A stretch of DNA of 64,000 nucleotides from a virus. Below the pieces are notes generated by a model that saw only the letters and a program-made list of their open reading frames with translations, was not told where the DNA came from and did no database searches. Every line of letters begins with the position of its first letter. Positions within the stretch are counted from its first letter, which is position 1. This document shows positions 1 to 64,000 of this stretch, one piece after another. The stretch lies in the IMG/VR virus record IMGVR_UViG_3300032246_003079, one strand, 5' to 3'. Both the position numbers and the translations under genes were made by a program.

Positions 1-593
1 TTTTTTAACTCACTTGGATTTTCTTCGGAATAATACTGACCATTTGTTGATGTTTCAACGTCAACATATACAACTCTGTCTTTCATGTATTTGTCCATAC
101 CTTTAATAATATTAAAATCAGAAGATTGTGCATCAATTTTAATTTGGTCAATAAATGGGATTTTTTCCCAAGGAAAACAATCAAAAAAATCATTAAGTGT
201 GATTACAGGCACATCTATAATATCAACAATTTCAAATGATTTTGGTTCAAATAAACTTGATGTCCCTGAATTATTATTACCTGTGCAATAAAATTTTTCA
301 GAATCTGAATTTTTATCCGATAATGCGCAATTTATAACAAAGAAAGTATTATCAATTCTTTCTTTTTCAATGTGGTGAGGCCAAAAATCTTGACCATCGT
401 ATATTGTTTTTATATTGTAAATGTTAGGTTCAAATCCAAAAACTAATAACTCGGTTTCTCTTTGTAACCATAGTTCAGAATTAGGTGCACTTAAAGATGT
501 GCCTATGTCAAGTTTTACTTTTTTGACCCATTCTGGAATTTTTATTTTTCCGTCGTTGCCCAAAATATTTTTTAAAATTTCATTTTTTTTCAT
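1..593 (-). CDS. FkbM-family methyltransferase (runs off the window edge; missing from ORF track)
   Basis: ATG at 593-591 overlaps the stop of 590..1240. My translation MKKNEILKNILGNDGKIKIPEWVKKVKLDIGTS...VFGFEPN...IKIDAQSSD carries the FkbM motifs DIG, FEP and KID. Confidence 0.8.
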   Translation of the reverse strand, partial: MKKNEILKNILGNDGKIKIPEWVKKVKLDIGTSLSAPNSELWLQRETELLVFGFEPNIYNIKTIYDGQDFWPHHIEKERIDNTFFVINCALSDKNSDSEKFYCTGNNNSGTSSLFEPKSFEIVDIIDVPVITLNDFFDCFPWEKIPFIDQIKIDAQSSDFNIIKGMDKYMKDRVVYVDVETSTNGQYYSEENPSELK

Positions 594-1240
594 ATTTTTT
601 TAAATACATAATTTTCATTATCAATAATATTAATTAGAGAATACCCAATACTTTTCATAAATTCAACAGCATCACTAACTTGAAATCCTCTTTTTTCTAA
701 TGCGTAATTTAATTCCACTAAAACAGTTGGGGACTGAGTTTCAAAAGTATTTTTTGAGCCTAATAAAACTTCATAATCATATGAGTCAACATCAATTTTA
801 ATAAAATCAACCTTTAATTTATTTTTTTCTACAAAATTATCAATCGTTTCGAAGTCAAAATCTTTTTCCTCGATTGATTGCTGAGACCAAATTTTAAATA
901 TTTTATCTTTTTTAATTCCTACTTTATCCGATAGAGGTTTTTTTATTAAAGTAATATTTTTACAGTCATTATGTAGACAATTTGCACTCAACATTTCGAA
1001 AGTTTCCGTAGGTTCAAATGAATAAACCTTACCATTAGAGCATATTTTTGAAAATAAAGTCGTATATAACCCTATTTGGGCCCCGCAATCTATAACTACA
1101 CTATCTTCTTTTAGATTTTCAATCACAAAAATTCTTGTGTTTGGTTCAGGATTAGAATACCAACCCAAATCACAATCGTAATAGTTAGGTAACTCAATAT
1201 CTATTTTATTTTGGTTTATATTGTAAGAATATTTTATCAT
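590..1240 (-). CDS. FkbM-family methyltransferase
   Basis: VIDCGAQIG, VYSFEP and FIKIDVDSYD motifs. Confidence 0.85.
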   Translation of the reverse strand: MIKYSYNINQNKIDIELPNYYDCDLGWYSNPEPNTRIFVIENLKEDSVVIDCGAQIGLYTTLFSKICSNGKVYSFEPTETFEMLSANCLHNDCKNITLIKKPLSDKVGIKKDKIFKIWSQQSIEEKDFDFETIDNFVEKNKLKVDFIKIDVDSYDYEVLLGSKNTFETQSPTVLVELNYALEKRGFQVSDAVEFMKSIGYSLINIIDNENYVFKKI

Positions 1241-2328
1241 TTTTTTTTATTTATTTCAGTAAGTGTTATTTCTTGAATTATTTGCTTTAATTCTATAGTT
1301 ATACCTGGCCAATCTGGAAAGTCTTTTTTAAATTTATTATAATTTGTGACGTAGTAAATATGGTCACCAATTCTATTTTTTTCATCGACAGAGTATTTAT
1401 CCCAAGTTATCCATTCGGGTATATTTTTTTTACATATTTCATTCACCATATCTATAGTTTCGATAATAGAAATTGAATTGTTAATTCCTCCACCCGCATT
1501 GTAAACTTCTCCTTTTTTTGGGTTCATATGATAAAACCAAAACATATTAACTAAATCAAAAGAATGAATATTATCTCTTACCTGTTTTCCTTTATAACCA
1601 TAAATTGTATAATGTTTGTTATTAACAATACATTTTATTAAATACGATAGAAATCCATGTAATTCTGCACCAGCATGGTCAGGACCCGTTAGACAACCTC
1701 CCCTAAAGCTAACAGTGTTCATATCAAAATACTTACCATATTCTTGAACCATTATATCTGCAGAAACTTTTGACGAACCAAAAACAGAGTGAAGACAATT
1801 ATCTATCGACAAACTTTCATCAAAAGTTTGTTCTAAAATGTCACCATCCAAAAAAAATCTAGTATTGTTTTCTTTATATTTTAATTTGTTAGGGTTGTCC
1901 CCATAAACTTTATTAGTTGAAGTAAAAATAAAAGTCGCATTATTACAATATAATCTAGTTAACTCTAAAATGTTTAGAGTACCTAGAGCGTTTACGGTAA
2001 AATCGGTTAGAGGTTCCTTTGAGGCCCAATCATGGGATGGTTGAGCTGCGGTATGGATTATTATTTCAATATCATTTTTGTGTAATTTAAAAATTTTTTC
2101 TAAACTATTATAATCTCTAATATCTATATTATTAAATTCAAAAAAATTTTTATAATCATTAATAAGTTTTTTAGTGGTGTTTTCTGTAGTATTTTCCTCA
2201 CCAAAAAAATAAGACCTCATGTGATTATCTATTCCAATCACAAAAAAACCCTTATCGATAAAAAATTTAACAGACTGAGAACCAATTAAGCCAGAGCATC
2301 CTGTAATTAATGTTATTTTTTTTTTCAT
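1237..2328 (-). CDS. NAD-dependent NDP-sugar epimerase/dehydratase (CDP-paratose 2-epimerase-like extended SDR)
   Basis: ITGCSGLIG Rossmann motif, HTAAQPSHDW, STNKVYGD, GKQVRDNIH. Confidence 0.85.
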   Translation of the reverse strand: MKKKITLITGCSGLIGSQSVKFFIDKGFFVIGIDNHMRSYFFGEENTTENTTKKLINDYKNFFEFNNIDIRDYNSLEKIFKLHKNDIEIIIHTAAQPSHDWASKEPLTDFTVNALGTLNILELTRLYCNNATFIFTSTNKVYGDNPNKLKYKENNTRFFLDGDILEQTFDESLSIDNCLHSVFGSSKVSADIMVQEYGKYFDMNTVSFRGGCLTGPDHAGAELHGFLSYLIKCIVNNKHYTIYGYKGKQVRDNIHSFDLVNMFWFYHMNPKKGEVYNAGGGINNSISIIETIDMVNEICKKNIPEWITWDKYSVDEKNRIGDHIYYVTNYNKFKKDFPDWPGITIELKQIIQEITLTEINKKK

Positions 2329-2930
2329 AGTTTTATATATAAGTAATCTATATTCACATTGCCGTATAAACTATATCCTTTTTTTAAAAAAAAGTCATTG
2401 AATGAGGATTCATGAAAATTATTTTCAACACAAATTACTTTTATTTGATATTTATCAAAATCAATATTATTTAATATTTGTAACTCAGAACCTTCAGTAT
2501 CTATTGATAAAAAATCAATTTCGGTTTTCTGAACCACAGAATCAAATTTTTTCGCGTCAATTTCAATTATCTCAGATTGACCTCCATATGTTTTTAATTC
2601 TGACATAATTCTATTATAATGTCTTGAATCGTAAGAGTCAAAAATTCCACTTAACATTTCCGTATAACCTGACAATGATAAAAATTTTATTTTACTATCT
2701 TCATTCCAAATTGCACAATTTACACATTCACAATTTCTATTTTTAATTAATTCTTTGTAAACATTAGGGTGAGGTTCTATACAAACACCATCCCAACCCA
2801 AATCTTCTAAAATTTTAGTGTTACTTATTGAAAACCCGTCATATGCTCCAATGTCCACAAAATAACCATTTTTTTTGTGTTTAAAAATTTCCAAAATTTT
2901 ATTTTCTAACTCTAAAATTCTTCCTCCCAT
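2325..2930 (-). CDS. FkbM-family methyltransferase
   Basis: FVDIGAYDG, CIEP, FLSIDTEGSE and VICVENN motifs. Confidence 0.85.
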   Translation of the reverse strand: MGGRILELENKILEIFKHKKNGYFVDIGAYDGFSISNTKILEDLGWDGVCIEPHPNVYKELIKNRNCECVNCAIWNEDSKIKFLSLSGYTEMLSGIFDSYDSRHYNRIMSELKTYGGQSEIIEIDAKKFDSVVQKTEIDFLSIDTEGSELQILNNIDFDKYQIKVICVENNFHESSFNDFFLKKGYSLYGNVNIDYLYIKL

Positions 2931-2995
2931 TTTTTTTGATTTTAATTTTTATTTTTATTTTTAATTTAATTAGTAAAAAAAAATTGTAAATATGA

Positions 2996-3832
2996 TTAAT
3001 TTTCTTTCAACTCTAATATTTTTTCATTAACCCTATCATACCAAAATCCATACTTTTCTTTAGCTGTTCTGTAGTTTTCAATTACATATTTAATTCTATT
3101 TGTGTAATCTTTTTCCGATAAATTATCTAAAATAGATTCTAACTCATTTTCTGTTTCAAAAAAAATTATACCATCCTTGTTAAAAAAATTAAAAACACTC
3201 GGGGTTCCCCAATAAATCGGGATTGTGTATGACATGAAACAGTCAACAATTTTTTCACTTATATAGTTGTTATTTTTTGTATTCTCAATCGATATATGAA
3301 ACATGGAATCCTCAAAAAGTTTATATTTTAGACTTCCTTCTATTGACTCGGGAAATAATAAATTAAATTTTCTTTTTTTTCTTATTATGTCTTTTGTTTC
3401 ATGTCTTAGTTTATGACCTGGTAAAAAATTTTTATTACTCATAACATGACTTAACTTAAATTTTTTATTTGTAGAAAAAATATTTTCATAATCTTTTTTA
3501 AGTGAAATAGGTTTTTTTTCTTTGTCCGTAAGAATCCAACAAGACGCATAAAGAAATAATTCAGAATTTTCACAAAAATTTAAAACCTCCTCGAATGATG
3601 TTAATATTTTGTCAAAATAAATTTTATTTTGAATTATTTCATTTGAAATATTATTTAACTCTACGGGTTCCATTCCCTGTATCAAAAGTAATTTATCAAA
3701 TTTTTTTCTGTCGGATAAAAGTTGATTTTTAAAATATGATTTTGGGGGGTCAATTATTATTTTTAAATTAAAATTATCAAAACTTAAAAAGTTGTTTCCC
3801 GGACAACCAAATTGTGAATATGTTTCAGTCAT
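2996..3832 (-). CDS. GT10-like (alpha-1,3-fucosyltransferase-like) glycosyltransferase
   Basis: FHISIENTKNNNYISEKIVDCF...IPIYWG fucosyltransferase motif. Confidence 0.75.
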   Translation of the reverse strand: MTETYSQFGCPGNNFLSFDNFNLKIIIDPPKSYFKNQLLSDRKKFDKLLLIQGMEPVELNNISNEIIQNKIYFDKILTSFEEVLNFCENSELFLYASCWILTDKEKKPISLKKDYENIFSTNKKFKLSHVMSNKNFLPGHKLRHETKDIIRKKRKFNLLFPESIEGSLKYKLFEDSMFHISIENTKNNNYISEKIVDCFMSYTIPIYWGTPSVFNFFNKDGIIFFETENELESILDNLSEKDYTNRIKYVIENYRTAKEKYGFWYDRVNEKILELKEN

Positions 3833-3835
3833 AAA

Positions 3836-4411
3836 TTAAATTTTTGGGTAAATATATATTAAACCGGAGTCAACACAATCAACGTTATTATTATAATGAA
3901 AATTATACCCTTCTTCATTATAAATCTTGTTTATAAAAGATTCTATGTATTTGAAATCTAAATTTTGTTCCCCGTATCTATCAAATCCAAATTTAGGTTT
4001 TCCACGTTCGTCAGGAACATAAAAATCATGTATTATAATAATAGGTTTTACCTTTTTTTCAATAAAAACTTTTAATTCGTCATGAATAGGCCAATAGTTG
4101 TGCCAATGAGCATCAAGAAAAACTAATAAGTTTTTTTCATTGTAATCAATTATTTTTTCTAAAATTTCAGGTGATGAACCTAATATAATTTCAACATTGT
4201 TAATTTTTTCTTCTGATATATTTTTTTTGGCAATTTCAAAATTTTCTTCAGAAATTTCAATAGAAAAAACATTTACCCCAAATTCGGATAATTTTTTTGT
4301 AGACCATCCATGGTATGTGCCAGTTTCAATAATTTTATTTATCTTGTGTGAATTTATAAGTTTTTTAAATTCATCATATACAAACTTATCTTCTAATGCT
4401 CCTTTAATCAT
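3836..4411 (-). CDS. Class I SAM-dependent methyltransferase
   Basis: IIETGTYHGWST, SIEI, FLDAH, IIIHD. Confidence 0.75.
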   Translation of the reverse strand: MIKGALEDKFVYDEFKKLINSHKINKIIETGTYHGWSTKKLSEFGVNVFSIEISEENFEIAKKNISEEKINNVEIILGSSPEILEKIIDYNEKNLLVFLDAHWHNYWPIHDELKVFIEKKVKPIIIIHDFYVPDERGKPKFGFDRYGEQNLDFKYIESFINKIYNEEGYNFHYNNNVDCVDSGLIYIYPKI

Positions 4412-5166
4412 ATTTTTTTAAATACTGGTATTTCTACCATTTTGTGTTTATTTTTATTATTCAAAGATTTAAATATTTTGATGACTTCTTTATCTCTTTC
4501 AGAAAGACTATCTAAATTTTCTTCATTGTTATTTTCCAGGTAATACATGGCAAATTCTAATTCTTCGTAAGTTGCTCCGATTTGGTCTTCATCGGTTCTA
4601 TCATCATCCCACAATCCGTCAGTCGGTTTTGCCAAAACTATGTCTTCTATTATACCAATTTTTTTCGCTAAATCCCTAACTTCAGTTTTTGTTAAATCGG
4701 CAATAGGGGAAATATCTACCCCTCCATCCCCATATTTAGTAAAAAATCCGACACCAAAATCTTCTATTTTATTACCAGTTCCGACTACTATACCATTATT
4801 ATTACTTGATATATGGTACAATGTAGTCATTCTAAGTCTAGAACGAGAGTTTGCCAATGATAATTCAGTTGAACATTCAAATAAAGATTTAAAATTTTCA
4901 AAAATATTAGTTAAATCAAATTCCAAAAATTCAACATTATTAAAATTATTCATGAGCCAATTTATGTGATTATGAGCCCTATTTATTTGTTTTTTATTTT
5001 GGTGTATTGGAATGCTGACAACAAATGTTTTAATTTTTGTTTTGGCACAAAGGGTTGAAACAACTGCGGAGTCAATACCACCTGATACACCAACAACAAA
5101 ACATAAATTATTATTATCCGTACTATACCTTATAAGCCAATCAACTATTCTGTTTTCTAAATTCAT
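4408..5166 (-). CDS. nadE: NH3-dependent NAD+ synthetase
   Basis: VSGGIDS PP-loop, NSRSRLRM, GTGNKIED, FFTKYGDG, PIADLTKTEV, PTDGLW...TDEDQIGATY. Confidence 0.92.
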   Translation of the reverse strand: MNLENRIVDWLIRYSTDNNNLCFVVGVSGGIDSAVVSTLCAKTKIKTFVVSIPIHQNKKQINRAHNHINWLMNNFNNVEFLEFDLTNIFENFKSLFECSTELSLANSRSRLRMTTLYHISSNNNGIVVGTGNKIEDFGVGFFTKYGDGGVDISPIADLTKTEVRDLAKKIGIIEDIVLAKPTDGLWDDDRTDEDQIGATYEELEFAMYYLENNNEENLDSLSERDKEVIKIFKSLNNKNKHKMVEIPVFKKI

Positions 5167-6242
5167 ATAATATTTTTTAGTTGATTTATTACTTCTTCTC
5201 TGTTGTCGGATACTACAACATTATATCCCATATTTTTTAAACTTAAGGCAAATTTAAGTTGTTGGGATTCTTCGATTAAGGTACTTTCTTTTTTATATGT
5301 AACGTATGGTATTACAACTTTTTTAGTCATATCGGGATTGTTTTTAACAAAATTTTGAATTTGATATTCTAAATGTTTTTCATTCATTATGTCTGTAGAT
5401 TTTGAAATTACTGCGTCAATGCCAACTTCTTCCGCACATTTAGATAGTGCACGATTATCTCTTGGAAAACAAGGTCCCCCAAAACCAAATCCGGGTTTAA
5501 GGTATTTATTTCCGATTCTACTATCTGAACCAACAGCATTTAAAATAACATTAGGATTACAATTCATCCTCTCAGATATGTCACCTATCATGTTTGCAAA
5601 ACTTATTTTAGTTGTGAGAAAACAGTTAACTGACAATTTTGTTAATTCAGATTCTGTTCTTGACATGCGGTTTACTATTGGATTAGAATCACACATTACT
5701 TTATATATGTGCTCAATCGTATTTCCTGCCGTTTCGTCTGATTCACCTATTAACACACTATCACAATTCAATTGGTCCATAATAATACTACCTTGAGCAA
5801 TAAATTCTGGATTATAAGACACAAAATAATTTAAATCTGACAATCTTTTTTGGATTGTGTCACAGTATCCTGGAAAAGTTGTTGAGTTTATAATTAAATC
5901 TTTACGGGTATTTTGTTTTCCGATTTTAATTAACTCATCAACTATATTATCTATTTGAGTGTGGTCGTATTTCCATTCTGGTGTTGATGGAGTTTTTACA
6001 ACAACAAATATTATATCATTTTTTAACGCTAATTCAAGAGAAGTTGTAAAAATAATATTTTTGGAACTTTGTAAAAATTCATTAACGTATGGTTCTGTAC
6101 TTTTAAAACTTTTATTATTTAATGAACCTACATATGACTCAGAAACGTCAACCCCTATTATATTAAATCCTTTTCTTTCTAAATTTAACGATAAACATAA
6201 GCCTAATTTGCCAACACCTATAATTGATATATTATTTTTCAT
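5163..6242 (-). CDS. UDP-glucose/GDP-mannose dehydrogenase family protein
   Basis: IIGVGKLG, YNPEFIAQG, KISFAN and GFGGPCFPRD catalytic-Cys motif. Confidence 0.9.
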   Translation of the reverse strand: MKNNISIIGVGKLGLCLSLNLERKGFNIIGVDVSESYVGSLNNKSFKSTEPYVNEFLQSSKNIIFTTSLELALKNDIIFVVVKTPSTPEWKYDHTQIDNIVDELIKIGKQNTRKDLIINSTTFPGYCDTIQKRLSDLNYFVSYNPEFIAQGSIIMDQLNCDSVLIGESDETAGNTIEHIYKVMCDSNPIVNRMSRTESELTKLSVNCFLTTKISFANMIGDISERMNCNPNVILNAVGSDSRIGNKYLKPGFGFGGPCFPRDNRALSKCAEEVGIDAVISKSTDIMNEKHLEYQIQNFVKNNPDMTKKVVIPYVTYKKESTLIEESQQLKFALSLKNMGYNVVVSDNREEVINQLKNII

Positions 6243-6251
6243 GTTATAAAA

Positions 6252-7013
6252 TTAAATTATATTACCATAATTGTCAACTAAAAAAGTTGACGGGTACCAA
6301 GAATGAAAAAAATTGTTACGTGAATAGACATATTTATTTTGACCATAAAGATGAGAAACCCAACTAAAAGAACTATTCGAGGTTACTAATATTTCACTTG
6401 TAATTAAATGATATAATGTTGTTACTATATCACCGTTCAAATGTATTTTTGCGTTAAATTTTTTTTCAAATATTTCAAAATCTTCATCCTTACCTTGAGA
6501 AAAAATATGAACATCTAAATTTTTTCCGTGAATACTATGTATGTTTGTAATTAAATTTATAAAATAATTTTTTTTATTTTCTGAATAATATTCCCTGTTA
6601 TAATCAAAACAAACATCTTGAGGATTAATATTTCTTATATGTACGGATAAAGTTTTTTTATTTTTATCAAAGTAGTTTATTCCTGTGTATTTTATTTTTT
6701 CAAATAACTCAGGAATATATTTTTGTTTTACAGAATTTTCAGACTCACCCCAATTTTTTAATAGATATGATGGTTCAATATAGTTTGTCCCAACTTCCCC
6801 TTCTGATGAGATATTAAAAAAATCATTTAGTTTTTTATTAAAAATTTCTTTTTCCTCTCCAACATATTGGTAATGTGATATGTTCTGTAAACCAGGGAAA
6901 AACATTTTCTTATTATTGACCCTACAATACGCATATAAGTGAAGTTGTGACTGTAAAATTGAACCTAAACCTTCTTCGTCATTACCGTCATATCTTGTGT
7001 AATAGTATTCCAT
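6252..7013 (-). CDS. GT11-like glycosyltransferase (divergent)
   Basis: EGLGSILQ start, SVHIR, SNSSFSW; same motif order as the adjacent GT11. Confidence 0.55.
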   Translation of the reverse strand: MEYYYTRYDGNDEEGLGSILQSQLHLYAYCRVNNKKMFFPGLQNISHYQYVGEEKEIFNKKLNDFFNISSEGEVGTNYIEPSYLLKNWGESENSVKQKYIPELFEKIKYTGINYFDKNKKTLSVHIRNINPQDVCFDYNREYYSENKKNYFINLITNIHSIHGKNLDVHIFSQGKDEDFEIFEKKFNAKIHLNGDIVTTLYHLITSEILVTSNSSFSWVSHLYGQNKYVYSRNNFFHSWYPSTFLVDNYGNII

Positions 7014-7016
7014 ATG

Positions 7017-7829
7017 TTATTCTAAAAAACCATTTTTATAAGACACATCAATAATTTTCCAATAATCTTCGTATATGTCTTTGTAATTTTTAGGACCTCT
7101 TGGTCCGAACCAAATTGAAGGTGACAATATTTTTTTATCTGGGTTTTTATTTAAGAACGACGACCACCAAGAAAAAGTTGAGTTTACTATAATGTTGTGA
7201 TTACAAAGAGACATTAACCACATTTCTTCGTAATCCTCAAGGTTTTCGATAAACGTAGAATTTTTTAATTTAATGTTATTTTTTACCCATTCTTTATCAT
7301 CTCCAAAAATAAAAACATGTTTGTATTCCCCAACAATATTTAACGATTTTTCAATATATTTTTCGTTTGCGATAGGGTGAATATCTAAATTAAAAAAACA
7401 ATCCCCCCTACGTGTGTGTATGGATAAAGTATTATCTTGTTTTAATTGTGGATATTTATCATACATCTTATTTATAAAATCTTCAGTCGGGGAAAAAATA
7501 TTTTTAATTTGTTCATCATATCCCAAAAAGTTTTTACTACTTTGAAAATACCCTTCAAAGACAGTGCTATTAGTTTTTGGATTTACTTCAGAATATTCCC
7601 AAGGACCTTCAACAACTTTTTCAAATCCATCAATAGACTCAACAAACTTTAAATTTCTAAAAACGTTATTAATATAGTTTGAAGCTTGTCTACCTTGCAT
7701 TGGTGTCCATGATTTAGGGACAAAAACTACTTCTCTATCGTGTTTTATTCCTTGTGCCAATGCGTGAGCCGCTTGAAATAATTGATTACCTAAACCACCC
7801 ATTAAATTACATGAGATTAAATTATTCAT
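7017..7829 (-). CDS. GT11 alpha-1,2-fucosyltransferase-like protein
   Basis: GGLGNQLF, GYFQS, SIHTRRGD, NSTFSWW. Confidence 0.88.
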   Translation of the reverse strand: MNNLISCNLMGGLGNQLFQAAHALAQGIKHDREVVFVPKSWTPMQGRQASNYINNVFRNLKFVESIDGFEKVVEGPWEYSEVNPKTNSTVFEGYFQSSKNFLGYDEQIKNIFSPTEDFINKMYDKYPQLKQDNTLSIHTRRGDCFFNLDIHPIANEKYIEKSLNIVGEYKHVFIFGDDKEWVKNNIKLKNSTFIENLEDYEEMWLMSLCNHNIIVNSTFSWWSSFLNKNPDKKILSPSIWFGPRGPKNYKDIYEDYWKIIDVSYKNGFLE

Positions 7830-8563
7830 TTAACTAACTTATTTAATTTTTGTTTATTTCTAACCATGTTTGATACTTTTATTTGTTCAAGATTGGAGCC
7901 ACTAGCGCTACCTTGTTTGTGGTCATTATATGGGTTTTCTTCATTATAAACTAATAGTATATCGGGTATAAATTCATAATGATTTTCACCTGACATTTCA
8001 ACCATAGGGAATGAGTACGCAACATCAGCCCCTGATTTAAAATAATTTTTATTTTCATCTAAAAACATTTCTTCATCTATACTTCTCCATAAATGAGCTT
8101 TCCAAGTTCTTAAATGGGAAAAAACAAATAAGTCACGTCTTATTGTGTTAGGATTCGCCTTTGCCGAAAACCCCATCCTTCCATCAGAATATATAAAACT
8201 ACCGTTAGTAATCCAAAGATTTTTGTTTTTAGAATATCTATCAAAAACTTTTTGTAAAACTAATTCATTATAAAACCAATCATCACCATCCAACTCAACA
8301 ATAATATCTTCATCATCAATTAATGATTCATCCATCAATAAGTCATCTAAATTTTTTAATTTGAACTTTTTTTCAGTGTTTTTGATATAAACAAATCTTT
8401 CATCACCTTCTATTAATTTTTCTATGATTTGATTTGTATTGTCATTAGACATATCATCAATTAAATACATTTTAAAGTCCCGATAAGTTTGAGATTTAAC
8501 CGAATTAATACATTTTTCAATATAGTTTTCAACATTCCAAAAACAACTTACAACTTTAATCAT
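7826..8563 (-). CDS. GT2-family glycosyltransferase
   Basis: WNVENYIEKCINSV, IDDMSND, LDGDD (DxD). Confidence 0.85.
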   Translation of the reverse strand: MIKVVSCFWNVENYIEKCINSVKSQTYRDFKMYLIDDMSNDNTNQIIEKLIEGDERFVYIKNTEKKFKLKNLDDLLMDESLIDDEDIIVELDGDDWFYNELVLQKVFDRYSKNKNLWITNGSFIYSDGRMGFSAKANPNTIRRDLFVFSHLRTWKAHLWRSIDEEMFLDENKNYFKSGADVAYSFPMVEMSGENHYEFIPDILLVYNEENPYNDHKQGSASGSNLEQIKVSNMVRNKQKLNKLVK

Positions 8564-10199
8564 TTAAAACTTTAATATATTCTTCTTTTATTTTTTTCGC
8601 CACTTCAATTGAGTCAAATTTACTAACATCTGTCGGTGGTGTATGTAATTTTTTATCTAAAATATAACCACTACTTTCAACATTGTAAATCCACCCAGGT
8701 TTATTACACATCCAACCTTCAATAGTTGTTCTTCCCAAAAGAATACCTGCAGTTTCAGAACAGTTTTTAACATACTGTTCAACTTTACTTGTCGCGTTAA
8801 AATGTTTTACGTGTGGATTTTTTAATAAATCATCCAAGTAATTTGATTTATTTTCACCAACTAACCATAATTCTTTATTAATTTCAGAGGAGTATGTAAC
8901 TAAATCTTTTATTGTATTTTCTCTTAAATAATCAATTGTCCCAACAAACAAAACGTAATTATCATTTTTAATATTATTTGAATTGAATCTTTTTGTGTCG
9001 ATTGGATTATAAATTACTTCAGTATTATTTTTATCGATATTAAATTTTTCGACAATATGGTTTTGTATCTCAGGACGAATGCAAATATATTTTTTAATTG
9101 AATCGTTAATAATTGGATTTTCTAATTCTATGACTTCAGAATGTATTGTTGATATTTTTGAAATATTAGGATACATCTGACACATTTGATTTGAAACGGG
9201 AGTGTGTTGAGTATGGATTATATCATAATTAACATCACCAATTTTGTACATTACATTTGGTTGTGTTGGTTGAAATCCTTGTGGTGTGTTAAATCCCCAC
9301 TTTCCATCTCCCATTTTGTAACCAGGAGCATCTTGAAATGAAACTACTTTGATTCCTTGTTGTTTTGCTAATTGAGATAAGGGTCCATTAATGTCTGAAA
9401 GTACCGTAACATCACAATTTAACTTTTTTAATCCTCTTGCTAATTCATAAACATACATTTCTGAACCTGTAAAAGTTTTAAAAAATAAACAAGACAATAA
9501 AACTTTTAAAGGTGAATCGATTGTAAGATTTCGTTTGATTTTAACGGGTAAAACATCTTTGAATTTTTCTGCAAACTCTTCTCTATTTTTTTCCCATTGT
9601 TCATTAGTCATTCCGATTGATTTATGCGTGACTCTAACATCATACATAACACCTATTTTAACATCTTCTAAATAATTTCTAAAAGAAAAATCTACATCGT
9701 AAAAGTGAAACCCTTTAACTTCTTCGTTAAAGTTGTGTTTAATATTTTTTTTATTAATTGCCATAAATAATCCATCTACCAACAATACGTCATCTAACTG
9801 ATTACCCTTACTTGTTGAATATTTTGACTCCCATTTTTTTCCTTCATGTTCATGATTAACAATTCCTTTAAGTTTTGAAAAATCTTCCCACCATTTACCA
9901 GAAGAAGGTAATGATGTTGAGCCCGCAACTCCAAGAATGCCGTAGTCAGAATTTCTTTTAAAATAATTCAAAACCTTTGATGCCCAATTCTTACTGTCAA
10001 AATAAATGTCGTGATGCATAAATACAACTATATCATATTTTGATTCTTTTAAACCTTTATTATAAATCTCGGTTAAAGAATATTCTCCGTTATTTTTATA
10101 TCCTAAAAATTCAATTTTATTATGTAAACCACTATTTTTAGTAGTTTCTTTTTTAAAATTTTCTAAATCGTATTGAGATGAGCAAACTACACTTATCAT
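8556..10199 (-). CDS. Two-domain glycosyltransferase (N-terminal GT-A/GT2-like plus C-terminal GT-B/GT4-like)
   Basis: VFMHHDI, VDGLF and FHFYDVD in the N-half; FTGSEMYVYELA, IYNPID and GRTTIEGW in the C-half. Confidence 0.8.
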   Translation of the reverse strand: MISVVCSSQYDLENFKKETTKNSGLHNKIEFLGYKNNGEYSLTEIYNKGLKESKYDIVVFMHHDIYFDSKNWASKVLNYFKRNSDYGILGVAGSTSLPSSGKWWEDFSKLKGIVNHEHEGKKWESKYSTSKGNQLDDVLLVDGLFMAINKKNIKHNFNEEVKGFHFYDVDFSFRNYLEDVKIGVMYDVRVTHKSIGMTNEQWEKNREEFAEKFKDVLPVKIKRNLTIDSPLKVLLSCLFFKTFTGSEMYVYELARGLKKLNCDVTVLSDINGPLSQLAKQQGIKVVSFQDAPGYKMGDGKWGFNTPQGFQPTQPNVMYKIGDVNYDIIHTQHTPVSNQMCQMYPNISKISTIHSEVIELENPIINDSIKKYICIRPEIQNHIVEKFNIDKNNTEVIYNPIDTKRFNSNNIKNDNYVLFVGTIDYLRENTIKDLVTYSSEINKELWLVGENKSNYLDDLLKNPHVKHFNATSKVEQYVKNCSETAGILLGRTTIEGWMCNKPGWIYNVESSGYILDKKLHTPPTDVSKFDSIEVAKKIKEEYIKVLND

Positions 10200-11029
10200 A
10201 TTTTATTTTGTTTTTTTAACTGTCTCACTTTATTATAAACAGAACTTAATTTCTTACCTAATTGTTTAGAACACTCAACAGAGGTTATCTTACCATAATT
10301 TTCAATTAAGAAATTTTCATCTTTTTTTGACCAAAATTTAATTGATTTTTCATTTATGTAATTAACTATGTCAATGTATTTTTTATATTTTCTACTAAAC
10401 CCAATGTTATCATAATCACAATATATGTAATCACATAATATTTTAACATCGTTTTTTTTATTAACTCTAAAATGTGAATACCCACCCATTTTAACAACCC
10501 AATTATTAATTATAAAATTAATGTTTAATTTGTTGCACAAATCAATCATAAAAGACCAATCTTGATTATATGGACCAGCAAAAACAACATCTATTCCATA
10601 TTTTTTACCTAATTTAATACATCCGTCACCATCTAAATACCCGCGAAACCAATGTTTTTTTAAGTCTTCAGGTATTGAGTGTAAAATTTTATTAGGGGAT
10701 GAATTTGATTTATTAGTATAATCGTTTTTTTTTAATATTTCAAATAACCCCCAAGTTGACGTTGATATTTTTTTTTGGTTTTTAACTTGTTTACCTTTAT
10801 GTGTTTTAATTATAGGTTTACTTATATTCCAATGACCCGTCTTTAAAAAAATATTAATAACGTCGTTTATGTCCGATTCGCTACAATTTATAGAAGTTAA
10901 CTTATGTTCTTCCCTAATATGACCATCTGCCCATAAAAGACCTAAGATATATGACGATTCTTTATTAAATTTATTTTCAAATAATGAAACATCCACCTTT
11001 TTTTTATTTTTATTTTCACCTTTATTCAT
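10196..11029 (-). CDS. Free-standing LAGLIDADG homing endonuclease with C-terminal HTH-like tail
   Basis: Two motifs, SYILGLLWADG and WFRGYLDGDG; C-terminal WSKKDENFL...LGKKLSSVYNK. Confidence 0.85.
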   Translation of the reverse strand: MNKGENKNKKKVDVSLFENKFNKESSYILGLLWADGHIREEHKLTSINCSESDINDVINIFLKTGHWNISKPIIKTHKGKQVKNQKKISTSTWGLFEILKKNDYTNKSNSSPNKILHSIPEDLKKHWFRGYLDGDGCIKLGKKYGIDVVFAGPYNQDWSFMIDLCNKLNINFIINNWVVKMGGYSHFRVNKKNDVKILCDYIYCDYDNIGFSRKYKKYIDIVNYINEKSIKFWSKKDENFLIENYGKITSVECSKQLGKKLSSVYNKVRQLKKQNKI

Positions 11030-11094
11030 CTTGTTATATTTTTACATAATGTTATTTAAATATAAATATATGATAAAACAAAAAAGGATTTAAT

Positions 11095-11697
11095 TTAAAA
11101 CAAATTCGTACTTCCAAATCCATTATCATTTCGGTCTTTTGAACCTAAATTTGAAATTTGTGTTAAATTAACCCATTTACCACTAACAACAGGACAAAGA
11201 ACCGCTTGGGCGATTTTTTGACCTTTTTCAATTTTAACTTTTTCTTGAGTGGTGTTAAATAAAATAACTTGTATTTCACCTAAGTACCCACTATCAACCG
11301 TGCCGGGTGAATTTAAAACAAATAATCCTTGATTTAATGCTAAACCACTTTTAGACCTTACTTGTATTTCATAACCATCGGGAATATCAAATTTCAAACC
11401 TGTGGGTATTAAAACTCTTGAATTTGGAAAAACGCATTTTTCTTCTGACGCCCTTAAATCAAACCCTGAATCACTTTTATATGCGTATTCAGGGTTTTGG
11501 TTCTCACTATTATTTACAAACTTTAAATCAACTGCAGATGTAAATTGGCCTTCAAAATGTTCATTAATTTCATCAACATTAAGTCCCATGGATTTTAACA
11601 TACTTTCAGGATTAGTCATGTCAACATCACCAAATTGAGATTGAAGCTCCTTTAAAGCTTTCATGCTATTTTTTAAATCTTTTATATTTTCAAACAT
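11095..11697 (-). CDS. dut: Trimeric dUTPase with ~55-aa N-terminal extension
   Basis: SGFDL, RSKSGLA, NSPGTVDSGYLGEI, KIAQ and GFGST motifs 1-5. Confidence 0.92.
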   Translation of the reverse strand: MFENIKDLKNSMKALKELQSQFGDVDMTNPESMLKSMGLNVDEINEHFEGQFTSAVDLKFVNNSENQNPEYAYKSDSGFDLRASEEKCVFPNSRVLIPTGLKFDIPDGYEIQVRSKSGLALNQGLFVLNSPGTVDSGYLGEIQVILFNTTQEKVKIEKGQKIAQAVLCPVVSGKWVNLTQISNLGSKDRNDNGFGSTNLF

Positions 11698-12425
11698 TAT
11701 TTTAAACTTTTTAATTTTTTTATTGATTCAATCAAAACATCAACATCTTTTTCACAGTATTTTGCAATTTCATCAAGTCTACTCTGATTCCAATATGCCT
11801 GATGAACCATACCTCCATTTATTTCACCATCTTTTGGTGTTGGAATATCTAAACAAGAACACATTAAATCTAAAGAACCAATTGAACTATACGAACCATA
11901 TTGCCAAATTTCTTTGGTGTCAATCGCTTTCACTTCCCATGGTTTGGTGTCGTATGACGGAAGTATTTTTGATGGCATAATATTGTTAATAATCATACGT
12001 TTTGCCAACATAGGAATATCAAAGTTTTTTAAATTATGTCCACACAAATAAAAATCTAATTTGTGACAACGGTCTAATAAATTTCTAACTTCCAATAGCA
12101 AATCCTCTTCGTTGTCATTTTTAAAAGTTTGTTTTTTTACATCACCGTTTTCTAAAACAAATGCCATTGATACACAAACAATTTTAGCAAACTCTGGAAC
12201 AAGTGCCGCTCTTGAAGAATAAACATCATTCATTTTTTGAAGTTCTTCTTCAAGACCATTTGTCTCAACGTCATCTTCAGGAAATCGTTTTAAAAACCAA
12301 TCAAAGTATTTAACAAATTGTTCAGCAATTTTAGGGTGATTTTCTTGACAAGTCCGCCAATCCTTACATATACCAACAGTTTCAATGTCGATAAATAAAA
12401 TTTTGTTAATAGGTATGTTTATCAT
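11697..12425 (-). CDS. Stand-alone PolB-type 3'-5' exonuclease (DEDDy)
   Basis: FIDIET, GHNLKNFDIP, YCEKDV. Confidence 0.85.
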   Translation of the reverse strand: MINIPINKILFIDIETVGICKDWRTCQENHPKIAEQFVKYFDWFLKRFPEDDVETNGLEEELQKMNDVYSSRAALVPEFAKIVCVSMAFVLENGDVKKQTFKNDNEEDLLLEVRNLLDRCHKLDFYLCGHNLKNFDIPMLAKRMIINNIMPSKILPSYDTKPWEVKAIDTKEIWQYGSYSSIGSLDLMCSCLDIPTPKDGEINGGMVHQAYWNQSRLDEIAKYCEKDVDVLIESIKKLKSLK

Positions 12426-13682
12426 TTTATTAAAGATTTATAAAGTTCCGCTCTATTTTTTGTGACCACATTCAAATCATATGTGTCTTTCACCGTTTCA
12501 TACAATCGTTGTCCCAAGTCATAAGCAAAGTTAGGATTATCAATTAATTTTTTCATGTTTTTAGCCCAATCACTATGATTTTTTACTTCATCTACTAAAA
12601 GTGCGTTTCCGTCAGAGAATTGACCATTTTTTAATGCGTGTTTTAAATCAATAGTGTAGGGACCAACATTTGAAGCAATAATTGCTTTTTTGTAAAAACC
12701 AGCTTCAATAACTTTTAATTGCGACTTAACTCGGTTAAAAATATGATTTACAATCGGTGATAATGAAACGTCAAATAATCTATAATTTGAAGCATAACTT
12801 GTAACAGGTTTTGTCCAAACTCGATTGTAAAAAGGTTCAGACTCCATAATATATTCTGAATCCTCAAATTTTTTCAAATATTCAATATGTTGGGGGGAAA
12901 CCATTTTATAATTGTCAGTAAAAATTTCTTCATAACGAGCCCATACGGTTTCTTCTGGTCGTATTGGTCTTTGTTTTTGTTCTCCCGTTTCTTTATTAAT
13001 TTCAGTAACACTTCCTCTTGTATCAAAACCACATAAATACAATGAAAATTTGTCATGACTATCTTTTAATTTATTCGTAACGCCGCTTAACAATTTTAAA
13101 TCGTGTAAGTGAGAAGAACCACCCAACCATCCAAAACGAAGTTTATCTGACGGTTTTGTTTCATGGTTAAATTGAGCTTCTTTTGGATTAATTGCATTTG
13201 GAAGAACGTATACGTTTTTATTAATTTTAGATATTTCTGAAGCAAATAAAGATGTTGTTGTTGTTACATGTGCCGCCACTTTTAGATTTGCAACTATCTT
13301 TTGATTTATTTTGTTCTGTATGATTAGTTGATGAATTGGGTGCTCTTTAGTTGGCAACCAATAATCATCTAAATCCATAATTGTAATTACACCAATAGAA
13401 TTTAATGTTTGAATTAATTTATTGGATTGGTCAAAATCTTGACCAATTGACCTATGGAAATGTACAATGTCGTATTGTTTCCAATAGTTATAATCATTAA
13501 TTTTTGGGTCATAATCTATATCTATGTGAAATTCATCTGAGTGATTATTTTGTAACATTACGTGGGGGTCTACAGACCTAAATTTTCCTTTAAATTCAGC
13601 CAACTCCAGTACGGTCGCTAGGGACGCATAGAACCCTAATTTTTTTGCGAACGTCTGGAGTTGGATTGCTCTCTTGATTCAT
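12422..13682 (-). CDS. GT-B (GT4-like) glycosyltransferase in two frames: 13682-13599 and 13585-12422, separated by a 13-nt insertion (about 415 aa if rejoined)
   Basis: An A-rich-context ATG at 13682 gives MNQESNPTPDVRKKIRVLCVPSDRTGVG-stop. Removing 13587-13599 joins it in frame to KFRSVDPH. Downstream are DLDDYW, VLPNAI, GWLGGSSH and KSQLKVIEAG. Confidence 0.8.
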
Positions 13683-14037
13683 GTTTTTTTATTAAGTTAT
13701 TTATTATTTGTGGGTTTGATTTCAATTCAGACTCCCACACCACTTCAAAAAAATAACCATTACTTTTTATTAAGTCAATTTTATTATTATCATATTCCCA
13801 TAATTCTTGTGCGGTTTTTTTCTTTACTTGGTGATAATAACTTGCGTCGTATTTTTTTGGGTTACAATGCCAATAATCTCCATTATATTCAATAATTAAA
13901 TTTAATTTAGGTATATATATGTCACATATTTTTGTGTCAATTTTTAATGAATGTTTTACTTGGTAACCCATATTTTTTATTTCTTCCAATATTTCTTTCT
14001 CTTTTTTAGACCTATTAATTGATTTTATTTTTCCCAT
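13636..14037 (-). CDS. Vsr/DUF559-like (EDxHD-type) endonuclease, free-standing
   Basis: SKKEKEI, CDIYIP, LIIEYNGDYWHCNP, D..K...GY...VWESE; its 3' end overlaps the true start of the glycosyltransferase. Confidence 0.75.
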   Translation of the reverse strand: MGKIKSINRSKKEKEILEEIKNMGYQVKHSLKIDTKICDIYIPKLNLIIEYNGDYWHCNPKKYDASYYHQVKKKTAQELWEYDNNKIDLIKSNGYFFEVVWESELKSNPQIINNLIKKHESREQSNSRRSQKN

Positions 14038-14077
14038 AATATGATTAATAGTCCCGACCTATCAAAAGGTAATAAAA

Positions 14078-14105
14078 TAAAAAATCCACCTAAAATAGGT
14101 GGATT
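14078..14105 (-). terminator. Rho-independent terminator
   Basis: AATCCACCT-ATTTT-AGGTGGATT followed by a T-run on the minus strand, just after 14129..14764. Confidence 0.75.
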
Positions 14106-14128
14106 GCATTTTTTGATTTTATTTAAGG

Positions 14129-14764
14129 TTATTTTACTTTTTGAATTTTTGTAACTCTACCTAAAAATATGTGCTTACCAACTTTAAATTGGATTGATTC
14201 GTTAGCATCTTCAGATGATTCACTAATGACACCCGCATCTTGTAATTCTTCTCTAATAACATCTCTTACAACATCTCTTACCACATCTCTAATTATTGTT
14301 TTCATTTCATTCATGTTGAATTGTGATTGTGTGTTTTGAGTTGTTGTTTTGGTGTTTGATTTTGGTAATGATTCGGATGGTTGTGAGTTTTTATTCTCCA
14401 TCTTCATTAGTCTTTGAGCCCCCTCGATTATATCATCAGATATAGACGCACTTGACATAGTATTAGGTTGTACAATAGGTCTTTCAATCATTAATTTTTT
14501 AATTTCATCTGGTAGTTTTGAATTTAAAATTTTTGATTCTTCAATCGGTTTTGTTGGGTCGTAATTTGATTTTTGACTTGTCGACGGACTTTCAGACAAA
14601 AATTCTTGAGGTAAATTATACGTTGCTTGAGGAGTATTAAAACTCTCTAACATTGGTGCTGCATTAATATTTTGTGGAATTTCACCTCTTTTTATTGTGC
14701 TCTGTCTGTCCATAATTTTTTTGGACACGGCCAATCTTTGCATTAATTCTTCTGCTGATGACAT
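14129..14764 (-). CDS. Hypothetical protein (possible virion-internal protein)
   Basis: 211-aa ORF with low-complexity middle and an RDVVRDVVRDVIREE helix. Confidence 0.7.
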   Translation of the reverse strand: MSSAEELMQRLAVSKKIMDRQSTIKRGEIPQNINAAPMLESFNTPQATYNLPQEFLSESPSTSQKSNYDPTKPIEESKILNSKLPDEIKKLMIERPIVQPNTMSSASISDDIIEGAQRLMKMENKNSQPSESLPKSNTKTTTQNTQSQFNMNEMKTIIRDVVRDVVRDVIREELQDAGVISESSEDANESIQFKVGKHIFLGRVTKIQKVK

Positions 14765-14777
14765 ATTTTTTTATTTT

Positions 14778-15167
14778 TTATTCATTATCAAATTTAGCGT
14801 TAACTAAAACTCTAATCATTGATTTATCACCTTGTGGATTATAGTTAGGTCTAACTTCATCAAAGTTATCAAAGGAGGGTTTATATGTAAAGATTTTATC
14901 TACTCTAAATAATCTCCAACCTGGTAAAACATTACCTTTATTTTGTGCACTGTAGGAAGCACCTTCTCTTTCCCACGCTCTTAAAACCATATTATCTCTT
15001 TTTGAAAATCCTAAACACACAGGCTCTATTGTTCTATATCCTTTACCACCATTATCATTACCATCATAGTAAATTGTTACCACGTTTCTTTTTTTAATAG
15101 AATCCGTCATGTCAGAAATCGCAGCAATTTCTGTAATCAATTCACTAAGATTGTTGACTAATTTCAT
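14778..15167 (-). CDS. Stand-alone WYL-domain protein
   Basis: VTIYY...RTIEPVCLG...VLRAW...GWRLFRVDKI pattern. Confidence 0.75.
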   Translation of the reverse strand: MKLVNNLSELITEIAAISDMTDSIKKRNVVTIYYDGNDNGGKGYRTIEPVCLGFSKRDNMVLRAWEREGASYSAQNKGNVLPGWRLFRVDKIFTYKPSFDNFDEVRPNYNPQGDKSMIRVLVNAKFDNE

Positions 15168-15457
15168 TGTGGAACGTAATAAGGATTTTTTTCTGAAAAT
15201 TTATTACTTTTCAAATCGTCTTTTCTTTCAAATCTATCAAGTGCTGTTCCTGCATTTTGATTGTATATATCTAAATCACCACCAGTACCTCTACCTTTAC
15301 CGTCACCATCTGCTAATGCTGCAGGATTAACGCTTGAATAAGGATTAACTTCCTTGAAATCATTACGAGCAAACATTTTTCTTCTTTGTTCTTCAGCAAT
15401 TTTTGACAATGTGTTGTCAGGTTGCGAAAAATCTAATTTATCTGATTGAACTGCCAT
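15164..15457 (-). CDS. Hypothetical protein
   Basis: 97-aa ORF, translationally coupled to both neighbours. Confidence 0.7.
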   Translation of the reverse strand: MAVQSDKLDFSQPDNTLSKIAEEQRRKMFARNDFKEVNPYSSVNPAALADGDGKGRGTGGDLDIYNQNAGTALDRFERKDDLKSNKFSEKNPYYVPQ

Positions 15458-15921
15458 TACAATATTTTTTTAATTAAATCGTTTATTTTTTTAACTTCTT
15501 CTTTTATTGATGTATCAAATTTATTTCCCCCCTTTTCATGTCTTTTACTTGGTATTAAATTAATGCCATTTTTTTCATGAGTGTCGTTAAACTGGTTTTG
15601 CATTCCCGTATCACTTTTAACTTTTTTTCCACTTTCAACACTGTTTCTCCATGTTTTTAAAACCTCATCACACCAAGATTTCATTCTATCGCCACCGTTT
15701 AAAATAAAAGGGGCATCTTTTTTATTTCCGTTGTAACCGTCAAACCAATTTTTTATTCTTTTTATTTGTTGGTATGTTGCAACTTTTTTTTCACGCAATT
15801 CTTTATTTCTATTATACCCTTCAGTTCCTTCGTCACCATCTGTCGAACTAAAACATTGTTCTAAATGTTTTAACAATGTATCGGGTACAACTGCCTTTCT
15901 ATCGTATAATGAACTATTCAT
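15457..15921 (-). CDS. Hypothetical protein
   Basis: 154-aa ORF within the operon. Confidence 0.7.
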   Translation of the reverse strand: MNSSLYDRKAVVPDTLLKHLEQCFSSTDGDEGTEGYNRNKELREKKVATYQQIKRIKNWFDGYNGNKKDAPFILNGGDRMKSWCDEVLKTWRNSVESGKKVKSDTGMQNQFNDTHEKNGINLIPSKRHEKGGNKFDTSIKEEVKKINDLIKKIL

Positions 15922-16630
15922 CTTTTAACATATAAATTAATTCTTGAAGAGAAATGTTGTTGTCATTTGCCATTTTTTTAAGGGCTTTTACATTTTTTTT
16001 AATTAAATCACCAATGACACCATCGTCAGATTTTCTTGATTTGTCTAATAAAATTTCCTCATCTAATTCCAATTCTTTTAGTATTTCTCTATCTATAAAC
16101 CCTTTTTTCTTTTTTATTTGTGGAGGTGTTTTTTTATCTAACCCTTTTTTCTTTCCTTGGTCTAATGTTCTTACTTTTGCGTTTTGTGGTTTTAACTTTA
16201 ATTCTTTTTTGAAAAATTTCTCTGTTTCTTTTGCATCCATAAATTTTGTGTCTTCGAAACCAAAAGCCTTCGACATGTCAATTTCTTTTACGTGACCTTC
16301 ACCATAATAACCATACCAACCCCTTAAAAGTGGGTCTCTTGGGTTTTTACTCATAGAAACAATTTTATCTGTAGTTGTCGGGTTGTTTTTTGTTCCTGTC
16401 GTTGCAGGATTCAAAATAGGTATAGAAGATGATTTCCAAGTTCCATCATCATCTACCAATTCTGTAACCTCACCATCTGAGTTTTTTGTTTTTTTTGTGA
16501 AAATTTCATGACTCTTACAAGGCATAAAAATCTTCTTACCTTTTTCTGTATGTTGGTGTGAACCTGTACATCCTAAAGTCTTAGCAACTCTTTCTGCTCT
16601 TTCTTTTGTAGAATATTTATAAGTTTTCAT
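15914..16630 (-). CDS. Hypothetical basic protein with a possible N-terminal Cys/His metal site
   Basis: GCTGSHQH...MPCKSH; preceded by a TATTTATA motif. Confidence 0.7.
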   Translation of the reverse strand: MKTYKYSTKERAERVAKTLGCTGSHQHTEKGKKIFMPCKSHEIFTKKTKNSDGEVTELVDDDGTWKSSSIPILNPATTGTKNNPTTTDKIVSMSKNPRDPLLRGWYGYYGEGHVKEIDMSKAFGFEDTKFMDAKETEKFFKKELKLKPQNAKVRTLDQGKKKGLDKKTPPQIKKKKGFIDREILKELELDEEILLDKSRKSDDGVIGDLIKKNVKALKKMANDNNISLQELIYMLKDE

Positions 16631-16679
16631 TTAATACTTTTTATATAAATATCTTCTGTTAAAGTATTTATTAATAAAA

Positions 16680-19376
16680 ATGCCAAGTCAAAGTATTAAT
16701 TCATATTTTACACCAAAATATTCCCAAAAATTAAATTTTGCGAACTATTTTGATTTTACACTTGTCGGAGATGAAAAAGACTACGATGAAGAAGTGGTAT
16801 TCTCTAACGAACTCATTGCATACAATGACGGAAATAGACTTCCAATTTTATTTGATTTAGGGGATTCCAACACTTGTCCTCAAATACCTATGTTATTTAA
16901 TAACTTTTATATCAACGCCACATTAGTTAGTAAAAATTATTACAACCCTAATAATGTTGATTTAAATTGTATATCGGCATTTACAGGAACTTGTGACGTG
17001 GGATTAGTGGGTACAGATAATGGGTTGTTTACATCTTTAACTGGTCAAACTTTGTACTATACAATGGGAATTAGAAACGATTTTAAATTTAATCCCTATT
17101 ATTATGATAGACGTATGAAGATGCATATGGTTACGGGTTATACTAATCCACCAAATGTGGTTTTTTCAGGAAGACCTAAGCAATCTATGTATAATATTGT
17201 GTCAAAATTTAACCAAAAGGTCGGTTATTATCAAGAACTATATGGTGGGTTTTATCAAGGATTTTATAAACTTTTTGGTTATGACTATGAAGTTTTTCCT
17301 GAACGAGTAAATAAAGGTTGGACTATGGAGACGGTTATAAAACCAAGAAACATAGAAGAATACGGAATTAATACTTTAACACAAGAATACTTAAATACAA
17401 AATACCCAAGTAATTCCGGTACTTTTTTCTATTTTGGGACAAGAGCCGAAAACAAATTTTATCATTACGCAAGTGGTAGTCCTGAATCTGATTCAGGATA
17501 TACTAGAAGTACAATAGGTTTAGGTAGTTTAAGTAGTTGTACTTGTTATCAAACGGGATATACAAATGCAAATTGTGTAAAATTATACCCCACAAGTTCA
17601 ACTACAGCGTATCATAATATTGGGTGTAATTGCGGAGCTTGCACGGAACAAATTCCAAACCCTCCTTTAGACCCCAAGTTCGATGTATTATCAAATGGAT
17701 TATCAATGAGATTTAGTGGTTGCCCTTTAAATCCAAGTTTATGTGTAAAATACATAAAAATTACAGGAGATTGTGTTACAACAGGTGTTTGTGAAACTAC
17801 TGGTGTTACTTTTCAAACAGGATATACAATTACAGAAGTGTGCACCCCCCCAATTTATGAAATTTGTGATTACATTTGTGGTACAATAACTGAAGACAGA
17901 TGGGTAATGGTTACGGCAGTTTTTGAAAGATATACAACAATGGAAGAGTGTGATTTATTAAATCTTGGTGGTTTAGGGGATATAAGAGAGGTAACTTACC
18001 AATCTATTTTAAACGGGACTGCATATAATTTGATTATGCCACCTGAAACACATTCTGGTGACACAAAAGAAAATAAAGTTTATAGAATTGTTTTTGACCA
18101 TAAATGGTTTGATGATACTTGGTATAGATTAGGAAGACTAAAATTATATATTAACGGTCACTTATTCACTATAATTGAAAACTTTGAAGAAATAATTCCA
18201 AGAGAATTAAATTGTGAAAAAGAAAAACAAATCGGAGTACCATTTAATATTTCTTGGGGTGGAGGTAGTCAAGGATTACACGACAATTTAATATTTGATT
18301 CTTGTCAACAATGGTCTTGGTCTGTTGGTAATATTGACACAAATTTAATTTATACAAATTGTAGCGGGAGTATAATAACATTATCAGGTTTGACGGGACA
18401 ATCAAATACAATTACTGTAGAATATGGTTCAATACCTTACTTTACATCGGCATCAACTGCTAGTACTTTAACCTTTATTGGTGATTATATACCTTTGAGT
18501 GGTCCTTACATACAAGACCCTGAATTATTTCCAGATGAAATTTTATCAGCAACTTCTTTAAATTCTTTATCGACAAATATTTTAGTTGAACAAAATTTTG
18601 GAGGTTCATTTATGGGTGGTATATCACAGTTTAGAATGTATACTGAACCTTTTGCAAGTCCTCAAGTGCAACACAACTTTAGAATTTTAAAAGATAAATT
18701 TAATTTGTTTGATTATTGGTGTCCTAATTGTTTGTCTCCTGCTCCGACCCCAACTCCTACGCCTACTCCGACACCCACTCCGACACCGACCCCAACTCCT
18801 ACACCTACACCAACCCCTACACCTGCAAATATACTTGCAGTGGCAATACCGTGTTTAGGTGAATCTGAAGCGGAAGTTATTTCAATACCTCCACAATATC
18901 AAAATCTTGACATATACTATGTTGTTGGTGGAACAAATGGTCAATGTTATATTGTTGCAGGTCCATCTGCAGGGCCTCAAACCGTGACATGGAACGGTCA
19001 AGTTTATGGTCAAAACGCAGATTGCTCGTTATGTCCTCCTGCTCCGACACCAATACCTTGCTTAGCAACACACCCGTACTTATCTTCATATTTAAGTTTT
19101 TCTACCAATCAATACGGTAATTTTTCAAATAGCTATTCGTTGGCTTGTAGTTCGTTGTTGTGTTTATCTGCCGGAACATGTAATACCAACGGAGCAATTA
19201 ATCCTATGCATATTGATACTCCACAAATTCAAGTTGGTACGGTGTTCTATAGTGGACCTACGACATGTAATTACTATGGTATGACAGGATTTTATATCGC
19301 ACAAAACGGAGCAAACTATGTATTAATAAGTATTTCGAATGGAATTGTTACTCAAGTATTAAATAATTGTTCATAA
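16680..19376 (+). CDS. Cys-rich virion structural protein (LamG/concanavalin-like core) with Pro-Thr linker and variable C-terminal domains
   Basis: 898 aa; WVMVTAVF...LKLYING and FMGGISQFRMY...QVQHNF LamG-like elements; (PT)n linker. Confidence 0.6.
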   Translation: MPSQSINSYFTPKYSQKLNFANYFDFTLVGDEKDYDEEVVFSNELIAYNDGNRLPILFDLGDSNTCPQIPMLFNNFYINATLVSKNYYNPNNVDLNCISAFTGTCDVGLVGTDNGLFTSLTGQTLYYTMGIRNDFKFNPYYYDRRMKMHMVTGYTNPPNVVFSGRPKQSMYNIVSKFNQKVGYYQELYGGFYQGFYKLFGYDYEVFPERVNKGWTMETVIKPRNIEEYGINTLTQEYLNTKYPSNSGTFFYFGTRAENKFYHYASGSPESDSGYTRSTIGLGSLSSCTCYQTGYTNANCVKLYPTSSTTAYHNIGCNCGACTEQIPNPPLDPKFDVLSNGLSMRFSGCPLNPSLCVKYIKITGDCVTTGVCETTGVTFQTGYTITEVCTPPIYEICDYICGTITEDRWVMVTAVFERYTTMEECDLLNLGGLGDIREVTYQSILNGTAYNLIMPPETHSGDTKENKVYRIVFDHKWFDDTWYRLGRLKLYINGHLFTIIENFEEIIPRELNCEKEKQIGVPFNISWGGGSQGLHDNLIFDSCQQWSWSVGNIDTNLIYTNCSGSIITLSGLTGQSNTITVEYGSIPYFTSASTASTLTFIGDYIPLSGPYIQDPELFPDEILSATSLNSLSTNILVEQNFGGSFMGGISQFRMYTEPFASPQVQHNFRILKDKFNLFDYWCPNCLSPAPTPTPTPTPTPTPTPTPTPTPTPTPTPANILAVAIPCLGESEAEVISIPPQYQNLDIYYVVGGTNGQCYIVAGPSAGPQTVTWNGQVYGQNADCSLCPPAPTPIPCLATHPYLSSYLSFSTNQYGNFSNSYSLACSSLLCLSAGTCNTNGAINPMHIDTPQIQVGTVFYSGPTTCNYYGMTGFYIAQNGANYVLISISNGIVTQVLNNCS
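18737..18826 (+). repeat. Hexanucleotide-period repeat encoding a (Pro-Thr)n linker
   Basis: PAPTPTPTPT...PTPA with synonymously varied CCN-ACN codons. Confidence 0.9.
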
Positions 19377-19394
19377 ACTACATAAGAAGAAAAA

Positions 19395-19748
19395 ATGGAA
19401 TTTTTTATAAATCAAAACTCTACATTACCAATTTTAAAAATGGAACCAGTCGTGGACGGTAGAAGTGACTCTTATAAAAATATTATAGAAATTTTAGATA
19501 ATGCGATTATTCGTTTTTCAATGAAAGACGAAAAAAATGGAATACAAAAAATATTCATGAAACAAGCTTATATTGTCGAGAAATTAAAAAATAACCCCGA
19601 TAGTCCAACTGAATATTATTTATACTACAAATGGACTGCGAACGATACAAAAATAAAAGGTAGGTTTATAGGTGAATTTTCCATAGTTTTACAAAATGGA
19701 GAATTGATTTCACCAATTAGAGAAAATCTTTATATAAACATCGTTTGA
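19395..19748 (+). CDS. Small beta-rich putative structural protein (BppU-N-like)
   Basis: FFINQNSTLP...YKWTANDT..KGRFIGEFSI...SPIRENLYINI. Confidence 0.55.
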   Translation: MEFFINQNSTLPILKMEPVVDGRSDSYKNIIEILDNAIIRFSMKDEKNGIQKIFMKQAYIVEKLKNNPDSPTEYYLYYKWTANDTKIKGRFIGEFSIVLQNGELISPIRENLYINIV

Positions 19749-19776
19749 CATTAAGACAAGACATTTTTATATTTAT
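19744..19776 (+). promoter_or_regulatory. Host-RNAP-type promoter upstream of polB (TTGACA-17-TATATT), overlapping a TATTTAT motif
   Basis: TTTGACA-ttaagacaagacatttt-TATATTTAT. Confidence 0.6.
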
Positions 19777-19838
19777 TAAAAAAGGGAAACCACAACATAG
19801 TTTGTGAGAATAATAACCCAAAATTAATAATATAAAAT

Positions 19839-22667
19839 ATGGTTCCACAAGAAGAAATTGAACGCTTTTTATTAGGCGAAGACGACGAAAAATATATCGT
19901 ATCACTCGAATACGATTACAAAACATCTAAAATTTATAAAGTAATCCAAGACCCTGTTAAGGGTAAATTATTACGCCCCGACACATTTATTCCATTTGCT
20001 TGGGTTGGCGACTTGAAAGGTAAAAACTTTTACAAGAACGACAAACACGCACAAAAACGTGAGATGAGTGAAAATGGTATTATCATAGAAAAACTTGATA
20101 CTCATGATGATGAACGTTTAGAGAACGGATTGAGGTATTTGGTTAAAACAACAAAGTCATACTCCAATCTTGTAAACTTCTTTAAAGGTGGAGGATTAGA
20201 CCCATGGGGTAGAGACAACACAGACTCAATTCAAATATTATCACCTGTAGAACAATACTTAATTCAAAAAAGTAAAAGACTTTTCAAAGGTTTTGACGAA
20301 TACGATGAAATTCACAGGTTTGTATTCGATATTGAGACCACAGGTCTTGACCCCAAAACAAGTAAGATATTCTTGATAGGAATGAAAGACAATCGTGGTT
20401 TTTTAAAATTATTATCATCACAAAATGAAGATGAAGAAAGACAAATGATTGTCGACTTCTTTAAGACTATTGATGAGTTAAAACCATCTTTGATTGGAGG
20501 CTACAACTCGGCATTCTTTGACTTTCCATTTATTTTAAAAAGAGCTGAGATATTAAAAGTTAATATCAAAAAAATCTGTAAGACCTTACATCCTGATTAT
20601 ACTCTGAAACAAAAAGATGGTATTCTAAAATTAGCAAATGAAATGGAACCATACGTTCAAACTCAAATGTGGGGATATAATATTGTTGATATTGCACATG
20701 CGGTTCGTAGAGCTCAAGCAATCAACTCAGACATTAAAAGTTGGTCTTTGAAGTATATTACCAAGTTTATTGAAGCAGAAAAACCAAATCGTGTTTATGT
20801 TGAAGGGGATAAGATTGGTAAAATTTATTTTGATAATCTTGAATATTGGATGAACAAAGAAAACGGAGCGTATAAGAAAGTTGGATTTGATTCAAAAATA
20901 GATGAAATATGTAAAAGAAGAGATGATGTTTATAAATTAGTTACGGGTTCAAAAATTATTGAGGACTACTTGGACGATGACCTTTATGAAACGATGATAG
21001 TTGATGAGCAGTTTAATCAAGCAAACTTCTTGTTGTCTAAACTTGTACCAACAACATATGAAAGACTTTCAACTATGGGAACTGCGACATTATGGAAAAT
21101 GATTATGGCCGCATGGTCATATAAACATAACTTGGCATTACCAAGAAAATTAGAAAAAAGAAAATTTACAGGAGGTCTTTCTCGTTTAGTACAGGTTGGG
21201 TTCTCTAAAAACGTATTGAAACTTGACTATTCTTCACTATATCCATCTATTCAGTTGGTTCACGACGTATTTCCTAAATGTGACGTAACAGGTGCGATGA
21301 AAAGTATGTTAAAGTATTTTCGTGATACTCGTATTAAATACAAGAACTTAGCCAGTGAATATAAGTCTATTGACCCCAAACTTGCAATTTCTTATGACCG
21401 TAAACAATTACCAATTAAAATCTTTATCAATGCATTCTTTGGTTCATTATCGGCACCACAAGTATTTCCGTGGGGTGATATTGATATGGGTGAACAGATT
21501 ACTTGTACGGGTAGACAATATCTAAGACAGATGATTATGTTCTTTATGAAAAGAGGTTATGTTCCACTTGTAATGGACACGGATGGTGTAAACTTTGAAA
21601 CCCCACAAGATAGAGAAGAGTATAAGTATATTGGAAAGGGATTGAATGGATTGGTTAAAGAAGGTAAAGAATATGTTGGAGCAGAAGCGGATGTGGCGGA
21701 ATACAATGATTTATTTTTACGAGGTGAAATGGGATTGGATATTGACGGTGTTTGGCCTTCGACAATTAATGTGGCTCGTAAAAACTACGCACTTCTTACA
21801 GATAAGGGTAAAGTAAAACTAACAGGAAATAGTATTAAATCTAAAAAACTTCAAACATATGTTGCTGAATTTTTGGACAAAGGTCTTCGAATGTTGTTAG
21901 ACGGTAAGGGTGGTGATTTTTTAGATTTTTACTATGAATATGTGGACAAACTTTATAATAGAGAAATTCCTTTGGCAAAAATTGCAAACAAAGCTCGTGT
22001 AAAACAATCAATAGACGATTACAAAGTTCACATTACAAAAACCACAAAGGCGGGAAATATGATGTCACGTCAAGCACATATGGAACTTTTAATTAAAGAA
22101 GGTAAAAATCCAGGTCTTGGTGATACTATCTATTATGTAAATAATGGTGAAAAAAAATCACATGGTGATGTTCAAAAGAAAAAAGATGAATTAGTTTTAA
22201 ATTGTTATATGATTGACGAGCGTGATATTGAAATGAATCCTGATTTATTGGGTGAGTATAATGTTCCAAGATACTTGGCGGCATTTAACAAAAGAATTGA
22301 ACCATTACTTGTTGTTTATAAACCTGAAATCAGAGAAGACATTTTAATTGAAGACCCAAAAGATAGACCTATCTTTACTAAGTCTCAAACTGAATTAGTA
22401 CGTGGTTATCCAATGAAAGAGGCTCACCAAGATACATTAGAGGAAGTATTAACTTTATCTGACATGGAATTAACATTTTGGAAAAACGTAGGTATTGACC
22501 CTTACTATATGTATTTAGATGGTACTGTTGATTTAGTGGATGTTGATTGGGTTGAAAATAACAAAAAGTTAATGGAAGAGTTTGTCATACAACAAAAAAA
22601 GGTGGATATTGATGAATACTTTGAATTTGATGTGGATGGCGATTTAATGGCTCTTAGTTTCGACTAA
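19839..22667 (+). CDS. polB: Family B DNA polymerase
   Basis: Exonuclease motifs FDIETTG and GYNSAFFDFP; polymerase motifs LDYSSLYPS, KIFINAFFG, MDTDG, KNYA. Confidence 0.93.
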   Translation: MVPQEEIERFLLGEDDEKYIVSLEYDYKTSKIYKVIQDPVKGKLLRPDTFIPFAWVGDLKGKNFYKNDKHAQKREMSENGIIIEKLDTHDDERLENGLRYLVKTTKSYSNLVNFFKGGGLDPWGRDNTDSIQILSPVEQYLIQKSKRLFKGFDEYDEIHRFVFDIETTGLDPKTSKIFLIGMKDNRGFLKLLSSQNEDEERQMIVDFFKTIDELKPSLIGGYNSAFFDFPFILKRAEILKVNIKKICKTLHPDYTLKQKDGILKLANEMEPYVQTQMWGYNIVDIAHAVRRAQAINSDIKSWSLKYITKFIEAEKPNRVYVEGDKIGKIYFDNLEYWMNKENGAYKKVGFDSKIDEICKRRDDVYKLVTGSKIIEDYLDDDLYETMIVDEQFNQANFLLSKLVPTTYERLSTMGTATLWKMIMAAWSYKHNLALPRKLEKRKFTGGLSRLVQVGFSKNVLKLDYSSLYPSIQLVHDVFPKCDVTGAMKSMLKYFRDTRIKYKNLASEYKSIDPKLAISYDRKQLPIKIFINAFFGSLSAPQVFPWGDIDMGEQITCTGRQYLRQMIMFFMKRGYVPLVMDTDGVNFETPQDREEYKYIGKGLNGLVKEGKEYVGAEADVAEYNDLFLRGEMGLDIDGVWPSTINVARKNYALLTDKGKVKLTGNSIKSKKLQTYVAEFLDKGLRMLLDGKGGDFLDFYYEYVDKLYNREIPLAKIANKARVKQSIDDYKVHITKTTKAGNMMSRQAHMELLIKEGKNPGLGDTIYYVNNGEKKSHGDVQKKKDELVLNCYMIDERDIEMNPDLLGEYNVPRYLAAFNKRIEPLLVVYKPEIREDILIEDPKDRPIFTKSQTELVRGYPMKEAHQDTLEEVLTLSDMELTFWKNVGIDPYYMYLDGTVDLVDVDWVENNKKLMEEFVIQQKKVDIDEYFEFDVDGDLMALSFD

Positions 22668-22996
22668 GAGTCTTTTAATCCGTCTGAAGATAATATATAC
22701 CAGTAGTTTCCGACTTTTTTAAACTCAACACATGAACCTTTGGTTAATTCAACTTCTTCATATTGCTCATCAATTAGAGAGTCTCCCTTAACTAAAACAT
22801 TCGTCATAGATTTCACCACAACATGGTCAGTATTTGATGAATTTAACAAAATTTCACAATTTTCAACACCCGAAACAATGATGACGTATTCACCGTCAGT
22901 TTCATAATAAGAGTTTGAAACTATTGCAGAATCTGATGTTTCAACGCTATTACCATTAATTATTCTAATTGAAGGAATAGATTTAAATACTGACAT
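22664..22996 (-). CDS. Hypothetical small beta-rich protein
   Basis: 110-aa ORF downstream of the neck gene, convergent with polB. Confidence 0.65.
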   Translation of the reverse strand: MSVFKSIPSIRIINGNSVETSDSAIVSNSYYETDGEYVIIVSGVENCEILLNSSNTDHVVVKSMTNVLVKGDSLIDEQYEEVELTKGSCVEFKKVGNYWYILSSDGLKDS

Positions 22997-23003
22997 AAAA
23001 AAA

Positions 23004-24125
23004 TTATATGATATTATAAGGACTTGTAAATGCTCTAAATTTCAAGGCTTTGTTCAAGTTTTCGGCTTGTAACGCTTTTTGCTCCATTTGTTTTTCAGGT
23101 CTTAATCTTTCAAGTCTTGCTTTCAATTCTTCCCACAACATTGCCTTTTCATCTTTGGCTTCACTGTTTAAACTTTGCCACTCTAAGGTTAATTCACTAT
23201 CAGGGGTCTTCAAACTACCACTATACTTACCTCTTACTTTTGCCAAAGTTTCTTTACAGTATGCGGTAAACCATCTTCTAACCCAAGTTTTTGCTGGCGA
23301 GTTTAATTCATCCCATCTCATTTCATCAATTGGAACATCAGAAGGAAGTCTAACAACGTCAGGATTTTTCGCTAAACAATCATCTCTATCAAAAGTATCA
23401 TAATACCAATACCATACTTTGTATTTTTGATAAGCGATATTTCCAAAATCAAATTTTCCTCCAGGAACATTCATTAAATGTAATGCTTTTTTTCCTTCAG
23501 GAAGTGCTGTTATTCTATAAGTTAAATCACCTGTTATAATTCTTCTTTTCATTTGAATGTCAGCCATTCTAAGTAAAATATCAAAGGCTGGTGTAATAAA
23601 ATAATTTCCTGTTGTTCCCATTTGAGAAAATCCTGCTCCACCACCTAAACCAATACCACCAAATCCACCAAAACCTCCCATAAACGGGTCAAAATATGCG
23701 GCGTCTAATTCAGAACGAGAAAACCATAATATTTCATTAATTTCACGACCTGCAGGTATTTCGTATATTTGTTGATTTGCAACTAAATCGATATAATCTT
23801 TTTTCAATACATAATCACCACCAGCTTGTAATCCCACAATTTTTGAATAAGCGTAAGTATATTGTGTTTCCCAATCCATACTTCTTGTAGTAAAGGCTCT
23901 TGTTAGTGATTGCTCATCCAAATTTAAACCATTCAAAGAAGACCATTGGGCTTCAATTAACCAATCGTTAACATGTTGTGCGTAATCCTGAATAGATAAT
24001 TCTAATAATGAATCCATCATTTCGTCTTCTAATTCAACACTACGAATAGGGGCTCCTAAAAGATTTTTTATTCTTTTATATAATTTACTTCTTTCAGGTT
24101 CGGTGATAATTACAGTAGTTGCCAT
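23004..24125 (-). CDS. Neck/head-completion protein (T4 gp13-like)
   Basis: LLGAPIRSVEL..., WVRRWFTAYCKETLAKVRGKY...L...EAKDE; TATTTATA motif upstream. Confidence 0.7.
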   Translation of the reverse strand: MATTVIITEPERSKLYKRIKNLLGAPIRSVELEDEMMDSLLELSIQDYAQHVNDWLIEAQWSSLNGLNLDEQSLTRAFTTRSMDWETQYTYAYSKIVGLQAGGDYVLKKDYIDLVANQQIYEIPAGREINEILWFSRSELDAAYFDPFMGGFGGFGGIGLGGGAGFSQMGTTGNYFITPAFDILLRMADIQMKRRIITGDLTYRITALPEGKKALHLMNVPGGKFDFGNIAYQKYKVWYWYYDTFDRDDCLAKNPDVVRLPSDVPIDEMRWDELNSPAKTWVRRWFTAYCKETLAKVRGKYSGSLKTPDSELTLEWQSLNSEAKDEKAMLWEELKARLERLRPEKQMEQKALQAENLNKALKFRAFTSPYNII

Positions 24126-24149
24126 AAGTTTTTATTATATAAATATAAT

Positions 24150-25235
24150 TTAGTTATTAAGTTTAGACTGAGTCGAATATAAATCATTAACAAATCCCCA
24201 ATTAACTACTTTCCAAAAATTAGATACGTACTTGTCTCTTAGATTTTTGTATTTTAAATAATAGGCGTGTTCCCAAACATCAAGACCTAACAAGGGGTAA
24301 CCTCTTTCTTCTTGATTATCCATTATGGGATTGTCTTGATTTGCGGTGGTTACAATTTTCAATCTATTTTTATCTGTAAGAATCAACCAAACCCAACCTG
24401 AACCAAAACGAGATTTGGCGGCGTCTTCAAATTGTGTTTTAAATTTTTCAAATGAACCGAAAGTTTTTTCTATTTTACTTTTGATGGGGTCATCTAACTT
24501 TTGTTTTTTAGGTGACATCATTTTCCAAAATAGTGCGTGGTTAAATGCGCCACCACCATTATTTCTAACTATTGTATTAAAACTTGAAATGTCAGATATA
24601 ATTTGTTCTAAGTCTAAATCTTTACCACTTATTTTTTCTAATTCTTTATTTAATTTTTCAACATAACCTTTGTAGTGTTTATTGTAATGAGTTTTCATTG
24701 TTTCACTATCAATAAAAACTTCTAAAGAATCATATTCGTAAGGTAGTTTATCTACGCTTATTTTTTTTATCTCATTTATTAATGATTGTTTTTCTAAAGA
24801 TTCTATTTGTAACAAAGATTCTATTCTTTCAATTCTTTCTGTGAAAGGTTTATAAATAACTTTTTCTATTTTTTTATTACCTTTTTCAAATTTTTTTATT
24901 TCTTCAGACGCTTGAGAACTGGCTTCATTTTCATTTTTACCTCCAATGTTTTTACCTTTTTTTCTATTGAGAACTGTTTTTTGATGTTCATGGGACCACT
25001 CATGAGCCAATGTTCTCAGTATATCACGATTTAATCTATCTTTAACTAATATTTTTAACTCATGTTTGTCTGTCCTTATCCCTGTGGTCATTTTACCCGT
25101 TCTGTTATTTTGAAACAAGATTGTTATGTCATTTTCTAAAGGATAATTTTTTTTCAACTGAGAAATAAATTTGTTAATTAATTCTTTTTCCTCCTTTGTT
25201 GGTTCAACATCTACATATTTAATATCTACGGTCAT
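24150..25235 (-). CDS. Fusion of an N-terminal HExxH metallopeptidase-like domain and a C-terminal Fe/Mn superoxide dismutase
   Basis: LRTLAHEWSHEHQ...ENEA, then LPYEYDSLE, HYNKH, NNGGGAFNH, FGSGWVWL, NQD, LDVWEHAYY. Confidence 0.88.
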   Translation of the reverse strand: MTVDIKYVDVEPTKEEKELINKFISQLKKNYPLENDITILFQNNRTGKMTTGIRTDKHELKILVKDRLNRDILRTLAHEWSHEHQKTVLNRKKGKNIGGKNENEASSQASEEIKKFEKGNKKIEKVIYKPFTERIERIESLLQIESLEKQSLINEIKKISVDKLPYEYDSLEVFIDSETMKTHYNKHYKGYVEKLNKELEKISGKDLDLEQIISDISSFNTIVRNNGGGAFNHALFWKMMSPKKQKLDDPIKSKIEKTFGSFEKFKTQFEDAAKSRFGSGWVWLILTDKNRLKIVTTANQDNPIMDNQEERGYPLLGLDVWEHAYYLKYKNLRDKYVSNFWKVVNWGFVNDLYSTQSKLNN

Positions 25236-25247
25236 GATATATAAATA

Positions 25248-28142
25248 TCATCGATTACCAGAAATTAAATTTAACATTTCTTCTATTGTGGATGCATCAT
25301 CAAACATATCGTCACCCATTACTGTTGAAATAATTTTCTTTTTTCTATTTAAGATGTCGTAAATTGCACCTTCTATTGTATTTTCAAAAAGAGGGTAATA
25401 AACTGATGTTGAATTTTTTTGACCAATTCTATGTGACCTATCTTCTGCTTGTGAATGTTCAGCTGGAACAAAAGATAAATCATTCATAATAACGGCCTCA
25501 GCAGATGTTAAAGTAATACCAACACCGGCAGCCTTCAAGTTTCCAACAAATACTTTGATTTTATCATTTGTTTGAAATTCATCAACCGCGTTTTGTCTGT
25601 GGAACTTAGAACAACTACCATCTAAATAAACCGCAGATTTACCAAAGTGATTATAGATTTGATTTAATGTGTCGGTAAAGTTTGTAAATATAATGACCTT
25701 TTTACCTTGTTCTATAATGTTCTCCGCTAACTCGATTGTGTTATTAATTTTTTCTTGTGCGATTACTTTTCTTACTTTCATTAGTTTACCAAACTGAATT
25801 GTAAGTGACGATGACTCTTCAGGGTTTTGGTCATACCAATCAAAATATTCACCCATTAATTCTTCGTAGTCTTTTGATTTGAGTCTCAAATAAACAGGTG
25901 TGATAATTTTTTCAGGTAAATCCAAAACTTCTTCTTTTAACCTTCTTAGAATGTGTGTTGAGGTTCTTTCTCTTAATTCATCAAGATTAGATGCTCCTGT
26001 GACGTTCCACACCTTTCTTTTTCCAACACTAAATTGAAATCCATTACAATATCTTATGGCGTAAGCCATCCAATTTGCAGCAACAGGACTTCCAACGATA
26101 TTTAATAAGTTATAATAATTCATTGGTCTTGATGTCATTGGTGTTCCCGACAATAACCAAACCCTATTTGATTTACTTGCAATATCGTTAGCGATTTTTG
26201 TTCTTAAAGCTTTTGGATTAGCAATTACATGAGCTTCATCCATGATTACTAAATCAAAATCAATTTTCATTATTTCTGATTTATCTTTTTCTTTGGCGTC
26301 ATGGAAATTTTTTAGAATGTCGTAGTTCACAATAACAAAATCATGTTTATCTGAAAATTTCTTACCTTCTGCGATATAAACAGACCTATCTGAATAATTT
26401 GCAATCTCTCTTTGCCAATTTATTTTTAAAGATGCGGGACAAATTATTAATATTTTTTTTGCACCTGTTTCTAAAGAAGAGATAATTGTAGAAGTGGTGT
26501 TATGTGTTACAATACAATGTTCTGTAACATATAGTTTATCAGGAGCATCAACCGATATACAAACACTTTCTTCAAAACCAACTTTTTCAATATTTTTAAT
26601 ATATCTTCCGGTGGGGTATTTTTTTGGTTCAATGTATTTGTTAGCCTTTCGTTTTAATCTGAACGGATTCATACCCTTTGGTAATTTAATATTAACTCTA
26701 TAAGCTAACTTACCTTTCTTTTTTTCACCCTTATAAGTATATGTTGGGATACAAGTTTTGACTCTTGCAACTCCTCCTAATGTTTGTACTACTTCAACAA
26801 CATCATTACAAAGTTGTTTTGATGTTGTACAATAATCAGTCCCAATAAAACTATTACCATTATACATACAATGCCCGTCAGTATCCATTAACCCTTGTAA
26901 AATTGATAATCTATTTTCAACTGATGAAAACTTGTATATGTCGGGAATAAATTTAGTGTCTGACCCACATCCCATCAAGTTTAAATTTTTTAAAATTTGT
27001 ATAACTTCATTTGTGTAACCATCGATTTTAGTTATTCTATAACTGTATCTTGAATTTTTTTGTTTAACTATTTGTGAATTTTTTGGTAATGCGGTTTCAA
27101 TATAACCCACAATTTCATCGTCTTTTGTTGTAAAATTAATATTTTTTTGTGTTATACCACCATCACCTAATGTAAGTCCTAACAAATAAGGGTCAATCAT
27201 AAGATTATCATTTCGTTCAAATTGTATTGGTTTCACTATTGGGATTTGCCATTTATTATTTCCGTTTGGTGATTTATAATAAGTTTCAATTTCATATTCC
27301 TTATTTTTATTATGGTTAATGCCTTTAACTTTAATTTTACCTCCCTCATACATTTGTTTTGTTGATAAAACTAAAGATTTTTTTAATCTTTCGTTTTTTC
27401 TATTTTTACCGTAATTAGGGGATGAAACAGACCATAAATGTTCATCTCCTGATAAAATTGAAAACCCGTCATTAAATGTAATTTTATATGTTTCCTTAAA
27501 CCCTTGTGGAAATACACCTATTACATTATGGGATTTACCATCACTACCAATAACCTTATCACCAATTTTTATATCACCAATTTTTTTAGTACCTTTAGGT
27601 GTATAAACAGGCGTATTGACCGGTAAAAACTTACCCAAACCCATATCATCCGCCAAAATAAACTTTTTATTACCAACCAATTTTTCAATAGCTACCTTTT
27701 GATGTTCCATTGGTGGTCTAACGTCATACTTACTATAATCAATTGAAATATTTTTAACTTCATTATCTTTTAGTAATGCTGATTTTGGCATCCAAAAGTC
27801 GTGTAAAGTTTCACCTGAAAAGATTTTACCCCAAATATGATACGCTTTATCCTTTTCAACCAATAACTTTTCAACATATATTTCAGAAGGTTCTTTGGTG
27901 TACATCTTATCTTCCATTAGTTTTTTACCAAAATATGAATCAAGTTTGACCCATTTTTTTGCAACTTTTGGTTGTGTTGTGTTATAATTATTGATATAAT
28001 CCGCCTGTGGTCTTGTAGGAACAAAAGACTTACTATTCTCTTTTTTGTGTTTTAAATTTAGGATATAGTTATTTGACCCTTCGTAATTGTCTAATATTAA
28101 AAGGGCTTTTGATTCGGGTGTTTTAGGCACAAAATCTTCCAT
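25248..28142 (-). CDS. SNF2/HARP-like helicase containing an intein
   Basis: ADDMGLGK|intein|TT, DEAH, LSGTP, AAGVGITLT, QAEDRSHRIGQ. Confidence 0.9.
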   Translation of the reverse strand: MEDFVPKTPESKALLILDNYEGSNNYILNLKHKKENSKSFVPTRPQADYINNYNTTQPKVAKKWVKLDSYFGKKLMEDKMYTKEPSEIYVEKLLVEKDKAYHIWGKIFSGETLHDFWMPKSALLKDNEVKNISIDYSKYDVRPPMEHQKVAIEKLVGNKKFILADDMGLGKFLPVNTPVYTPKGTKKIGDIKIGDKVIGSDGKSHNVIGVFPQGFKETYKITFNDGFSILSGDEHLWSVSSPNYGKNRKNERLKKSLVLSTKQMYEGGKIKVKGINHNKNKEYEIETYYKSPNGNNKWQIPIVKPIQFERNDNLMIDPYLLGLTLGDGGITQKNINFTTKDDEIVGYIETALPKNSQIVKQKNSRYSYRITKIDGYTNEVIQILKNLNLMGCGSDTKFIPDIYKFSSVENRLSILQGLMDTDGHCMYNGNSFIGTDYCTTSKQLCNDVVEVVQTLGGVARVKTCIPTYTYKGEKKKGKLAYRVNIKLPKGMNPFRLKRKANKYIEPKKYPTGRYIKNIEKVGFEESVCISVDAPDKLYVTEHCIVTHNTTSTIISSLETGAKKILIICPASLKINWQREIANYSDRSVYIAEGKKFSDKHDFVIVNYDILKNFHDAKEKDKSEIMKIDFDLVIMDEAHVIANPKALRTKIANDIASKSNRVWLLSGTPMTSRPMNYYNLLNIVGSPVAANWMAYAIRYCNGFQFSVGKRKVWNVTGASNLDELRERTSTHILRRLKEEVLDLPEKIITPVYLRLKSKDYEELMGEYFDWYDQNPEESSSLTIQFGKLMKVRKVIAQEKINNTIELAENIIEQGKKVIIFTNFTDTLNQIYNHFGKSAVYLDGSCSKFHRQNAVDEFQTNDKIKVFVGNLKAAGVGITLTSAEAVIMNDLSFVPAEHSQAEDRSHRIGQKNSTSVYYPLFENTIEGAIYDILNRKKKIISTVMGDDMFDDASTIEEMLNLISGNR
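26499..27629 (-). mobile_element. Class 3 intein (377 aa) with LAGLIDADG endonuclease, inserted in the Walker A motif
   Basis: Begins FLPVNTPV; block B DEHLW; LLGLTLGDG and LQGLMDTDG; block F VCISVD; ends IVTHN followed by Thr(+1). Confidence 0.9.
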
Positions 28143-28197
28143 AGTTTATTAAAATATAATAAAATTCAAGAAAAAATCAATCAAAGTATTTATAGGT

Positions 28198-28713
28198 ATG
28201 ACACAACCTAAAGTTCCAATAACAAGATTAAATAAGTTTTTTGCAGAAGAAGACTTCAATTTAGATATAAAAATGGGAAGAGAATGGTTAGAGGGGGATA
28301 TGAACTTCACTTTAGTTTTATATAAAGTTGATAGACAAAAAACAAACAACGACGATGTGTATGGTGAAGCCTTAAAAGGTGGGATACAATTTTTACCACC
28401 AATAGAATTTAAAGGTTTGGTCAAAATAGAGGCTCCTGCAAACCAAGACTATGGCTCAACAAAATTAGAACAGTTAGAGCCAGGTAATTTAACTGTTAGT
28501 GTTTATCAAGATTATTTAGACGATTTAGAAATTGATATAGAATATGGTGATTATATTGGATACTATGAAACAGAAAGTAGAGTTAGATATTATAGTGTGG
28601 TAAATGATGGTAGGGTGTTTACTGACAATAAACATACCTATGGTGGTTATAAAAGATTTTATAGAACGATTGTTGCGACTCCTGTCACCAATAATGAATT
28701 TGAAGGAATTTAA
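28198..28713 (+). CDS. Head-closure/neck protein (T4 gp14-like)
   Basis: LYKVD...DDVYGEA...FLPPIE...GDYIGY; position ahead of the tail genes. Confidence 0.6.
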   Translation: MTQPKVPITRLNKFFAEEDFNLDIKMGREWLEGDMNFTLVLYKVDRQKTNNDDVYGEALKGGIQFLPPIEFKGLVKIEAPANQDYGSTKLEQLEPGNLTVSVYQDYLDDLEIDIEYGDYIGYYETESRVRYYSVVNDGRVFTDNKHTYGGYKRFYRTIVATPVTNNEFEGI

Positions 28714-28720
28714 TTAAATT

Positions 28721-29953
28721 ATGGCTTTTCCAAAACAAGTAAAAAAACATTTACCTTTGATTCCACAAAAGTTTGGTGTGGAAAGAAGAGAAGAAATGCT
28801 CGAAGACATAACAAGACATGGGACGTTTTTACCAAAAGGGGTATTACATGCCGATTTGGACAGGGGGTTTTTAGATTTTGTTAAAGACAAATTGGAATTA
28901 GTTGTTGATGAAAAAAAAGTACCTTTGATTGATAGAATTATAACCAATCAAAATTGGATGCAATTTACACAAACGTGGAATTTTCAAGATTTAGATAAAA
29001 ATATATCATTACCTTTTTTAGCAATTGTAAGAACTCCTGAAGTTAAACCAGGTAAATATGTTGGAGGTAAATTTAATGTCCCTGAAAAACTTAGAATTAA
29101 TTATTTTACAGTACCAACATGGGATGGTCAAAGAAAAGGTGCTGATGTCTATAAAGTTCCACAACCAGTGGCTGTTGATATTGTTTACAATTTAAAGTTG
29201 TTTTGTAATCGAATGAGAGAAAACAACGAGTTTAACAAAATTGTTATGCAAACATTTGCATCGGCTCAATCTTATACTCAAATAAATGGTCACTATATGC
29301 CAATAATGATGGAAGAAGTGTCCGATGAGTCCGTAAAAGAATTAGAAAAAAGAAAATACTACATCATAAATTATAAGTTGACACTACAAGGATTTTTATT
29401 AGATGAAGAAGATTTTCAAGTTTCTCCAGCAATATCAAGATATATGACGATGTTTGAAGTAGATACAAAAATTAAAAGTAGACGAGTTGAAATTGAACCT
29501 CCACGACCCGACAACTTTGATTTTGATTTTACTTTTTTACCCGGAGTAACACAATTATCTGAAGTTTTTAGATATACTGCAGATTTAAAAGTTGTTGAAT
29601 TGCAAAATTTATCAAGTTGTTATAATTTTAATTATACCGCAACCACAAACAACACTTTAAATTTTGTAACATGTAATAGTGGACCATCAATTATATCAGG
29701 AATAACAAGTGGTAATACAGGTACTATTTGTGTTCAAGGAGGTACTTTCCCTGTATTTTCAAACCCAACAGGTGCGACAACAAATTCAACAACATCTTGT
29801 GGTAGCGCGTTTTCTGTTTATATAAATGGTCTTTACATAGGTGATGATTTGGATGTGATTCAAGTTAATGATGGAGACTCTCTATTAATAAAGGCATATA
29901 AAAGTTTAATTACTCAAACATCGGTAATTAAAACTGTCGCCTATTTTGTTTAA
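28721..29953 (+). CDS. Tail terminator/sheath stabiliser (gp15-like) with C-terminal extension
   Basis: SLPFLAIVR, PQPVAVDIVYNL, YKLTLQGFL; located directly before the sheath. Confidence 0.6.
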   Translation: MAFPKQVKKHLPLIPQKFGVERREEMLEDITRHGTFLPKGVLHADLDRGFLDFVKDKLELVVDEKKVPLIDRIITNQNWMQFTQTWNFQDLDKNISLPFLAIVRTPEVKPGKYVGGKFNVPEKLRINYFTVPTWDGQRKGADVYKVPQPVAVDIVYNLKLFCNRMRENNEFNKIVMQTFASAQSYTQINGHYMPIMMEEVSDESVKELEKRKYYIINYKLTLQGFLLDEEDFQVSPAISRYMTMFEVDTKIKSRRVEIEPPRPDNFDFDFTFLPGVTQLSEVFRYTADLKVVELQNLSSCYNFNYTATTNNTLNFVTCNSGPSIISGITSGNTGTICVQGGTFPVFSNPTGATTNSTTSCGSAFSVYINGLYIGDDLDVIQVNDGDSLLIKAYKSLITQTSVIKTVAYFV

Positions 29954-30108
29954 TATTCACCGTATATATCTTTAGGTTTACTACAAGTTTTAATTATCAA
30001 ATTTTCTAAAAACTTATACAGTTTCAAACCATTTTTTTCACAGTAAGTTTTTAATACTGAATGAGCGTCATCAGATATTTTAATGTTTTTAATTTTTTTA
30101 TTTTTCAT
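29950..30108 (-). CDS. Small ribbon-helix-helix-like DNA-binding protein (52 aa; start revised to 30108)
   Basis: MKNKKIKNIKISDDAHSVLKTYCEKNGLKLYKFLENLII beta-alpha-alpha pattern. The longer start at 30195 would run across the promoter region. Confidence 0.6.
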   Translation of the reverse strand: MKNKKIKNIKISDDAHSVLKTYCEKNGLKLYKFLENLIIKTCSKPKDIYGEY

Positions 30109-30238
30109 AATAATTTGAGGTGAGAAAAAAGGCAGAATTTTGTCTGCCTTATCAGATAAATATATTATTGTCAATAGTTTTTTGCAAAAATTCAATGTAT
30201 TTATATAGAAAACATAAAAAGCTAAAACATAATTTAAA

Positions 30239-33200
30239 ATGGCATCTAGTAATAAGGTTTTCGTCTCACCTGGTGTTTACACTTCAGAAAGAGATTTAAC
30301 TTTTGTTGCACAAAGCGTTGGTGTAACAACTTTAGGTATTGTCGGTGAAACCATTCAGGGTCCCGCATTTGAACCTATTTTCATAACAAACTTTGACGAA
30401 TATCAAGTTTATTTTGGGGGAACAAGTCCTGAAAAATTTGTAAATACACAAATACCAAAATATGAGGCGTCTTATATTGCAAAGGCTTACTTAAGTCAAT
30501 CAAATCAATTATTTGTAACAAGAATACTTGGATTATCAGGTTACGATGCTGGACCATCTTGGTCAGTTGTTACTATTGCAAATCCAAATCCTGCAACAAT
30601 AGCAGCAACAGGAAATACGACAGGTATTACATTAAACTTTACAGGAAAAACGGGTACTAGTGGAAATATTACAATTACAAGTATTCCGTCACAACTAAGT
30701 GCTGATTTTAATAAGACATACACAACTTATAACGGAGGAACTTCTACATTAAATGCTGATTTTCAAAACTTTATTTCTACTAACGTTAATAGCTTTAGTG
30801 TGAGTGCGTCTACTTCAGGAAAAACTGCAATTTATTGGGGGACTTTAAGTGCGAATACATTAACATATGTGTCGGGGTCTTCAGTGAATACCGTAACAGC
30901 AACTTCTGAAACATTCGGAGTGAATAATGTTAATTTATCTTTAGCTAATCTTTCCGCAGATACAAACGATACATGGTATTACGCATTATTTGATTATAAT
31001 AAAGTTCAAAGTGTTGGTTCGTATTATGGGTATGGTTTTGGAGCATCAATTAAGGGAATTGCATCTATAGGTGGTGGAGTATATTCAGGTCAGTGTAATA
31101 TTGGTATGACATTCTACTCAGGTTCACCTTATAGTGAATGGGATGATTTAGTTGTATCAACACTACGCTCAAGAGGTCTTACCACATATTCTTCAACACA
31201 ACACGGACCAAAATATTGGGTTACAGGAACAAGTGATGTTCAAATGGTATGTACTGGTACATATTCAGCAGTTACAAGTGACCCATATTCAACTTTTGTA
31301 ATATCAGGTATTACATATGATTCTGAAACATTTAGTTTTGAAACCTCAATGTTGTCTACAAATTCTAACTATATGTCAAGTTTGTTTGGTAAATCAAACT
31401 TTGCAAAAGATAGAAACGCAGTTCCAATTTTTGTTGAGGAAATTTACCCAAGTTTATTAAATTCAGGATATAACAATAGTAAAATTAGAGGTTTATACTG
31501 TGATTTAATTGCATTAGACAGTGCTGAATCATTAAATACTGAAACTATTGGTTTCTATTTAGAACAATATCAAACACCTAAAACTCCTTACTTAGTATCT
31601 GAACTAAGAGGTAATTTGGTTTATAACTTATTTAGATTTGTATTAATTTCTGATGGTAACGCAGCTAATAGACTTGTAAAAATATCAATAGGTAATATAT
31701 CTTTTACAAACAATACTTTTGACGTGTTTGTTAGAGACTTTTATGATACTGACCAAAATGTAAAAGTAGTAGAAAGTTTCACAAACTGTTCATTAGACCC
31801 TTCACAAAATAACTTTATAGCAAATAAAATTGGTACTTCTAATGGTGAATATCAAGTAAAATCTAAATACTTGATGATTGAAATGGCCGATGAAGCACCA
31901 ACAGACGCACTACCTTGTGGATTTGAGGGTTATATCATGAGAGAATACTCAAACGCAACACCTCCTTTTGTAATATACAAAACAAAATATTTAAAACCGG
32001 GAGAACAAATAGACAATCCTCCTTTTGGTTCTGCAAACGGTGGTAATAATATTAGAATTTCATCAGGTGAGAATGTTAGAAAAGCGTACTTAGGTATTTC
32101 TAATATCACAGGTGTTGATTATGATTTATTTGAATACAAAGGTAAACAACTTCCAACAAATATTGCAACTGATACTACAGGTCCTGATTGGGGTTATGTA
32201 ACTAAAGGTTTCCATATGGATAGTGGGGCAACTATTGTAACTATTTCTAACGCTTATGTTACTTCAGGTCAGTCGGCGTTTGAAGTGGGAGTAGGTTCAT
32301 TCTCAAGCGAACCTTTAGACAGTGATAATCCTTATTACTTCTTAAATACAAGAAAATATACTTTATATGCTTACGGTGGGTTTGACGGTTGGGATATTTA
32401 TAGAGAGTCAAGAACAAACGCAGATACATTTGCGTTAGGTCAGACAGGATACAAAAAAGGTGCTGCCGCTTCTGCAACATATCCTACCGCATCAGGTTGG
32501 GGAGCGTTCAAACAAATTTCAGGACCAAACCAAGAGACTTGGGCGAACACTGACTTTTACGCTTACAAATGGGGTCAATCAACTTTTGCAAATCCTGAAT
32601 CTACAAATATAAATGTGTTTGTTACACCAGGAATTGACTATGTAAACAACAGTAACTTAGTTGAAGATGCGGTTAATTTGATTGAGGAAGATAGAGCAGA
32701 TTCAATTTACATCTGTACTACACCTGACTTTAACTTATTCTTACCTTCTTACCAAAATATAGAAGAGGGGTTAATTTATCCTCAACAGGCGGTTGACAAC
32801 TTAGAAAATACAGGTATTGACTCTAACTACACAGCTACTTATTATCCTTGGGTATTAACAAGAGATACTGTTAATAACACTCAAATTTATCTTCCACCTA
32901 CGGCTGAAGTTACTAAAAACTTAGCATTGACAGACAACATCGCATTCCCTTGGTTCGCATCGGCGGGTTACACGAGAGGTCTTGTAAACGCAATTAGAGC
33001 GAGACGTAAGTTGACACAAGAAGATAGAGACACATTATATAAAGGTAGAATCAACCCAATTGCAACTTTCAATGATGTTGGTACAGTAATTTGGGGAAAT
33101 AAAACTCTACAAATTAGAGAATCTGCACTTGACAGAATCAATGTTAGAAGATTATTACTACAAGCTCGTAAGTTAATTTCAGCGGTGGCAATTAGATTGT

Positions 33201-33442
33201 TATTTGAACAAAACGATGACAAAGTAAGACAAGACTTCTTAGATTCAGTAAATCCAATTTTGGATTCAATTAGAAGAGACCGAGGTTTAATTGACTTTAG
33301 AGTTACAGTTTCAAATACACCTGAAGATTTAGACTCAAACACTCTTACAGGTAAGATTTACTTGAAACCAACAAGAGCGTTAGAATACATTGACATCGAG
33401 TTTGTTATTACACCAACGGGAGCATCATTTGACAACGTATAA
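30239..33442 (+). CDS. Contractile tail sheath protein
   Basis: VSPGVYTSERD, PWFASAGYTRG, GTVIWGNKTLQ, RINVRRLL, LFEQND, IYLKPTRALEYI. Confidence 0.95.
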   Translation: MASSNKVFVSPGVYTSERDLTFVAQSVGVTTLGIVGETIQGPAFEPIFITNFDEYQVYFGGTSPEKFVNTQIPKYEASYIAKAYLSQSNQLFVTRILGLSGYDAGPSWSVVTIANPNPATIAATGNTTGITLNFTGKTGTSGNITITSIPSQLSADFNKTYTTYNGGTSTLNADFQNFISTNVNSFSVSASTSGKTAIYWGTLSANTLTYVSGSSVNTVTATSETFGVNNVNLSLANLSADTNDTWYYALFDYNKVQSVGSYYGYGFGASIKGIASIGGGVYSGQCNIGMTFYSGSPYSEWDDLVVSTLRSRGLTTYSSTQHGPKYWVTGTSDVQMVCTGTYSAVTSDPYSTFVISGITYDSETFSFETSMLSTNSNYMSSLFGKSNFAKDRNAVPIFVEEIYPSLLNSGYNNSKIRGLYCDLIALDSAESLNTETIGFYLEQYQTPKTPYLVSELRGNLVYNLFRFVLISDGNAANRLVKISIGNISFTNNTFDVFVRDFYDTDQNVKVVESFTNCSLDPSQNNFIANKIGTSNGEYQVKSKYLMIEMADEAPTDALPCGFEGYIMREYSNATPPFVIYKTKYLKPGEQIDNPPFGSANGGNNIRISSGENVRKAYLGISNITGVDYDLFEYKGKQLPTNIATDTTGPDWGYVTKGFHMDSGATIVTISNAYVTSGQSAFEVGVGSFSSEPLDSDNPYYFLNTRKYTLYAYGGFDGWDIYRESRTNADTFALGQTGYKKGAAASATYPTASGWGAFKQISGPNQETWANTDFYAYKWGQSTFANPESTNINVFVTPGIDYVNNSNLVEDAVNLIEEDRADSIYICTTPDFNLFLPSYQNIEEGLIYPQQAVDNLENTGIDSNYTATYYPWVLTRDTVNNTQIYLPPTAEVTKNLALTDNIAFPWFASAGYTRGLVNAIRARRKLTQEDRDTLYKGRINPIATFNDVGTVIWGNKTLQIRESALDRINVRRLLLQARKLISAVAIRLLFEQNDDKVRQDFLDSVNPILDSIRRDRGLIDFRVTVSNTPEDLDSNTLTGKIYLKPTRALEYIDIEFVITPTGASFDNV

Positions 33443-33447
33443 TAAAT

Positions 33448-33475
33448 GTGGGGGGTCACTCCCCCACTTATTTTT
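33448..33475 (+). terminator. Rho-independent terminator after the sheath gene
   Basis: GTGGGGG-gtcact-CCCCCAC then TTATTTTT. Confidence 0.75.
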
Positions 33476-33489
33476 AAAATATAAATAAA

Positions 33490-33627
33490 ATGAAAATTAA
33501 AAAGAAAGTTATTAAAGAGTCAGTTGGAATTAAAGATTGGTCGGACAAAACTTATTCCACAAAAAAACAAAATGTAGTTTTAACTGAATCTCAGTTAGAA
33601 AAACTTTTAGAAAAACTTCAAAAATAA
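33490..33627 (+). CDS. Small protein, 45 aa (missing from ORF track)
   Basis: MKIKKKVIKESVGIKDWSDKTYSTKKQNVVLTESQLEKLLEKLQK; its stop overlaps the next ATG (TAATG). Confidence 0.7.
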   Translation: MKIKKKVIKESVGIKDWSDKTYSTKKQNVVLTESQLEKLLEKLQK

Positions 33628-34517
33628 TGGATATTAAAGGGTATGTTAGAAAATTTGTTCGACAAAGATTGAACGAAGGTTTTGACGATGTAGGTAGGCC
33701 TGACTTAAAATATTATGCATTTGATTGGGATGATAATATTTTATTCATGCCAACTTCTATTTTGGTTATGGATGAAGACGAAAATGAAATACCCATGTCA
33801 ACAGAAGACTTTGCTGAGTATAGAGAAAAAATTGGTTTTGAACCATTTATGTATAAAGGTAAAAGAATCGTTGCTTTTTCTATAGGAGCATTTAAAAACT
33901 TCAAAGAGTTTGGAAACAAAAGATTTATTATTGATTCTATGGTTGCAAAACCCGGTCCGTCTTGGTCTGATTTTGTGGAATGTATAAATGGTGGGTCGGT
34001 TTTTTCTATAATTACCGCTAGAGGTCATAGTCCTGAAACTTTAAGAGAGGCTGTTTACAACTTAGTAATGAGTAATAAAAACGGAATAAACTCAAGAGAA
34101 TTAGCTAGAAATCTATACAAGTATAGAGAAATAGGAAACAAAGTTAAAGCGGACACTACTGTTAAAGCATTGTCACCATCAGAACTTAATGACTATTTGG
34201 ACTTATGTAAATTTGAACCCGTGTCTTTTAAAAAGGGGAACGCTTCTAACCCTGAACAAGCAAAATTTGATGCATTAAAACGATTTATATCTTATTGTAA
34301 GAGTTTGGCAAGTGAATTAAAAAGTCGTTACGGGGTCGAGGGTAGTCCTATGTTTAAAAATGATGTTGAATTTAATTCAAGTTGGGAACCTTATATTGGT
34401 TTTTCAGATGACGATTTAAGAAATGTTGAAAAAATTAAAGAATTATTATCTGGTGAGTATGAAGAATTACCTTTAAACTTATATTTAACAAAAGGAGGAA
34501 ATAAAGTTAAATACTAG
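33627..34517 (+). CDS. HAD-superfamily phosphatase-like protein
   Basis: AFDWDDN (DxD motif I), IITARGH (motif II), K, GFSDDD (motif IV). Confidence 0.7.
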   Translation: MDIKGYVRKFVRQRLNEGFDDVGRPDLKYYAFDWDDNILFMPTSILVMDEDENEIPMSTEDFAEYREKIGFEPFMYKGKRIVAFSIGAFKNFKEFGNKRFIIDSMVAKPGPSWSDFVECINGGSVFSIITARGHSPETLREAVYNLVMSNKNGINSRELARNLYKYREIGNKVKADTTVKALSPSELNDYLDLCKFEPVSFKKGNASNPEQAKFDALKRFISYCKSLASELKSRYGVEGSPMFKNDVEFNSSWEPYIGFSDDDLRNVEKIKELLSGEYEELPLNLYLTKGGNKVKY

Positions 34518-34620
34518 TTTCTAGTTATAGAATAAATTTAAAATAATTGAAAGTAAATACAAAAAATAATTTAGTAAGTATTTATAGTAAAATAAAATAA
34601 AAATTAAAAAATAAGAAAAC

Positions 34621-35109
34621 ATGGCTGATTTATTAATGAGAATGCCGTTTCAGTACGAACCAAAAAAGAAAAATAGGTTTATACTAACATTTGACTCTAG
34701 TTTGGGTATTAATTCATGGTATGTTGAAAAAGCGTCAAGACCGTCAATTAAAATCGATACAAAAGAAATTAAATTTTTGAATACTGAAACTTATGTTGCA
34801 GGGTCTTTTGCGTGGGAGACTATTTCTGTAACCTTAAGAGACCCGATTGGTCCATCGGCAGCTCAGGCGGTAATGGAGTGGGTTCGTTTACATGCTGAAT
34901 CAGTAACAGGTCGTATGGGTTATGCTGCTGGTTACAAAAAAGATGTGAACTTAGAAATGTTAGACCCAACAGGAGTTGCAGTTGAAAAGTGGATATTACA
35001 AAATTGTAGTATAACGGAAGCAAAATTTAATGACGTTGGGTATGATGGTTCAGACCTTATGACTGTAGACATGACTTTGAGACCGGATAGATGTATTCTA
35101 GTTTACTAA
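34621..35109 (+). CDS. Tail tube protein (T4 gp19-like)
   Basis: EPKKKNRF, RPSI, WETISVTLRD, EW, GYKKD, LDPTG..VEKW; follows the sheath. Confidence 0.9.
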   Translation: MADLLMRMPFQYEPKKKNRFILTFDSSLGINSWYVEKASRPSIKIDTKEIKFLNTETYVAGSFAWETISVTLRDPIGPSAAQAVMEWVRLHAESVTGRMGYAAGYKKDVNLEMLDPTGVAVEKWILQNCSITEAKFNDVGYDGSDLMTVDMTLRPDRCILVY

Positions 35110-35133
35110 AATTTTAAAAATAAAATTATAATT

Positions 35134-35159
35134 AATCCCGTCAATAGATGGGATTTTTT
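35134..35159 (+). terminator. Rho-independent terminator after the tube gene
   Basis: AATCCCGTC-aata-GATGGGATT then TTTT. Confidence 0.75.
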
Positions 35160-35201
35160 ATTTACAATAATTTTATTCAAAATATTTTTAAAATAAAAAC
35201 T

Positions 35202-35954
35202 ATGGACGAATCAGCAAAATACGGGCAAATGGATTTTAGTTTGCCGCATGACGTAATCAAATTACCATCACAAGGTATATTTTACAAACCAAAAAAAGAA
35301 ACTATTAAAGTAGGTTTTTTAACCGCACAAGATGAAAATATTTTGATGTCACAAAATAACGATAAAGATGGGATTATCTATTCATTACTTAGACAAAAAA
35401 TATATGAACCTGGATTTAACATTAATGATATGTTGGATTGTGACGTTCAAGCAGTTTTAATTTTTTTAAGAAACACATCTTTTGGTCCTGAATATAACTT
35501 TACAGTTACTGACCCGAGAACAAATAAAACTTTTGAAACAACAGTTCTTTTAGATTCGTTGGATTACAAACCGATTGAAGAAAAACCTGATTTTGAAGGG
35601 TTATTTTCATACGTATTACCAAAATCAAAAAAAGAAGTTAAGTTTAGAATGTTAACAATCGGAGACCAAAAAGAGTTGGACAAATTTAATTCTCAATATC
35701 CGGCCGGTATGACAGTACCTATAGCAACCAAAAGATTAGAAAAACAAATTGTAGAAATTGATGGTACTAAAGACCCACTTCAAATTGTAAAGTTTATTAA
35801 TCAAATGCCTATATCAGATGCAAAAGACTTTAGAAGATTTGCATATAAATGTGAACCAAAAATCGATTTACAAAAAGTAATTCAAACCCCGTCTGGAGAA
35901 AAAGTGACTATTGATGTTACTTTTGGGGTGGAGTTTTTTCGCCCTTTCTTCTGA
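35202..35954 (+). CDS. Tail/baseplate-hub assembly chaperone (start revised to 35202)
   Basis: LPSQGIFY, LTAQDENIL, FLRNTSFG, FGVEFFRP; lies between tube and tape measure. The track's ATG at 35148 sits inside the terminator. Confidence 0.7.
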   Translation: MDESAKYGQMDFSLPHDVIKLPSQGIFYKPKKETIKVGFLTAQDENILMSQNNDKDGIIYSLLRQKIYEPGFNINDMLDCDVQAVLIFLRNTSFGPEYNFTVTDPRTNKTFETTVLLDSLDYKPIEEKPDFEGLFSYVLPKSKKEVKFRMLTIGDQKELDKFNSQYPAGMTVPIATKRLEKQIVEIDGTKDPLQIVKFINQMPISDAKDFRRFAYKCEPKIDLQKVIQTPSGEKVTIDVTFGVEFFRPFF

Positions 35955-36099
35955 TTATCAAAAACATCTATTAGACGAAATATATTATTTGGTCAAGTTT
36001 GCAAGATTTTCTTATCGAGACATTATGAGTATGCCAACATATGAAAGAAAGTTCTTCATTAATAAGTTAATCGAGGAAAATAAAAAACAACAAGAATAA
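35938..36099 (+). CDS. +1-frame extension of the tail chaperone (G/GT-type), probably reached by frameshift
   Basis: Open +1 frame FALSSDYQKHLLDEIYYLVK...IMSMPTYERKFF overlapping the chaperone stop, with no good ATG start. Confidence 0.6.
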   Translation, partial: FALSSDYQKHLLDEIYYLVKFARFSYRDIMSMPTYERKFFINKLIEENKKQQE

Positions 36100-36119
36100 T
36101 ATTTATCAAATAAAACTAT

Positions 36120-38129
36120 ATGATGTTTTTAAATTATACTGACCCCTTTGCTGCTGGTAGTGGTGGAGGAACTGAGATTTATACAAATGTACAGGTTTCC
36201 AACTTTTCAGATAAATTGAACAAGGCGTTTACTTCTGCATTTGACCAAACAAGGGTTGAAGATTTTTTTTTAACACTAGAAGCTAAAGCAACAAAACTCA
36301 ATACAACTTTAGGTCAAGGACTTAGAAAGGGAGTTGTAGAATTTCAACAAGAAATTTATAAAGTTTATGAAGAAGGTATACAATATGGTATTGCTTTTGA
36401 AGATGCGGGAAAATTTTTAGAAGGTGTACAATCAAGTATGGGTAGGATGATTCCTACAAGTGCTGAAATGACAAAAAACGCATTAGTTTTTGGAAAAGCA
36501 ATCGGAGAAACTCCTGAAAACGTTGCCAAACTTATCGGAGGAATGACTCAATATGGTATTACACAAAGTAAATCCATTGCGATAATGAACAAAGTTGCAG
36601 CAACCGCAAAGGCGTCTGGTGTTGATGCAAAGGTACTAACCAAAACTGTGTCTGATAATATTCAAAAAGCTCAAATATACGGTTTCAAAAATGGTGTTGA
36701 AGGTTTAACAAAAATGGCCGCTCAAGCACAACGTGTAGGTTTAAGTTTAGAGTCTGCACAAAAAACAGCAAACCTAATCTTGCAAGGTGGACCTGAAAAG
36801 GCAGTTGAAATGGCATCTCAATTACAAGCATTAGGTGGTAATATTGGTGCATTAGGAGACACTTATCAATTAATACATATGTCAATGTATGATATGGAAG
36901 GTCTTCAAGACCAAATTATTAAAGCATCATCTGCCGCTGTTGATTTTAATGAAACTACAGGTGAATTTAAAATTGGTGGAGAGGAAATGTTGAGATTGAG
37001 ACAACAGGCGGAAATTTTAGGTTTAAGTTATGAAGAGGTCGCAAAAGGAGCAATCAACGCCAGAAAAGAACAAGAAATAATGTCCAAAGTTGATTTGGAC
37101 AATTTAACTGAGGAACAAAGAGGGTTAGTTTCAAGTTTAGCAGAAATTGGACCTGGAGGTAAAGTCTCTATAGATTTACCAGGTTTTGAAGAAGGTACTA
37201 GAGACTTGGCAACACTGATGAAAGATAATAGTTTCATAGATGCATTGAATCAGTACAACAAAGATTTAAAATTGACCGAAAAAGATTTACAAACAGAAAT
37301 GTTACAAAATGCAAAAAATCAACTAAGTGTACAAGATAAGCAACTAGCAACATTAATTACAATTCAAAATCAAGGAATTTTTGGTCAAGGTTTAGATGTT
37401 GGAAAAACAATACTTAAAGCTGGAGAAGATAAAACATTATATGGTGACGCTAAATCATCTCTTGATGGTTTAATCGCACAGTTTAACACATCGTTTAATG
37501 CTGCAAATACCTCAATTAAAACCGCATACGAATTGCAATTGGCTATTTTTACAACTTTTGTAGCAACTCTTAAAGGTCTTGTTGATAACACGGTCTCGTT
37601 AATTCAATTAAGAATTGGGGCAATAACAACACCTACACCAAGCCCAACAATAAATGTTTCAGATGCGTTTGTACCTGCAGGTGGAAGAAAAATGGTTACA
37701 AGTTCTTTTGGTAAATTTTTGGGAGACACTAAAGATGATATGTTACTTTCTCCTGGAATTGGAGATTTTTTTAACAAATACAATGAAGCTGAAAACAATT
37801 TGAAATCAATTGGAGGCCCCAAATCGGGAGGAGATTTATCTTTATTATATAAAAACGCTACTGCTCAACCATCACAAAATTTGGTTGACTTATTAACAAA
37901 ATCTTCTTCATTTTCACCAACTAATACAGAAATAACTCAAAAAGTAGAAATAGGAGGTAAAACTGAAGTTACTTTAAACATTAACACAAATATACCACAA
38001 AACCTAATAAACGAAGTTTTGAATACCACTCAATTGAAAGAAACAATTATGACTACAGTTAATACTAGATTAAGTGCTGAATATTCAGATAAATTATCAA
38101 ATGCATTTATTACTCAAAAAAGAGGATAA
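36120..38129 (+). CDS. Tape measure protein
   Basis: 669-aa helical Ala/Gln/Gly-rich protein directly after the chaperone pair. Confidence 0.75.
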   Translation: MMFLNYTDPFAAGSGGGTEIYTNVQVSNFSDKLNKAFTSAFDQTRVEDFFLTLEAKATKLNTTLGQGLRKGVVEFQQEIYKVYEEGIQYGIAFEDAGKFLEGVQSSMGRMIPTSAEMTKNALVFGKAIGETPENVAKLIGGMTQYGITQSKSIAIMNKVAATAKASGVDAKVLTKTVSDNIQKAQIYGFKNGVEGLTKMAAQAQRVGLSLESAQKTANLILQGGPEKAVEMASQLQALGGNIGALGDTYQLIHMSMYDMEGLQDQIIKASSAAVDFNETTGEFKIGGEEMLRLRQQAEILGLSYEEVAKGAINARKEQEIMSKVDLDNLTEEQRGLVSSLAEIGPGGKVSIDLPGFEEGTRDLATLMKDNSFIDALNQYNKDLKLTEKDLQTEMLQNAKNQLSVQDKQLATLITIQNQGIFGQGLDVGKTILKAGEDKTLYGDAKSSLDGLIAQFNTSFNAANTSIKTAYELQLAIFTTFVATLKGLVDNTVSLIQLRIGAITTPTPSPTINVSDAFVPAGGRKMVTSSFGKFLGDTKDDMLLSPGIGDFFNKYNEAENNLKSIGGPKSGGDLSLLYKNATAQPSQNLVDLLTKSSSFSPTNTEITQKVEIGGKTEVTLNINTNIPQNLINEVLNTTQLKETIMTTVNTRLSAEYSDKLSNAFITQKRG

Positions 38130-38166
38130 AAATTAAACAATGTCTATTTATAAAATAAACAAATAA

Positions 38167-41100
38167 ATGGATAGTCCACTTTCATTTAACTCTTCTGAAA
38201 ACTTTAGAAAAAGATTATTAACACGAAATCTTAAACCATATCGTGTTGACGGCACATCTTTTGGAGAATCTTTTCAAAACAAAGAATTTCAAATTGTAGA
38301 TTATTCAGTAAAAGACTCTGAAGAAATTTCTAAAATTGGTGACATACAGGAAAAAGATTTATATAAACAAAATAAATATGGTCCTGATAATAGTAACTCC
38401 ACCTACGGAGATATGGTCAATATTAATGTTAATCTTAATGTTGAAACTAATTTTGGTTTATATGGTTTTAAAAACTCTATTAACTCTAAGTTAGAAAAAA
38501 TTGGAGACGGACAAGAAAAATTATTGTATGTTAATAACATTTACGGACCAACAGAATTTGCAACGTCATATGGTAATACCATAGAAATTAACAAAAATTT
38601 ACAAACAGAAACAAATAAAGGTAAATATGGTTACCCTTTAACCGTTGGTAGTGATTTAGAAAAAATTGGTGATACAAAAGAAAAAGAATTAATTGTAACA
38701 AACCTTTATAAACCACTTAACACAAATAACCGTGGTTTTGGTGATACTGTATGGTACATTAATAATAATCAAACAATTCAATCAAGAGGAGAGGGTGAAT
38801 ATAGTATCTCGGACACAATAAATAGTTTTTTAGATAGTATAGGAAACCAACAAGAAATTTTATCTAAAGTAAGAAATGCATATAAAAATTCTGCTATTAA
38901 TGGTTTTGGTACACCTGTTTATTCAATTAATGATTTAAAACCTTTTGTAACAAATGGACAAGGTGAATATACTATCGCCGATACAATCAACAGTTTTTTA
39001 AATTCTATTGGTAATCAACAAGAAATTGCGTTAAAAGTATTAAACGTTTATAAAAATACTAATAATAATGGTTTTGGAACACCTGTTTATAGTATTCAAA
39101 ATAACCAAGTTATTCAAACTGTAGGTGCGGGAGAGTACAATATTTCTGATACTGTAAACAATAGATTAGAAACAAACGGTAATGATAGGGAAGTTATTTT
39201 AAGAGTTTTAAATAAATATACACCCGATGCGTCTACCCCTGGGTACGGAGCAACAAAATATTCAATTAATAATATATTATCTTTGGGTTCAAATGAAGGT
39301 GAATATGGTTTCCCCGATACAATAAATAGCGAATTAGAAATTGAAGGTGAAACTGACAGACCTATCTTATTTGCTATAAATCAATATGGACCTCAAAATC
39401 AACCAACGGACTCAGTAGACATAAATAAAAATTTCCAATCAAATCCTAATGAAGGTGAATATGGTTTTCCTGATACAGAAAATAGCCAGTTAGAAATTAA
39501 AGGTGAAACCGATAGACCCATATTATTTGCTATAAATCAATATGGTCCCGAACAAGGACAATCACAAACTACTGTAGTTCCAAATTTAAATTTACAAACA
39601 AATGCCAACGAAGGTAACTACGGTTTTCCCGATACAATAAATAGCGAATTAGAAATTGAAGGTGAAACTGACAGACCTATCTTATTTGCTATAAATCAAT
39701 ATGGACCTCAAAATCAACCAACAGATTCAGTTGATATAAATAAAAATTTGGGTAAATTGTCAAATGAAGGCGAATATGGTTTTCCCGATACTAAAGGTAG
39801 TGAACTAGAAGTTATTGGATTTCAAAAAGAACAAGAGGCTTATATTAAAAATAAATATGTAACAGGTGATGGAGACTACGACGTAATAACAATTGAGGAA
39901 ATTATACCAACAAGTTATGGAAGTGCATATGCATATTCATTAACACCTTTAAATTTTATACCTTCGACCTATAGACCCATTAATATATTATTAAGTGATA
40001 ACCCAAGAGGTTCTGATGGTACTTTGTCACAAGATTCCGCTTTAGCGGGAATTGGTGCAAGACAATTAAAAAAAGAATATAAGTATCGAATCGCAAGTGA
40101 GTTGGTGTCTCAAACTTTAGGTAGAGTTAATGTGCTTGACTCATCGGTTGACCCTGATAGTGGTGAAATATCAGTAAAACCAAAACTTAACCCATTTAAT
40201 GCTGCAGGAATAATATCAGGAAATATTCCGTTATTAGCTAGAAATTATACAATTACATCACCTGAATCATTAGTTGGAAGAGCGTTGAATTTCACAGCTA
40301 AAATAGCAGGATTATATTCACCGTATTCCATTATAGTTGGAGAATATTTTGACTACCCAAATAAACGTATGTTAAATAGACTTGTTAAAAACCCTGTTGA
40401 AGTTGTGACAAGTACTGTTATGGGAGCAATTAGAACAATAACAGGTCAAAAAAACAAAAGAGGGTCTGAACTTTTTTTAGCCAACACATCTAACGCAACA
40501 AGAAGTTTATTATTTGGTCAATTATTTTATAATAATTTTAGACCCGACTATAGAGGACTTACGTTAAGAAGACCTTCGTTATTTGCACCTAAACCAAATT
40601 TTTATGGTGGAGGTAATTCTGATGATATATTTTCTACTTTAATATCTCCAGTTAATGCTCAACCTTTAGATAAAAACGGAGAACCTAGTGGTGCACCTGT
40701 TTACTCAGTGGGTGAAATAGGAAAGTATTTTGAAGGTGAATCTTTTCAAAATTATAAATTTGGACTTAATTCTAGAAATTATATAGATGGTACGACACCT
40801 TTAGCGGGTGGATTTACATGGTCTTCTAAAAAGTCATACTTTAAAACAGCACAATTAGCGGGACCTGAAGGGAAACAAAGATTTGGAGAAAGTAGTGTAT
40901 TTACAAAAAATTATGAATCAGGGTTTAAAGATACTGAGTCTTGGAAAATAGAAGAAAACAATGTATGGAGAGACGGTTCAATTTTAGATACAACTCAAAA
41001 AATTGTTGATTCTGCAGACAGGTCAGGAATTAAAAAATTAGAACACGTTGGTACTGCGATAAATCAAATATCTAAAGTTTTTAACGATGGATATGTTGAA

Positions 41101-44100
41101 ATGACAAAAGGTTCTCGAGTTATTAGATATACTTCAAAAAACTCAGTAGGTAGTACAGAAAGTACAGTAAAAGGATATGAATATTGTAGATTATTCACAA
41201 AAGATGTTCCTTTTACAAATTATTCACAACTACAAAAAACGGATGGTAATATTAGAAATTATACCTATTCAGTTTTAGATAATACATATAACCTTAATAT
41301 TGTACCATTTAATGATAAAAATGGACAATCGTCAAATATTATTAATGGTCAGGTTAAAAAATATATGCTTTCGTTAGAAAATTTGGCTTGGAGAACATCA
41401 AACAAACCTGGATTTACCGTACAAGATTTACCGTCTTGTGAAAGGGGTCCTAATGGTGGTAGAATTATGTGGTTTCCTCCATATAACTTGACATTTAGTG
41501 AAGACACAAAACCCGACTTCAGTAATACAAATTTCATAGGTAGACCAGAACCAATATACACATATAATAATACTGAAAGAACTGGACAAATATCTTTTGA
41601 CATTATTGTTGACCACCCTTCCATCTCAAACATTTTAGTGGACCAAGAGTTGAAAGACGTTAAACCTGAGTCAGAATTGAAAAAAGTTATGGATTCATTT
41701 TTTGCTGGATGTTTAAAATATGACATTTATACATTGGGACAAAGATTTGCTTCCTTAGCTCCACAAGATATTCAAACCGCTATTCAACTAATAAAATATC
41801 CTGAACAAGCAACAACTATTATAAAAGAAACACCTGACCCCGAACCTGTAAAAGAAGAAGTTGTAAAAACAACACCACCAGAAACTGAAACAAAAATTTC
41901 AGACCCCAAGTTTCAAGAAATATTTTTGTTTTTTGAAAATGCTCAACCTAACGATTCAAGTGGCCCAACAACAACTAAAGATTTTGAATATTGGTATAAT
42001 GAATATGCGTCAAATAAAACATTGTACGATACAACAAAACCACTTAATAAAGTTTTCAAATATAGTGACGCAAATAAAGTGGCTCTTAACACAACAACAA
42101 CCCCTACTTTTTCATTAACCGAATATGTTGACACAAGAAAACAAACCCTTAGTGGATTTTTTGATAATATATTACAAGAGTTTAATGATTTAAAAGAGTT
42201 TTTAAGCGAAGTATTTAAAGTTTTAGACTCAGGAGGAGAAGTTACTTTTGACTTATTAGCGACTGCCAGCTCAACAAACACTAGTGGTAATCAAAATTTA
42301 TCTGAAAGAAGAAACGATTCGGTTTTAAAGTTTATCGAAAAGTTTACAGTAAATAATAAAACTTTAAAATCATTTATAGATTCAGGAAAATTAAAAATTA
42401 TTAAAAAGGCGACAGGTTCAAGTGCCGCGATTCAAGACCCAAAATATTCACAAATTGATTGTACAAAACCTTTTAAATCACAATACGAAGAAGGTGTTTA
42501 TTCTGTACAAGCAATGGCGTGTAGAAGAGTAAAAATTGAAAAAATTGTATATAAACCAGGACCGCCTGCAAAGTCAGAAACTCCTCCGGCACAAGTTGAA
42601 AGTGCAGCGCCAACCCCTACAGCGGCAGAAAACACGGCACCAAAACCAACACCACAAAACCAAGTAATTGACAACTTCAAACAAACACCACAATATAAAG
42701 ATTTGGCAAAAAAAATATTAAGAAGATTACTAACAGAGTGTAATTATTTTCAAATGGTTAAAGAGACAAATCCATTTATTTATGACACAATTAGAAGTAA
42801 GTTTCAGTATTTTAATCCTGTTTTTCACTCTATTACTCCTGAAGGTCTAAACTCAAGATTAACCTTTTTACAACAATGTGTAAGACCAGGAGATACAATT
42901 CCAACTGTTTCACAAAATGCTGCGGGAACATATAGTTTAGATTATAATGATGCCTTCAACAGTGCATTTGGAGCTCCTCCTGTTTTGGTATTAAGAATTG
43001 GTGATTTTTTTCACACTAAAATAATACCTGATAGGTTAGATATAAAATATGAACTTAATTCAAATATACCGTTAGATTTGAATCCTGAAGGAATAGGTGT
43101 TCAACCTATGTTCGCAAGTATAACATTAGGATTTAAAATGATAGGTGGTCACGGTTTAGCGGGTCCGATTGCCGAACTTCAAAATGCCCTTTCATTTAAT
43201 TATTATGCAAATACTGAAATGTATGATGAAAGGGCGACAATAACTGAAGATGTAACATCACAATATGATGCAGAATATTTTGAAGCTTTGAAAATAAACC
43301 CATTGACAAGACCACAGCAAAACCAACAGAACAAAATTGGAACTACAATTGGAAAACAAGAATCATCTAAATATGATACAACATTAAGTGGATTCACAGG
43401 TGTTTTATCATATAAAGAAAATATGAAAAATTTTATAGACATAACTAAAGAATATGCAAATAGTGTTTTTCAAAATTTAAAAAATATAAATGATAAGTTA
43501 TTAATTGGAGGAATTTTGATTTTTACAAAAGATAGAAAATATCAAACGGGATATTTTAATAACATTAACCAACCACAAACTAACTTAGTAAAAATATTTG
43601 GAAAAAGTCAGTATGAAGAAAAGGTTGATGCGTTGTTTTCTAAGGCAAAAGAAGATGTAGAGAATGAAACAAGTCCGATATTGGCTAGTTTACCTCTACA
43701 GAATTTTACAAATATATCCACAAGAAAAATTAAAAGAAAACTTAAAGATATGATAGATAGTCGACAGTCAACCTACCTATCCACTATAACTGAGGCATCT
43801 AACAACATTGTAAAAAATCAAGTTGATGAAACTAAAACAATTGATTTACTAGACCAATTAAATTATGTGTGTAATTCTTTTGATGGATATTCTAACGATA
43901 AAAATGAAGTAATTGTTTTTTCTTTGACAGGGACTTCTGCAGTTGACCCATCTAATACGACATACGCAAATACTTTGGATGAGTTAAAAGGAGACTTATT
44001 AATTATTGGTTCTAAAATGAGTGGATTTAATAACAACTTAGAAACATATAGTTTAATTCCAACTGCTCAAGATGAAGTTTATAACGATGAGTTTGATTTT

Positions 44101-44556
44101 AATACCTTTATAGATTCGGACCCAGACGCAATAAGTCCTGAAGAAAATAGATTTTTTATGATATTTGGTAAAGAAATTATTGATGACTATACTAAATTTT
44201 TGAATGAAGTCGTCGATACAATTTCAAACAATGAAAGAAAAACTGACTGGTTTAATTATCTTAAAGGTAATTTAGGATTTACAAATACAGGTCAAGAAAA
44301 ACCAACAGGACCTTACGCAAAATATAAAGATTCAAAGGCTTTTGTTGACGCAAGATTTAAAAGTTTTGAAGATAATTTTTTAAGTAAAGAATTTTGTTCA
44401 ACATGTAGTTATAATTTAAATAAAGATAAGGAAAGAAAACTGAATTTTTCTCAAGTATTATTTCCTGCTCAAACAGAAATTGACAACATGAAAGCTCTAA
44501 ACGCATCAACTAATTCTACAGGTGATGAATATAACTTAAAAGTTTCATTCGACTAA
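38167..44556 (+). CDS. Giant baseplate/tube-initiator-like protein with N-terminal repeats and an inserted OmpA-like domain
   Basis: Repeats of about 50 aa (GEYG.PDT.NS.LE..G); FPPY...FIGRPEPIYTYNNTERTG and PPVLVLRIGDF tube-initiator-like halves; ASS...NQNLSERR...RRV OmpA-like motif. Confidence 0.6.
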   Translation: MDSPLSFNSSENFRKRLLTRNLKPYRVDGTSFGESFQNKEFQIVDYSVKDSEEISKIGDIQEKDLYKQNKYGPDNSNSTYGDMVNINVNLNVETNFGLYGFKNSINSKLEKIGDGQEKLLYVNNIYGPTEFATSYGNTIEINKNLQTETNKGKYGYPLTVGSDLEKIGDTKEKELIVTNLYKPLNTNNRGFGDTVWYINNNQTIQSRGEGEYSISDTINSFLDSIGNQQEILSKVRNAYKNSAINGFGTPVYSINDLKPFVTNGQGEYTIADTINSFLNSIGNQQEIALKVLNVYKNTNNNGFGTPVYSIQNNQVIQTVGAGEYNISDTVNNRLETNGNDREVILRVLNKYTPDASTPGYGATKYSINNILSLGSNEGEYGFPDTINSELEIEGETDRPILFAINQYGPQNQPTDSVDINKNFQSNPNEGEYGFPDTENSQLEIKGETDRPILFAINQYGPEQGQSQTTVVPNLNLQTNANEGNYGFPDTINSELEIEGETDRPILFAINQYGPQNQPTDSVDINKNLGKLSNEGEYGFPDTKGSELEVIGFQKEQEAYIKNKYVTGDGDYDVITIEEIIPTSYGSAYAYSLTPLNFIPSTYRPINILLSDNPRGSDGTLSQDSALAGIGARQLKKEYKYRIASELVSQTLGRVNVLDSSVDPDSGEISVKPKLNPFNAAGIISGNIPLLARNYTITSPESLVGRALNFTAKIAGLYSPYSIIVGEYFDYPNKRMLNRLVKNPVEVVTSTVMGAIRTITGQKNKRGSELFLANTSNATRSLLFGQLFYNNFRPDYRGLTLRRPSLFAPKPNFYGGGNSDDIFSTLISPVNAQPLDKNGEPSGAPVYSVGEIGKYFEGESFQNYKFGLNSRNYIDGTTPLAGGFTWSSKKSYFKTAQLAGPEGKQRFGESSVFTKNYESGFKDTESWKIEENNVWRDGSILDTTQKIVDSADRSGIKKLEHVGTAINQISKVFNDGYVEMTKGSRVIRYTSKNSVGSTESTVKGYEYCRLFTKDVPFTNYSQLQKTDGNIRNYTYSVLDNTYNLNIVPFNDKNGQSSNIINGQVKKYMLSLENLAWRTSNKPGFTVQDLPSCERGPNGGRIMWFPPYNLTFSEDTKPDFSNTNFIGRPEPIYTYNNTERTGQISFDIIVDHPSISNILVDQELKDVKPESELKKVMDSFFAGCLKYDIYTLGQRFASLAPQDIQTAIQLIKYPEQATTIIKETPDPEPVKEEVVKTTPPETETKISDPKFQEIFLFFENAQPNDSSGPTTTKDFEYWYNEYASNKTLYDTTKPLNKVFKYSDANKVALNTTTTPTFSLTEYVDTRKQTLSGFFDNILQEFNDLKEFLSEVFKVLDSGGEVTFDLLATASSTNTSGNQNLSERRNDSVLKFIEKFTVNNKTLKSFIDSGKLKIIKKATGSSAAIQDPKYSQIDCTKPFKSQYEEGVYSVQAMACRRVKIEKIVYKPGPPAKSETPPAQVESAAPTPTAAENTAPKPTPQNQVIDNFKQTPQYKDLAKKILRRLLTECNYFQMVKETNPFIYDTIRSKFQYFNPVFHSITPEGLNSRLTFLQQCVRPGDTIPTVSQNAAGTYSLDYNDAFNSAFGAPPVLVLRIGDFFHTKIIPDRLDIKYELNSNIPLDLNPEGIGVQPMFASITLGFKMIGGHGLAGPIAELQNALSFNYYANTEMYDERATITEDVTSQYDAEYFEALKINPLTRPQQNQQNKIGTTIGKQESSKYDTTLSGFTGVLSYKENMKNFIDITKEYANSVFQNLKNINDKLLIGGILIFTKDRKYQTGYFNNINQPQTNLVKIFGKSQYEEKVDALFSKAKEDVENETSPILASLPLQNFTNISTRKIKRKLKDMIDSRQSTYLSTITEASNNIVKNQVDETKTIDLLDQLNYVCNSFDGYSNDKNEVIVFSLTGTSAVDPSNTTYANTLDELKGDLLIIGSKMSGFNNNLETYSLIPTAQDEVYNDEFDFNTFIDSDPDAISPEENRFFMIFGKEIIDDYTKFLNEVVDTISNNERKTDWFNYLKGNLGFTNTGQEKPTGPYAKYKDSKAFVDARFKSFEDNFLSKEFCSTCSYNLNKDKERKLNFSQVLFPAQTEIDNMKALNASTNSTGDEYNLKVSFD
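39313..39722 (+). repeat. 95-nt identical direct repeat (39313-39407 and 39628-39722) within a degenerate intragenic repeat array
   Basis: Both copies read cccgatacaataaatagc...cctcaaaatcaaccaac; a diverged copy lies between them. Confidence 0.85.
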
Positions 44557-44557
44557 T

Positions 44558-44875
44558 ATGCAATACTACAACAGATACCAAAATTTTTTAATTAACGGTC
44601 AACAGACGGTAGTTCCATTTGTTAATCTACCCGTCAGAGCGTCAGACCAAAGATACATTTACACAAAAAATAAAAGTAGATTAGATAAAATAAGTTATGA
44701 AAAATATGGAACACCATATTTTGGTTGGTTAATATTAACAGCAAATCCAATATATGGCGGTTTAGAAACAAATATTCCTGACGGTGCGGTATTAATAATA
44801 CCATTCCCATTAATAAGTGCTCTACAAGGCTACAAAAATGCATTAGATACACATATTTTTTATTATGGCCGTTAA
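44558..44875 (+). CDS. LysM-like baseplate protein (gpX/gp53-like)
   Basis: SRLDKISYEKYGTPYFGWLILTANP...IPDGAVLIIP. Confidence 0.8.
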   Translation: MQYYNRYQNFLINGQQTVVPFVNLPVRASDQRYIYTKNKSRLDKISYEKYGTPYFGWLILTANPIYGGLETNIPDGAVLIIPFPLISALQGYKNALDTHIFYYGR

Positions 44876-47800
44876 TGACCCAACAAAATTCAGACAGATA
44901 TATAACAAAGAAAATAAAATTTTAGTCGAAGCCGACTACGATAATATTATTTTAATTGACCCTAACAAAGTTGTCGATGCAGACAATAATGTTAAAGATA
45001 GATACGTTCAACAAGAAAACCTTGTTTTTTATGCAAATTTAGAAACACAAATTATACCAAGAACAAAATTGGCAATTGGAGATAGTTTTGATAATCCTGT
45101 TTATAATTCACAAATTGCATCCTTATCTACTTTCCCTGAAGATTTGAAACTTAATTTTTTAAGACCCAAAGGTAAAAAGGCATTTGACACAAGTTGGTCA
45201 GATGAATATACTGGTAGAGGTATTAGACAAGGTCAAGGAATTAATCAAAATTCTGAATACCAAATTAATCAAGATGGGAATACTGTTTTTAAACAAAAAG
45301 TTTTAAACTATGAAGACACTCAAACTTTAGGTATTACAGATATAAAAGTTGACGTAACACCGGCTAATGTTACAAACGTAGAAATAACAATGGAAGATAT
45401 TAGAGGTCGAGCATTATTTGAACAAGGAGACAATTCAATATATTCTGTTTTTTTTAACTTACCATACCCTCCGTTTTTTTTAACCTTGAAAGGATATTAT
45501 GGAAAAGCAATTAGGTATCAATTAAGTCTAACGGATTTTAATGCGAGTTTTGATGCATCAAAAGGTAATTTTAAAATTACTCTTAAACTTTTAAGTAGAA
45601 ATAGTGCGATACTTGCCGATAGTATAATAGGATATGCTAGAAACTCACCAAAAATGTTTCAAACAGAAACAGTAGTCACTCAAAGTACTTCAAACTCCTC
45701 AAATAATGGTGTAAATACAAACAATTCAACCACTGTTGTTGAATCAGTTGGATTACAAAAAATGAGAGAAGCTTATTCTATTTATAAAAGTAAGGGGTTA
45801 ATTACCCCCGATTTCCCTGAAATAACTTTAGAGGAATTTATTGCTAGAATAGAAAACCTACCCACCGCATTATCGGGAGCACTAAAAAAGGCGGATTTTA
45901 CAGTAATGAATGATGTTGCCGATTTTCAGACAAACTTAAATAAATTAAGAAACGAAGTCTATGCTAACTCAATAACTGACTTTTTAGATGCATCAGAAAA
46001 ATTATACAAAGGACAAATTTATTACCCATATAAAGAAAACATTTCATTTGCAGATAGGGCAAAATATAAACAACGCGTTGAAACCGCAATAAATAACTAT
46101 GTCACTTTATTAAAAAATAACAAAAGTTTTGGAACGGGAGGACAATATAAATTACCTAATAAGGGAAATATACCTGGTGAAATACCGATTAAATTTTCAA
46201 TTAATGATATTTTTGAAGAGATAGATTATAATACATTAACAGACGCAGACTTTAAAGAAACATATGTTGTTAATTTTGGCACTAATCCAACAGACAACCA
46301 ATTAAATAAATTTATTGCCGACTTTAAAAGTCTTAATCCAAATTTTTTACTTGACACAACAACCAACAATGTGGTTAATGATTTTCCCCAATATTACAAA
46401 TTTGGTGATAAAGTTGGAAGTTCTAACAATTATATTGCAAATAGTTTTTTAGATAAGATTCAAAAAATTAATGATGAGTTAAATAAAAAAAATGCAGAAA
46501 TAGAAAAGTCTCTCACTCAGTTTTTAAGTGACCAAATAGTAAATGGACCAAATGTTTTAGGGTTTATACCAACTATAAGAAACGTTATGGCGGTCTTATT
46601 TGCCGGATTAGATGGGTTTTATAGACTTATGGAAGACACCCATATAAGCGCATGGAATCAAAGAACAAACCCAATAAGGTTAGAATCAATTATACCGGCA
46701 TCAAAAAATTTTGGAGTAGATTCTAAAAATTTGGTAAACGGCACAAACCAACTTAACGATTTAAATGTGGTTTATCCTTGGCCACAATATTTTTTAAAAG
46801 AAGCTCAAAAAGATGGTTCAGAGTTATACGTTATAAAATACCCTGGTGACAGTTCAGTTATAAACACAACAAAAGGTTTTGATAGTGTTGTATGGCCCGA
46901 AGTTGCGTTTACTGAAGAATACCTTAATGCGATAGTACAAAAAACAACACCAAAATCTGCAAATGTATATAATAATCCGGCATCGTTAAGTAAAGTTTTA
47001 TCAATAAATGCGGTAGAATTTCCATTTAAAACAACACCATACGTAAATACTCAAGAACAAAATTATTTATATGAAATTTTTGAAAGAAGTTATTTAGGTG
47101 CGTATTACGCTAAATTAAATAGAAATGGATATAATCAAGAACAAATACCTGTTTTCTTAGGAAATTTAGAGGCTGAAAATATAAAACAAACTGTACAAAG
47201 TAATTTGGCACTCACTAAAATTCTAAAAGAATTTTCATTTACCTACGCCAATTTTTTACAAACATTAAGAAAAATTTCAAATAATGGTACTGGTACAAGA
47301 TGGACACTTTATTCTGACTCAGTTTTTACCACAGAGTACATAAAAAATTTATTAGAATTAAATGATGGAACACAAAATGTTGATGTTTATAATGACGTTT
47401 ATAGTATTGACACATTGTCCAATTCATCAATTGCTATAGACGGAAATGTACCATTACCCGATTCAATCAAAAATTTTATAAACGGTACTCCGGCCACCGA
47501 CACTTATTTTTTAGACAATTATCCAATAACTAATATTAATTGGTTAAAGTCAAATTTACAAGGTGGTGATAGTATTTCATCAATAAATGACTTTAATAAA
47601 ACATCAACTTATGTTTATTTAGATGAGAAAAAAACAATAGCAAGGGTAAATGAAACAGAAAACACTAAAAATATTAATGCTTTTGTTTCTAAGTATGAGT
47701 TTAAAAATTTTACACAACCTTTCATGACAAACTTGAATACAAGTGTACCGGTAAACTCACAAACTTCTTTGAGTAATTTTTATTCAACAAGAAAAGAAAA

Positions 47801-50800
47801 AGACTTATATTTTACCGAAAGTATTTTTGATTATGGAAATGAATATAGTGGTCAAGTAGCAACAAAAATACAAACAACATCATTATTGAATACTCCTTAT
47901 TTTGTTAATGCTTTAGTTCAAGGAGTTGAAAACCAAAAAACAAACGTTTCAGACCCTTACGCAGCGTTAGGTTATTTGTATTTAAATTCATTACCTTTAA
48001 TTACCACAAGAGAAAAAATTAAAAGTTTTGATGACACAAGTTCTGTTGCAACAGATTTAGATTATTTGGCGTCAACCTTTAACAAGTTTTCATCAATTCA
48101 CCGATTACCATATGCATGGGTTTTAAAATATGGAAGTATATGGCATAGGTACAAAAAATTCATTCAAACAGGAAATGACATATTAGATAATACAATTTGG
48201 ACCGATTTTGATTATTTAAAAAGTTATGACACAACAGGGACAACACCTAATGCGAATAGTAAATTAATTTTTCCATCATATACTGGAGGAACAACTCAAG
48301 TGGAAATTAAATTACAAAGTACAACAACACTAATACCAAATATTAATCAAACAATGGATAATGTCACTTTAGGGGTATATCCTAAAGTAATTAATAATGT
48401 TTATCGATTTTTCTTTAACAAAGATTTAACCATTTTAAACACGCCAACTTATCAGTCTTTTTTAGATGCCTATAATACCGTTGGTTTAAAAATAGGTACA
48501 AATTCAACTTCAGGAAAATTCTACAATTTTGGATTTGATTTACAAAATCCAAACAGAGCGTTTGTGAACAAAAATTACTACGCCTATTTTGATAATCCCG
48601 AAAGCAATCAAAAGTTTTTGTTAATCCCATCAACTGGAGGAATCAACATAAACCAAATGAATTTCGAATGTTTTGACGCAACAAATAAAATTAAAGAAGA
48701 AGTTTTTAATAACAAGGCGGTTTATAATGGAAGTGTTAGACCACTTTGGGGTGTATCACAGTTTGGTTATTTTAAAAATTCTTTAATTAAAAAACCAGCA
48801 TTTAATGAATATTTAAAAGTTGTTTACACAAACAACAGTAAAAATTTAAGTTTCGAATTAAAAAATGCGCAATCAACATATTCTAATATAGAAGAAATAT
48901 TTGCGGTATTTGAGCCGGAAATTTTAGACAAGTTTGAAAATTTATTCTTAAACTTTTGTAACCCAACACCGGCAGTATCTGATTTAATTTTAAATGAAGA
49001 ACAAACAAATTCTAGCTATACTAATCCCGGTTCAGTTAGAAATGTTACAGAAAAACGACTTTTCAATCAAATGGAATCGTTATTTATGGTTCCAAAAAAT
49101 AGTGTGACATTACTAAACGATGAATCACAAGATGGTTTACTTTTGGCTGAAAAACAAATATCTAACTTTTTTCCAAAAGTTGTAGATTTTTTAAATTTTG
49201 AGTGTGTTCTTAAAATGGGTAATTCCGGTAATTTTAAACGAAGGGTTTTTAACTATATAAGTAACAATCCTACATTCCAACCCTTAAACCCTTTAACTCT
49301 TAATCCATATATACCTGGGTCATTACCGGGTGATGGGACAGTCGGTTCACCTACATTAGCAATAAGTATTGCAAACAATCGAGATGCGTGGAACGCTCTT
49401 AGAAAATATGTGGGAGTTTTTAACCAAACACCATTTCAATATACAAATACAGGAAGTGTAATTACAGATTTTTTTACTGCGAATAATGGAATGGATATTG
49501 AGTTTACGGAGGCGAACGTTGAAGCGTTATTTCCGCTAATTAGATTATTTGCAAAACAAAAGGCTGAAGATGGAACTTTAAATAAATTAAAGTTCCAACA
49601 AGCAATTAATAATTTTTTATTACAACAACAAAATTTTAATTCGGAGAATTTAACACAAACTTTCAGTAAATTAAATGTGGACTTACCTACAACAACAACT
49701 AATGCGACAACTATCAAAAATGCAACTTCAGGTAATGTTAATAAGTTAGAAACATATTCCATTTTAAAAACAATGAATGATAAATGGATTTCAGGTACTG
49801 ATTTTTTAAATAAAACAATATTTGAAGATTTTTTATTTCAAGATAAGGCGGGTAGAGATATTGGTGATGAGTTTACTATCGACTTAGAAAAAATTAAAGG
49901 TTATTTAAAATCAAACGACAACCAAAATTATTTATCATTAATATCTCAAATATGTTCGCAAAACAATATGATTTTCTTTGCTTTACCAGCATACGTTAAT
50001 TTTTACGGTATACAGCAGGCGGTCGCAAAAAGTACACCATTACCTGTTGATGCAACTGAAACATTGTTTGGCACCTTTTTAGATGTTGATTATTTAAAAG
50101 CGTCCCCAAAATTTTTATTACTGTATACGGGTAAACCGTCAGAGTTTGTTGCAAGCAATTCTTCATTTTCAAAGTTTGCAAGTGATACATTTGATATAAG
50201 AAAATCTTCAGACAATCCATTAAGAGTACCATCTAATCCCGAAGATGACTACTCCAAAAAAAATAGAGTAGTAGGTTTTAGCGTTGATTACGGAACTCAA
50301 AACCAAAGTATTTTTAAAAGTGTTTCGATAGATATGTCTGAAAAGAAAAACACTGCAGAATCAAATAAAATGTTTGCACAACTAGGTTCATCTGTGTCAG
50401 GAGACAAAGTGGCTCAACAATCCGTTTCACTTTATAGTATATATAAAAGTAGAAGTTATAATGTTAGTATTGAAATGATGGGTAACGCCATGATGCAACC
50501 GACCATGTATTTTAACTTAAGACATGTACCATTATTCTATGGTCCGTATATGGTTTTATTTGTAAAACACGACATTAGTCAGATTAAATTTTCCACAACG
50601 ATTTCAGGACCAAGAATATCAAGATATAGTTTACCACAACCAAATAGTCTATTAGATACTGTCAATCAAAATTATATAAACGCATATAAAGAATTAATAT
50701 TAAAAGAAGTTAAAACAACAGAACCAATAACAAATGTGAACACACAACAAGGAACGGTACAACCTGGTGCGTTACAAAGCCCTGAAAATATTTGTCTTTC

Positions 50801-51440
50801 CGCAACAACGTTTACAACCACACCATTTGTTGGAATTAATATAACACCAATAACGGTTGAAGATTTAAAAACTTTATTAACGACAAATATTCCAGCAACC
50901 CAAGAAAAACTACGACCTCTTTATTTTGGTATTGCGTTTACTAGAATAAATAATAAAATTGACCAAGTTGTTTGTAATCCACCAAATTATAATCTATATG
51001 AAATATCAACTTCAAACAACTATACCGCAGACTTAAAGGCTCTTATATCTCAACAAGTGTGTTTAACAACAGCTTTAGAAAATGATACATCATCCAGACC
51101 TTACGCATCGTTCTCAGACTTTGTAGTACCAACACAATTTATACATGCTCAAGTTCAAAGTTTTTTACCTATTATAGAACAACTAAAAACTTTCAGTACA
51201 AACACCACAGATGTTGAAAAATATGCAGAAGCCTATACGTTATTTACTTTATTTTGGTTTGAAGGAAGATTTGTTAGTCCTGGAGGTGGAGTAGGTGTAT
51301 ATACTAATTTACCAACCACAACGAACGATTTCATAACTAGAAAAAATGACAAAGTAAATTCGTCGTTCCCTGACATACAAGATATTTATAATAGATATTT
51401 TGTCCAATTTAAAAATAGTTATGGTATATTTTTCCCATAA
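44865..51440 (+). CDS. Giant baseplate hub-like structural protein
   Basis: 2191 aa; LGITDIKV...EDIRGRALFE, FFLTLKGYYG and SIEMMGNAMMQPTMYFNL...GPYMV...HDI hub-like segments; follows LysM. Confidence 0.6.
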   Translation: MAVNDPTKFRQIYNKENKILVEADYDNIILIDPNKVVDADNNVKDRYVQQENLVFYANLETQIIPRTKLAIGDSFDNPVYNSQIASLSTFPEDLKLNFLRPKGKKAFDTSWSDEYTGRGIRQGQGINQNSEYQINQDGNTVFKQKVLNYEDTQTLGITDIKVDVTPANVTNVEITMEDIRGRALFEQGDNSIYSVFFNLPYPPFFLTLKGYYGKAIRYQLSLTDFNASFDASKGNFKITLKLLSRNSAILADSIIGYARNSPKMFQTETVVTQSTSNSSNNGVNTNNSTTVVESVGLQKMREAYSIYKSKGLITPDFPEITLEEFIARIENLPTALSGALKKADFTVMNDVADFQTNLNKLRNEVYANSITDFLDASEKLYKGQIYYPYKENISFADRAKYKQRVETAINNYVTLLKNNKSFGTGGQYKLPNKGNIPGEIPIKFSINDIFEEIDYNTLTDADFKETYVVNFGTNPTDNQLNKFIADFKSLNPNFLLDTTTNNVVNDFPQYYKFGDKVGSSNNYIANSFLDKIQKINDELNKKNAEIEKSLTQFLSDQIVNGPNVLGFIPTIRNVMAVLFAGLDGFYRLMEDTHISAWNQRTNPIRLESIIPASKNFGVDSKNLVNGTNQLNDLNVVYPWPQYFLKEAQKDGSELYVIKYPGDSSVINTTKGFDSVVWPEVAFTEEYLNAIVQKTTPKSANVYNNPASLSKVLSINAVEFPFKTTPYVNTQEQNYLYEIFERSYLGAYYAKLNRNGYNQEQIPVFLGNLEAENIKQTVQSNLALTKILKEFSFTYANFLQTLRKISNNGTGTRWTLYSDSVFTTEYIKNLLELNDGTQNVDVYNDVYSIDTLSNSSIAIDGNVPLPDSIKNFINGTPATDTYFLDNYPITNINWLKSNLQGGDSISSINDFNKTSTYVYLDEKKTIARVNETENTKNINAFVSKYEFKNFTQPFMTNLNTSVPVNSQTSLSNFYSTRKEKDLYFTESIFDYGNEYSGQVATKIQTTSLLNTPYFVNALVQGVENQKTNVSDPYAALGYLYLNSLPLITTREKIKSFDDTSSVATDLDYLASTFNKFSSIHRLPYAWVLKYGSIWHRYKKFIQTGNDILDNTIWTDFDYLKSYDTTGTTPNANSKLIFPSYTGGTTQVEIKLQSTTTLIPNINQTMDNVTLGVYPKVINNVYRFFFNKDLTILNTPTYQSFLDAYNTVGLKIGTNSTSGKFYNFGFDLQNPNRAFVNKNYYAYFDNPESNQKFLLIPSTGGININQMNFECFDATNKIKEEVFNNKAVYNGSVRPLWGVSQFGYFKNSLIKKPAFNEYLKVVYTNNSKNLSFELKNAQSTYSNIEEIFAVFEPEILDKFENLFLNFCNPTPAVSDLILNEEQTNSSYTNPGSVRNVTEKRLFNQMESLFMVPKNSVTLLNDESQDGLLLAEKQISNFFPKVVDFLNFECVLKMGNSGNFKRRVFNYISNNPTFQPLNPLTLNPYIPGSLPGDGTVGSPTLAISIANNRDAWNALRKYVGVFNQTPFQYTNTGSVITDFFTANNGMDIEFTEANVEALFPLIRLFAKQKAEDGTLNKLKFQQAINNFLLQQQNFNSENLTQTFSKLNVDLPTTTTNATTIKNATSGNVNKLETYSILKTMNDKWISGTDFLNKTIFEDFLFQDKAGRDIGDEFTIDLEKIKGYLKSNDNQNYLSLISQICSQNNMIFFALPAYVNFYGIQQAVAKSTPLPVDATETLFGTFLDVDYLKASPKFLLLYTGKPSEFVASNSSFSKFASDTFDIRKSSDNPLRVPSNPEDDYSKKNRVVGFSVDYGTQNQSIFKSVSIDMSEKKNTAESNKMFAQLGSSVSGDKVAQQSVSLYSIYKSRSYNVSIEMMGNAMMQPTMYFNLRHVPLFYGPYMVLFVKHDISQIKFSTTISGPRISRYSLPQPNSLLDTVNQNYINAYKELILKEVKTTEPITNVNTQQGTVQPGALQSPENICLSATTFTTTPFVGINITPITVEDLKTLLTTNIPATQEKLRPLYFGIAFTRINNKIDQVVCNPPNYNLYEISTSNNYTADLKALISQQVCLTTALENDTSSRPYASFSDFVVPTQFIHAQVQSFLPIIEQLKTFSTNTTDVEKYAEAYTLFTLFWFEGRFVSPGGGVGVYTNLPTTTNDFITRKNDKVNSSFPDIQDIYNRYFVQFKNSYGIFFP

Positions 51441-51464
51441 CATAATATTTATATAAAAAAAACT

Positions 51465-51689
51465 ATGGAAATAAAAATGTTATTAGATAATTATCTAAGA
51501 AAAGATACAAAAATTACACAAAGAGATAAAGGTAATGGGTATCAAGAAGTTTGTGATTTGGAAACTGGAGATTGTTACACAATTAGAATGAAAGATGGTC
51601 TAATTGAAAGAGTGGACAATACCATGAAAACAAATAGAACATTAAAAGTCGAAACTCCACAAGGGGTTAAAACATTATTAAATGGATAA
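51465..51689 (+). CDS. Hypothetical protein
   Basis: 74-aa ORF with CDLETGDC; TATTTATA upstream. Confidence 0.7.
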   Translation: MEIKMLLDNYLRKDTKITQRDKGNGYQEVCDLETGDCYTIRMKDGLIERVDNTMKTNRTLKVETPQGVKTLLNG

Positions 51690-51691
51690 AA

Positions 51692-52381
51692 ATGAGTATA
51701 GAAAGACAAATTTTAGAAGAGTTAAAACGTTTTAACCAAATTACAGGATATATTAATGAACAAGAAGTTGCACCGCCAGCACCCGATGCAGGAGGAGCTC
51801 CACCCGCACCTGACGCAGGAGCACCAGCACCTGACGCAGGAGCAACACCACCAGCACCTGACGCAGGAGCAACACCACCAGCACCTGACGCAGAAGGTGC
51901 TGACGCAATACCCGAACCTGTAGATGTTGAGTCAGACCCTGATGTTGAAGAAGTTGATACAAAAAAAGATGAAGAAGAAGGGGGTACTGAAGAAATAGAT
52001 ATTACAGACTTAGTAACGACCCAAGAAGAAATTAAAACCAAACAAGAAGAGTTCATGGATAGTATGTTTTCTAAATTGAATGATTTAGAAACAAAATTAA
52101 ATCAGATGGACCAAATAATGTCAAAAATAGACTCAATCGAAAGTAAAGTAGAAAAAAGTAGACCGAAGTCACCTGAAGAAAAATTGATGTTACGTTCACT
52201 TGATTCTTACCCTTATAATCAAAAATTGACAGATTATTTTGAAGACAAAAAAGAAGACTTTGAAAAACAAGGAAAAGAAGAATATATATTAACTTCAGAT
52301 GAGGTTGAAAACTATTCACCGAATGAAGTTAAAAAAACATTTGGTATTTTTGACCAAGATGATGATGAAAATACTTACTAA
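51692..52381 (+). CDS. Acidic coiled-coil protein with PAPDAG repeats (scaffold/internal-protein-like)
   Basis: ILEELKRF...INEQ leader, Pro/Ala repeats, acidic linker, heptads. Confidence 0.6.
   Translation: MSIERQILEELKRFNQITGYINEQEVAPPAPDAGGAPPAPDAGAPAPDAGATPPAPDAGATPPAPDAEGADAIPEPVDVESDPDVEEVDTKKDEEEGGTEEIDITDLVTTQEEIKTKQEEFMDSMFSKLNDLETKLNQMDQIMSKIDSIESKVEKSRPKSPEEKLMLRSLDSYPYNQKLTDYFEDKKEDFEKQGKEEYILTSDEVENYSPNEVKKTFGIFDQDDDENTY
51770..51907 (+). repeat. Tandem repeat (GCACCTGACGCAGGAGC core; 21-27-nt units) encoding PAPDAG(A)
   Basis: About five units are visible, including tandem gcacctgacgcaggagcaacaccacca copies. Confidence 0.85.
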
Positions 52382-52405
52382 ATATTTTTCATAATTATAT
52401 TTTTG

Positions 52406-52430
52406 AGGGAAGAATTATCTTCCCTTTTTT
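52406..52430 (+). terminator. Rho-independent terminator
   Basis: AGGGAAGA-atta-TCTTCCCT then TTTTT. Confidence 0.8.
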
Positions 52431-52431
52431 A

Positions 52432-52463
52432 TTTGACAAAAACAAAATTTCACTTATATTTTT
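52432..52463 (+). promoter_or_regulatory. Host-RNAP-type promoter for the replication operon
   Basis: TTTGACA-aaaacaaaatttcact-TATATTTT, the same design as the polB promoter. Confidence 0.6.
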
Positions 52464-52497
52464 CATAGATAAAAGAGTAATAATTAAAAATTTATTT

Positions 52498-53352
52498 ATG
52501 GCAAATTCAGTATTAGATTCAGTACTTGCTCAGTACGAAAAAAATTCAACATCGAGCAACAGCACAAAAACAAACATTTCCCAAGAAGACAGATTGAAGA
52601 AGTATTTTTCTGCAATTCTTCAAAAGAATGAAAAATCCGCATCACGAAGAATCCGTATCTTACCTACAAAAGATGGCTCATCACCATTTGTTGAAGTTTG
52701 GTATCATGAAATCCAAGTAAACGGACAGTGGGTTAAGTTGTATGACCCAGAGAAAAACGACAACGAACGTTCACCATTAACCGAAGTTTATAACGAATTA
52801 ATTTCAACAGGTAAAAAAGAAGATAAGGAATTGGCATCACAGTACCGTTCACGTTTATTTTACATTGTAAAAGTTATTGACCGAGATAATCAACAAGATG
52901 GTGTTAAGTTTTGGAGATTCAAACACAACTACAAACAAGAAGGTGTTTTAGATAAAATTTTACCTATTTGGAAAGCTAAAGGTGATGTAACCAATGCCGA
53001 AAAAGGTCGTGATTTAATTATTGAACTTACAAGGGCAAAAACACCACAAGGAAAAGAGTACACAGTAATTCAAACTATTATGTATGATGACCCACAACCA
53101 CTACATGCGGATAAGACAATCATGGAAGGATGGATTCAAGATGAACTTACATGGAATGATGTATATTCTAAAAAACCTGTAGAATATTTAGAGGCAGTTG
53201 CTGTTGGGGAAACTCCAATTTGGTCATCTGAACTAAAAAAATATGTTTACGGAGAAGAGTCTGAGATTTCACTTGGAAGCTCAAAACAAGAAACTGCTCC
53301 TGTTGTTGACCCACAAGCAAACGAAGAACCATCAGAAGATTTACCATTCTAA
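52498..53352 (+). CDS. Single-stranded DNA-binding protein (T4 gp32-like)
   Basis: IRILP, PFVEVWYH, VIDRD, VKFWRF, GRDLII; acidic C-terminus EDLPF. Confidence 0.8.
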   Translation: MANSVLDSVLAQYEKNSTSSNSTKTNISQEDRLKKYFSAILQKNEKSASRRIRILPTKDGSSPFVEVWYHEIQVNGQWVKLYDPEKNDNERSPLTEVYNELISTGKKEDKELASQYRSRLFYIVKVIDRDNQQDGVKFWRFKHNYKQEGVLDKILPIWKAKGDVTNAEKGRDLIIELTRAKTPQGKEYTVIQTIMYDDPQPLHADKTIMEGWIQDELTWNDVYSKKPVEYLEAVAVGETPIWSSELKKYVYGEESEISLGSSKQETAPVVDPQANEEPSEDLPF

Positions 53353-53365
53353 ATCAAACAAACAT

Positions 53366-53395
53366 AATCGGGGTTTCTACCTAAGCCCGATTTTT
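53366..53395 (+). terminator. Rho-independent terminator after SSB
   Basis: AATCGGG...CCCGATT then TTT. Confidence 0.65.
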
Positions 53396-53418
53396 ATTAA
53401 CTTTAAAAAATTAAAAAA

Positions 53419-53640
53419 ATGAACATATTTTTAGCAGAAAAATTAAAAGATGCTCTTGTGAAAAAATACGAGTCTGAAATTGCAGATGCAGAAGCAAGAT
53501 TATATGTGTATTTCACAAACCCTGTTGGTATTGGTGAGCATCCACAACACACCGAAGAAATGGATAATTTAGTCACACAACTTACAGACGCAAAAGATAA
53601 GTTGGAAACTATAAAAAATTTTAAAATTTACGAACAATAA
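53419..53640 (+). CDS. Small conserved phage protein
   Basis: Helical hairpin with NPVGIGEHP, a pattern I recognise from large myoviruses. Confidence 0.7.
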   Translation: MNIFLAEKLKDALVKKYESEIADAEARLYVYFTNPVGIGEHPQHTEEMDNLVTQLTDAKDKLETIKNFKIYEQ

Positions 53641-54647
53641 TGGCTATTAAAAAGAACGACTTTGGGTCTTTGAAAAAAAAGTTTTCTACCTCTGCAAAAT
53701 ATAAACCACAAAGATTTTTTGATTTGGGTCAACCTTTTTTGGATGCGGTTGGTTTACCTGGTCCTGCTATGGGACACATTAATATGTTCTTAGGACATTC
53801 AGATACGGGTAAGACAACGGCATTAGTTAAGACTGCGGTTGATGCTCAGAAGAAAGGTATTTTACCTGTATTCATCATCACCGAACAAAAATGGTCTTTT
53901 GACCACGCAAAACTTATGGGTTTTGACTGTGAAGAAGTTGTCGACACCGAAACAGGTGAGTTAGAATGGGACGGGTTTTACATATTTAACAATAACTTCA
54001 ATTACATCGAACAAATTACAGATTACATTAATGAATTATTAGATGCTCAAGAAAAAGGGGATTTGGATTATTCTTTATGTATTATGTGGGACTCAGTTGG
54101 TTCTGTTCCTTGTAAAATGACTTACGAAGGTAAAGGAGGAAAACAACACAACGCTTCTACTTTGGCGGACAAAATTGGTATGGGTATTAACCAACGTATT
54201 TCAGGTTCACGTAAATCTGACTCTAAATACGAAAATACTTTAATTATCGTAAATCAGCCTTGGGTACAACTTCCGGATAATCCTTTTGGACAACCTAAAA
54301 TTAAAAGTAAGGGTGGTGAAGCAATTTGGTTGAACTCATCATTAGTATTTTTGTTTGGAAATCAAAAAGAGGCTGGTACTACTAAAATTACTGCAACAAA
54401 AGATAAAAGAACAATTAAATTTGCGGCAAGAACAAAAGTTTCGGTTATGAAAAACCACATCAATGGTCTTGGTTATGACGATGGTAAAATAATTGTGACA
54501 CCACACGGATTTATTGCCGGTAAAGATACCGCTGAAGAAAAAACTAATATTGAAAAATATAAAAAAGATTATGCTGAATATTGGAAAGACATTATTGGTA
54601 TGGAAGGTGATTTTGATTTGAAAGAAGAAAAAGAAGAAGTAGAGTAG
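53640..54647 (+). CDS. RecA/UvsX-like recombinase
   Basis: GHSDTGKTT Walker A, WDSVGS Walker B, IIVNQ, GGEAI, KNHI. Confidence 0.88.
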   Translation: MAIKKNDFGSLKKKFSTSAKYKPQRFFDLGQPFLDAVGLPGPAMGHINMFLGHSDTGKTTALVKTAVDAQKKGILPVFIITEQKWSFDHAKLMGFDCEEVVDTETGELEWDGFYIFNNNFNYIEQITDYINELLDAQEKGDLDYSLCIMWDSVGSVPCKMTYEGKGGKQHNASTLADKIGMGINQRISGSRKSDSKYENTLIIVNQPWVQLPDNPFGQPKIKSKGGEAIWLNSSLVFLFGNQKEAGTTKITATKDKRTIKFAARTKVSVMKNHINGLGYDDGKIIVTPHGFIAGKDTAEEKTNIEKYKKDYAEYWKDIIGMEGDFDLKEEKEEVE

Positions 54648-54668
54648 TAATAATTTAAAAGACAAAAA

Positions 54669-55679
54669 GTGTCAAAAACGTTATTGGTTGACGGAAACAA
54701 CCTATTAAAAATCGGATTTCACGGAGTAAGAGATTTCTTTAATAAAGGAGAACACGTTGGGGGTATTTGGCACTTTCTAAATACCCTAAAACGTTTCCTT
54801 GACGAGAATAACTATAACAAAGTAGTTGTGTTTTGGGATGGAGAAACAAGTTCATCACAAAGAAGATTATTATATCCAAAATACAAACTTAATCGTAAAA
54901 CTAGTAACCCCGAAGATTTTAAAGAAGAATCGTTTTTAAAACAAAAACAACGAGTTAAACAATATCTTGAAGAGATGTTTGTTAGACAACTTGAAGTTGA
55001 AAATTCAGAAGCGGATGATTTAATTGCGTATTACTGTCAAATTTCTGAAGACGAGAATAAAACAATTTTCTCAAGCGATAGAGACCTTACACAACTTATT
55101 TCTGAAAAGGTAACTATTTATTCACCATCCACAAAAAGATATTATAAGATGGGGGACACTATCAAAATGAGCGATTTTGAAGTTCCCCATTATAATGTCA
55201 AAATAATTAAAATCCTTACAGGTGATTCATCCGATAATATCGACGGTATTTTTTATTTAGGTGAAAAGACTTTAATTAAGTTTTTTCCTGAGATACTTGA
55301 AAAAGAAGTGGAGTTATCCGATATTTTATCGAAAGGGGAAAAACTCCTTAAAGAAAATAAAGACAACAAATCATTACAAAATCTTTTGTCTGGTAAAACA
55401 AAAGAAGGTATATTTGGCGATGAGTATTATGCAATTAATAAAAAACTAATTGATTTAGATGAACCACTAATAAATCAAGAAGGTAAAGAGTTAGTTAGTT
55501 CGTACTATTCAGAATCATTAGACCCTGATGGTAGAGGGTATAAAAACCTAATTCGCATGATGATGGAAGACGGGATATTTAAATACCTACCAAAAACAGA
55601 TGATAATTGGATTTATTTTTTAAAACCGTTTTTAAAGTTAACAAGAAAAGAAAAAACAAAATTTAAAACAAAAAACTAA
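54669..55679 (+). CDS. 5'-3' exonuclease/flap endonuclease (T4 RNase H-like)
   Basis: LLVDGNN, YKLNR, EADDLIA, SSDRDLTQL, GDSSDNIDGI..LGEKT; GTG start. Confidence 0.9.
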   Translation: MSKTLLVDGNNLLKIGFHGVRDFFNKGEHVGGIWHFLNTLKRFLDENNYNKVVVFWDGETSSSQRRLLYPKYKLNRKTSNPEDFKEESFLKQKQRVKQYLEEMFVRQLEVENSEADDLIAYYCQISEDENKTIFSSDRDLTQLISEKVTIYSPSTKRYYKMGDTIKMSDFEVPHYNVKIIKILTGDSSDNIDGIFYLGEKTLIKFFPEILEKEVELSDILSKGEKLLKENKDNKSLQNLLSGKTKEGIFGDEYYAINKKLIDLDEPLINQEGKELVSSYYSESLDPDGRGYKNLIRMMMEDGIFKYLPKTDDNWIYFLKPFLKLTRKEKTKFKTKN

Positions 55680-55683
55680 AATT

Positions 55684-56136
55684 ATGAAAGAAAATCAGGA
55701 CATTACTAAAGTTGAATTTCTAATTACATTAAATGACAACTTCGTCGTACAACGTTTTTTCAATGTAAGAAACATTAACCAAAAGGCTAAAAATAGTATT
55801 GAGTTATTGGACTACATGAAATCATTGTCAGAAGAGTTAAAAACAAAACTAAGAAACAAATCAGTTTTCTATATGTTGGAAAATAGGTTCCAAATTGAAG
55901 AAGACTCATCTATCTTAGATACATCAAATACTGATGGTCCAGAAGTTTTTAATTTGATTATTCGAATTGGAAATGAGACAATTTGTCATACCATCATCGA
56001 CGCTAAAGTATACCCACCAAAGGCTAGATATACCCTGGATATACGACCAACAATAAAAACGATATTAAAAGATTTAACTGACATTTTTTCAGATAAAAAT
56101 TTATCTTATAATTACCTTAATTATTCGTTGGCTTAA
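55684..56136 (+). CDS. Hypothetical protein
   Basis: 150-aa ORF in the replication operon. Confidence 0.7.
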   Translation: MKENQDITKVEFLITLNDNFVVQRFFNVRNINQKAKNSIELLDYMKSLSEELKTKLRNKSVFYMLENRFQIEEDSSILDTSNTDGPEVFNLIIRIGNETICHTIIDAKVYPPKARYTLDIRPTIKTILKDLTDIFSDKNLSYNYLNYSLA

Positions 56137-56173
56137 TCATATTTATCATATAGAAATAAAAAAAATACAAAAT

Positions 56174-57553
56174 ATGTCAGACAAAAAAAACTTCGGATAC
56201 TTAGGAAATACTTTTCAAATTCAACTATTAAACAATATTATTTTATATAAAGATTTCTCAAATTCTATTCTTGAAGTTATTGACCCACACTATTTTGACA
56301 ACCAATATTTTCGTATTATTTGTCAAATGATTAAGGAGTTTTATTCAAACTATGAACATACTCCAACATTTGATACATTAGAACAACTTACAAAGTCAGA
56401 AATATCTTCTCCAATGGCTCAAAAGAGTGTTCTGGATACATTACAACAAGTAAAAGATGTATCTGATGACGGTTCATTATTTGTTCAAGAAAAGTCATTA
56501 AAATTCTGTAAACAACAAGAATTACAGAAGGTTATGACTAAAGCTCAATCAATTATTGATAAGGGCGATTTTGAAAGTTATGACCACTTGGAAGAAATGG
56601 TAAGAGGGGCGTTACAAGTTGGTGAGGTTGATAAAGGAACAACTGACGTTTTCTTCAACCTTGATGAGGTTTTAAACGACGATTACAGACACCCAATTCC
56701 AATTGGAGTGGCTGGTATTGACAACCTATTGAAAGGTGGTTTAGCCAAGGGTGAGATTGGTGTTATTTTAGCACCGACGGGGGTAGGTAAATCCACATTT
56801 ACTACTAAAATTGCAAACCACGCATTCAACTTGGGATATAATGTTCTTCAAATATTTTTTGAAGACAACCCAAAAATTATCCAAAGAAAACATTATACAC
56901 TTTGGACGGGAATCCACCCTGATGACATGTCTGAAAATAAAGATGAAGTTATGGCGAAGGTAAAACACATTAAGGAAACTATGAAAAATAAGTTGATTAT
57001 AAAAAAACTTCCATCCGACACCGTAACTATGAATCAAATCAAAAATCAAGTTAGAAAGATGATGGCTGAAGGAATTAGAATTGATATGATTATTTTAGAT
57101 TATATTGACTGTGTTGTTCCTGACAAAATGATGGGTGATGAATGGAAAAGTGAAGGTTCAGTAATGAGAGGGTTTGAATCAATGTGTCATGAGTTGGACA
57201 TCGCAGGTTGGACAGCAACACAAGGAAATCGTAATTCGATTTCGTCAGAAGTGGTTACAACAGACCAAATGGGCGGGTCAATTAAAAAGGCTCAAGTTGG
57301 TCACGTAATCATTACTGTAGCTAAGAGTCTACAACAGAAAGAAATGAACTTGGCAACAATCGCCATTACCAAATCAAGAATTGGTAAAGACGGCGTTGTT
57401 TTTGAAAACTGTAAATTTGACAACGGAATGTTAGAAATAGACACAGAACAAAGTATGACTTTTTTAGGTTTGGAAGAACAAAAAGAAGAAAAAAATAAAA
57501 ATAGAATCAAAGAGCTTTTAGAAAAGAAAAAGCAAAAAGAACAACAATCTTAA
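56174..57553 (+). CDS. Replicative DnaB-like helicase (T4 gp41-like)
   Basis: APTGVGKS, ILDYID, WTATQGNR, KSRIG. Confidence 0.9.
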   Translation: MSDKKNFGYLGNTFQIQLLNNIILYKDFSNSILEVIDPHYFDNQYFRIICQMIKEFYSNYEHTPTFDTLEQLTKSEISSPMAQKSVLDTLQQVKDVSDDGSLFVQEKSLKFCKQQELQKVMTKAQSIIDKGDFESYDHLEEMVRGALQVGEVDKGTTDVFFNLDEVLNDDYRHPIPIGVAGIDNLLKGGLAKGEIGVILAPTGVGKSTFTTKIANHAFNLGYNVLQIFFEDNPKIIQRKHYTLWTGIHPDDMSENKDEVMAKVKHIKETMKNKLIIKKLPSDTVTMNQIKNQVRKMMAEGIRIDMIILDYIDCVVPDKMMGDEWKSEGSVMRGFESMCHELDIAGWTATQGNRNSISSEVVTTDQMGGSIKKAQVGHVIITVAKSLQQKEMNLATIAITKSRIGKDGVVFENCKFDNGMLEIDTEQSMTFLGLEEQKEEKNKNRIKELLEKKKQKEQQS

Positions 57554-57567
57554 ATTAATTAAAAATT

Positions 57568-58515
57568 ATGGAAAAATTATTAACAGAAAATCCTGGTAGG
57601 TTTGTCATCTTCCCAATTGAACACAATGATATATGGGAATTTTACAAACAACACCAAGCTGCGTTTTGGACCGCAGAAGAAGTCGATTTAACAAATGACA
57701 TCAGAGATTGGGAAAATTTAACAGAAAACGAAAAATTCTTTATCAAGAATGTACTGTCATTTTTCGCAGCTTCAGATGGTATTGTAAATGAAAATTTAGC
57801 GGAAAACTTTTATCGAGAAGTTCAATATCCTGAGGCTAAGTTTTTCTATGGATTTCAGTTGGCGATGGAAAATATTCATTCATTAATGTATTCATTGTTA
57901 ATAGATACTTACATCTCTAATTCAAAAGAAAAAGACGAGTGTTTCAATGCAATTGACAGACTACCTGCAGTTCAAAAGAAAGCTAAATGGGCGTTGGAAT
58001 GGATTGAAAAATCATCATTCGCCGAAAGGTTAGTTGCGTTTGCTGCCGTTGAAGGTATTTTCTTTTCAGGTTCTTTTTGTTCTATTTTTTGGATGAAATC
58101 AAGAGGAATTATGCAAGGATTATGTAACGCTAATTCACTTATCTTTAAAGATGAAAACTTACATTGTGATTTTGCAATTCATTTATTAAATAACCACTTA
58201 GAAGAAAGACCATCAGAAAAAAGAATTAAAGAAATTTTACTTTCAGCATTAGAAATTGAAAAAGAATTTATCACCGAATCACTTCCAGTATCATTAATTG
58301 GTATGAACTCAAATTTAATGAAACAATACTTAGAGTTTGTTGTTGATGGTTTGTTAGTGAAAATGGGTTGTAGTAAAGAATTTAATGTTGAACAACCATT
58401 CAAGTTTATGGAACAAATTGCAGTTGAAACAAAAGGAAATTTCTTTGAATCAAGAACAATGGAATACCAAAAAGCGAAATTAAACGAAACTATAACATTC
58501 ACAGAAGATTTTTAA
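57568..58515 (+). CDS. nrdB: Ribonucleotide reductase class Ia beta subunit
   Basis: [29 protein letters not shown] (radical Tyr), [15 protein letters not shown]. Confidence 0.95.
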
Positions 58516-58525
58516 ATTTATTAAT

Positions 58526-60928
58526 ATGTCATTAAAAATAACCAAAAGAAACGGAGAAAACGTCGCGTTCAATCCGCAAAAAATTTATAACAGGGTAAAA
58601 CGTTCATCAAAAAGTTTGAACGTAAACTCAGATGAAATTTTTATTAAAGTAATTACATCAGTTCCGACTGAGGGAGAAGTAACAACAAAAGAACTTGATA
58701 AGTTAATTTATGAGATTGCAGCCGCATATACGGGAAGTCATCACGACTATTCAAGAATGGCTTCGTCCGTTGCAATATCTTCATATCATAAAGAAACTGA
58801 TGAAAGTTTTTCAAAAACTATGAGATTACTTTACGAGGATGGAGTTGTTAATGAAGAATTAATTAAACGAATTGAATATTACGGTGAAGATACTGTCGAT
58901 GTTGCGATTAAACATGACAACGATTATAACTTTGATTATTTTGCTTGGAGGTCATTACAAGAAATGTATTTGTTAAAAAGACCAAATGGGAAAGTTGTTG
59001 AACGACCACAACACATGTATATGAGAGTTGCTATATGGGTTACTAATACTTTAGAGGAGGCATTAGAATATTATAACTCTTTATCAGCACAACTTATTTC
59101 ACCGGCAACACCAATTATGATTAACTCTGGTACGAAAACACCACAACTGGCATCTTGTGTTTTACACTACAATGATTCAGACTCAAGAGAAGGTTTGTTA
59201 AATACAATGAATGATATTTCAACTTATTCATCGGACGCGGCAGGAATTGGTCTTTCAATGTCTAACATAAGAAGTAAAGAAAGTAGAATTTCAAGTTCAG
59301 GTGGTTATGCGGGCGGATTGTTGAAATATTTAAAAATTGTTAATGAGTCTTTAAGATTTTTTAATCAACAAGGTAGAAGACCGGGTAGTGCCGCAATATA
59401 TCTTGAGCCTTGGCACAAAGACATATTTGATTTATTGGATATTAAAAAGAACACAGGAGCCGAAGAGTTAAGAGCTCGTGATTTGTTTACGGCACTTTGG
59501 ATTCCTGACAACTTTATGAATGCAGTTAAGAACAACATTGATTGGTATTTATTCTGCCCTAATGATATTAAAAAGTCGGGACTAAAAGCATTACAAGAAT
59601 GTTTTGGAGATGAATACGAAGAAGTATATAACACGGCAGTTAGTATGGGTCTTGGTAAAAAAGTTAAAGCACAAGACATTTGGACTAAAATTGTTGAGTC
59701 TCAAGTAGAAACAGGAGTGCCTTATTTATGTTCTAAGGACAGTGCAAACAAAAAAACTAACCACCAAAATATTGGGGTGATTAAACAGTCTAACCTATGT
59801 AATGAGATTTACCAATACACAGATGAAAAGACCACAGCAATTTGTACTTTGTCTTCAATAGTATTAAAAAATTATATCAAAGACGGACAGTTTGATTATT
59901 CTTTATTAATAAGTGAAGTTAGAAAAGTTGTTAGAGCATTAAATAATGTTATTGATAAAAATAACTATTCTACTGAAAAAGGTCATAGAGGTGGTTTAGA
60001 ACAAAGAGCGATTGCAATTGGAACACAAGGTTTGGCGGATGTATTTTATTTAATGGATTTTATATTCACCTCATCTGAAGCTAAAAAATTAAATAAAAAC
60101 ATTTTTGAAACAATCTATTATGCTGCCATTCTTGAAAGTAATGACTTGTGTAAAAAAGGGTTAAGAACTCCATATGAGTTTTTTAAAGGTTCACCTATGT
60201 CACAAGGGATTTTTCAATTTGACATGTGGGGACTTTCTGAAGAAGATTTGTTTATGGATTGGAAAACCTTGAAAAAAGATGTTATGACTTATGGTGTATG
60301 TAATTCATTATTCACCGCTCAAATGCCTGTGGCGTCTTCCGCCAAAATCACAGGTTCATTTGAAATGACAGAACCCGCACATTCGGCTTTATTTAATAGA
60401 CGAGTTGTTGGGGGAGAAATTATGATTGTAAACAAATATCTAATCAACGACTTTGAAAAAATTGGAATTTGGTCTGAGGATTTAAAAAATGAAATTATTA
60501 TGAACGAAGGTTCAATTCAAAATATTAATTTCAACAATTATTTAGATACTGAAGAAAAAGGTTATAATAGAAAGGTTAAAAGAATTGAACATTTGATTCC
60601 GAAATACAAAACTATTTGGGAAATTTCACAAAAAGAACTGATTGACATGTCAGCCGAAAGAGCTCCGTTTATTGACCAATCACAATCTATGAATATTTAC
60701 ATGTCTAACCCAACACTTTCTAAAATAACATCTTCACATTTTTATGGATGGGAAAAAGGTCTAAAGACTCTTTGTTATTACGTAAGAACAAAGGCCATTT
60801 CAACAGGAGCAAAACACTTGGCTTTAGATGTTACAAAAAAGGAAAAACCAAAGGTAGAATATTCATACACGAATCTTCCACCAAAACCAACTAATTCAGA
60901 CTTTGATTGTTTTGGTTGTTCTTCTTAA
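58526..60928 (+). CDS. nrdA: Ribonucleotide reductase class Ia alpha subunit with ATP cone
   Basis: ITKRNG ATP cone, QLASC, SNLCNEI, CTLSS, MPVASS, KTLCYY, C-terminal CFGC. Confidence 0.95.
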   Translation: MSLKITKRNGENVAFNPQKIYNRVKRSSKSLNVNSDEIFIKVITSVPTEGEVTTKELDKLIYEIAAAYTGSHHDYSRMASSVAISSYHKETDESFSKTMRLLYEDGVVNEELIKRIEYYGEDTVDVAIKHDNDYNFDYFAWRSLQEMYLLKRPNGKVVERPQHMYMRVAIWVTNTLEEALEYYNSLSAQLISPATPIMINSGTKTPQLASCVLHYNDSDSREGLLNTMNDISTYSSDAAGIGLSMSNIRSKESRISSSGGYAGGLLKYLKIVNESLRFFNQQGRRPGSAAIYLEPWHKDIFDLLDIKKNTGAEELRARDLFTALWIPDNFMNAVKNNIDWYLFCPNDIKKSGLKALQECFGDEYEEVYNTAVSMGLGKKVKAQDIWTKIVESQVETGVPYLCSKDSANKKTNHQNIGVIKQSNLCNEIYQYTDEKTTAICTLSSIVLKNYIKDGQFDYSLLISEVRKVVRALNNVIDKNNYSTEKGHRGGLEQRAIAIGTQGLADVFYLMDFIFTSSEAKKLNKNIFETIYYAAILESNDLCKKGLRTPYEFFKGSPMSQGIFQFDMWGLSEEDLFMDWKTLKKDVMTYGVCNSLFTAQMPVASSAKITGSFEMTEPAHSALFNRRVVGGEIMIVNKYLINDFEKIGIWSEDLKNEIIMNEGSIQNINFNNYLDTEEKGYNRKVKRIEHLIPKYKTIWEISQKELIDMSAERAPFIDQSQSMNIYMSNPTLSKITSSHFYGWEKGLKTLCYYVRTKAISTGAKHLALDVTKKEKPKVEYSYTNLPPKPTNSDFDCFGCSS

Positions 60929-60933
60929 AAATT

Positions 60934-60958
60934 AATCCGAGTTATACTCGGATTTTTT
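60934..60958 (+). terminator. Rho-independent terminator after nrdA
   Basis: AATCCGAGT-tat-ACTCGGATT then TTTT. Confidence 0.8.
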
Positions 60959-61005
60959 ATTTATATCTATTTAACTAAAAATGTTGGATATTATATTTAT
61001 GTAAT

Positions 61006-61470
61006 ATGGCAGATGGAAGAACTTATGGTATTAATTTCCCTTTTAGGGATAGTCCAAAATCTTATTATTTTGATTTAACCGAAAATGCTGGTGATGAGAT
61101 ACGGGCAGACCTTTTACATTTAATATTAACCGCAAGAGGTAGTAGATACTATAATCCTGATTTTGGAACACGTATATATGAATTTATTTTTGACCCTTTG
61201 GATGGTGAAACGTTTGACGGAATCAAATCTGAAATACAACAACAGATTGACAAGTACATACCAAATTTAACTGTAAATGAAATTAAAGTGGTTCCATATT
61301 TACAATCAGATGAGGCTCCAGGTGACATTAACCAAGAGTTATTAGGAACAAGTGATATATATAGAATACCTGGTAGGGCAACTCAAGAATACACAGCTAA
61401 ACTTACAATAGATTATACGGACGACAACAACTCGTTTGGCTCAAGAGAATTTATAATAATTAACATATAA
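61006..61470 (+). CDS. Baseplate wedge protein (gp25/GPW-like)
   Basis: GINFPF, LILTARGSRYYNPDFGT.IYEFIFDP. Confidence 0.9.
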   Translation: MADGRTYGINFPFRDSPKSYYFDLTENAGDEIRADLLHLILTARGSRYYNPDFGTRIYEFIFDPLDGETFDGIKSEIQQQIDKYIPNLTVNEIKVVPYLQSDEAPGDINQELLGTSDIYRIPGRATQEYTAKLTIDYTDDNNSFGSREFIIINI

Positions 61471-61472
61471 TT

Positions 61473-63311
61473 ATGGCAACTCAAAAAATTAATTATACAA
61501 GTAGGGATTTTGAAAGTCTAAGAAAAGACTTAATTAACTATACCCAACAGTATTATCCTGAAATAATTCAAAACTTTAATGATGCTTCAATCTTTTCGGT
61601 TTTGATGGATTTAAATGCGGCGATTGGAGATAATTTACATTTTCATATCGATAGAAGTATTCAAGAAACTGTCTTACAATATGCACAACAAAGGTCTTCT
61701 ATTTTTAATATTGCAAGAACCTATGGTTTAAAAATACCAGGATTTAGACCTTCAGTTGCTCTTGTGGAAATATCAATACAAGTTCCGGCATTTGGTGACA
61801 ATGAAGATTCAAGATACTTAGGTATTTTAAGAGCGGGGGCTCAGTTTAATGGTGGAGGGCAAACATTTGAAACAGTCTATGATGTTGATTTTTCTACACA
61901 ATATAACAACGAAGGGGTAAATAATAGAACTAAGGTTCCTGTTTTTGACAACAATAATAAAATAACAAGTTATATAATAACTAAAAGAGAAGTTGTTGTC
62001 AATGGTGTTACTAAAATATATAAGCAAGTTGTAAATGCGGCAGACGTAGTTCCTTTCTATAGTTTCTTTTTACCTGAAAAGAATGTTTTGTCTGTTACAA
62101 CAATTATACAAAAAGACGGAACACAATACCAATCAACCCCAACAAACACTGAATTTATAACTTCACAGAACAAATGGTATGAAGTTGACGCATTGGCGGA
62201 AGACACAGTTTTTATTGAGGACCCAACAAAACCAATAGACAACGCAGGAGTTAAAGTTGGTCAATATATAAAAACAGACAACAGATTTATAACAGAATAC
62301 ACACCCGAAAGTTATATGAAGATACAATTTGGGGCGGCAACAACAACACCAAATCAACAACTTCAACAATTTGCAAATCTTGGAGCCCCATTAAAAATAC
62401 AAAATTATCAAAATAATATTGGATTAGGACTTACAGTTACACCCAACACAACACTATTTGTTCAGTACCGAGTAGGTGGAGGAACGGCCTCAAATGTTGG
62501 TGTTGGTTCAATCAACCAAGTTGGATTAGTTAATTTAGCAGTAAACGGACCTTCATCACAAATCAATCAGAGTGTTGTGCAATCATTAAAAATTAATAAT
62601 GTTACAAGTGCGGTTGGAGGAGCAAACCAACCAACAATCGAAGAAGCAAGAAACATGGTTACTTTTAACTTTGCGGCACAAAAAAGAGCAGTAACTGTTA
62701 ATGACTATAAATCTTTAATTGATACAATGCCTGGTAAATTTGGAGCACCTGCCAAAGTTGCGATTACAGAAAATAATAACAAAGTTACTGTACAAATTTT
62801 ATCGTATGATTCAGACGGGAATTTAACACAAACAGTTCCAAACGCAATTAAAACAAACTTGGCGACTTATTTGTCTAAGTATAGAATGATAAATGACTAC
62901 ATATCAATCGATGTTGCAAAAGTAATAGATTTAGAGTTTGAAATATCTGTTGTTATTGAAAATAACACAGCTCAAAGTCAAATAATTACTCAAATTATTG
63001 ACCAAGTATCCACTTACATGAATCCACAAAAAAGAGATTTAGGTCAAAATGTAAACGTTTCTGACATTAGAAGATTAATACAAAACGTTGCGGGTGTTAA
63101 TACATTAACGGATTTAAAAATATATAACAGAACAGGTGGACAATATTCTTCATCTGAAACATCTCAAAGGTACGCAGACGCAGAAACCAAAGAAATTTTA
63201 CTAATTGACGACACCTTATTTGCTGAACCAGACCAAATATATCAAATTAGATTTGATTCTAGAGATATTAATGTAAGGGTAAAACAACTTAGAACTGTAG
63301 ACTTCTACTAA
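61473..63311 (+). CDS. Baseplate wedge protein (T4 gp6/baseplate J-like)
   Basis: YTSRDFESLR, YRVGGG..SNVG, GGANQPTIEE, QKRAVTVNDY. Confidence 0.88.
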   Translation: MATQKINYTSRDFESLRKDLINYTQQYYPEIIQNFNDASIFSVLMDLNAAIGDNLHFHIDRSIQETVLQYAQQRSSIFNIARTYGLKIPGFRPSVALVEISIQVPAFGDNEDSRYLGILRAGAQFNGGGQTFETVYDVDFSTQYNNEGVNNRTKVPVFDNNNKITSYIITKREVVVNGVTKIYKQVVNAADVVPFYSFFLPEKNVLSVTTIIQKDGTQYQSTPTNTEFITSQNKWYEVDALAEDTVFIEDPTKPIDNAGVKVGQYIKTDNRFITEYTPESYMKIQFGAATTTPNQQLQQFANLGAPLKIQNYQNNIGLGLTVTPNTTLFVQYRVGGGTASNVGVGSINQVGLVNLAVNGPSSQINQSVVQSLKINNVTSAVGGANQPTIEEARNMVTFNFAAQKRAVTVNDYKSLIDTMPGKFGAPAKVAITENNNKVTVQILSYDSDGNLTQTVPNAIKTNLATYLSKYRMINDYISIDVAKVIDLEFEISVVIENNTAQSQIITQIIDQVSTYMNPQKRDLGQNVNVSDIRRLIQNVAGVNTLTDLKIYNRTGGQYSSSETSQRYADAETKEILLIDDTLFAEPDQIYQIRFDSRDINVRVKQLRTVDFY

Positions 63312-63384
63312 ATCATTTATTTTATTTATAAGGTTATTAGTTTTAAATAAAAACCTAAATTATCTATTTATTTTAAAACAGTAA

Positions 63385-64000
63385 ATGACCAAAACGTATA
63401 GACTAAAGGCTCAACCAACAAAAGACCAAAATCTAAGAATTAACGTAACACAAGATTTTGATTTTTTAGAGATACTATCTTTAAAGTTAAGACAAGAAGA
63501 TGTATATACAAGATTTTGTGCCGACTATGGTGTTGTTGCAGGTAGAGTTGTTGTAAATGGTGGGTACGGCGTTCCAAACGCAAATGTATCCATTTTTGTC
63601 CCATTGGACGCTATTGATGAAAACGACCCAATTATATCTACACTATACCCTTATAAAAGACCTGACCAAAAAAACGAAGATGGTTATAGATATAACTTAT
63701 TACCATATGTTAAAGAGTATGGTGGTCATAGCCCAACTGGTACATTTCCTGATGTGGAGGATGTTTTAACAAGAAATGAAGTTTTAGAAGTTTATGAAAA
63801 GTATTATAAGTACACTGTAAAAACTAATGAAAGTGGTGACTTTATGATTATTGGTGTACCGTTAGGTATTCAAACTGCAATACTAGATTTAGATTTATCA
63901 AACATCGGTTGTTTTTCACTTAGACCTTCAGACTTAATAAGATTAGGTCGGGGAACTGCAGAACAATTTGATGGGGACCAATTTAAATCATCGACAGATT
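63385..64000 (+). CDS. Putative baseplate/structural protein (runs off the window edge; missing from ORF track)
   Basis: ATG at 63385 after TATTTAT; open to the end: MTKTYRLKAQ...QDFDFLEILSLKL...YGVVAGRV...KTNESGDFMIIGVPLG. Confidence 0.75.
   Translation, partial: MTKTYRLKAQPTKDQNLRINVTQDFDFLEILSLKLRQEDVYTRFCADYGVVAGRVVVNGGYGVPNANVSIFVPLDAIDENDPIISTLYPYKRPDQKNEDGYRYNLLPYVKEYGGHSPTGTFPDVEDVLTRNEVLEVYEKYYKYTVKTNESGDFMIIGVPLGIQTAILDLDLSNIGCFSLRPSDLIRLGRGTAEQFDGDQFKSSTD

Follow-up and report, generated by a model that had tools for sequence, protein, structure and literature searches.

A glycosyltransferase (GT) gene on the minus strand of the 64,000-nucleotide stretch of lake phage DNA analysed here (the window) is interrupted near its 5' end by 13 nucleotides that begin with a stop codon and are followed by a different reading frame, which raises the question of whether, and by what route, a complete protein can be made from it. 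The answer that we favor, and consider likely on the basis of comparative sequence analysis, is a hairpin-assisted translational bypass (tRNA hop) that would take place inside a homing-endonuclease cassette.

Layout of the interrupted glycosyltransferase gene

The N-terminal piece of the GT (N-piece; 13599..13682, minus strand) comprises 28 codons, opens at the ATG at 13682-13680 and reads MNQESNPTPDVRKKIRVLCVPSDRTGVG, its last three codons being GGA (13607-13605), GTT (13604-13602) and GGC (13601-13599). It is borne by the cassette and made up of a 12-aa extension and a copy of the native IRVL..SDRTGVG segment. The final Gly codon, GGC (13599..13601, minus strand), is the putative take-off codon and is followed directly by a coding gap of 10 nt (TGAATTTAAA, 13589..13598, minus strand), which starts with the stop codon UGA (13598-13596), and then by a second Gly codon, the putative landing codon GGA (13586..13588, minus strand), where the homology to cassette-free alleles restarts exactly. 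Downstream of this GGA the sequence continues with AAA TTT AGG TCT in the +1 frame, which is open until the TGA at 12424-12422 (ORF 12422..13603), and the GT body (12422..13585, minus strand) accordingly consists of 387 codons plus the TGA stop; it is GT-B/GT4-like and shares 98% identity with the uninterrupted homologue P0001. The initial annotation had described the arrangement as a Gly codon, an immediate stop, a 10-nt gap, a second Gly codon and resumption in the +1 frame, all of which was seen on the minus strand. Upon deletion of 13 nt (13598-13586, equivalently 13599-13587) TGVGKFRSVDPH is regained, and this motif is contiguous in homologues, as the initial annotation had supposed: ...SDRTGVGKFRSVDPH runs unbroken through thousands of them, typically 404 aa in length. 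Genes called at the interrupted GT yield apparently truncated products of 378 and 393 aa. No tRNA genes are encoded in the 64-kb window.

With regard to the identity of the GT, the Pfam matches to Glyco_trans_1_4 and Glycos_transf_1 (E 0.002-0.009) were below the cut-offs of these families, and a PDB sequence search gave no match. An AF2 model of the GT, with a pLDDT of only 52, placed a strand at residues 4-9 and then a loop at residues 10-23, and the top Foldseek matches of this low-confidence model were all GT-B enzymes (GlgM, BshA, PimA and PglA; E 1e-5, TM 0.3-0.44). A DNA search of cultured phages found no match; at the protein level, the closest GT was 35% identical and the nuclease domain approximately 40%.

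Junction alleles and the 5' hairpin

Whether the insert might be a singleton had been raised initially, and the answer is negative: 115 unique junction alleles, representing 41 combinations of take-off codon, gap and landing codon, were found in viral and metagenome contigs. The same 13-nt insert as in the window is present in 10 loci from separate assemblies, L002 carrying a one-base variant of it, and because of this recurrence a sequencing error is ruled out. An artefact of assembly or sequencing, which would have had to produce the same insert in many independent assemblies, is therefore of negligible probability as an explanation, and so is a reassigned stop codon, since all three stops are used at the site, TGA also terminates this very gene at 12424-12422, and out-of-frame inserts would not be rescued by reassignment. 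The insertion point is the same codon in all 115 alleles, the take-off codon is invariably GGY or AGY, and a stop codon lies immediately 3' of it in every case (TGA in 80 alleles, TAA in 34 and TAG in one). The gap itself varies among alleles in content as well as in length, with lengths of 2, 3, 4, 5, 6, 7, 8, 9, 10, 11 and 12 nt that cover all three frames, GGC-UGA-GGU and GGU-UA-GGU being the commonest variants. Whatever the gap length, the rejoined motif of the insert alleles is, at the sequence level, that of the uninterrupted homologues. Because the inserts span all three frames, a frame-independent hop would be the only single mechanism that yields the conserved protein in every case.

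The codons on the two sides of the gap are also related to each other. In all but one of the 115 alleles, the landing site is a Gly or Ser codon with which the same tRNA could re-pair at two or more of the three positions. Sorted by take-off and landing codon, the alleles fall into the classes GGY>GGY (85), AGY>AGY (12), AGY>GGC (11), GGY>GGA (6) and GGY>AGY (1). Strictly wobble-compatible pairs account for 97 of the 115 alleles and 11 further alleles pair via U36.G1, tRNA-Ser GCU being able to pair its U36 with G1 in the AGY>GGC class; the 11-to-1 asymmetry of the mismatched codon classes rests on only about three lineages versus one. In the Ser clade, in which the GT loop reads TGVS-YFRS, take-off and landing codons are both AGY, and the loci L264 and L280 are distinguished only by the first base of their landing codons. 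The window pair GGC>GGA agrees at only two of three positions, and a single G34 tRNA cannot read both codons under wobble rules. The reservation expressed at the outset about this imperfect match was thus justified, GGY>GGA being a minority class (6/115). Among the uninterrupted alleles, the codon equivalent to the take-off codon is GGT, GGA, GGG and GGC in 35, 23, 9 and 1 cases, respectively. That the two codons match could in part result from the way in which the N-terminal copy carried by the cassette is joined to the native gene.

Conventional recoding, which in the window would take the form of a +1 frameshift at GGC-UGA-A and give rise to TGVG-EFKG-KFRS, is an unlikely source of the full-length protein. 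The shifted frame is open through every out-of-frame gap observed, the GGC-to-GGA mismatch of the window would be irrelevant to such a shift, and a stop codon in the A site after a G-rich stretch resembles the +1 site of prfB. However, in the relatives a -1/+2 shift would be needed for inserts of 5, 8, 11 and 14 nt and readthrough for inserts of 6, 9, 12 and 15 nt, so that three separate mechanisms would be required at one homologous site, and UAA readthrough is usually very inefficient. Recoding would in addition lengthen by 1-5 residues a loop, between PSD and FRS, that is of constant length in 67-68 uninterrupted alleles. Moreover, tRNA-Gly re-pairs poorly on moving from GGC to GCU, and a shift or readthrough leaves unexplained why the last codon of every insert agrees with the take-off codon (Gly/Gly, Ser/Ser).

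The coding sequence that leads up to the take-off codon is predicted to form an RNA hairpin of 65 nt (13600..13664, minus strand), the 3' arm of which finishes at the second base of that codon. Its minimum free energy (MFE) of -31.1 kcal/mol (z -4.65) was equalled by none of 200 shuffles. Folding of the 75 nt before take-off across the alleles gave a hairpin of approximately 64 nt, with a helix ending 1-4 nt ahead of the end of the take-off codon, in 96 of the 97 insert alleles but in only 4 of the 66 uninterrupted ones; the medians were -30.2 kcal/mol (z -5.3) and -8.2 kcal/mol (z 0), respectively. Likewise, the N-piece has a length of 27-30 aa in all insert alleles, which carry an N-terminal extension of 10-13 aa, and of 16-18 aa in the uninterrupted ones. 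In an anchor-based count, in which the register was fixed via four non-wobble columns, 261 of the 276 cells of the three codon-wobble columns were paired, all four Watson-Crick types being represented, while pairing was found in 24-73% of cells in the slid-register controls. RNAalifold predicted zero pairs on a MAFFT alignment of the N-pieces, in which the 5' arms are misaligned, and folding of the 86 nt at 13555-13640 gave a z of +0.77, the 5' arm of the upstream hairpin lying outside that stretch. A search of Rfam returned no match at E<=1 beyond chance leader matches.

The hairpin also accounts for a GGAG just upstream of the stop that had been listed in support of a +1 shift; the GGAG is present, but instead of having an SD-like role it belongs to the 3' arm of the 65-nt hairpin. 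The same element enters into the very improbable alternative that the gene is expressed as two pieces, with a 28-aa N-piece ending at the UGA and a body that initiates at the UUG at 13603, in the +1 frame and just after the GGAG. In the 13-nt type this UUG does share the frame of the body and is taken as the start by some gene callers, as in P0002, which begins LAEFK, but the GGAG touches the UUG without a spacer and sits inside the hairpin stem. Furthermore, in the in-frame inserts (6, 9 and 12 nt) the body is not in frame with the corresponding UUG and there is no start codon at the landing site, and initiation at UUG would leave the first beta strand on a separate 28-aa peptide.

Two smaller structures around the gap were considered as well. 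Within the 13-nt type, 22 nt do fold into a hairpin (-3.3 kcal/mol, z -3.1) that has the stop codon in its stem and the landing codon in its loop, but this hairpin is not a feature of the family because it is lost in L002 (0 kcal/mol) and impossible in other gap types. The common 6-nt type can form a strong hairpin around take-off, stop and landing codons (-18.9 kcal/mol, z -4.6), for which nearly no covariation was found: only a single pair had changes in both arms, most columns being held constant by coding.

The endonuclease and mobility of the cassette

Directly upstream of the GT, a 133-aa ORF (13636..14037, minus strand) represents the remnant of a homing endonuclease of which only the C-terminal Vsr-like nuclease domain is left. 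The Vsr-like nuclease gene postulated in the initial annotation does overlap the GT start, by 47 nt, but it is not intact: comparison with L041 revealed that a 525-nt in-frame deletion removed the DNA-binding half of the window nuclease. Full-length relatives of 285-319 aa contain an HTH, a Zn ribbon, a NUMOD3 motif that exceeds the Pfam cut-off (E 3e-6), and the nuclease domain; the conserved motif of this nuclease is E-x3-D-x2-H (IEYNGDYWHCNP). An AF2 model of the nuclease (pLDDT 88.5) had its best Foldseek matches in Vsr (1cw0) and I-Bth0305I (3r3p), with prob 1.0, E 2.4e-3 and a TM by target of 0.76, and the middle region matches the Zn finger/NUMOD3 segment of I-TevI (1i3j). As judged from this predicted model, the nuclease domain shares the Vsr fold of I-Bth0305I (EDxHD), which is intron-encoded, whereas the nuclease of the GT cassette is free-standing.

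The entire cassette (13589..14075, minus strand) comprises the nuclease remnant, the N-piece with the hairpin, the take-off codon, the stop and the gap. In the cassette-free locus L005, 146 nt of intergenic DNA and the native GT start replace the non-homologous block 14075..13589 (blastn), and the GTs of the cassette-free P0001 and L005 are 96-98% identical to that of the window. A co-conversion tract (13526..14037, minus strand) is identical to the L041 cassette, with 0 mismatches in 512 nt followed by 61 mismatches in the next 1190 nt, the GT being otherwise 5% diverged. As to whether the insert co-occurs with the nuclease, a question posed at the start, a GT-seeded sample gave a clear association (9/0 versus 2/49, Fisher p 4e-9). 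The nuclease has been lost entirely in 12 junction alleles (29 loci), in which the hairpin is kept, and those nuclease-less alleles for which complete data were available (10) all have a full-length ORF. Similarly, the remnant in L002 is riddled with stops, yet the junction, the hairpin and the GT ORF features are all kept. Taken together, the presence or absence of the cassette among near-identical phages, the co-conversion tract and the series of nuclease decay indicate, at the level of sequence, that the cassette is mobile.

This mobility has a bearing on the possibility, in our view distinctly unlikely, that the GT has been knocked out, the insert being an immunity scar that destroyed the nuclease target in a dispensable gene whose intact look would be due to recent arrival. 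As the cassette spreads horizontally into diverged GT bodies, ORF integrity and body dN/dS are weak evidence against a knockout; the dN/dS of the GT body (0.03-0.18) cannot prove function after insertion, because recombination moves the cassette, cassettes were found to be younger than the GT bodies around them, and the low value may largely predate the insert. In addition, truncated ORFs occur at two loci (L299 and L281). On the other hand, the downstream ORF is full length in 92 of 93 complete unique-junction alleles, including alleles in which the nuclease has decayed or vanished. Moreover, the hairpin is held by compensatory changes, the stop is present without exception, and the landing codon is kept while the gap drifts, which argues against a knockout because a dead gene would not keep the hairpin, the exact stop and the landing codon. 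The N-piece also evolves like coding sequence, with a pN/pS over its last 14 codons of 0.25 in frame compared with 1.4 and 4.3 off frame, and by this measure is under purifying selection in frame. The +1 shift and the pseudogene that the initial annotation listed as alternatives could each apply at this single locus, but neither accounts for the family.

A proposed short-range bypass and its relation to known systems

For the hairpin-assisted bypass we envisage the following course of events. The cassette, comprising a free-standing homing-endonuclease gene and a short putative bypass site, has swapped the native 5' end of the GT for its own diverged copy, which is about 12 codons longer and is followed by the stop and a few extra bases that split the conserved TGVG/KFRS. 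This conserved sequence is presumably the target of the nuclease, and since the insert breaks it, the carrier would be immune. A ribosome would read the 28-codon N-piece and pause with UGA in its A site while peptidyl-tRNA-Gly is paired to GGC in its P site, whereupon the 65-nt hairpin would re-form behind the ribosome and draw the mRNA through. The tRNA would detach, the mRNA would slide by 13 nt, and upon re-pairing of the tRNA on GGA decoding would restart at AAA, the expected product having the normal TGVGKFRS sequence. Hopping as such, the role of the hairpin as its driver, and the uninterrupted site as the nuclease target are what we infer from these data; pairing of the exiting mRNA has been proposed as a forward driver of bypass (bioRxiv 10.1101/2024.12.09.627546). 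The design of a bypass site combined with an endonuclease that was originally suggested for this locus is backed in every element by comparative evidence, i.e. the family, the codon covariation, the hairpin and the marks of homing.

The closest functional parallel is T4 gene 60, which reportedly has a coding gap associated with a MobA homing-endonuclease element (Bonocora et al., 2011). For gene 60/MobA elements, Manning & Atkins (bioRxiv 10.1101/2022.08.31.505936) describe take-off and landing codons that match (Gly or Asp), a stop next to the take-off codon, overlap between the nuclease ORF and an N-terminal extension, inserts that finish at the landing codon, and nuclease decay. The GT cassette resembles these elements in that the two codons match (both for Gly or, in certain clades, for a residue beside it) and a stop directly follows take-off. 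In both, the insert supplies an N-terminal extension and, after it, a diverged version of the host sequence that it replaced; a 5' stem-loop is implicated, and the gap presumably protects the carrier from its own nuclease. In contrast, the gap measures 2-12 nt in the GT family versus 50 nt in T4 and at least 20 nt in known gene 60 relatives, and in so short a gap neither a take-off stem-loop nor an internal mini-SD can be accommodated; unlike in gene 60, the conserved RNA element that dominates is the hairpin of approximately 64 nt with its end at the take-off codon. Likewise, the host gene is a glycosyltransferase rather than a topoisomerase (II large subunit), the cassette lies at the 5' end of a gene that is unsplit, unlike gene 60, and the tRNAs expected at take-off, Gly-GCC and Ser-GCU, also differ from those of gene 60. 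The nuclease is Vsr-like with NUMOD3 as opposed to the HNH nuclease MobA, even if VSR nucleases do occur in some of the gene 60 clades, and in an informal comparison no sequence homology between the GT cassette and gene 60 was noticed. With its GT host, Vsr fold and 10-nt gap, the GT cassette is, as far as its sequence features indicate, an element that would work like gene 60/MobA and no member of that group.

Two further systems show partial similarity. In E. coli constructs, tRNA hops of +5/+6 over single stops have been described (Weiss et al., 1987; O'Connor et al., 1989). In these, the peptidyl-tRNA leaves the codon before the stop and re-pairs with a matching codon 5-6 nt downstream, a geometry that the commonest GT variants share; such hops, however, are reportedly synthetic or adventitious and of low efficiency, whereas the GT site is natural and conserved, is associated with a strong 5' hairpin and a mobile element, and would involve moves of up to 15 nt. 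Mobile bypass elements ('byps') are reportedly found in the mitochondria of Magnusiomyces capitatus (Lang et al., 2014), where, as proposed here for the GT inserts, numerous insertions in coding genes are said to be skipped by ribosomes between matching codons. Unlike the GT cassette, byps are reported to be 27-55 nt long, mitochondrial, spread over many genes and without a link to an endonuclease.

The variation within the GT family leads to a more general proposal, to which we would assign even chances, namely that a 5' hairpin of approximately 64 nt at the take-off codon together with a stop constitutes a minimal module, sufficient for ribosomes to slide by 5-15 nt, up to the next codon matching the tRNA in the P site, without a take-off stem-loop or a signal inside the gap; such a module would serve the self-immunity of a Vsr-type nuclease and persist after loss of the nuclease. 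If this were true, short-range hopping would be a recurrent device of mobile elements that is likely hidden in other 'broken' phage genes.

In the literature, no paper describing this GT bypass cassette was found. To our knowledge, the efficient programmed bypassing described in phages is essentially confined to a single homologous family, that of gene 60 in topoisomerase genes, and the GT cassette, if the proposed bypass is true, would represent a second, independent phage bypass family with a different host gene, nuclease, set of tRNAs and gap range. Its more than 100 natural variants, which differ in the length of the gap, the stop codon, the pair of codons and the sequence of the hairpin, offer a ready mutational series, by which long-standing issues such as the driver of take-off, the distance over which ribosomes slide and the strictness of re-pairing become directly testable. 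The family would also extend the idea that homing endonucleases shield their carriers via untranslated inserts, and it carries a warning for annotation, as genes that are called truncated, such as those found here with products of 378 and 393 aa, may in fact be complete.

The glycosyltransferase gene and its junction alleles

The glycosyltransferase (GT) gene on the minus strand starts with the ATG at 13682 and, on sequence inspection, reads 28 codons to ...ACT GGA GTT GGC (GGC = 13601-13599), directly followed by a TGA stop codon (13598-13596). A 10-nt stretch between the take-off GGC and the landing GGA (13588-13586), TGAATTTAAA, ends at 13589, and from GGA, AAA TTT AGG... onward the +1 frame is open for 387 codons up to a TGA at 12424-12422, which is the layout that the initial annotation had described. 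The GT stop is overlapped (ATGA) by a PolB-type 3'-5' exonuclease gene (11697-12425, minus strand). Thousands of GT homologues were retrieved from 5.8 billion proteins; most are 404 aa long with an uninterrupted ...SDRTGVGKFRSVDPH, in line with the initial annotation, so that the 13 nt in the window are a genuine insertion with respect to the family. For a minority of these homologues, the annotated product has 393 aa (LAEFKGKFRS...) or 378 aa (MLQNNH...), as gene callers output for the interrupted gene. Since the identical insertion was present in 10 independently assembled loci, it is no error.

Nor is it a singleton. Among the loci fetched from IMG/VR and JGI/ENA metagenomes (80 carrying the GT and 80 carrying the nuclease, plus pattern matches), 222 were interrupted, representing 115 unique junction alleles and 41 combinations of take-off codon, gap and landing codon. 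Besides the commonest, GGC/UGA/GGU, and that of the window, GGC/UGAAUUUAAA/GGA, these include GGU/UA/GGU, AGC/UGAA/AGC, AGC/UGACA/AGC, AGC/UGACUA/AGC, GGC/UGAAUUA/GGU, GGU/UAACUAAA/GGU, GGU/UAACCAACA/GGU and GGU/UAACAAAAAACA/GGU. Every gap length from 2 to 12 nt was found, and thus all three frames are represented. A stop codon stood directly 3' to the codon of take-off in all 115 alleles (TGA 80, TAA 34, TAG 1), and the downstream GT ORF was full length in 92 of the 93 unique junctions with complete data, while the distance from PSD to FRS was constant in all 67-68 unique uninterrupted alleles. The GT ORFs of two interrupted loci, L299 and L281, stop after 99 and 130 codons, respectively; decay of the copies or errors due to low coverage may be the reason, and L281 is a 1-kb contig with 1.6x coverage.

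The take-off codon was GGY or AGY in every unique insert allele, and the pairs, which stem from few independent lineages, fell into the classes GGY>GGY (85 alleles), AGY>AGY (12), AGY>GGC (11) and GGY>GGA (6), with only one allele having GGY>AGY, the reverse of the AGY>GGC mismatch. Ser/Ser pairs are found in a GT clade that shares about 50% identity with the GT of the window and has the loop TGVS-(Y/F)FRS. L264 and L280, two loci with a common background, have landing codons that differ in base 1; for AGY>GGC, re-pairing of tRNA-Ser(GCU) would still be allowed through a first-position U.G pair. Codon matching may in part be a by-product of the cassette's copy of the N-terminus abutting the native gene. 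The concern of the initial annotation that GGC-to-GGA is an imperfect pair holds for the window, where it is a weak point of the hop reading, but this class is a small minority in a family that is mostly GGY>GGY.

In the proposed mechanism, the P-site tRNA would hop to the next matching codon, whatever the frame, and a single hop of this kind would account for all variants and restore the invariant loop. A combination of frameshifting and stop readthrough is unlikely, as it needs three mechanisms and accounts neither for the codon matching nor for the universal stop. Expression in two pieces, with the body started at UUG 13603, is workable only for the insert type of the window and appears extremely improbable.

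A hairpin upstream of the take-off codon

In the window, positions 13664-13600 within the 28-codon N-terminal piece are predicted to form a hairpin of 65 nt (-31.1 kcal/mol, z -4.65), which was matched by none of 200 shuffles and whose final pair includes base 2 of the take-off GGC. Such a hairpin was found in the 75 nt 5' of the take-off codon in 96 of 97 unique insert alleles (median -30.2 kcal/mol, z -5.3), spanning about 64 nt with the helix end 1-4 nt before the end of that codon, compared to only 4 of 66 uninterrupted alleles folding likewise (median -8.2, z 0). The covariation test was kept non-circular by setting the register with four non-wobble columns and scoring three codon-wobble columns. 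The former gave a unique upstream anchor in 92 of 99 insert alleles versus 1 of 66 uninterrupted alleles; at the wobble columns, unused for anchoring, 261 of 276 cells were paired, with all four Watson-Crick types at two columns and three at the third, as against 24-73% pairing when the 5' arm was slid by 1-2 nt. The 5' arm sits within a 10-13-codon N-terminal extension present in all insert alleles and in no uninterrupted allele, and this hairpin explains the synonymous-site bias at the first Gly codon, which is GGG/GGA in 43 of 47 insert alleles versus 31 of 71 uninterrupted ones. In the common GGC-UGA-GGU junction type (e.g. L036:2989-3024), a second, downstream hairpin, in which GGGGUUGGCUGA pairs with UCAGUUGACCCC (-18.9 kcal/mol, z -4.6; covariation almost nil), holds the take-off, stop and landing codons.

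The N-terminal piece had 27-30 aa in all 46 unique versions and a pN/pS of 0.25 in frame versus 1.4 and 4.3 off frame; travelling with the cassette, it evolves as coding sequence. The dN/dS of the GT body (0.03-0.18) equaled that of uninterrupted alleles, but was not relied on because cassettes recombine into older, diverged bodies.

Nuclease decay and cassette mobility

Full-length nucleases (285-319 aa) comprise an N-terminal HTH-like region, a Zn ribbon and NUMOD3 (scoring over the Pfam cut-off); the invariant motif IEYNGDYWHCNP lies in their C-terminal domain, and their middle region gave a match to the I-TevI DNA-binding domain. For the confident model of the C-terminal domain (pLDDT 88.5), Foldseek ranked Vsr and the catalytic domain of I-Bth0305I highest, consistent with the Vsr/EDxHD-like nuclease initially proposed. 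The gene is full length in the relative L041, whereas in the window 525 nt between two repeats encoding MGK are deleted in frame, and with them the DNA-binding half; the remnant in L001 is shorter still, that in L002 is riddled with stops, and 12 junction alleles (29 loci) lack the nuclease altogether. Comparison of window 14016-14037 with L041:2021-2041 and 2567-2588 places short similar stretches encoding MGK(K/I) at the deletion boundaries, and the window remnant therefore retains the original start and reads directly into the nuclease domain, which may still be made without its DNA-binding half. Hairpin, stop and landing codon were kept in all 12 nuclease-less alleles, and the GT ORF was full length in the 10 with complete data. 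Were the GT gene dead, loss of the nuclease would not leave the hairpin co-varying, the stop in its exact place, the landing codon present and the 387-codon ORF intact, which makes this explanation very unlikely.

In the GT-seeded sample, insert and nuclease occurred together in 9 loci, the insert alone in 0, the nuclease alone in 2 and neither in 49 (Fisher p 4e-9), and nuclease homologues down to 37% identity lay nearly all directly upstream of a GT homologue. Relative to the cassette-free L005, the non-homologous block of the window extends from 14075 to 13589, with homology restarting exactly at the landing codon. Relative to L041, the cassette is identical across 512 nt (14037..13526) while the remaining GT differs at 61 sites, which is a co-conversion signature. 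Two nuclease-less bypass alleles, L171 and L191, share 98.6% identity over 346 nt up to the landing site despite a GT-body dS of ~1.9; thus the 5' block or the GT body was exchanged by recombination without a resident nuclease. Junction family, hairpin covariation and nuclease linkage together support, at the sequence level, the reading as a bypass plus homing-endonuclease cassette.

A second nuclease-bearing group has neither insert nor N-terminal extension, and in some members the same site is substituted (GVS, GCG), suggesting another route to immunity. Uninterrupted alleles substituted exactly at Gly-Val-Gly are L122 and L123 (GVS), L116 (GCG) and L010 (GVF), three of which adjoin a nuclease of this insert-less subgroup; these substitutions may be an alternative escape from cleavage. 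Upstream of the cassette, the window encodes a stand-alone WYL-domain protein (14778-15167, minus strand; Pfam E 1.7e-4).

Relation to known bypass elements

Point for point, the GT cassette is built like the gene 60/MobA element (bioRxiv 10.1101/2022.08.31.505936), but host gene and nuclease family differ, as initially claimed, and so do gap length and dominant RNA signal. For gene 60, pairing of the exiting mRNA was proposed to drive forward bypassing (bioRxiv 10.1101/2024.12.09.627546), and +5 and +6 hops over stop codons were previously known from constructs, according to references listed in the former study (bioRxiv 10.1101/2022.08.31.505936). Our literature searches turned up neither a bypass in a glycosyltransferase nor this cassette, which would be an unreported variant of the known bypass/homing-endonuclease system.

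The window also contains a free-standing 277-aa ORF (10196-11029, minus strand) downstream of a dUTPase gene (11095-11697), with two LAGLIDADG-like motifs (Pfam LAGLIDADG_3 E 2.6e-4, just under the cut-off), which probably encodes a second homing endonuclease. In the Ser-type clade, GT genes (L115:3648-5801 and L120:3419-5596; also L124, L144, L152, L200, L244 and L309) contain a ~330-aa in-frame insert with a LAGLIDADG domain (Pfam E 2.5e-10), giving ORFs of 717-780 aa. This insert is very likely an intein, and together with the cassette it would make one GT gene the host of two kinds of selfish element.

Follow-up and report, generated by a model that had tools for sequence, protein, structure and literature searches.

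A conserved, covarying mRNA hairpin at the take-off codon of interrupted phage glycosyltransferase genes, with a proposed role in a short ribosome hop

How can a phage glycosyltransferase (GT) gene yield its normal product when an in-frame stop codon and a stretch that cannot be translated follow its first 28 codons? The question is raised by a locus in the window, by which we mean the whole 64,000-nucleotide stretch of viral DNA that was analysed (IMG/VR record IMGVR_UViG_3300032246_003079). A sequence-only reading of this DNA had pointed to a long hairpin that ends at a putative take-off codon and had suggested that it could refold behind the ribosome and push it forward. In order to evaluate this suggestion, we analysed the fold, its distribution among related alleles and the coding constraint on either side of the break. 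The features of the locus are collected in Table 1.

Table 1. Coordinates of the features at the interrupted GT locus (positions in the window)
Feature	Position	Strand	Details
Whole cassette	13589..14074	(-)	486 nt; replaces 146 nt of near-isogenic contig L005
Endonuclease remnant	13636..14037	(-)	133 aa; nuclease domain only; overlaps GT start by 47 nt
GT first coding piece	13599..13682	(-)	ATG 13682 to take-off GGC 13601-13599; 28 codons
mRNA hairpin	13600..13664	(-)	22 bp, four helices; GT codons 7-28
Outer helix, 10 bp	13664-13655 x 13609-13600	(-)	CCAACUCCAG x CUGGAGUUGG; perfect complementarity
Helix 2, 3 bp	13654-13652 x 13613-13611	(-)	ACG x CGU; from sequence and fold
Helix 3, 4 bp	13650-13647 x 13618-13615	(-)	UCGC x GCGA; from sequence and fold
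Helix 4, 5 bp	13638-13634 x 13623-13619	(-)	UAGGG x CCCUA; from sequence and fold
In-frame UGA	13596..13598	(-)	directly 3' of the take-off codon; ends the ATG 13682 frame after 28 codons
Extra 13 nt relative to intact homologues	13587..13599	(-)	CUGAAUUUAAAGG; removal gives ...GVG|KFRS...
Landing codon GGA	13586..13588	(-)	first GGN past take-off; decoding would restart at AAA 13585-13583
GT second coding piece	12422..13585	(-)	387 codons and stop

An interrupted glycosyltransferase gene and its hairpin

The product of the interrupted gene is of the GT-B glycosyltransferase type; the second coding piece matches Glycos_transf_1 weakly and the glycosyltransferase family phrog_7162 with an E-value of 5e-46. 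The large open reading frame in the program-made list (TTG 13603 to 12422) lies in the +1 frame relative to the frame of ATG 13682. Intact homologues are 404 aa long, are up to 98% identical and read ...SDRTGVG|KFRSVDPH... across the position of the break, so deletion of exactly 13 nt (13599-13587) restores the conserved protein. The first coding piece begins with an 11-codon extension that is absent from uninterrupted (gap-free) alleles and continues with the conserved beta1 strand and Gly loop. The RNA of this extension is complementary to the codons immediately 5' of the break, and the extension is conserved mostly as RNA pairing dictates. An AlphaFold2 model of an intact homologue was poor (mean pLDDT 52), and its usable N-terminal part was limited to beta1 (residues 4-9) and alpha1 (residues 18-31). 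According to this model, the junction would fall at the N-terminus of helix alpha1, just past beta1 and the Gly loop, the loop itself being of low confidence. We infer that such a location may explain selection for exact restoration of the protein over a short insertion.

The sequence-only reading had described a perfect outer helix that continues inward to about 22 bp and ends, on its 3' side, in the GG of the codon before the stop. Direct reading of the sequence bore out the outer helix, and folding gave four helices that total 22 bp, together with a loop of 10 nt and an internal bulge rich in A. The last bases of the 3' arm are indeed G13601 and G13600 of the GGC codon, and the UGA is immediately next. 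The minimum free energy (MFE) of the 69-nt piece that holds the hairpin is -31.1 kcal/mol, compared with -13.8 ± 2.8 kcal/mol for its dinucleotide shuffles (z = -6.2), none of which was as stable (0/200). When the piece was folded in a 141-nt context, the identical structure was both the MFE and the centroid structure (z = -4.0). Folding, which had been named as a check, thus returned the hairpin as the MFE structure. Its description as a GC-rich stem in an AT-rich genome was also accurate, the GC content being 51% in the hairpin and 30.5% in the window.

Two further claims concerned what the stem contains. The TTG at 13603-13601, which the open reading frame list uses as a start, does sit within the stem as had been stated, and this is specific to the allele class of the window rather than general. 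The 5' arm had been read as dual-coding, serving both an endonuclease tail and the GT extension. This is true of the window, where the endonuclease reading frame stops at TAG 13638-13636 and so overlaps the first 15 GT codons, but it does not hold for most related classes.

Distribution, covariation and genomic setting of the hairpin

Relatives of the GT and the endonuclease were collected from IMG/VR. They include 42 distinct gap-bearing alleles, all interrupted at one codon, with gaps of 5–13 nt that comprise 16 different sequences. The most frequent gap length is 6 nt (25 alleles), followed by 11 nt (five) and 7 nt (three); gaps of 8, 12 and 13 nt occur in two alleles each and gaps of 5, 9 and 10 nt in one each. 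In every one of the 42 alleles, the gap starts with an in-frame UGA or UAA directly past a GGY or AGY codon, and the codon that ends it (GGN or AGY) shares its first two bases with the take-off codon. The latter agreement must be taken with the screen in mind, which itself required a match between take-off and landing codons (GGY to GGN, or AGY to AGY). Outside the set, contig L163 (L163:1860-1960) carries the unmatched arrangement AGU-UAA-GGC; it is the one such allele seen, and it may be that GGU recently changed to AGU, that the copy is dead or that mispairing is tolerated. If the intact relatives naturally carry Ser at the site of the break, their gap-bearing counterparts have AGY on both sides. 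Additionally, within a single lineage that shares its N-terminal peptide, the gap is 11 nt long in two alleles and 12 nt long in two others, with different sequences.

The coding sequence on either side of the gap is constrained. Among gap-bearing alleles, pN/pS was 0.29 for the 17 codons before take-off and 0.14 for the nine codons from the landing codon to the first in-frame AUG, compared with 0.32 for the overall reading frame. The second GT piece is open, with no further breaks, in all 27 full-length gap-bearing relatives. Judged from these comparisons, both pieces are under purifying selection and both appear to be translated, for which there are no protein data. Since gap lengths vary from 5 to 13 nt at one codon between conserved flanks, the gap appears to be bypassed and not read or frameshifted. 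Alternatively, the gene might be dead or split, with a hairpin that arose incidentally from the insertion, as the output of gene callers would suggest, which predict only truncated GT products of 378 or 393 aa. We give this explanation almost no credence, given the selection on both pieces (including the nine codons that precede any in-frame AUG), the lack of a second break in 27 diverged relatives and the compensatory changes in the hairpin described below.

The hairpin separates the two kinds of allele completely. There are 26–29 codons before the break in gap-bearing alleles and 17–18 in gap-free alleles, and the surplus supplies the 5' arm. All 42 gap-bearing alleles have the hairpin, with 18–27 bp in 58–69 nt and folding energies of -23 to -34 kcal/mol. 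For the 75 nt ending at the junction codon, the energy was -29.4 ± 2.5 kcal/mol in gap-bearing alleles (n = 42; weakest -23.1) and -8.7 ± 3.5 kcal/mol in gap-free alleles (n = 87; range -2 to -20.1), with no overlap between the two groups (Mann-Whitney U = 0). The sequence-only reading had conceded that it would be refuted by an equal presence of the stem in insertion-free homologues; none of the 87 has it.

The choice of codon for the first Gly of G-V-G (window 13607-13605) also differs, being GGG, GGA or GGC in 42/42 gap-bearing alleles and GGU in 34 of 62 gap-free alleles. This bias fits a need for strong pairing. The same choice gives a Shine-Dalgarno-like GGAG or GGGG 2 nt 5' of the take-off codon; the RF2 +1 frameshift site likewise has a Shine-Dalgarno-like element near its shift codon.

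To analyze covariation, we relied on alignments made per lineage (A3 and A7) and on a covariance-model alignment (A5), because the register of the 5' arm is offset by 1 nt from class to class; when 22 sequences were aligned by codon anchors, RNAalifold recovered just 7 pairs. A further alignment, A4, was dropped for containing antisense and chance hits. In A3, a naturally gapless and unfitted alignment of lineage C1, 94.8% of cells were paired, compared with 27–54% when the partners were slid; four pairs had changed on both sides, and none of 500 shuffles reached the covariation score. In A7, made with MAFFT from a more distant, YFRS-type lineage and likewise not fitted to structure, 89.6% of cells were paired (29–48% when slid), seven pairs were doubly changed and 0/500 shuffles matched the observed values on all five measures. 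The pair facing the third base of the Val codon occurs in this alignment as CG, UA, GC and AU. In A5, which contains 27 distinct sequences from all KFRS-type classes and is fitted to the model, 86.6% of cells were paired, and eight pairs, amounting to 59 cells, were doubly changed. The sequences are mutually related, so the shuffle statistics exaggerate their independence. Covariation among insertion-bearing homologues, which had been put forward as a second check, was present in A3, A7 and A5. Consistent with a matched pair of arms, swapping 5' and 3' halves between classes weakened the fold from -28.9 to -20.3 kcal/mol, a cost of about 8.6 kcal/mol. G-U pairs are retained, and the antisense strand scores about 20 bits compared with about 100 bits for the sense strand, which indicates that the structure is a sense-strand RNA.

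The break was brought by a mobile cassette, which put 13 untranslatable nt behind the Gly-loop codons. Contig L005 (record G001), the gap-free record nearest to the window, is 95–96% identical to it on both sides of the cassette, and homology restarts at the landing codon (13588). The cassette contains an endonuclease remnant, the 5' arm, recoded N-terminal GT codons that form the 3' arm, and the gap. Contigs L131-L133, which are 97% identical to the window, have 525 additional nt (L131:976-1500) at a short direct repeat around the ATG and encode a full-length endonuclease of 315 aa, in L132 at 955-1899, with a NUMOD3 motif (26.4 bits, cut-off 20.4) and a DUF559/MTES_1575-like (Vsr-like) nuclease domain. 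By this comparison, the endonuclease in the window is a 5'-deleted remnant of the 315-aa form. Presence/absence polymorphism in near-identical genomes together with a modular nuclease meets the criterion for a free-standing homing endonuclease cassette; there are no data on cleavage of the gap-free site. The endonuclease reading frame is also broken in contigs L085 and L106. Separately, we observed a AAUAAAUAA-like motif at 13698-13710 (-) of the window, and at the equivalent position in relatives, about 20 nt upstream of the GT start. It falls in the conserved C-terminal codons of the endonuclease, resembles a motif found 5' of gap-free GT starts and may be a GT promoter, for which there are no promoter data.

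Endonuclease and hairpin can be found apart from each other. Seven gap-bearing alleles without any endonuclease (L212, L215, L229, L237, L256, L269 and L303) keep both the gap and the hairpin; upstream of them lie an ordinary terminator and an intergenic region, and either the endonuclease was lost or the cassette was transferred in part. Conversely, seven gap-free alleles with an upstream endonuclease have no hairpin (-5.9 to -8.0 kcal/mol). Thus, the structure tracks the gap and not the endonuclease. These two groups bear on the idea that the inverted repeat serves the cassette or its endonuclease, whether by terminating or processing the endonuclease mRNA, by forming a cruciform in the DNA, or as a site of protection or recombination. 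The hairpin did come with the cassette, and in the window the endonuclease reading frame terminates inside it, but neither group would be expected on this account, and the G-U pairs and the difference between sense and antisense scores speak for a sense RNA rather than DNA. A terminator in particular would not fit, as CUGAAUUUAAAGG follows the stem with no U-run and the stem lies within a selected coding region. We therefore regard a role for the cassette alone as highly improbable.

A proposed short ribosome hop at the hairpin

The results above show that a sense-strand hairpin, both conserved and covarying, sits at the take-off codon in all gap-bearing alleles and nowhere else. We consider it likely that this hairpin acts in cis, as a conserved mRNA signal, in a short programmed translational bypass by which the GT is repaired at decoding. 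The hop itself, and any effect of the hairpin on it, is inferred, with no experimental or proteomic evidence. The mechanics are likewise a matter of inference: the hairpin could push by refolding, or it could act as a backstop or control ribosome spacing.

The position of the hairpin is closely tied to the take-off codon. In all 42 alleles, the last paired base lies between -2 and +1 from the first base of that codon, and the hairpin starts 11–23 nt past the A of the AUG. When folded, 9–13 of the 15 nt ending in the take-off codon are paired. Going by bacterial ribosome footprints, a ribosome with the take-off codon in its P site covers those 15 nt, so the outer helices cannot be closed at that moment. 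Their closure, over the last 15 nt, contributes -19.6 ± 3.2 kcal/mol, and the apical portion, already outside the ribosome and free to fold, accounts for about -9.8 kcal/mol. Additionally, longer gaps are associated with helices that extend further into the take-off codon (Spearman 0.63, with no phylogenetic correction). The interpretation of the hairpin as a refolding element of a bypass is thus supported by its absence from gap-free alleles, its covariation and its 3' edge at take-off in 42/42 alleles, whereas the push that had been proposed remains an inference.

Several of the criteria for bypassing are met at this site. The gap length is not bound to the triplet frame, and the sequence on either side is conserved; a stop codon (UGA or UAA, 42/42) is in the A site at take-off; both codons could be read by one peptidyl-tRNA, their first two bases agreeing as the screen required; and a 5' stem-loop is able to re-form on exit from the ribosome. 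The site fails the criterion of a take-off stem-loop that forms in the A site and whose 5' side includes the take-off codon, and no conserved 3' stem-loop was found. A conserved small stem-loop 3' of take-off was considered and rejected: it is weak in the window, where a possible 7-bp A-U stem spans 13598-13579, broken in the closest gap-bearing relative (L002) and impossible in 6-nt gaps.

The hop would proceed as follows. A ribosome initiating at AUG 13682 would melt the hairpin and stall once GGC occupies the P site and UGA the A site. At this stall, the final ~12–15 nt of the 3' arm would lie within the mRNA exit channel and the 5' arm and apical helices outside it. The outer helices would then zip, with about -20 kcal/mol, by which the mRNA would be drawn from the ribosome or, at least, backward sliding would be blocked. 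The peptidyl-tRNA-Gly would quit GGC and re-pair at the first downstream GGN, the GGA landing codon, and decoding would restart at AAA to give a normal ...GVG-KFRS... protein. The base of the helix could travel only as far as the channel exit, so the drive would fade past about one 5' footprint; a drive limited in this way would fit gaps of 5–13 nt.

Two features of the window argue against a hop. GGC and GGA match in only two of three bases, and the strong pairing of GGC with its tRNA means that take-off is not obviously easy. In the 13-nt class, and only there, the frame reached by a +1 frameshift at GGC-U would be open too, with four extra residues in the product.

Other modes of decoding were rejected. 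A single +1 or -1 frameshift cannot be the common mechanism because the gap lengths would demand opposite shifts. Stop-codon reassignment, a suppressor tRNA or read-through would not restore the frame across gaps of 5, 7, 8, 10, 11 and 13 nt, and there are no tRNA genes in the window. Re-initiation fails for 6-nt alleles, in which the conserved, selected KFRSVDPH codons follow the stop without an intervening start codon.

A hairpin that is functional and tied to the gap need not drive the ribosome mechanically. It could throttle or space ribosomes, lend stability to the mRNA 5' end, or hide spurious internal starts, of which TTG 13603 would be one. The hairpin is near the start codon and contains that TTG, and ribosome spacing is stressed in the literature on T4 gene 60 (bioRxiv 10.1101/2024.12.09.627546). 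Such an indirect role leaves unexplained, however, why the 3' edge is fixed near the take-off codon (to within 3 nt) in 42/42 alleles and why gap-free alleles in a like genomic setting need no structure, and the buried TTG is limited to the allele class of the window. We judge an indirect role alone to be unlikely.

The gap might also be removed before translation, either by forward slippage of RNA polymerase at the hairpin or by cutting and rejoining of the RNA. A hairpin that ends at a direct repeat of 2–3 nt is what one would expect if hairpin formation drove RNA polymerase forward, and such activities are not excluded in an uncultured phage background. This account gives no reason for an in-frame stop after the first repeat, which is present in 42/42 alleles with 16 gap sequences. 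In addition, we know of no precedent for a 9-bp RNA-DNA hybrid that re-pairs via only 2–3 bases. Removal of the gap before translation thus seems very improbable to us.

Returning to the hop, a stronger form of the proposal is that the hairpin suffices by itself as a portable 'ribosome pusher', whose zipping energy advances a stalled ribosome without decoding over a reach of about 13 nt, the length of mRNA between the P site and the exit. We put this forward only tentatively, as a possibility that we do not favor. If true, the GT family would be a minimal natural bypass system composed of a stop, matched codons and one 5' hairpin, and no take-off stem-loop, nascent-peptide signal or Shine-Dalgarno-like landing aid would be needed. 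The more general hypothesis, that pairing of the exiting mRNA drives the forward movement, can be tested directly, as the natural cassette is only about 140 nt long and is available in dozens of natural variants.

Relation to known recoding systems and to homing

Programmed bypassing in phages has so far meant T4 gene 60 and its homologues in topoisomerase genes, and Manning and Atkins state that no similar bypassing has been reported in other phage genes (bioRxiv 10.1101/2022.08.31.505936). The GT system resembles gene 60 and MobA in having a Gly take-off codon followed by a stop, a matched Gly landing codon and a 5' stem-loop that re-forms only after leaving the ribosome (bioRxiv 10.1101/2022.08.31.505936; PMC5462505; PMC7026636). 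In T4 and here alike, the gap belongs to a homing-endonuclease cassette in which the endonuclease can decay; the copy in the window is one of those in which it has. The differences are substantial. The host gene of the T4 system encodes a topoisomerase and that of the present system a GT, with no sequence homology between them; the gap is 50 nt long in gene 60 and 5–13 nt here, 4–10 times shorter. The GT system also employs Ser codons for take-off and landing and lacks a conserved take-off stem-loop, and its endonuclease is of the NUMOD3 plus DUF559/Vsr-like type and not MobA. Given these differences, the GT system is not a member of the gene 60/MobA family.

The two systems also differ in the 5' hairpin. 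That of gene 60 is weak, and the homologues of gene 60 do not conserve it (bioRxiv 10.1101/2022.08.31.505936; bioRxiv 10.1101/2024.12.09.627546). In the GT system the 5' hairpin is dominant and covarying, its strength and conservation far exceed what has been reported for those homologues, and it is the one element common to all gap-bearing alleles across gaps of 5–13 nt and two amino-acid identities. Pairing within the exiting mRNA has been proposed as a forward driver in T4 gene 60 (bioRxiv 10.1101/2024.12.09.627546), where this is still an open question.

Similar hairpins have been studied in frameshifting. A refolding upstream hairpin that abuts the shift site stimulates +1 (forward) and attenuates -1 frameshifting, an effect also seen in a 70S system (PMC3639245; PMC6321510). 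As in the GT genes, the 3' edge of these hairpins abuts the recoding site, and they are proposed to act by pulling the mRNA forward when the stem refolds behind the ribosome. They are, however, engineered constructs or a coronavirus attenuator and act over one nucleotide, whereas the proposed GT event spans 5–13 nt with re-pairing at a distant codon.

Short hops over a stop or hungry codon have been described in synthetic constructs (bioRxiv 10.1101/2022.08.31.505936, refs 5-10). These share with the GT site the matched flanking codons, the slow codon, the frame-independent re-pairing and the short distance. They are unprogrammed and inefficient, in contrast to the GT site, which is natural, conserved and selected and has a dedicated structured stimulator. 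The byp elements of Magnusiomyces capitatus mitochondria are, like the GT cassette, natural mobile inserts whose bypass is required for functional proteins (summarised in bioRxiv 10.1101/2022.08.31.505936). They differ in being 27–55 nt long, in depending on mitochondrial translation, in lacking a link to an endonuclease and in having a take-off codon followed by a sense codon without a tRNA instead of a stop.

A literature search of incomplete coverage found no publication on a hop in a GT gene. A nucleotide search of deposited phage genomes gave no match, and the best match in a protein search of the same genomes was 36% identical; with no close deposited match, there is no cultured relative and no prior annotation. 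The GT genes also matter for annotation, as gene callers truncate them.

The arrangement suggests a route by which a homing endonuclease could shield its own genome from cutting at low cost to the host gene. In contigs L003, L004, L050, L065, L150-L152, L167, L169 and L175, the endonuclease adjoins an uninterrupted GT gene without a hairpin. In L003 and L004, the first GT codons appear by eye to be unusually GC-rich at synonymous sites, which may be an alternative escape from self-cleavage. Lastly, remoter relatives of the nuclease domain (L186, L192, L195, L196 and L199-L201) lie upstream of an unrelated protein of ~490–500 aa, which points to other homing targets.
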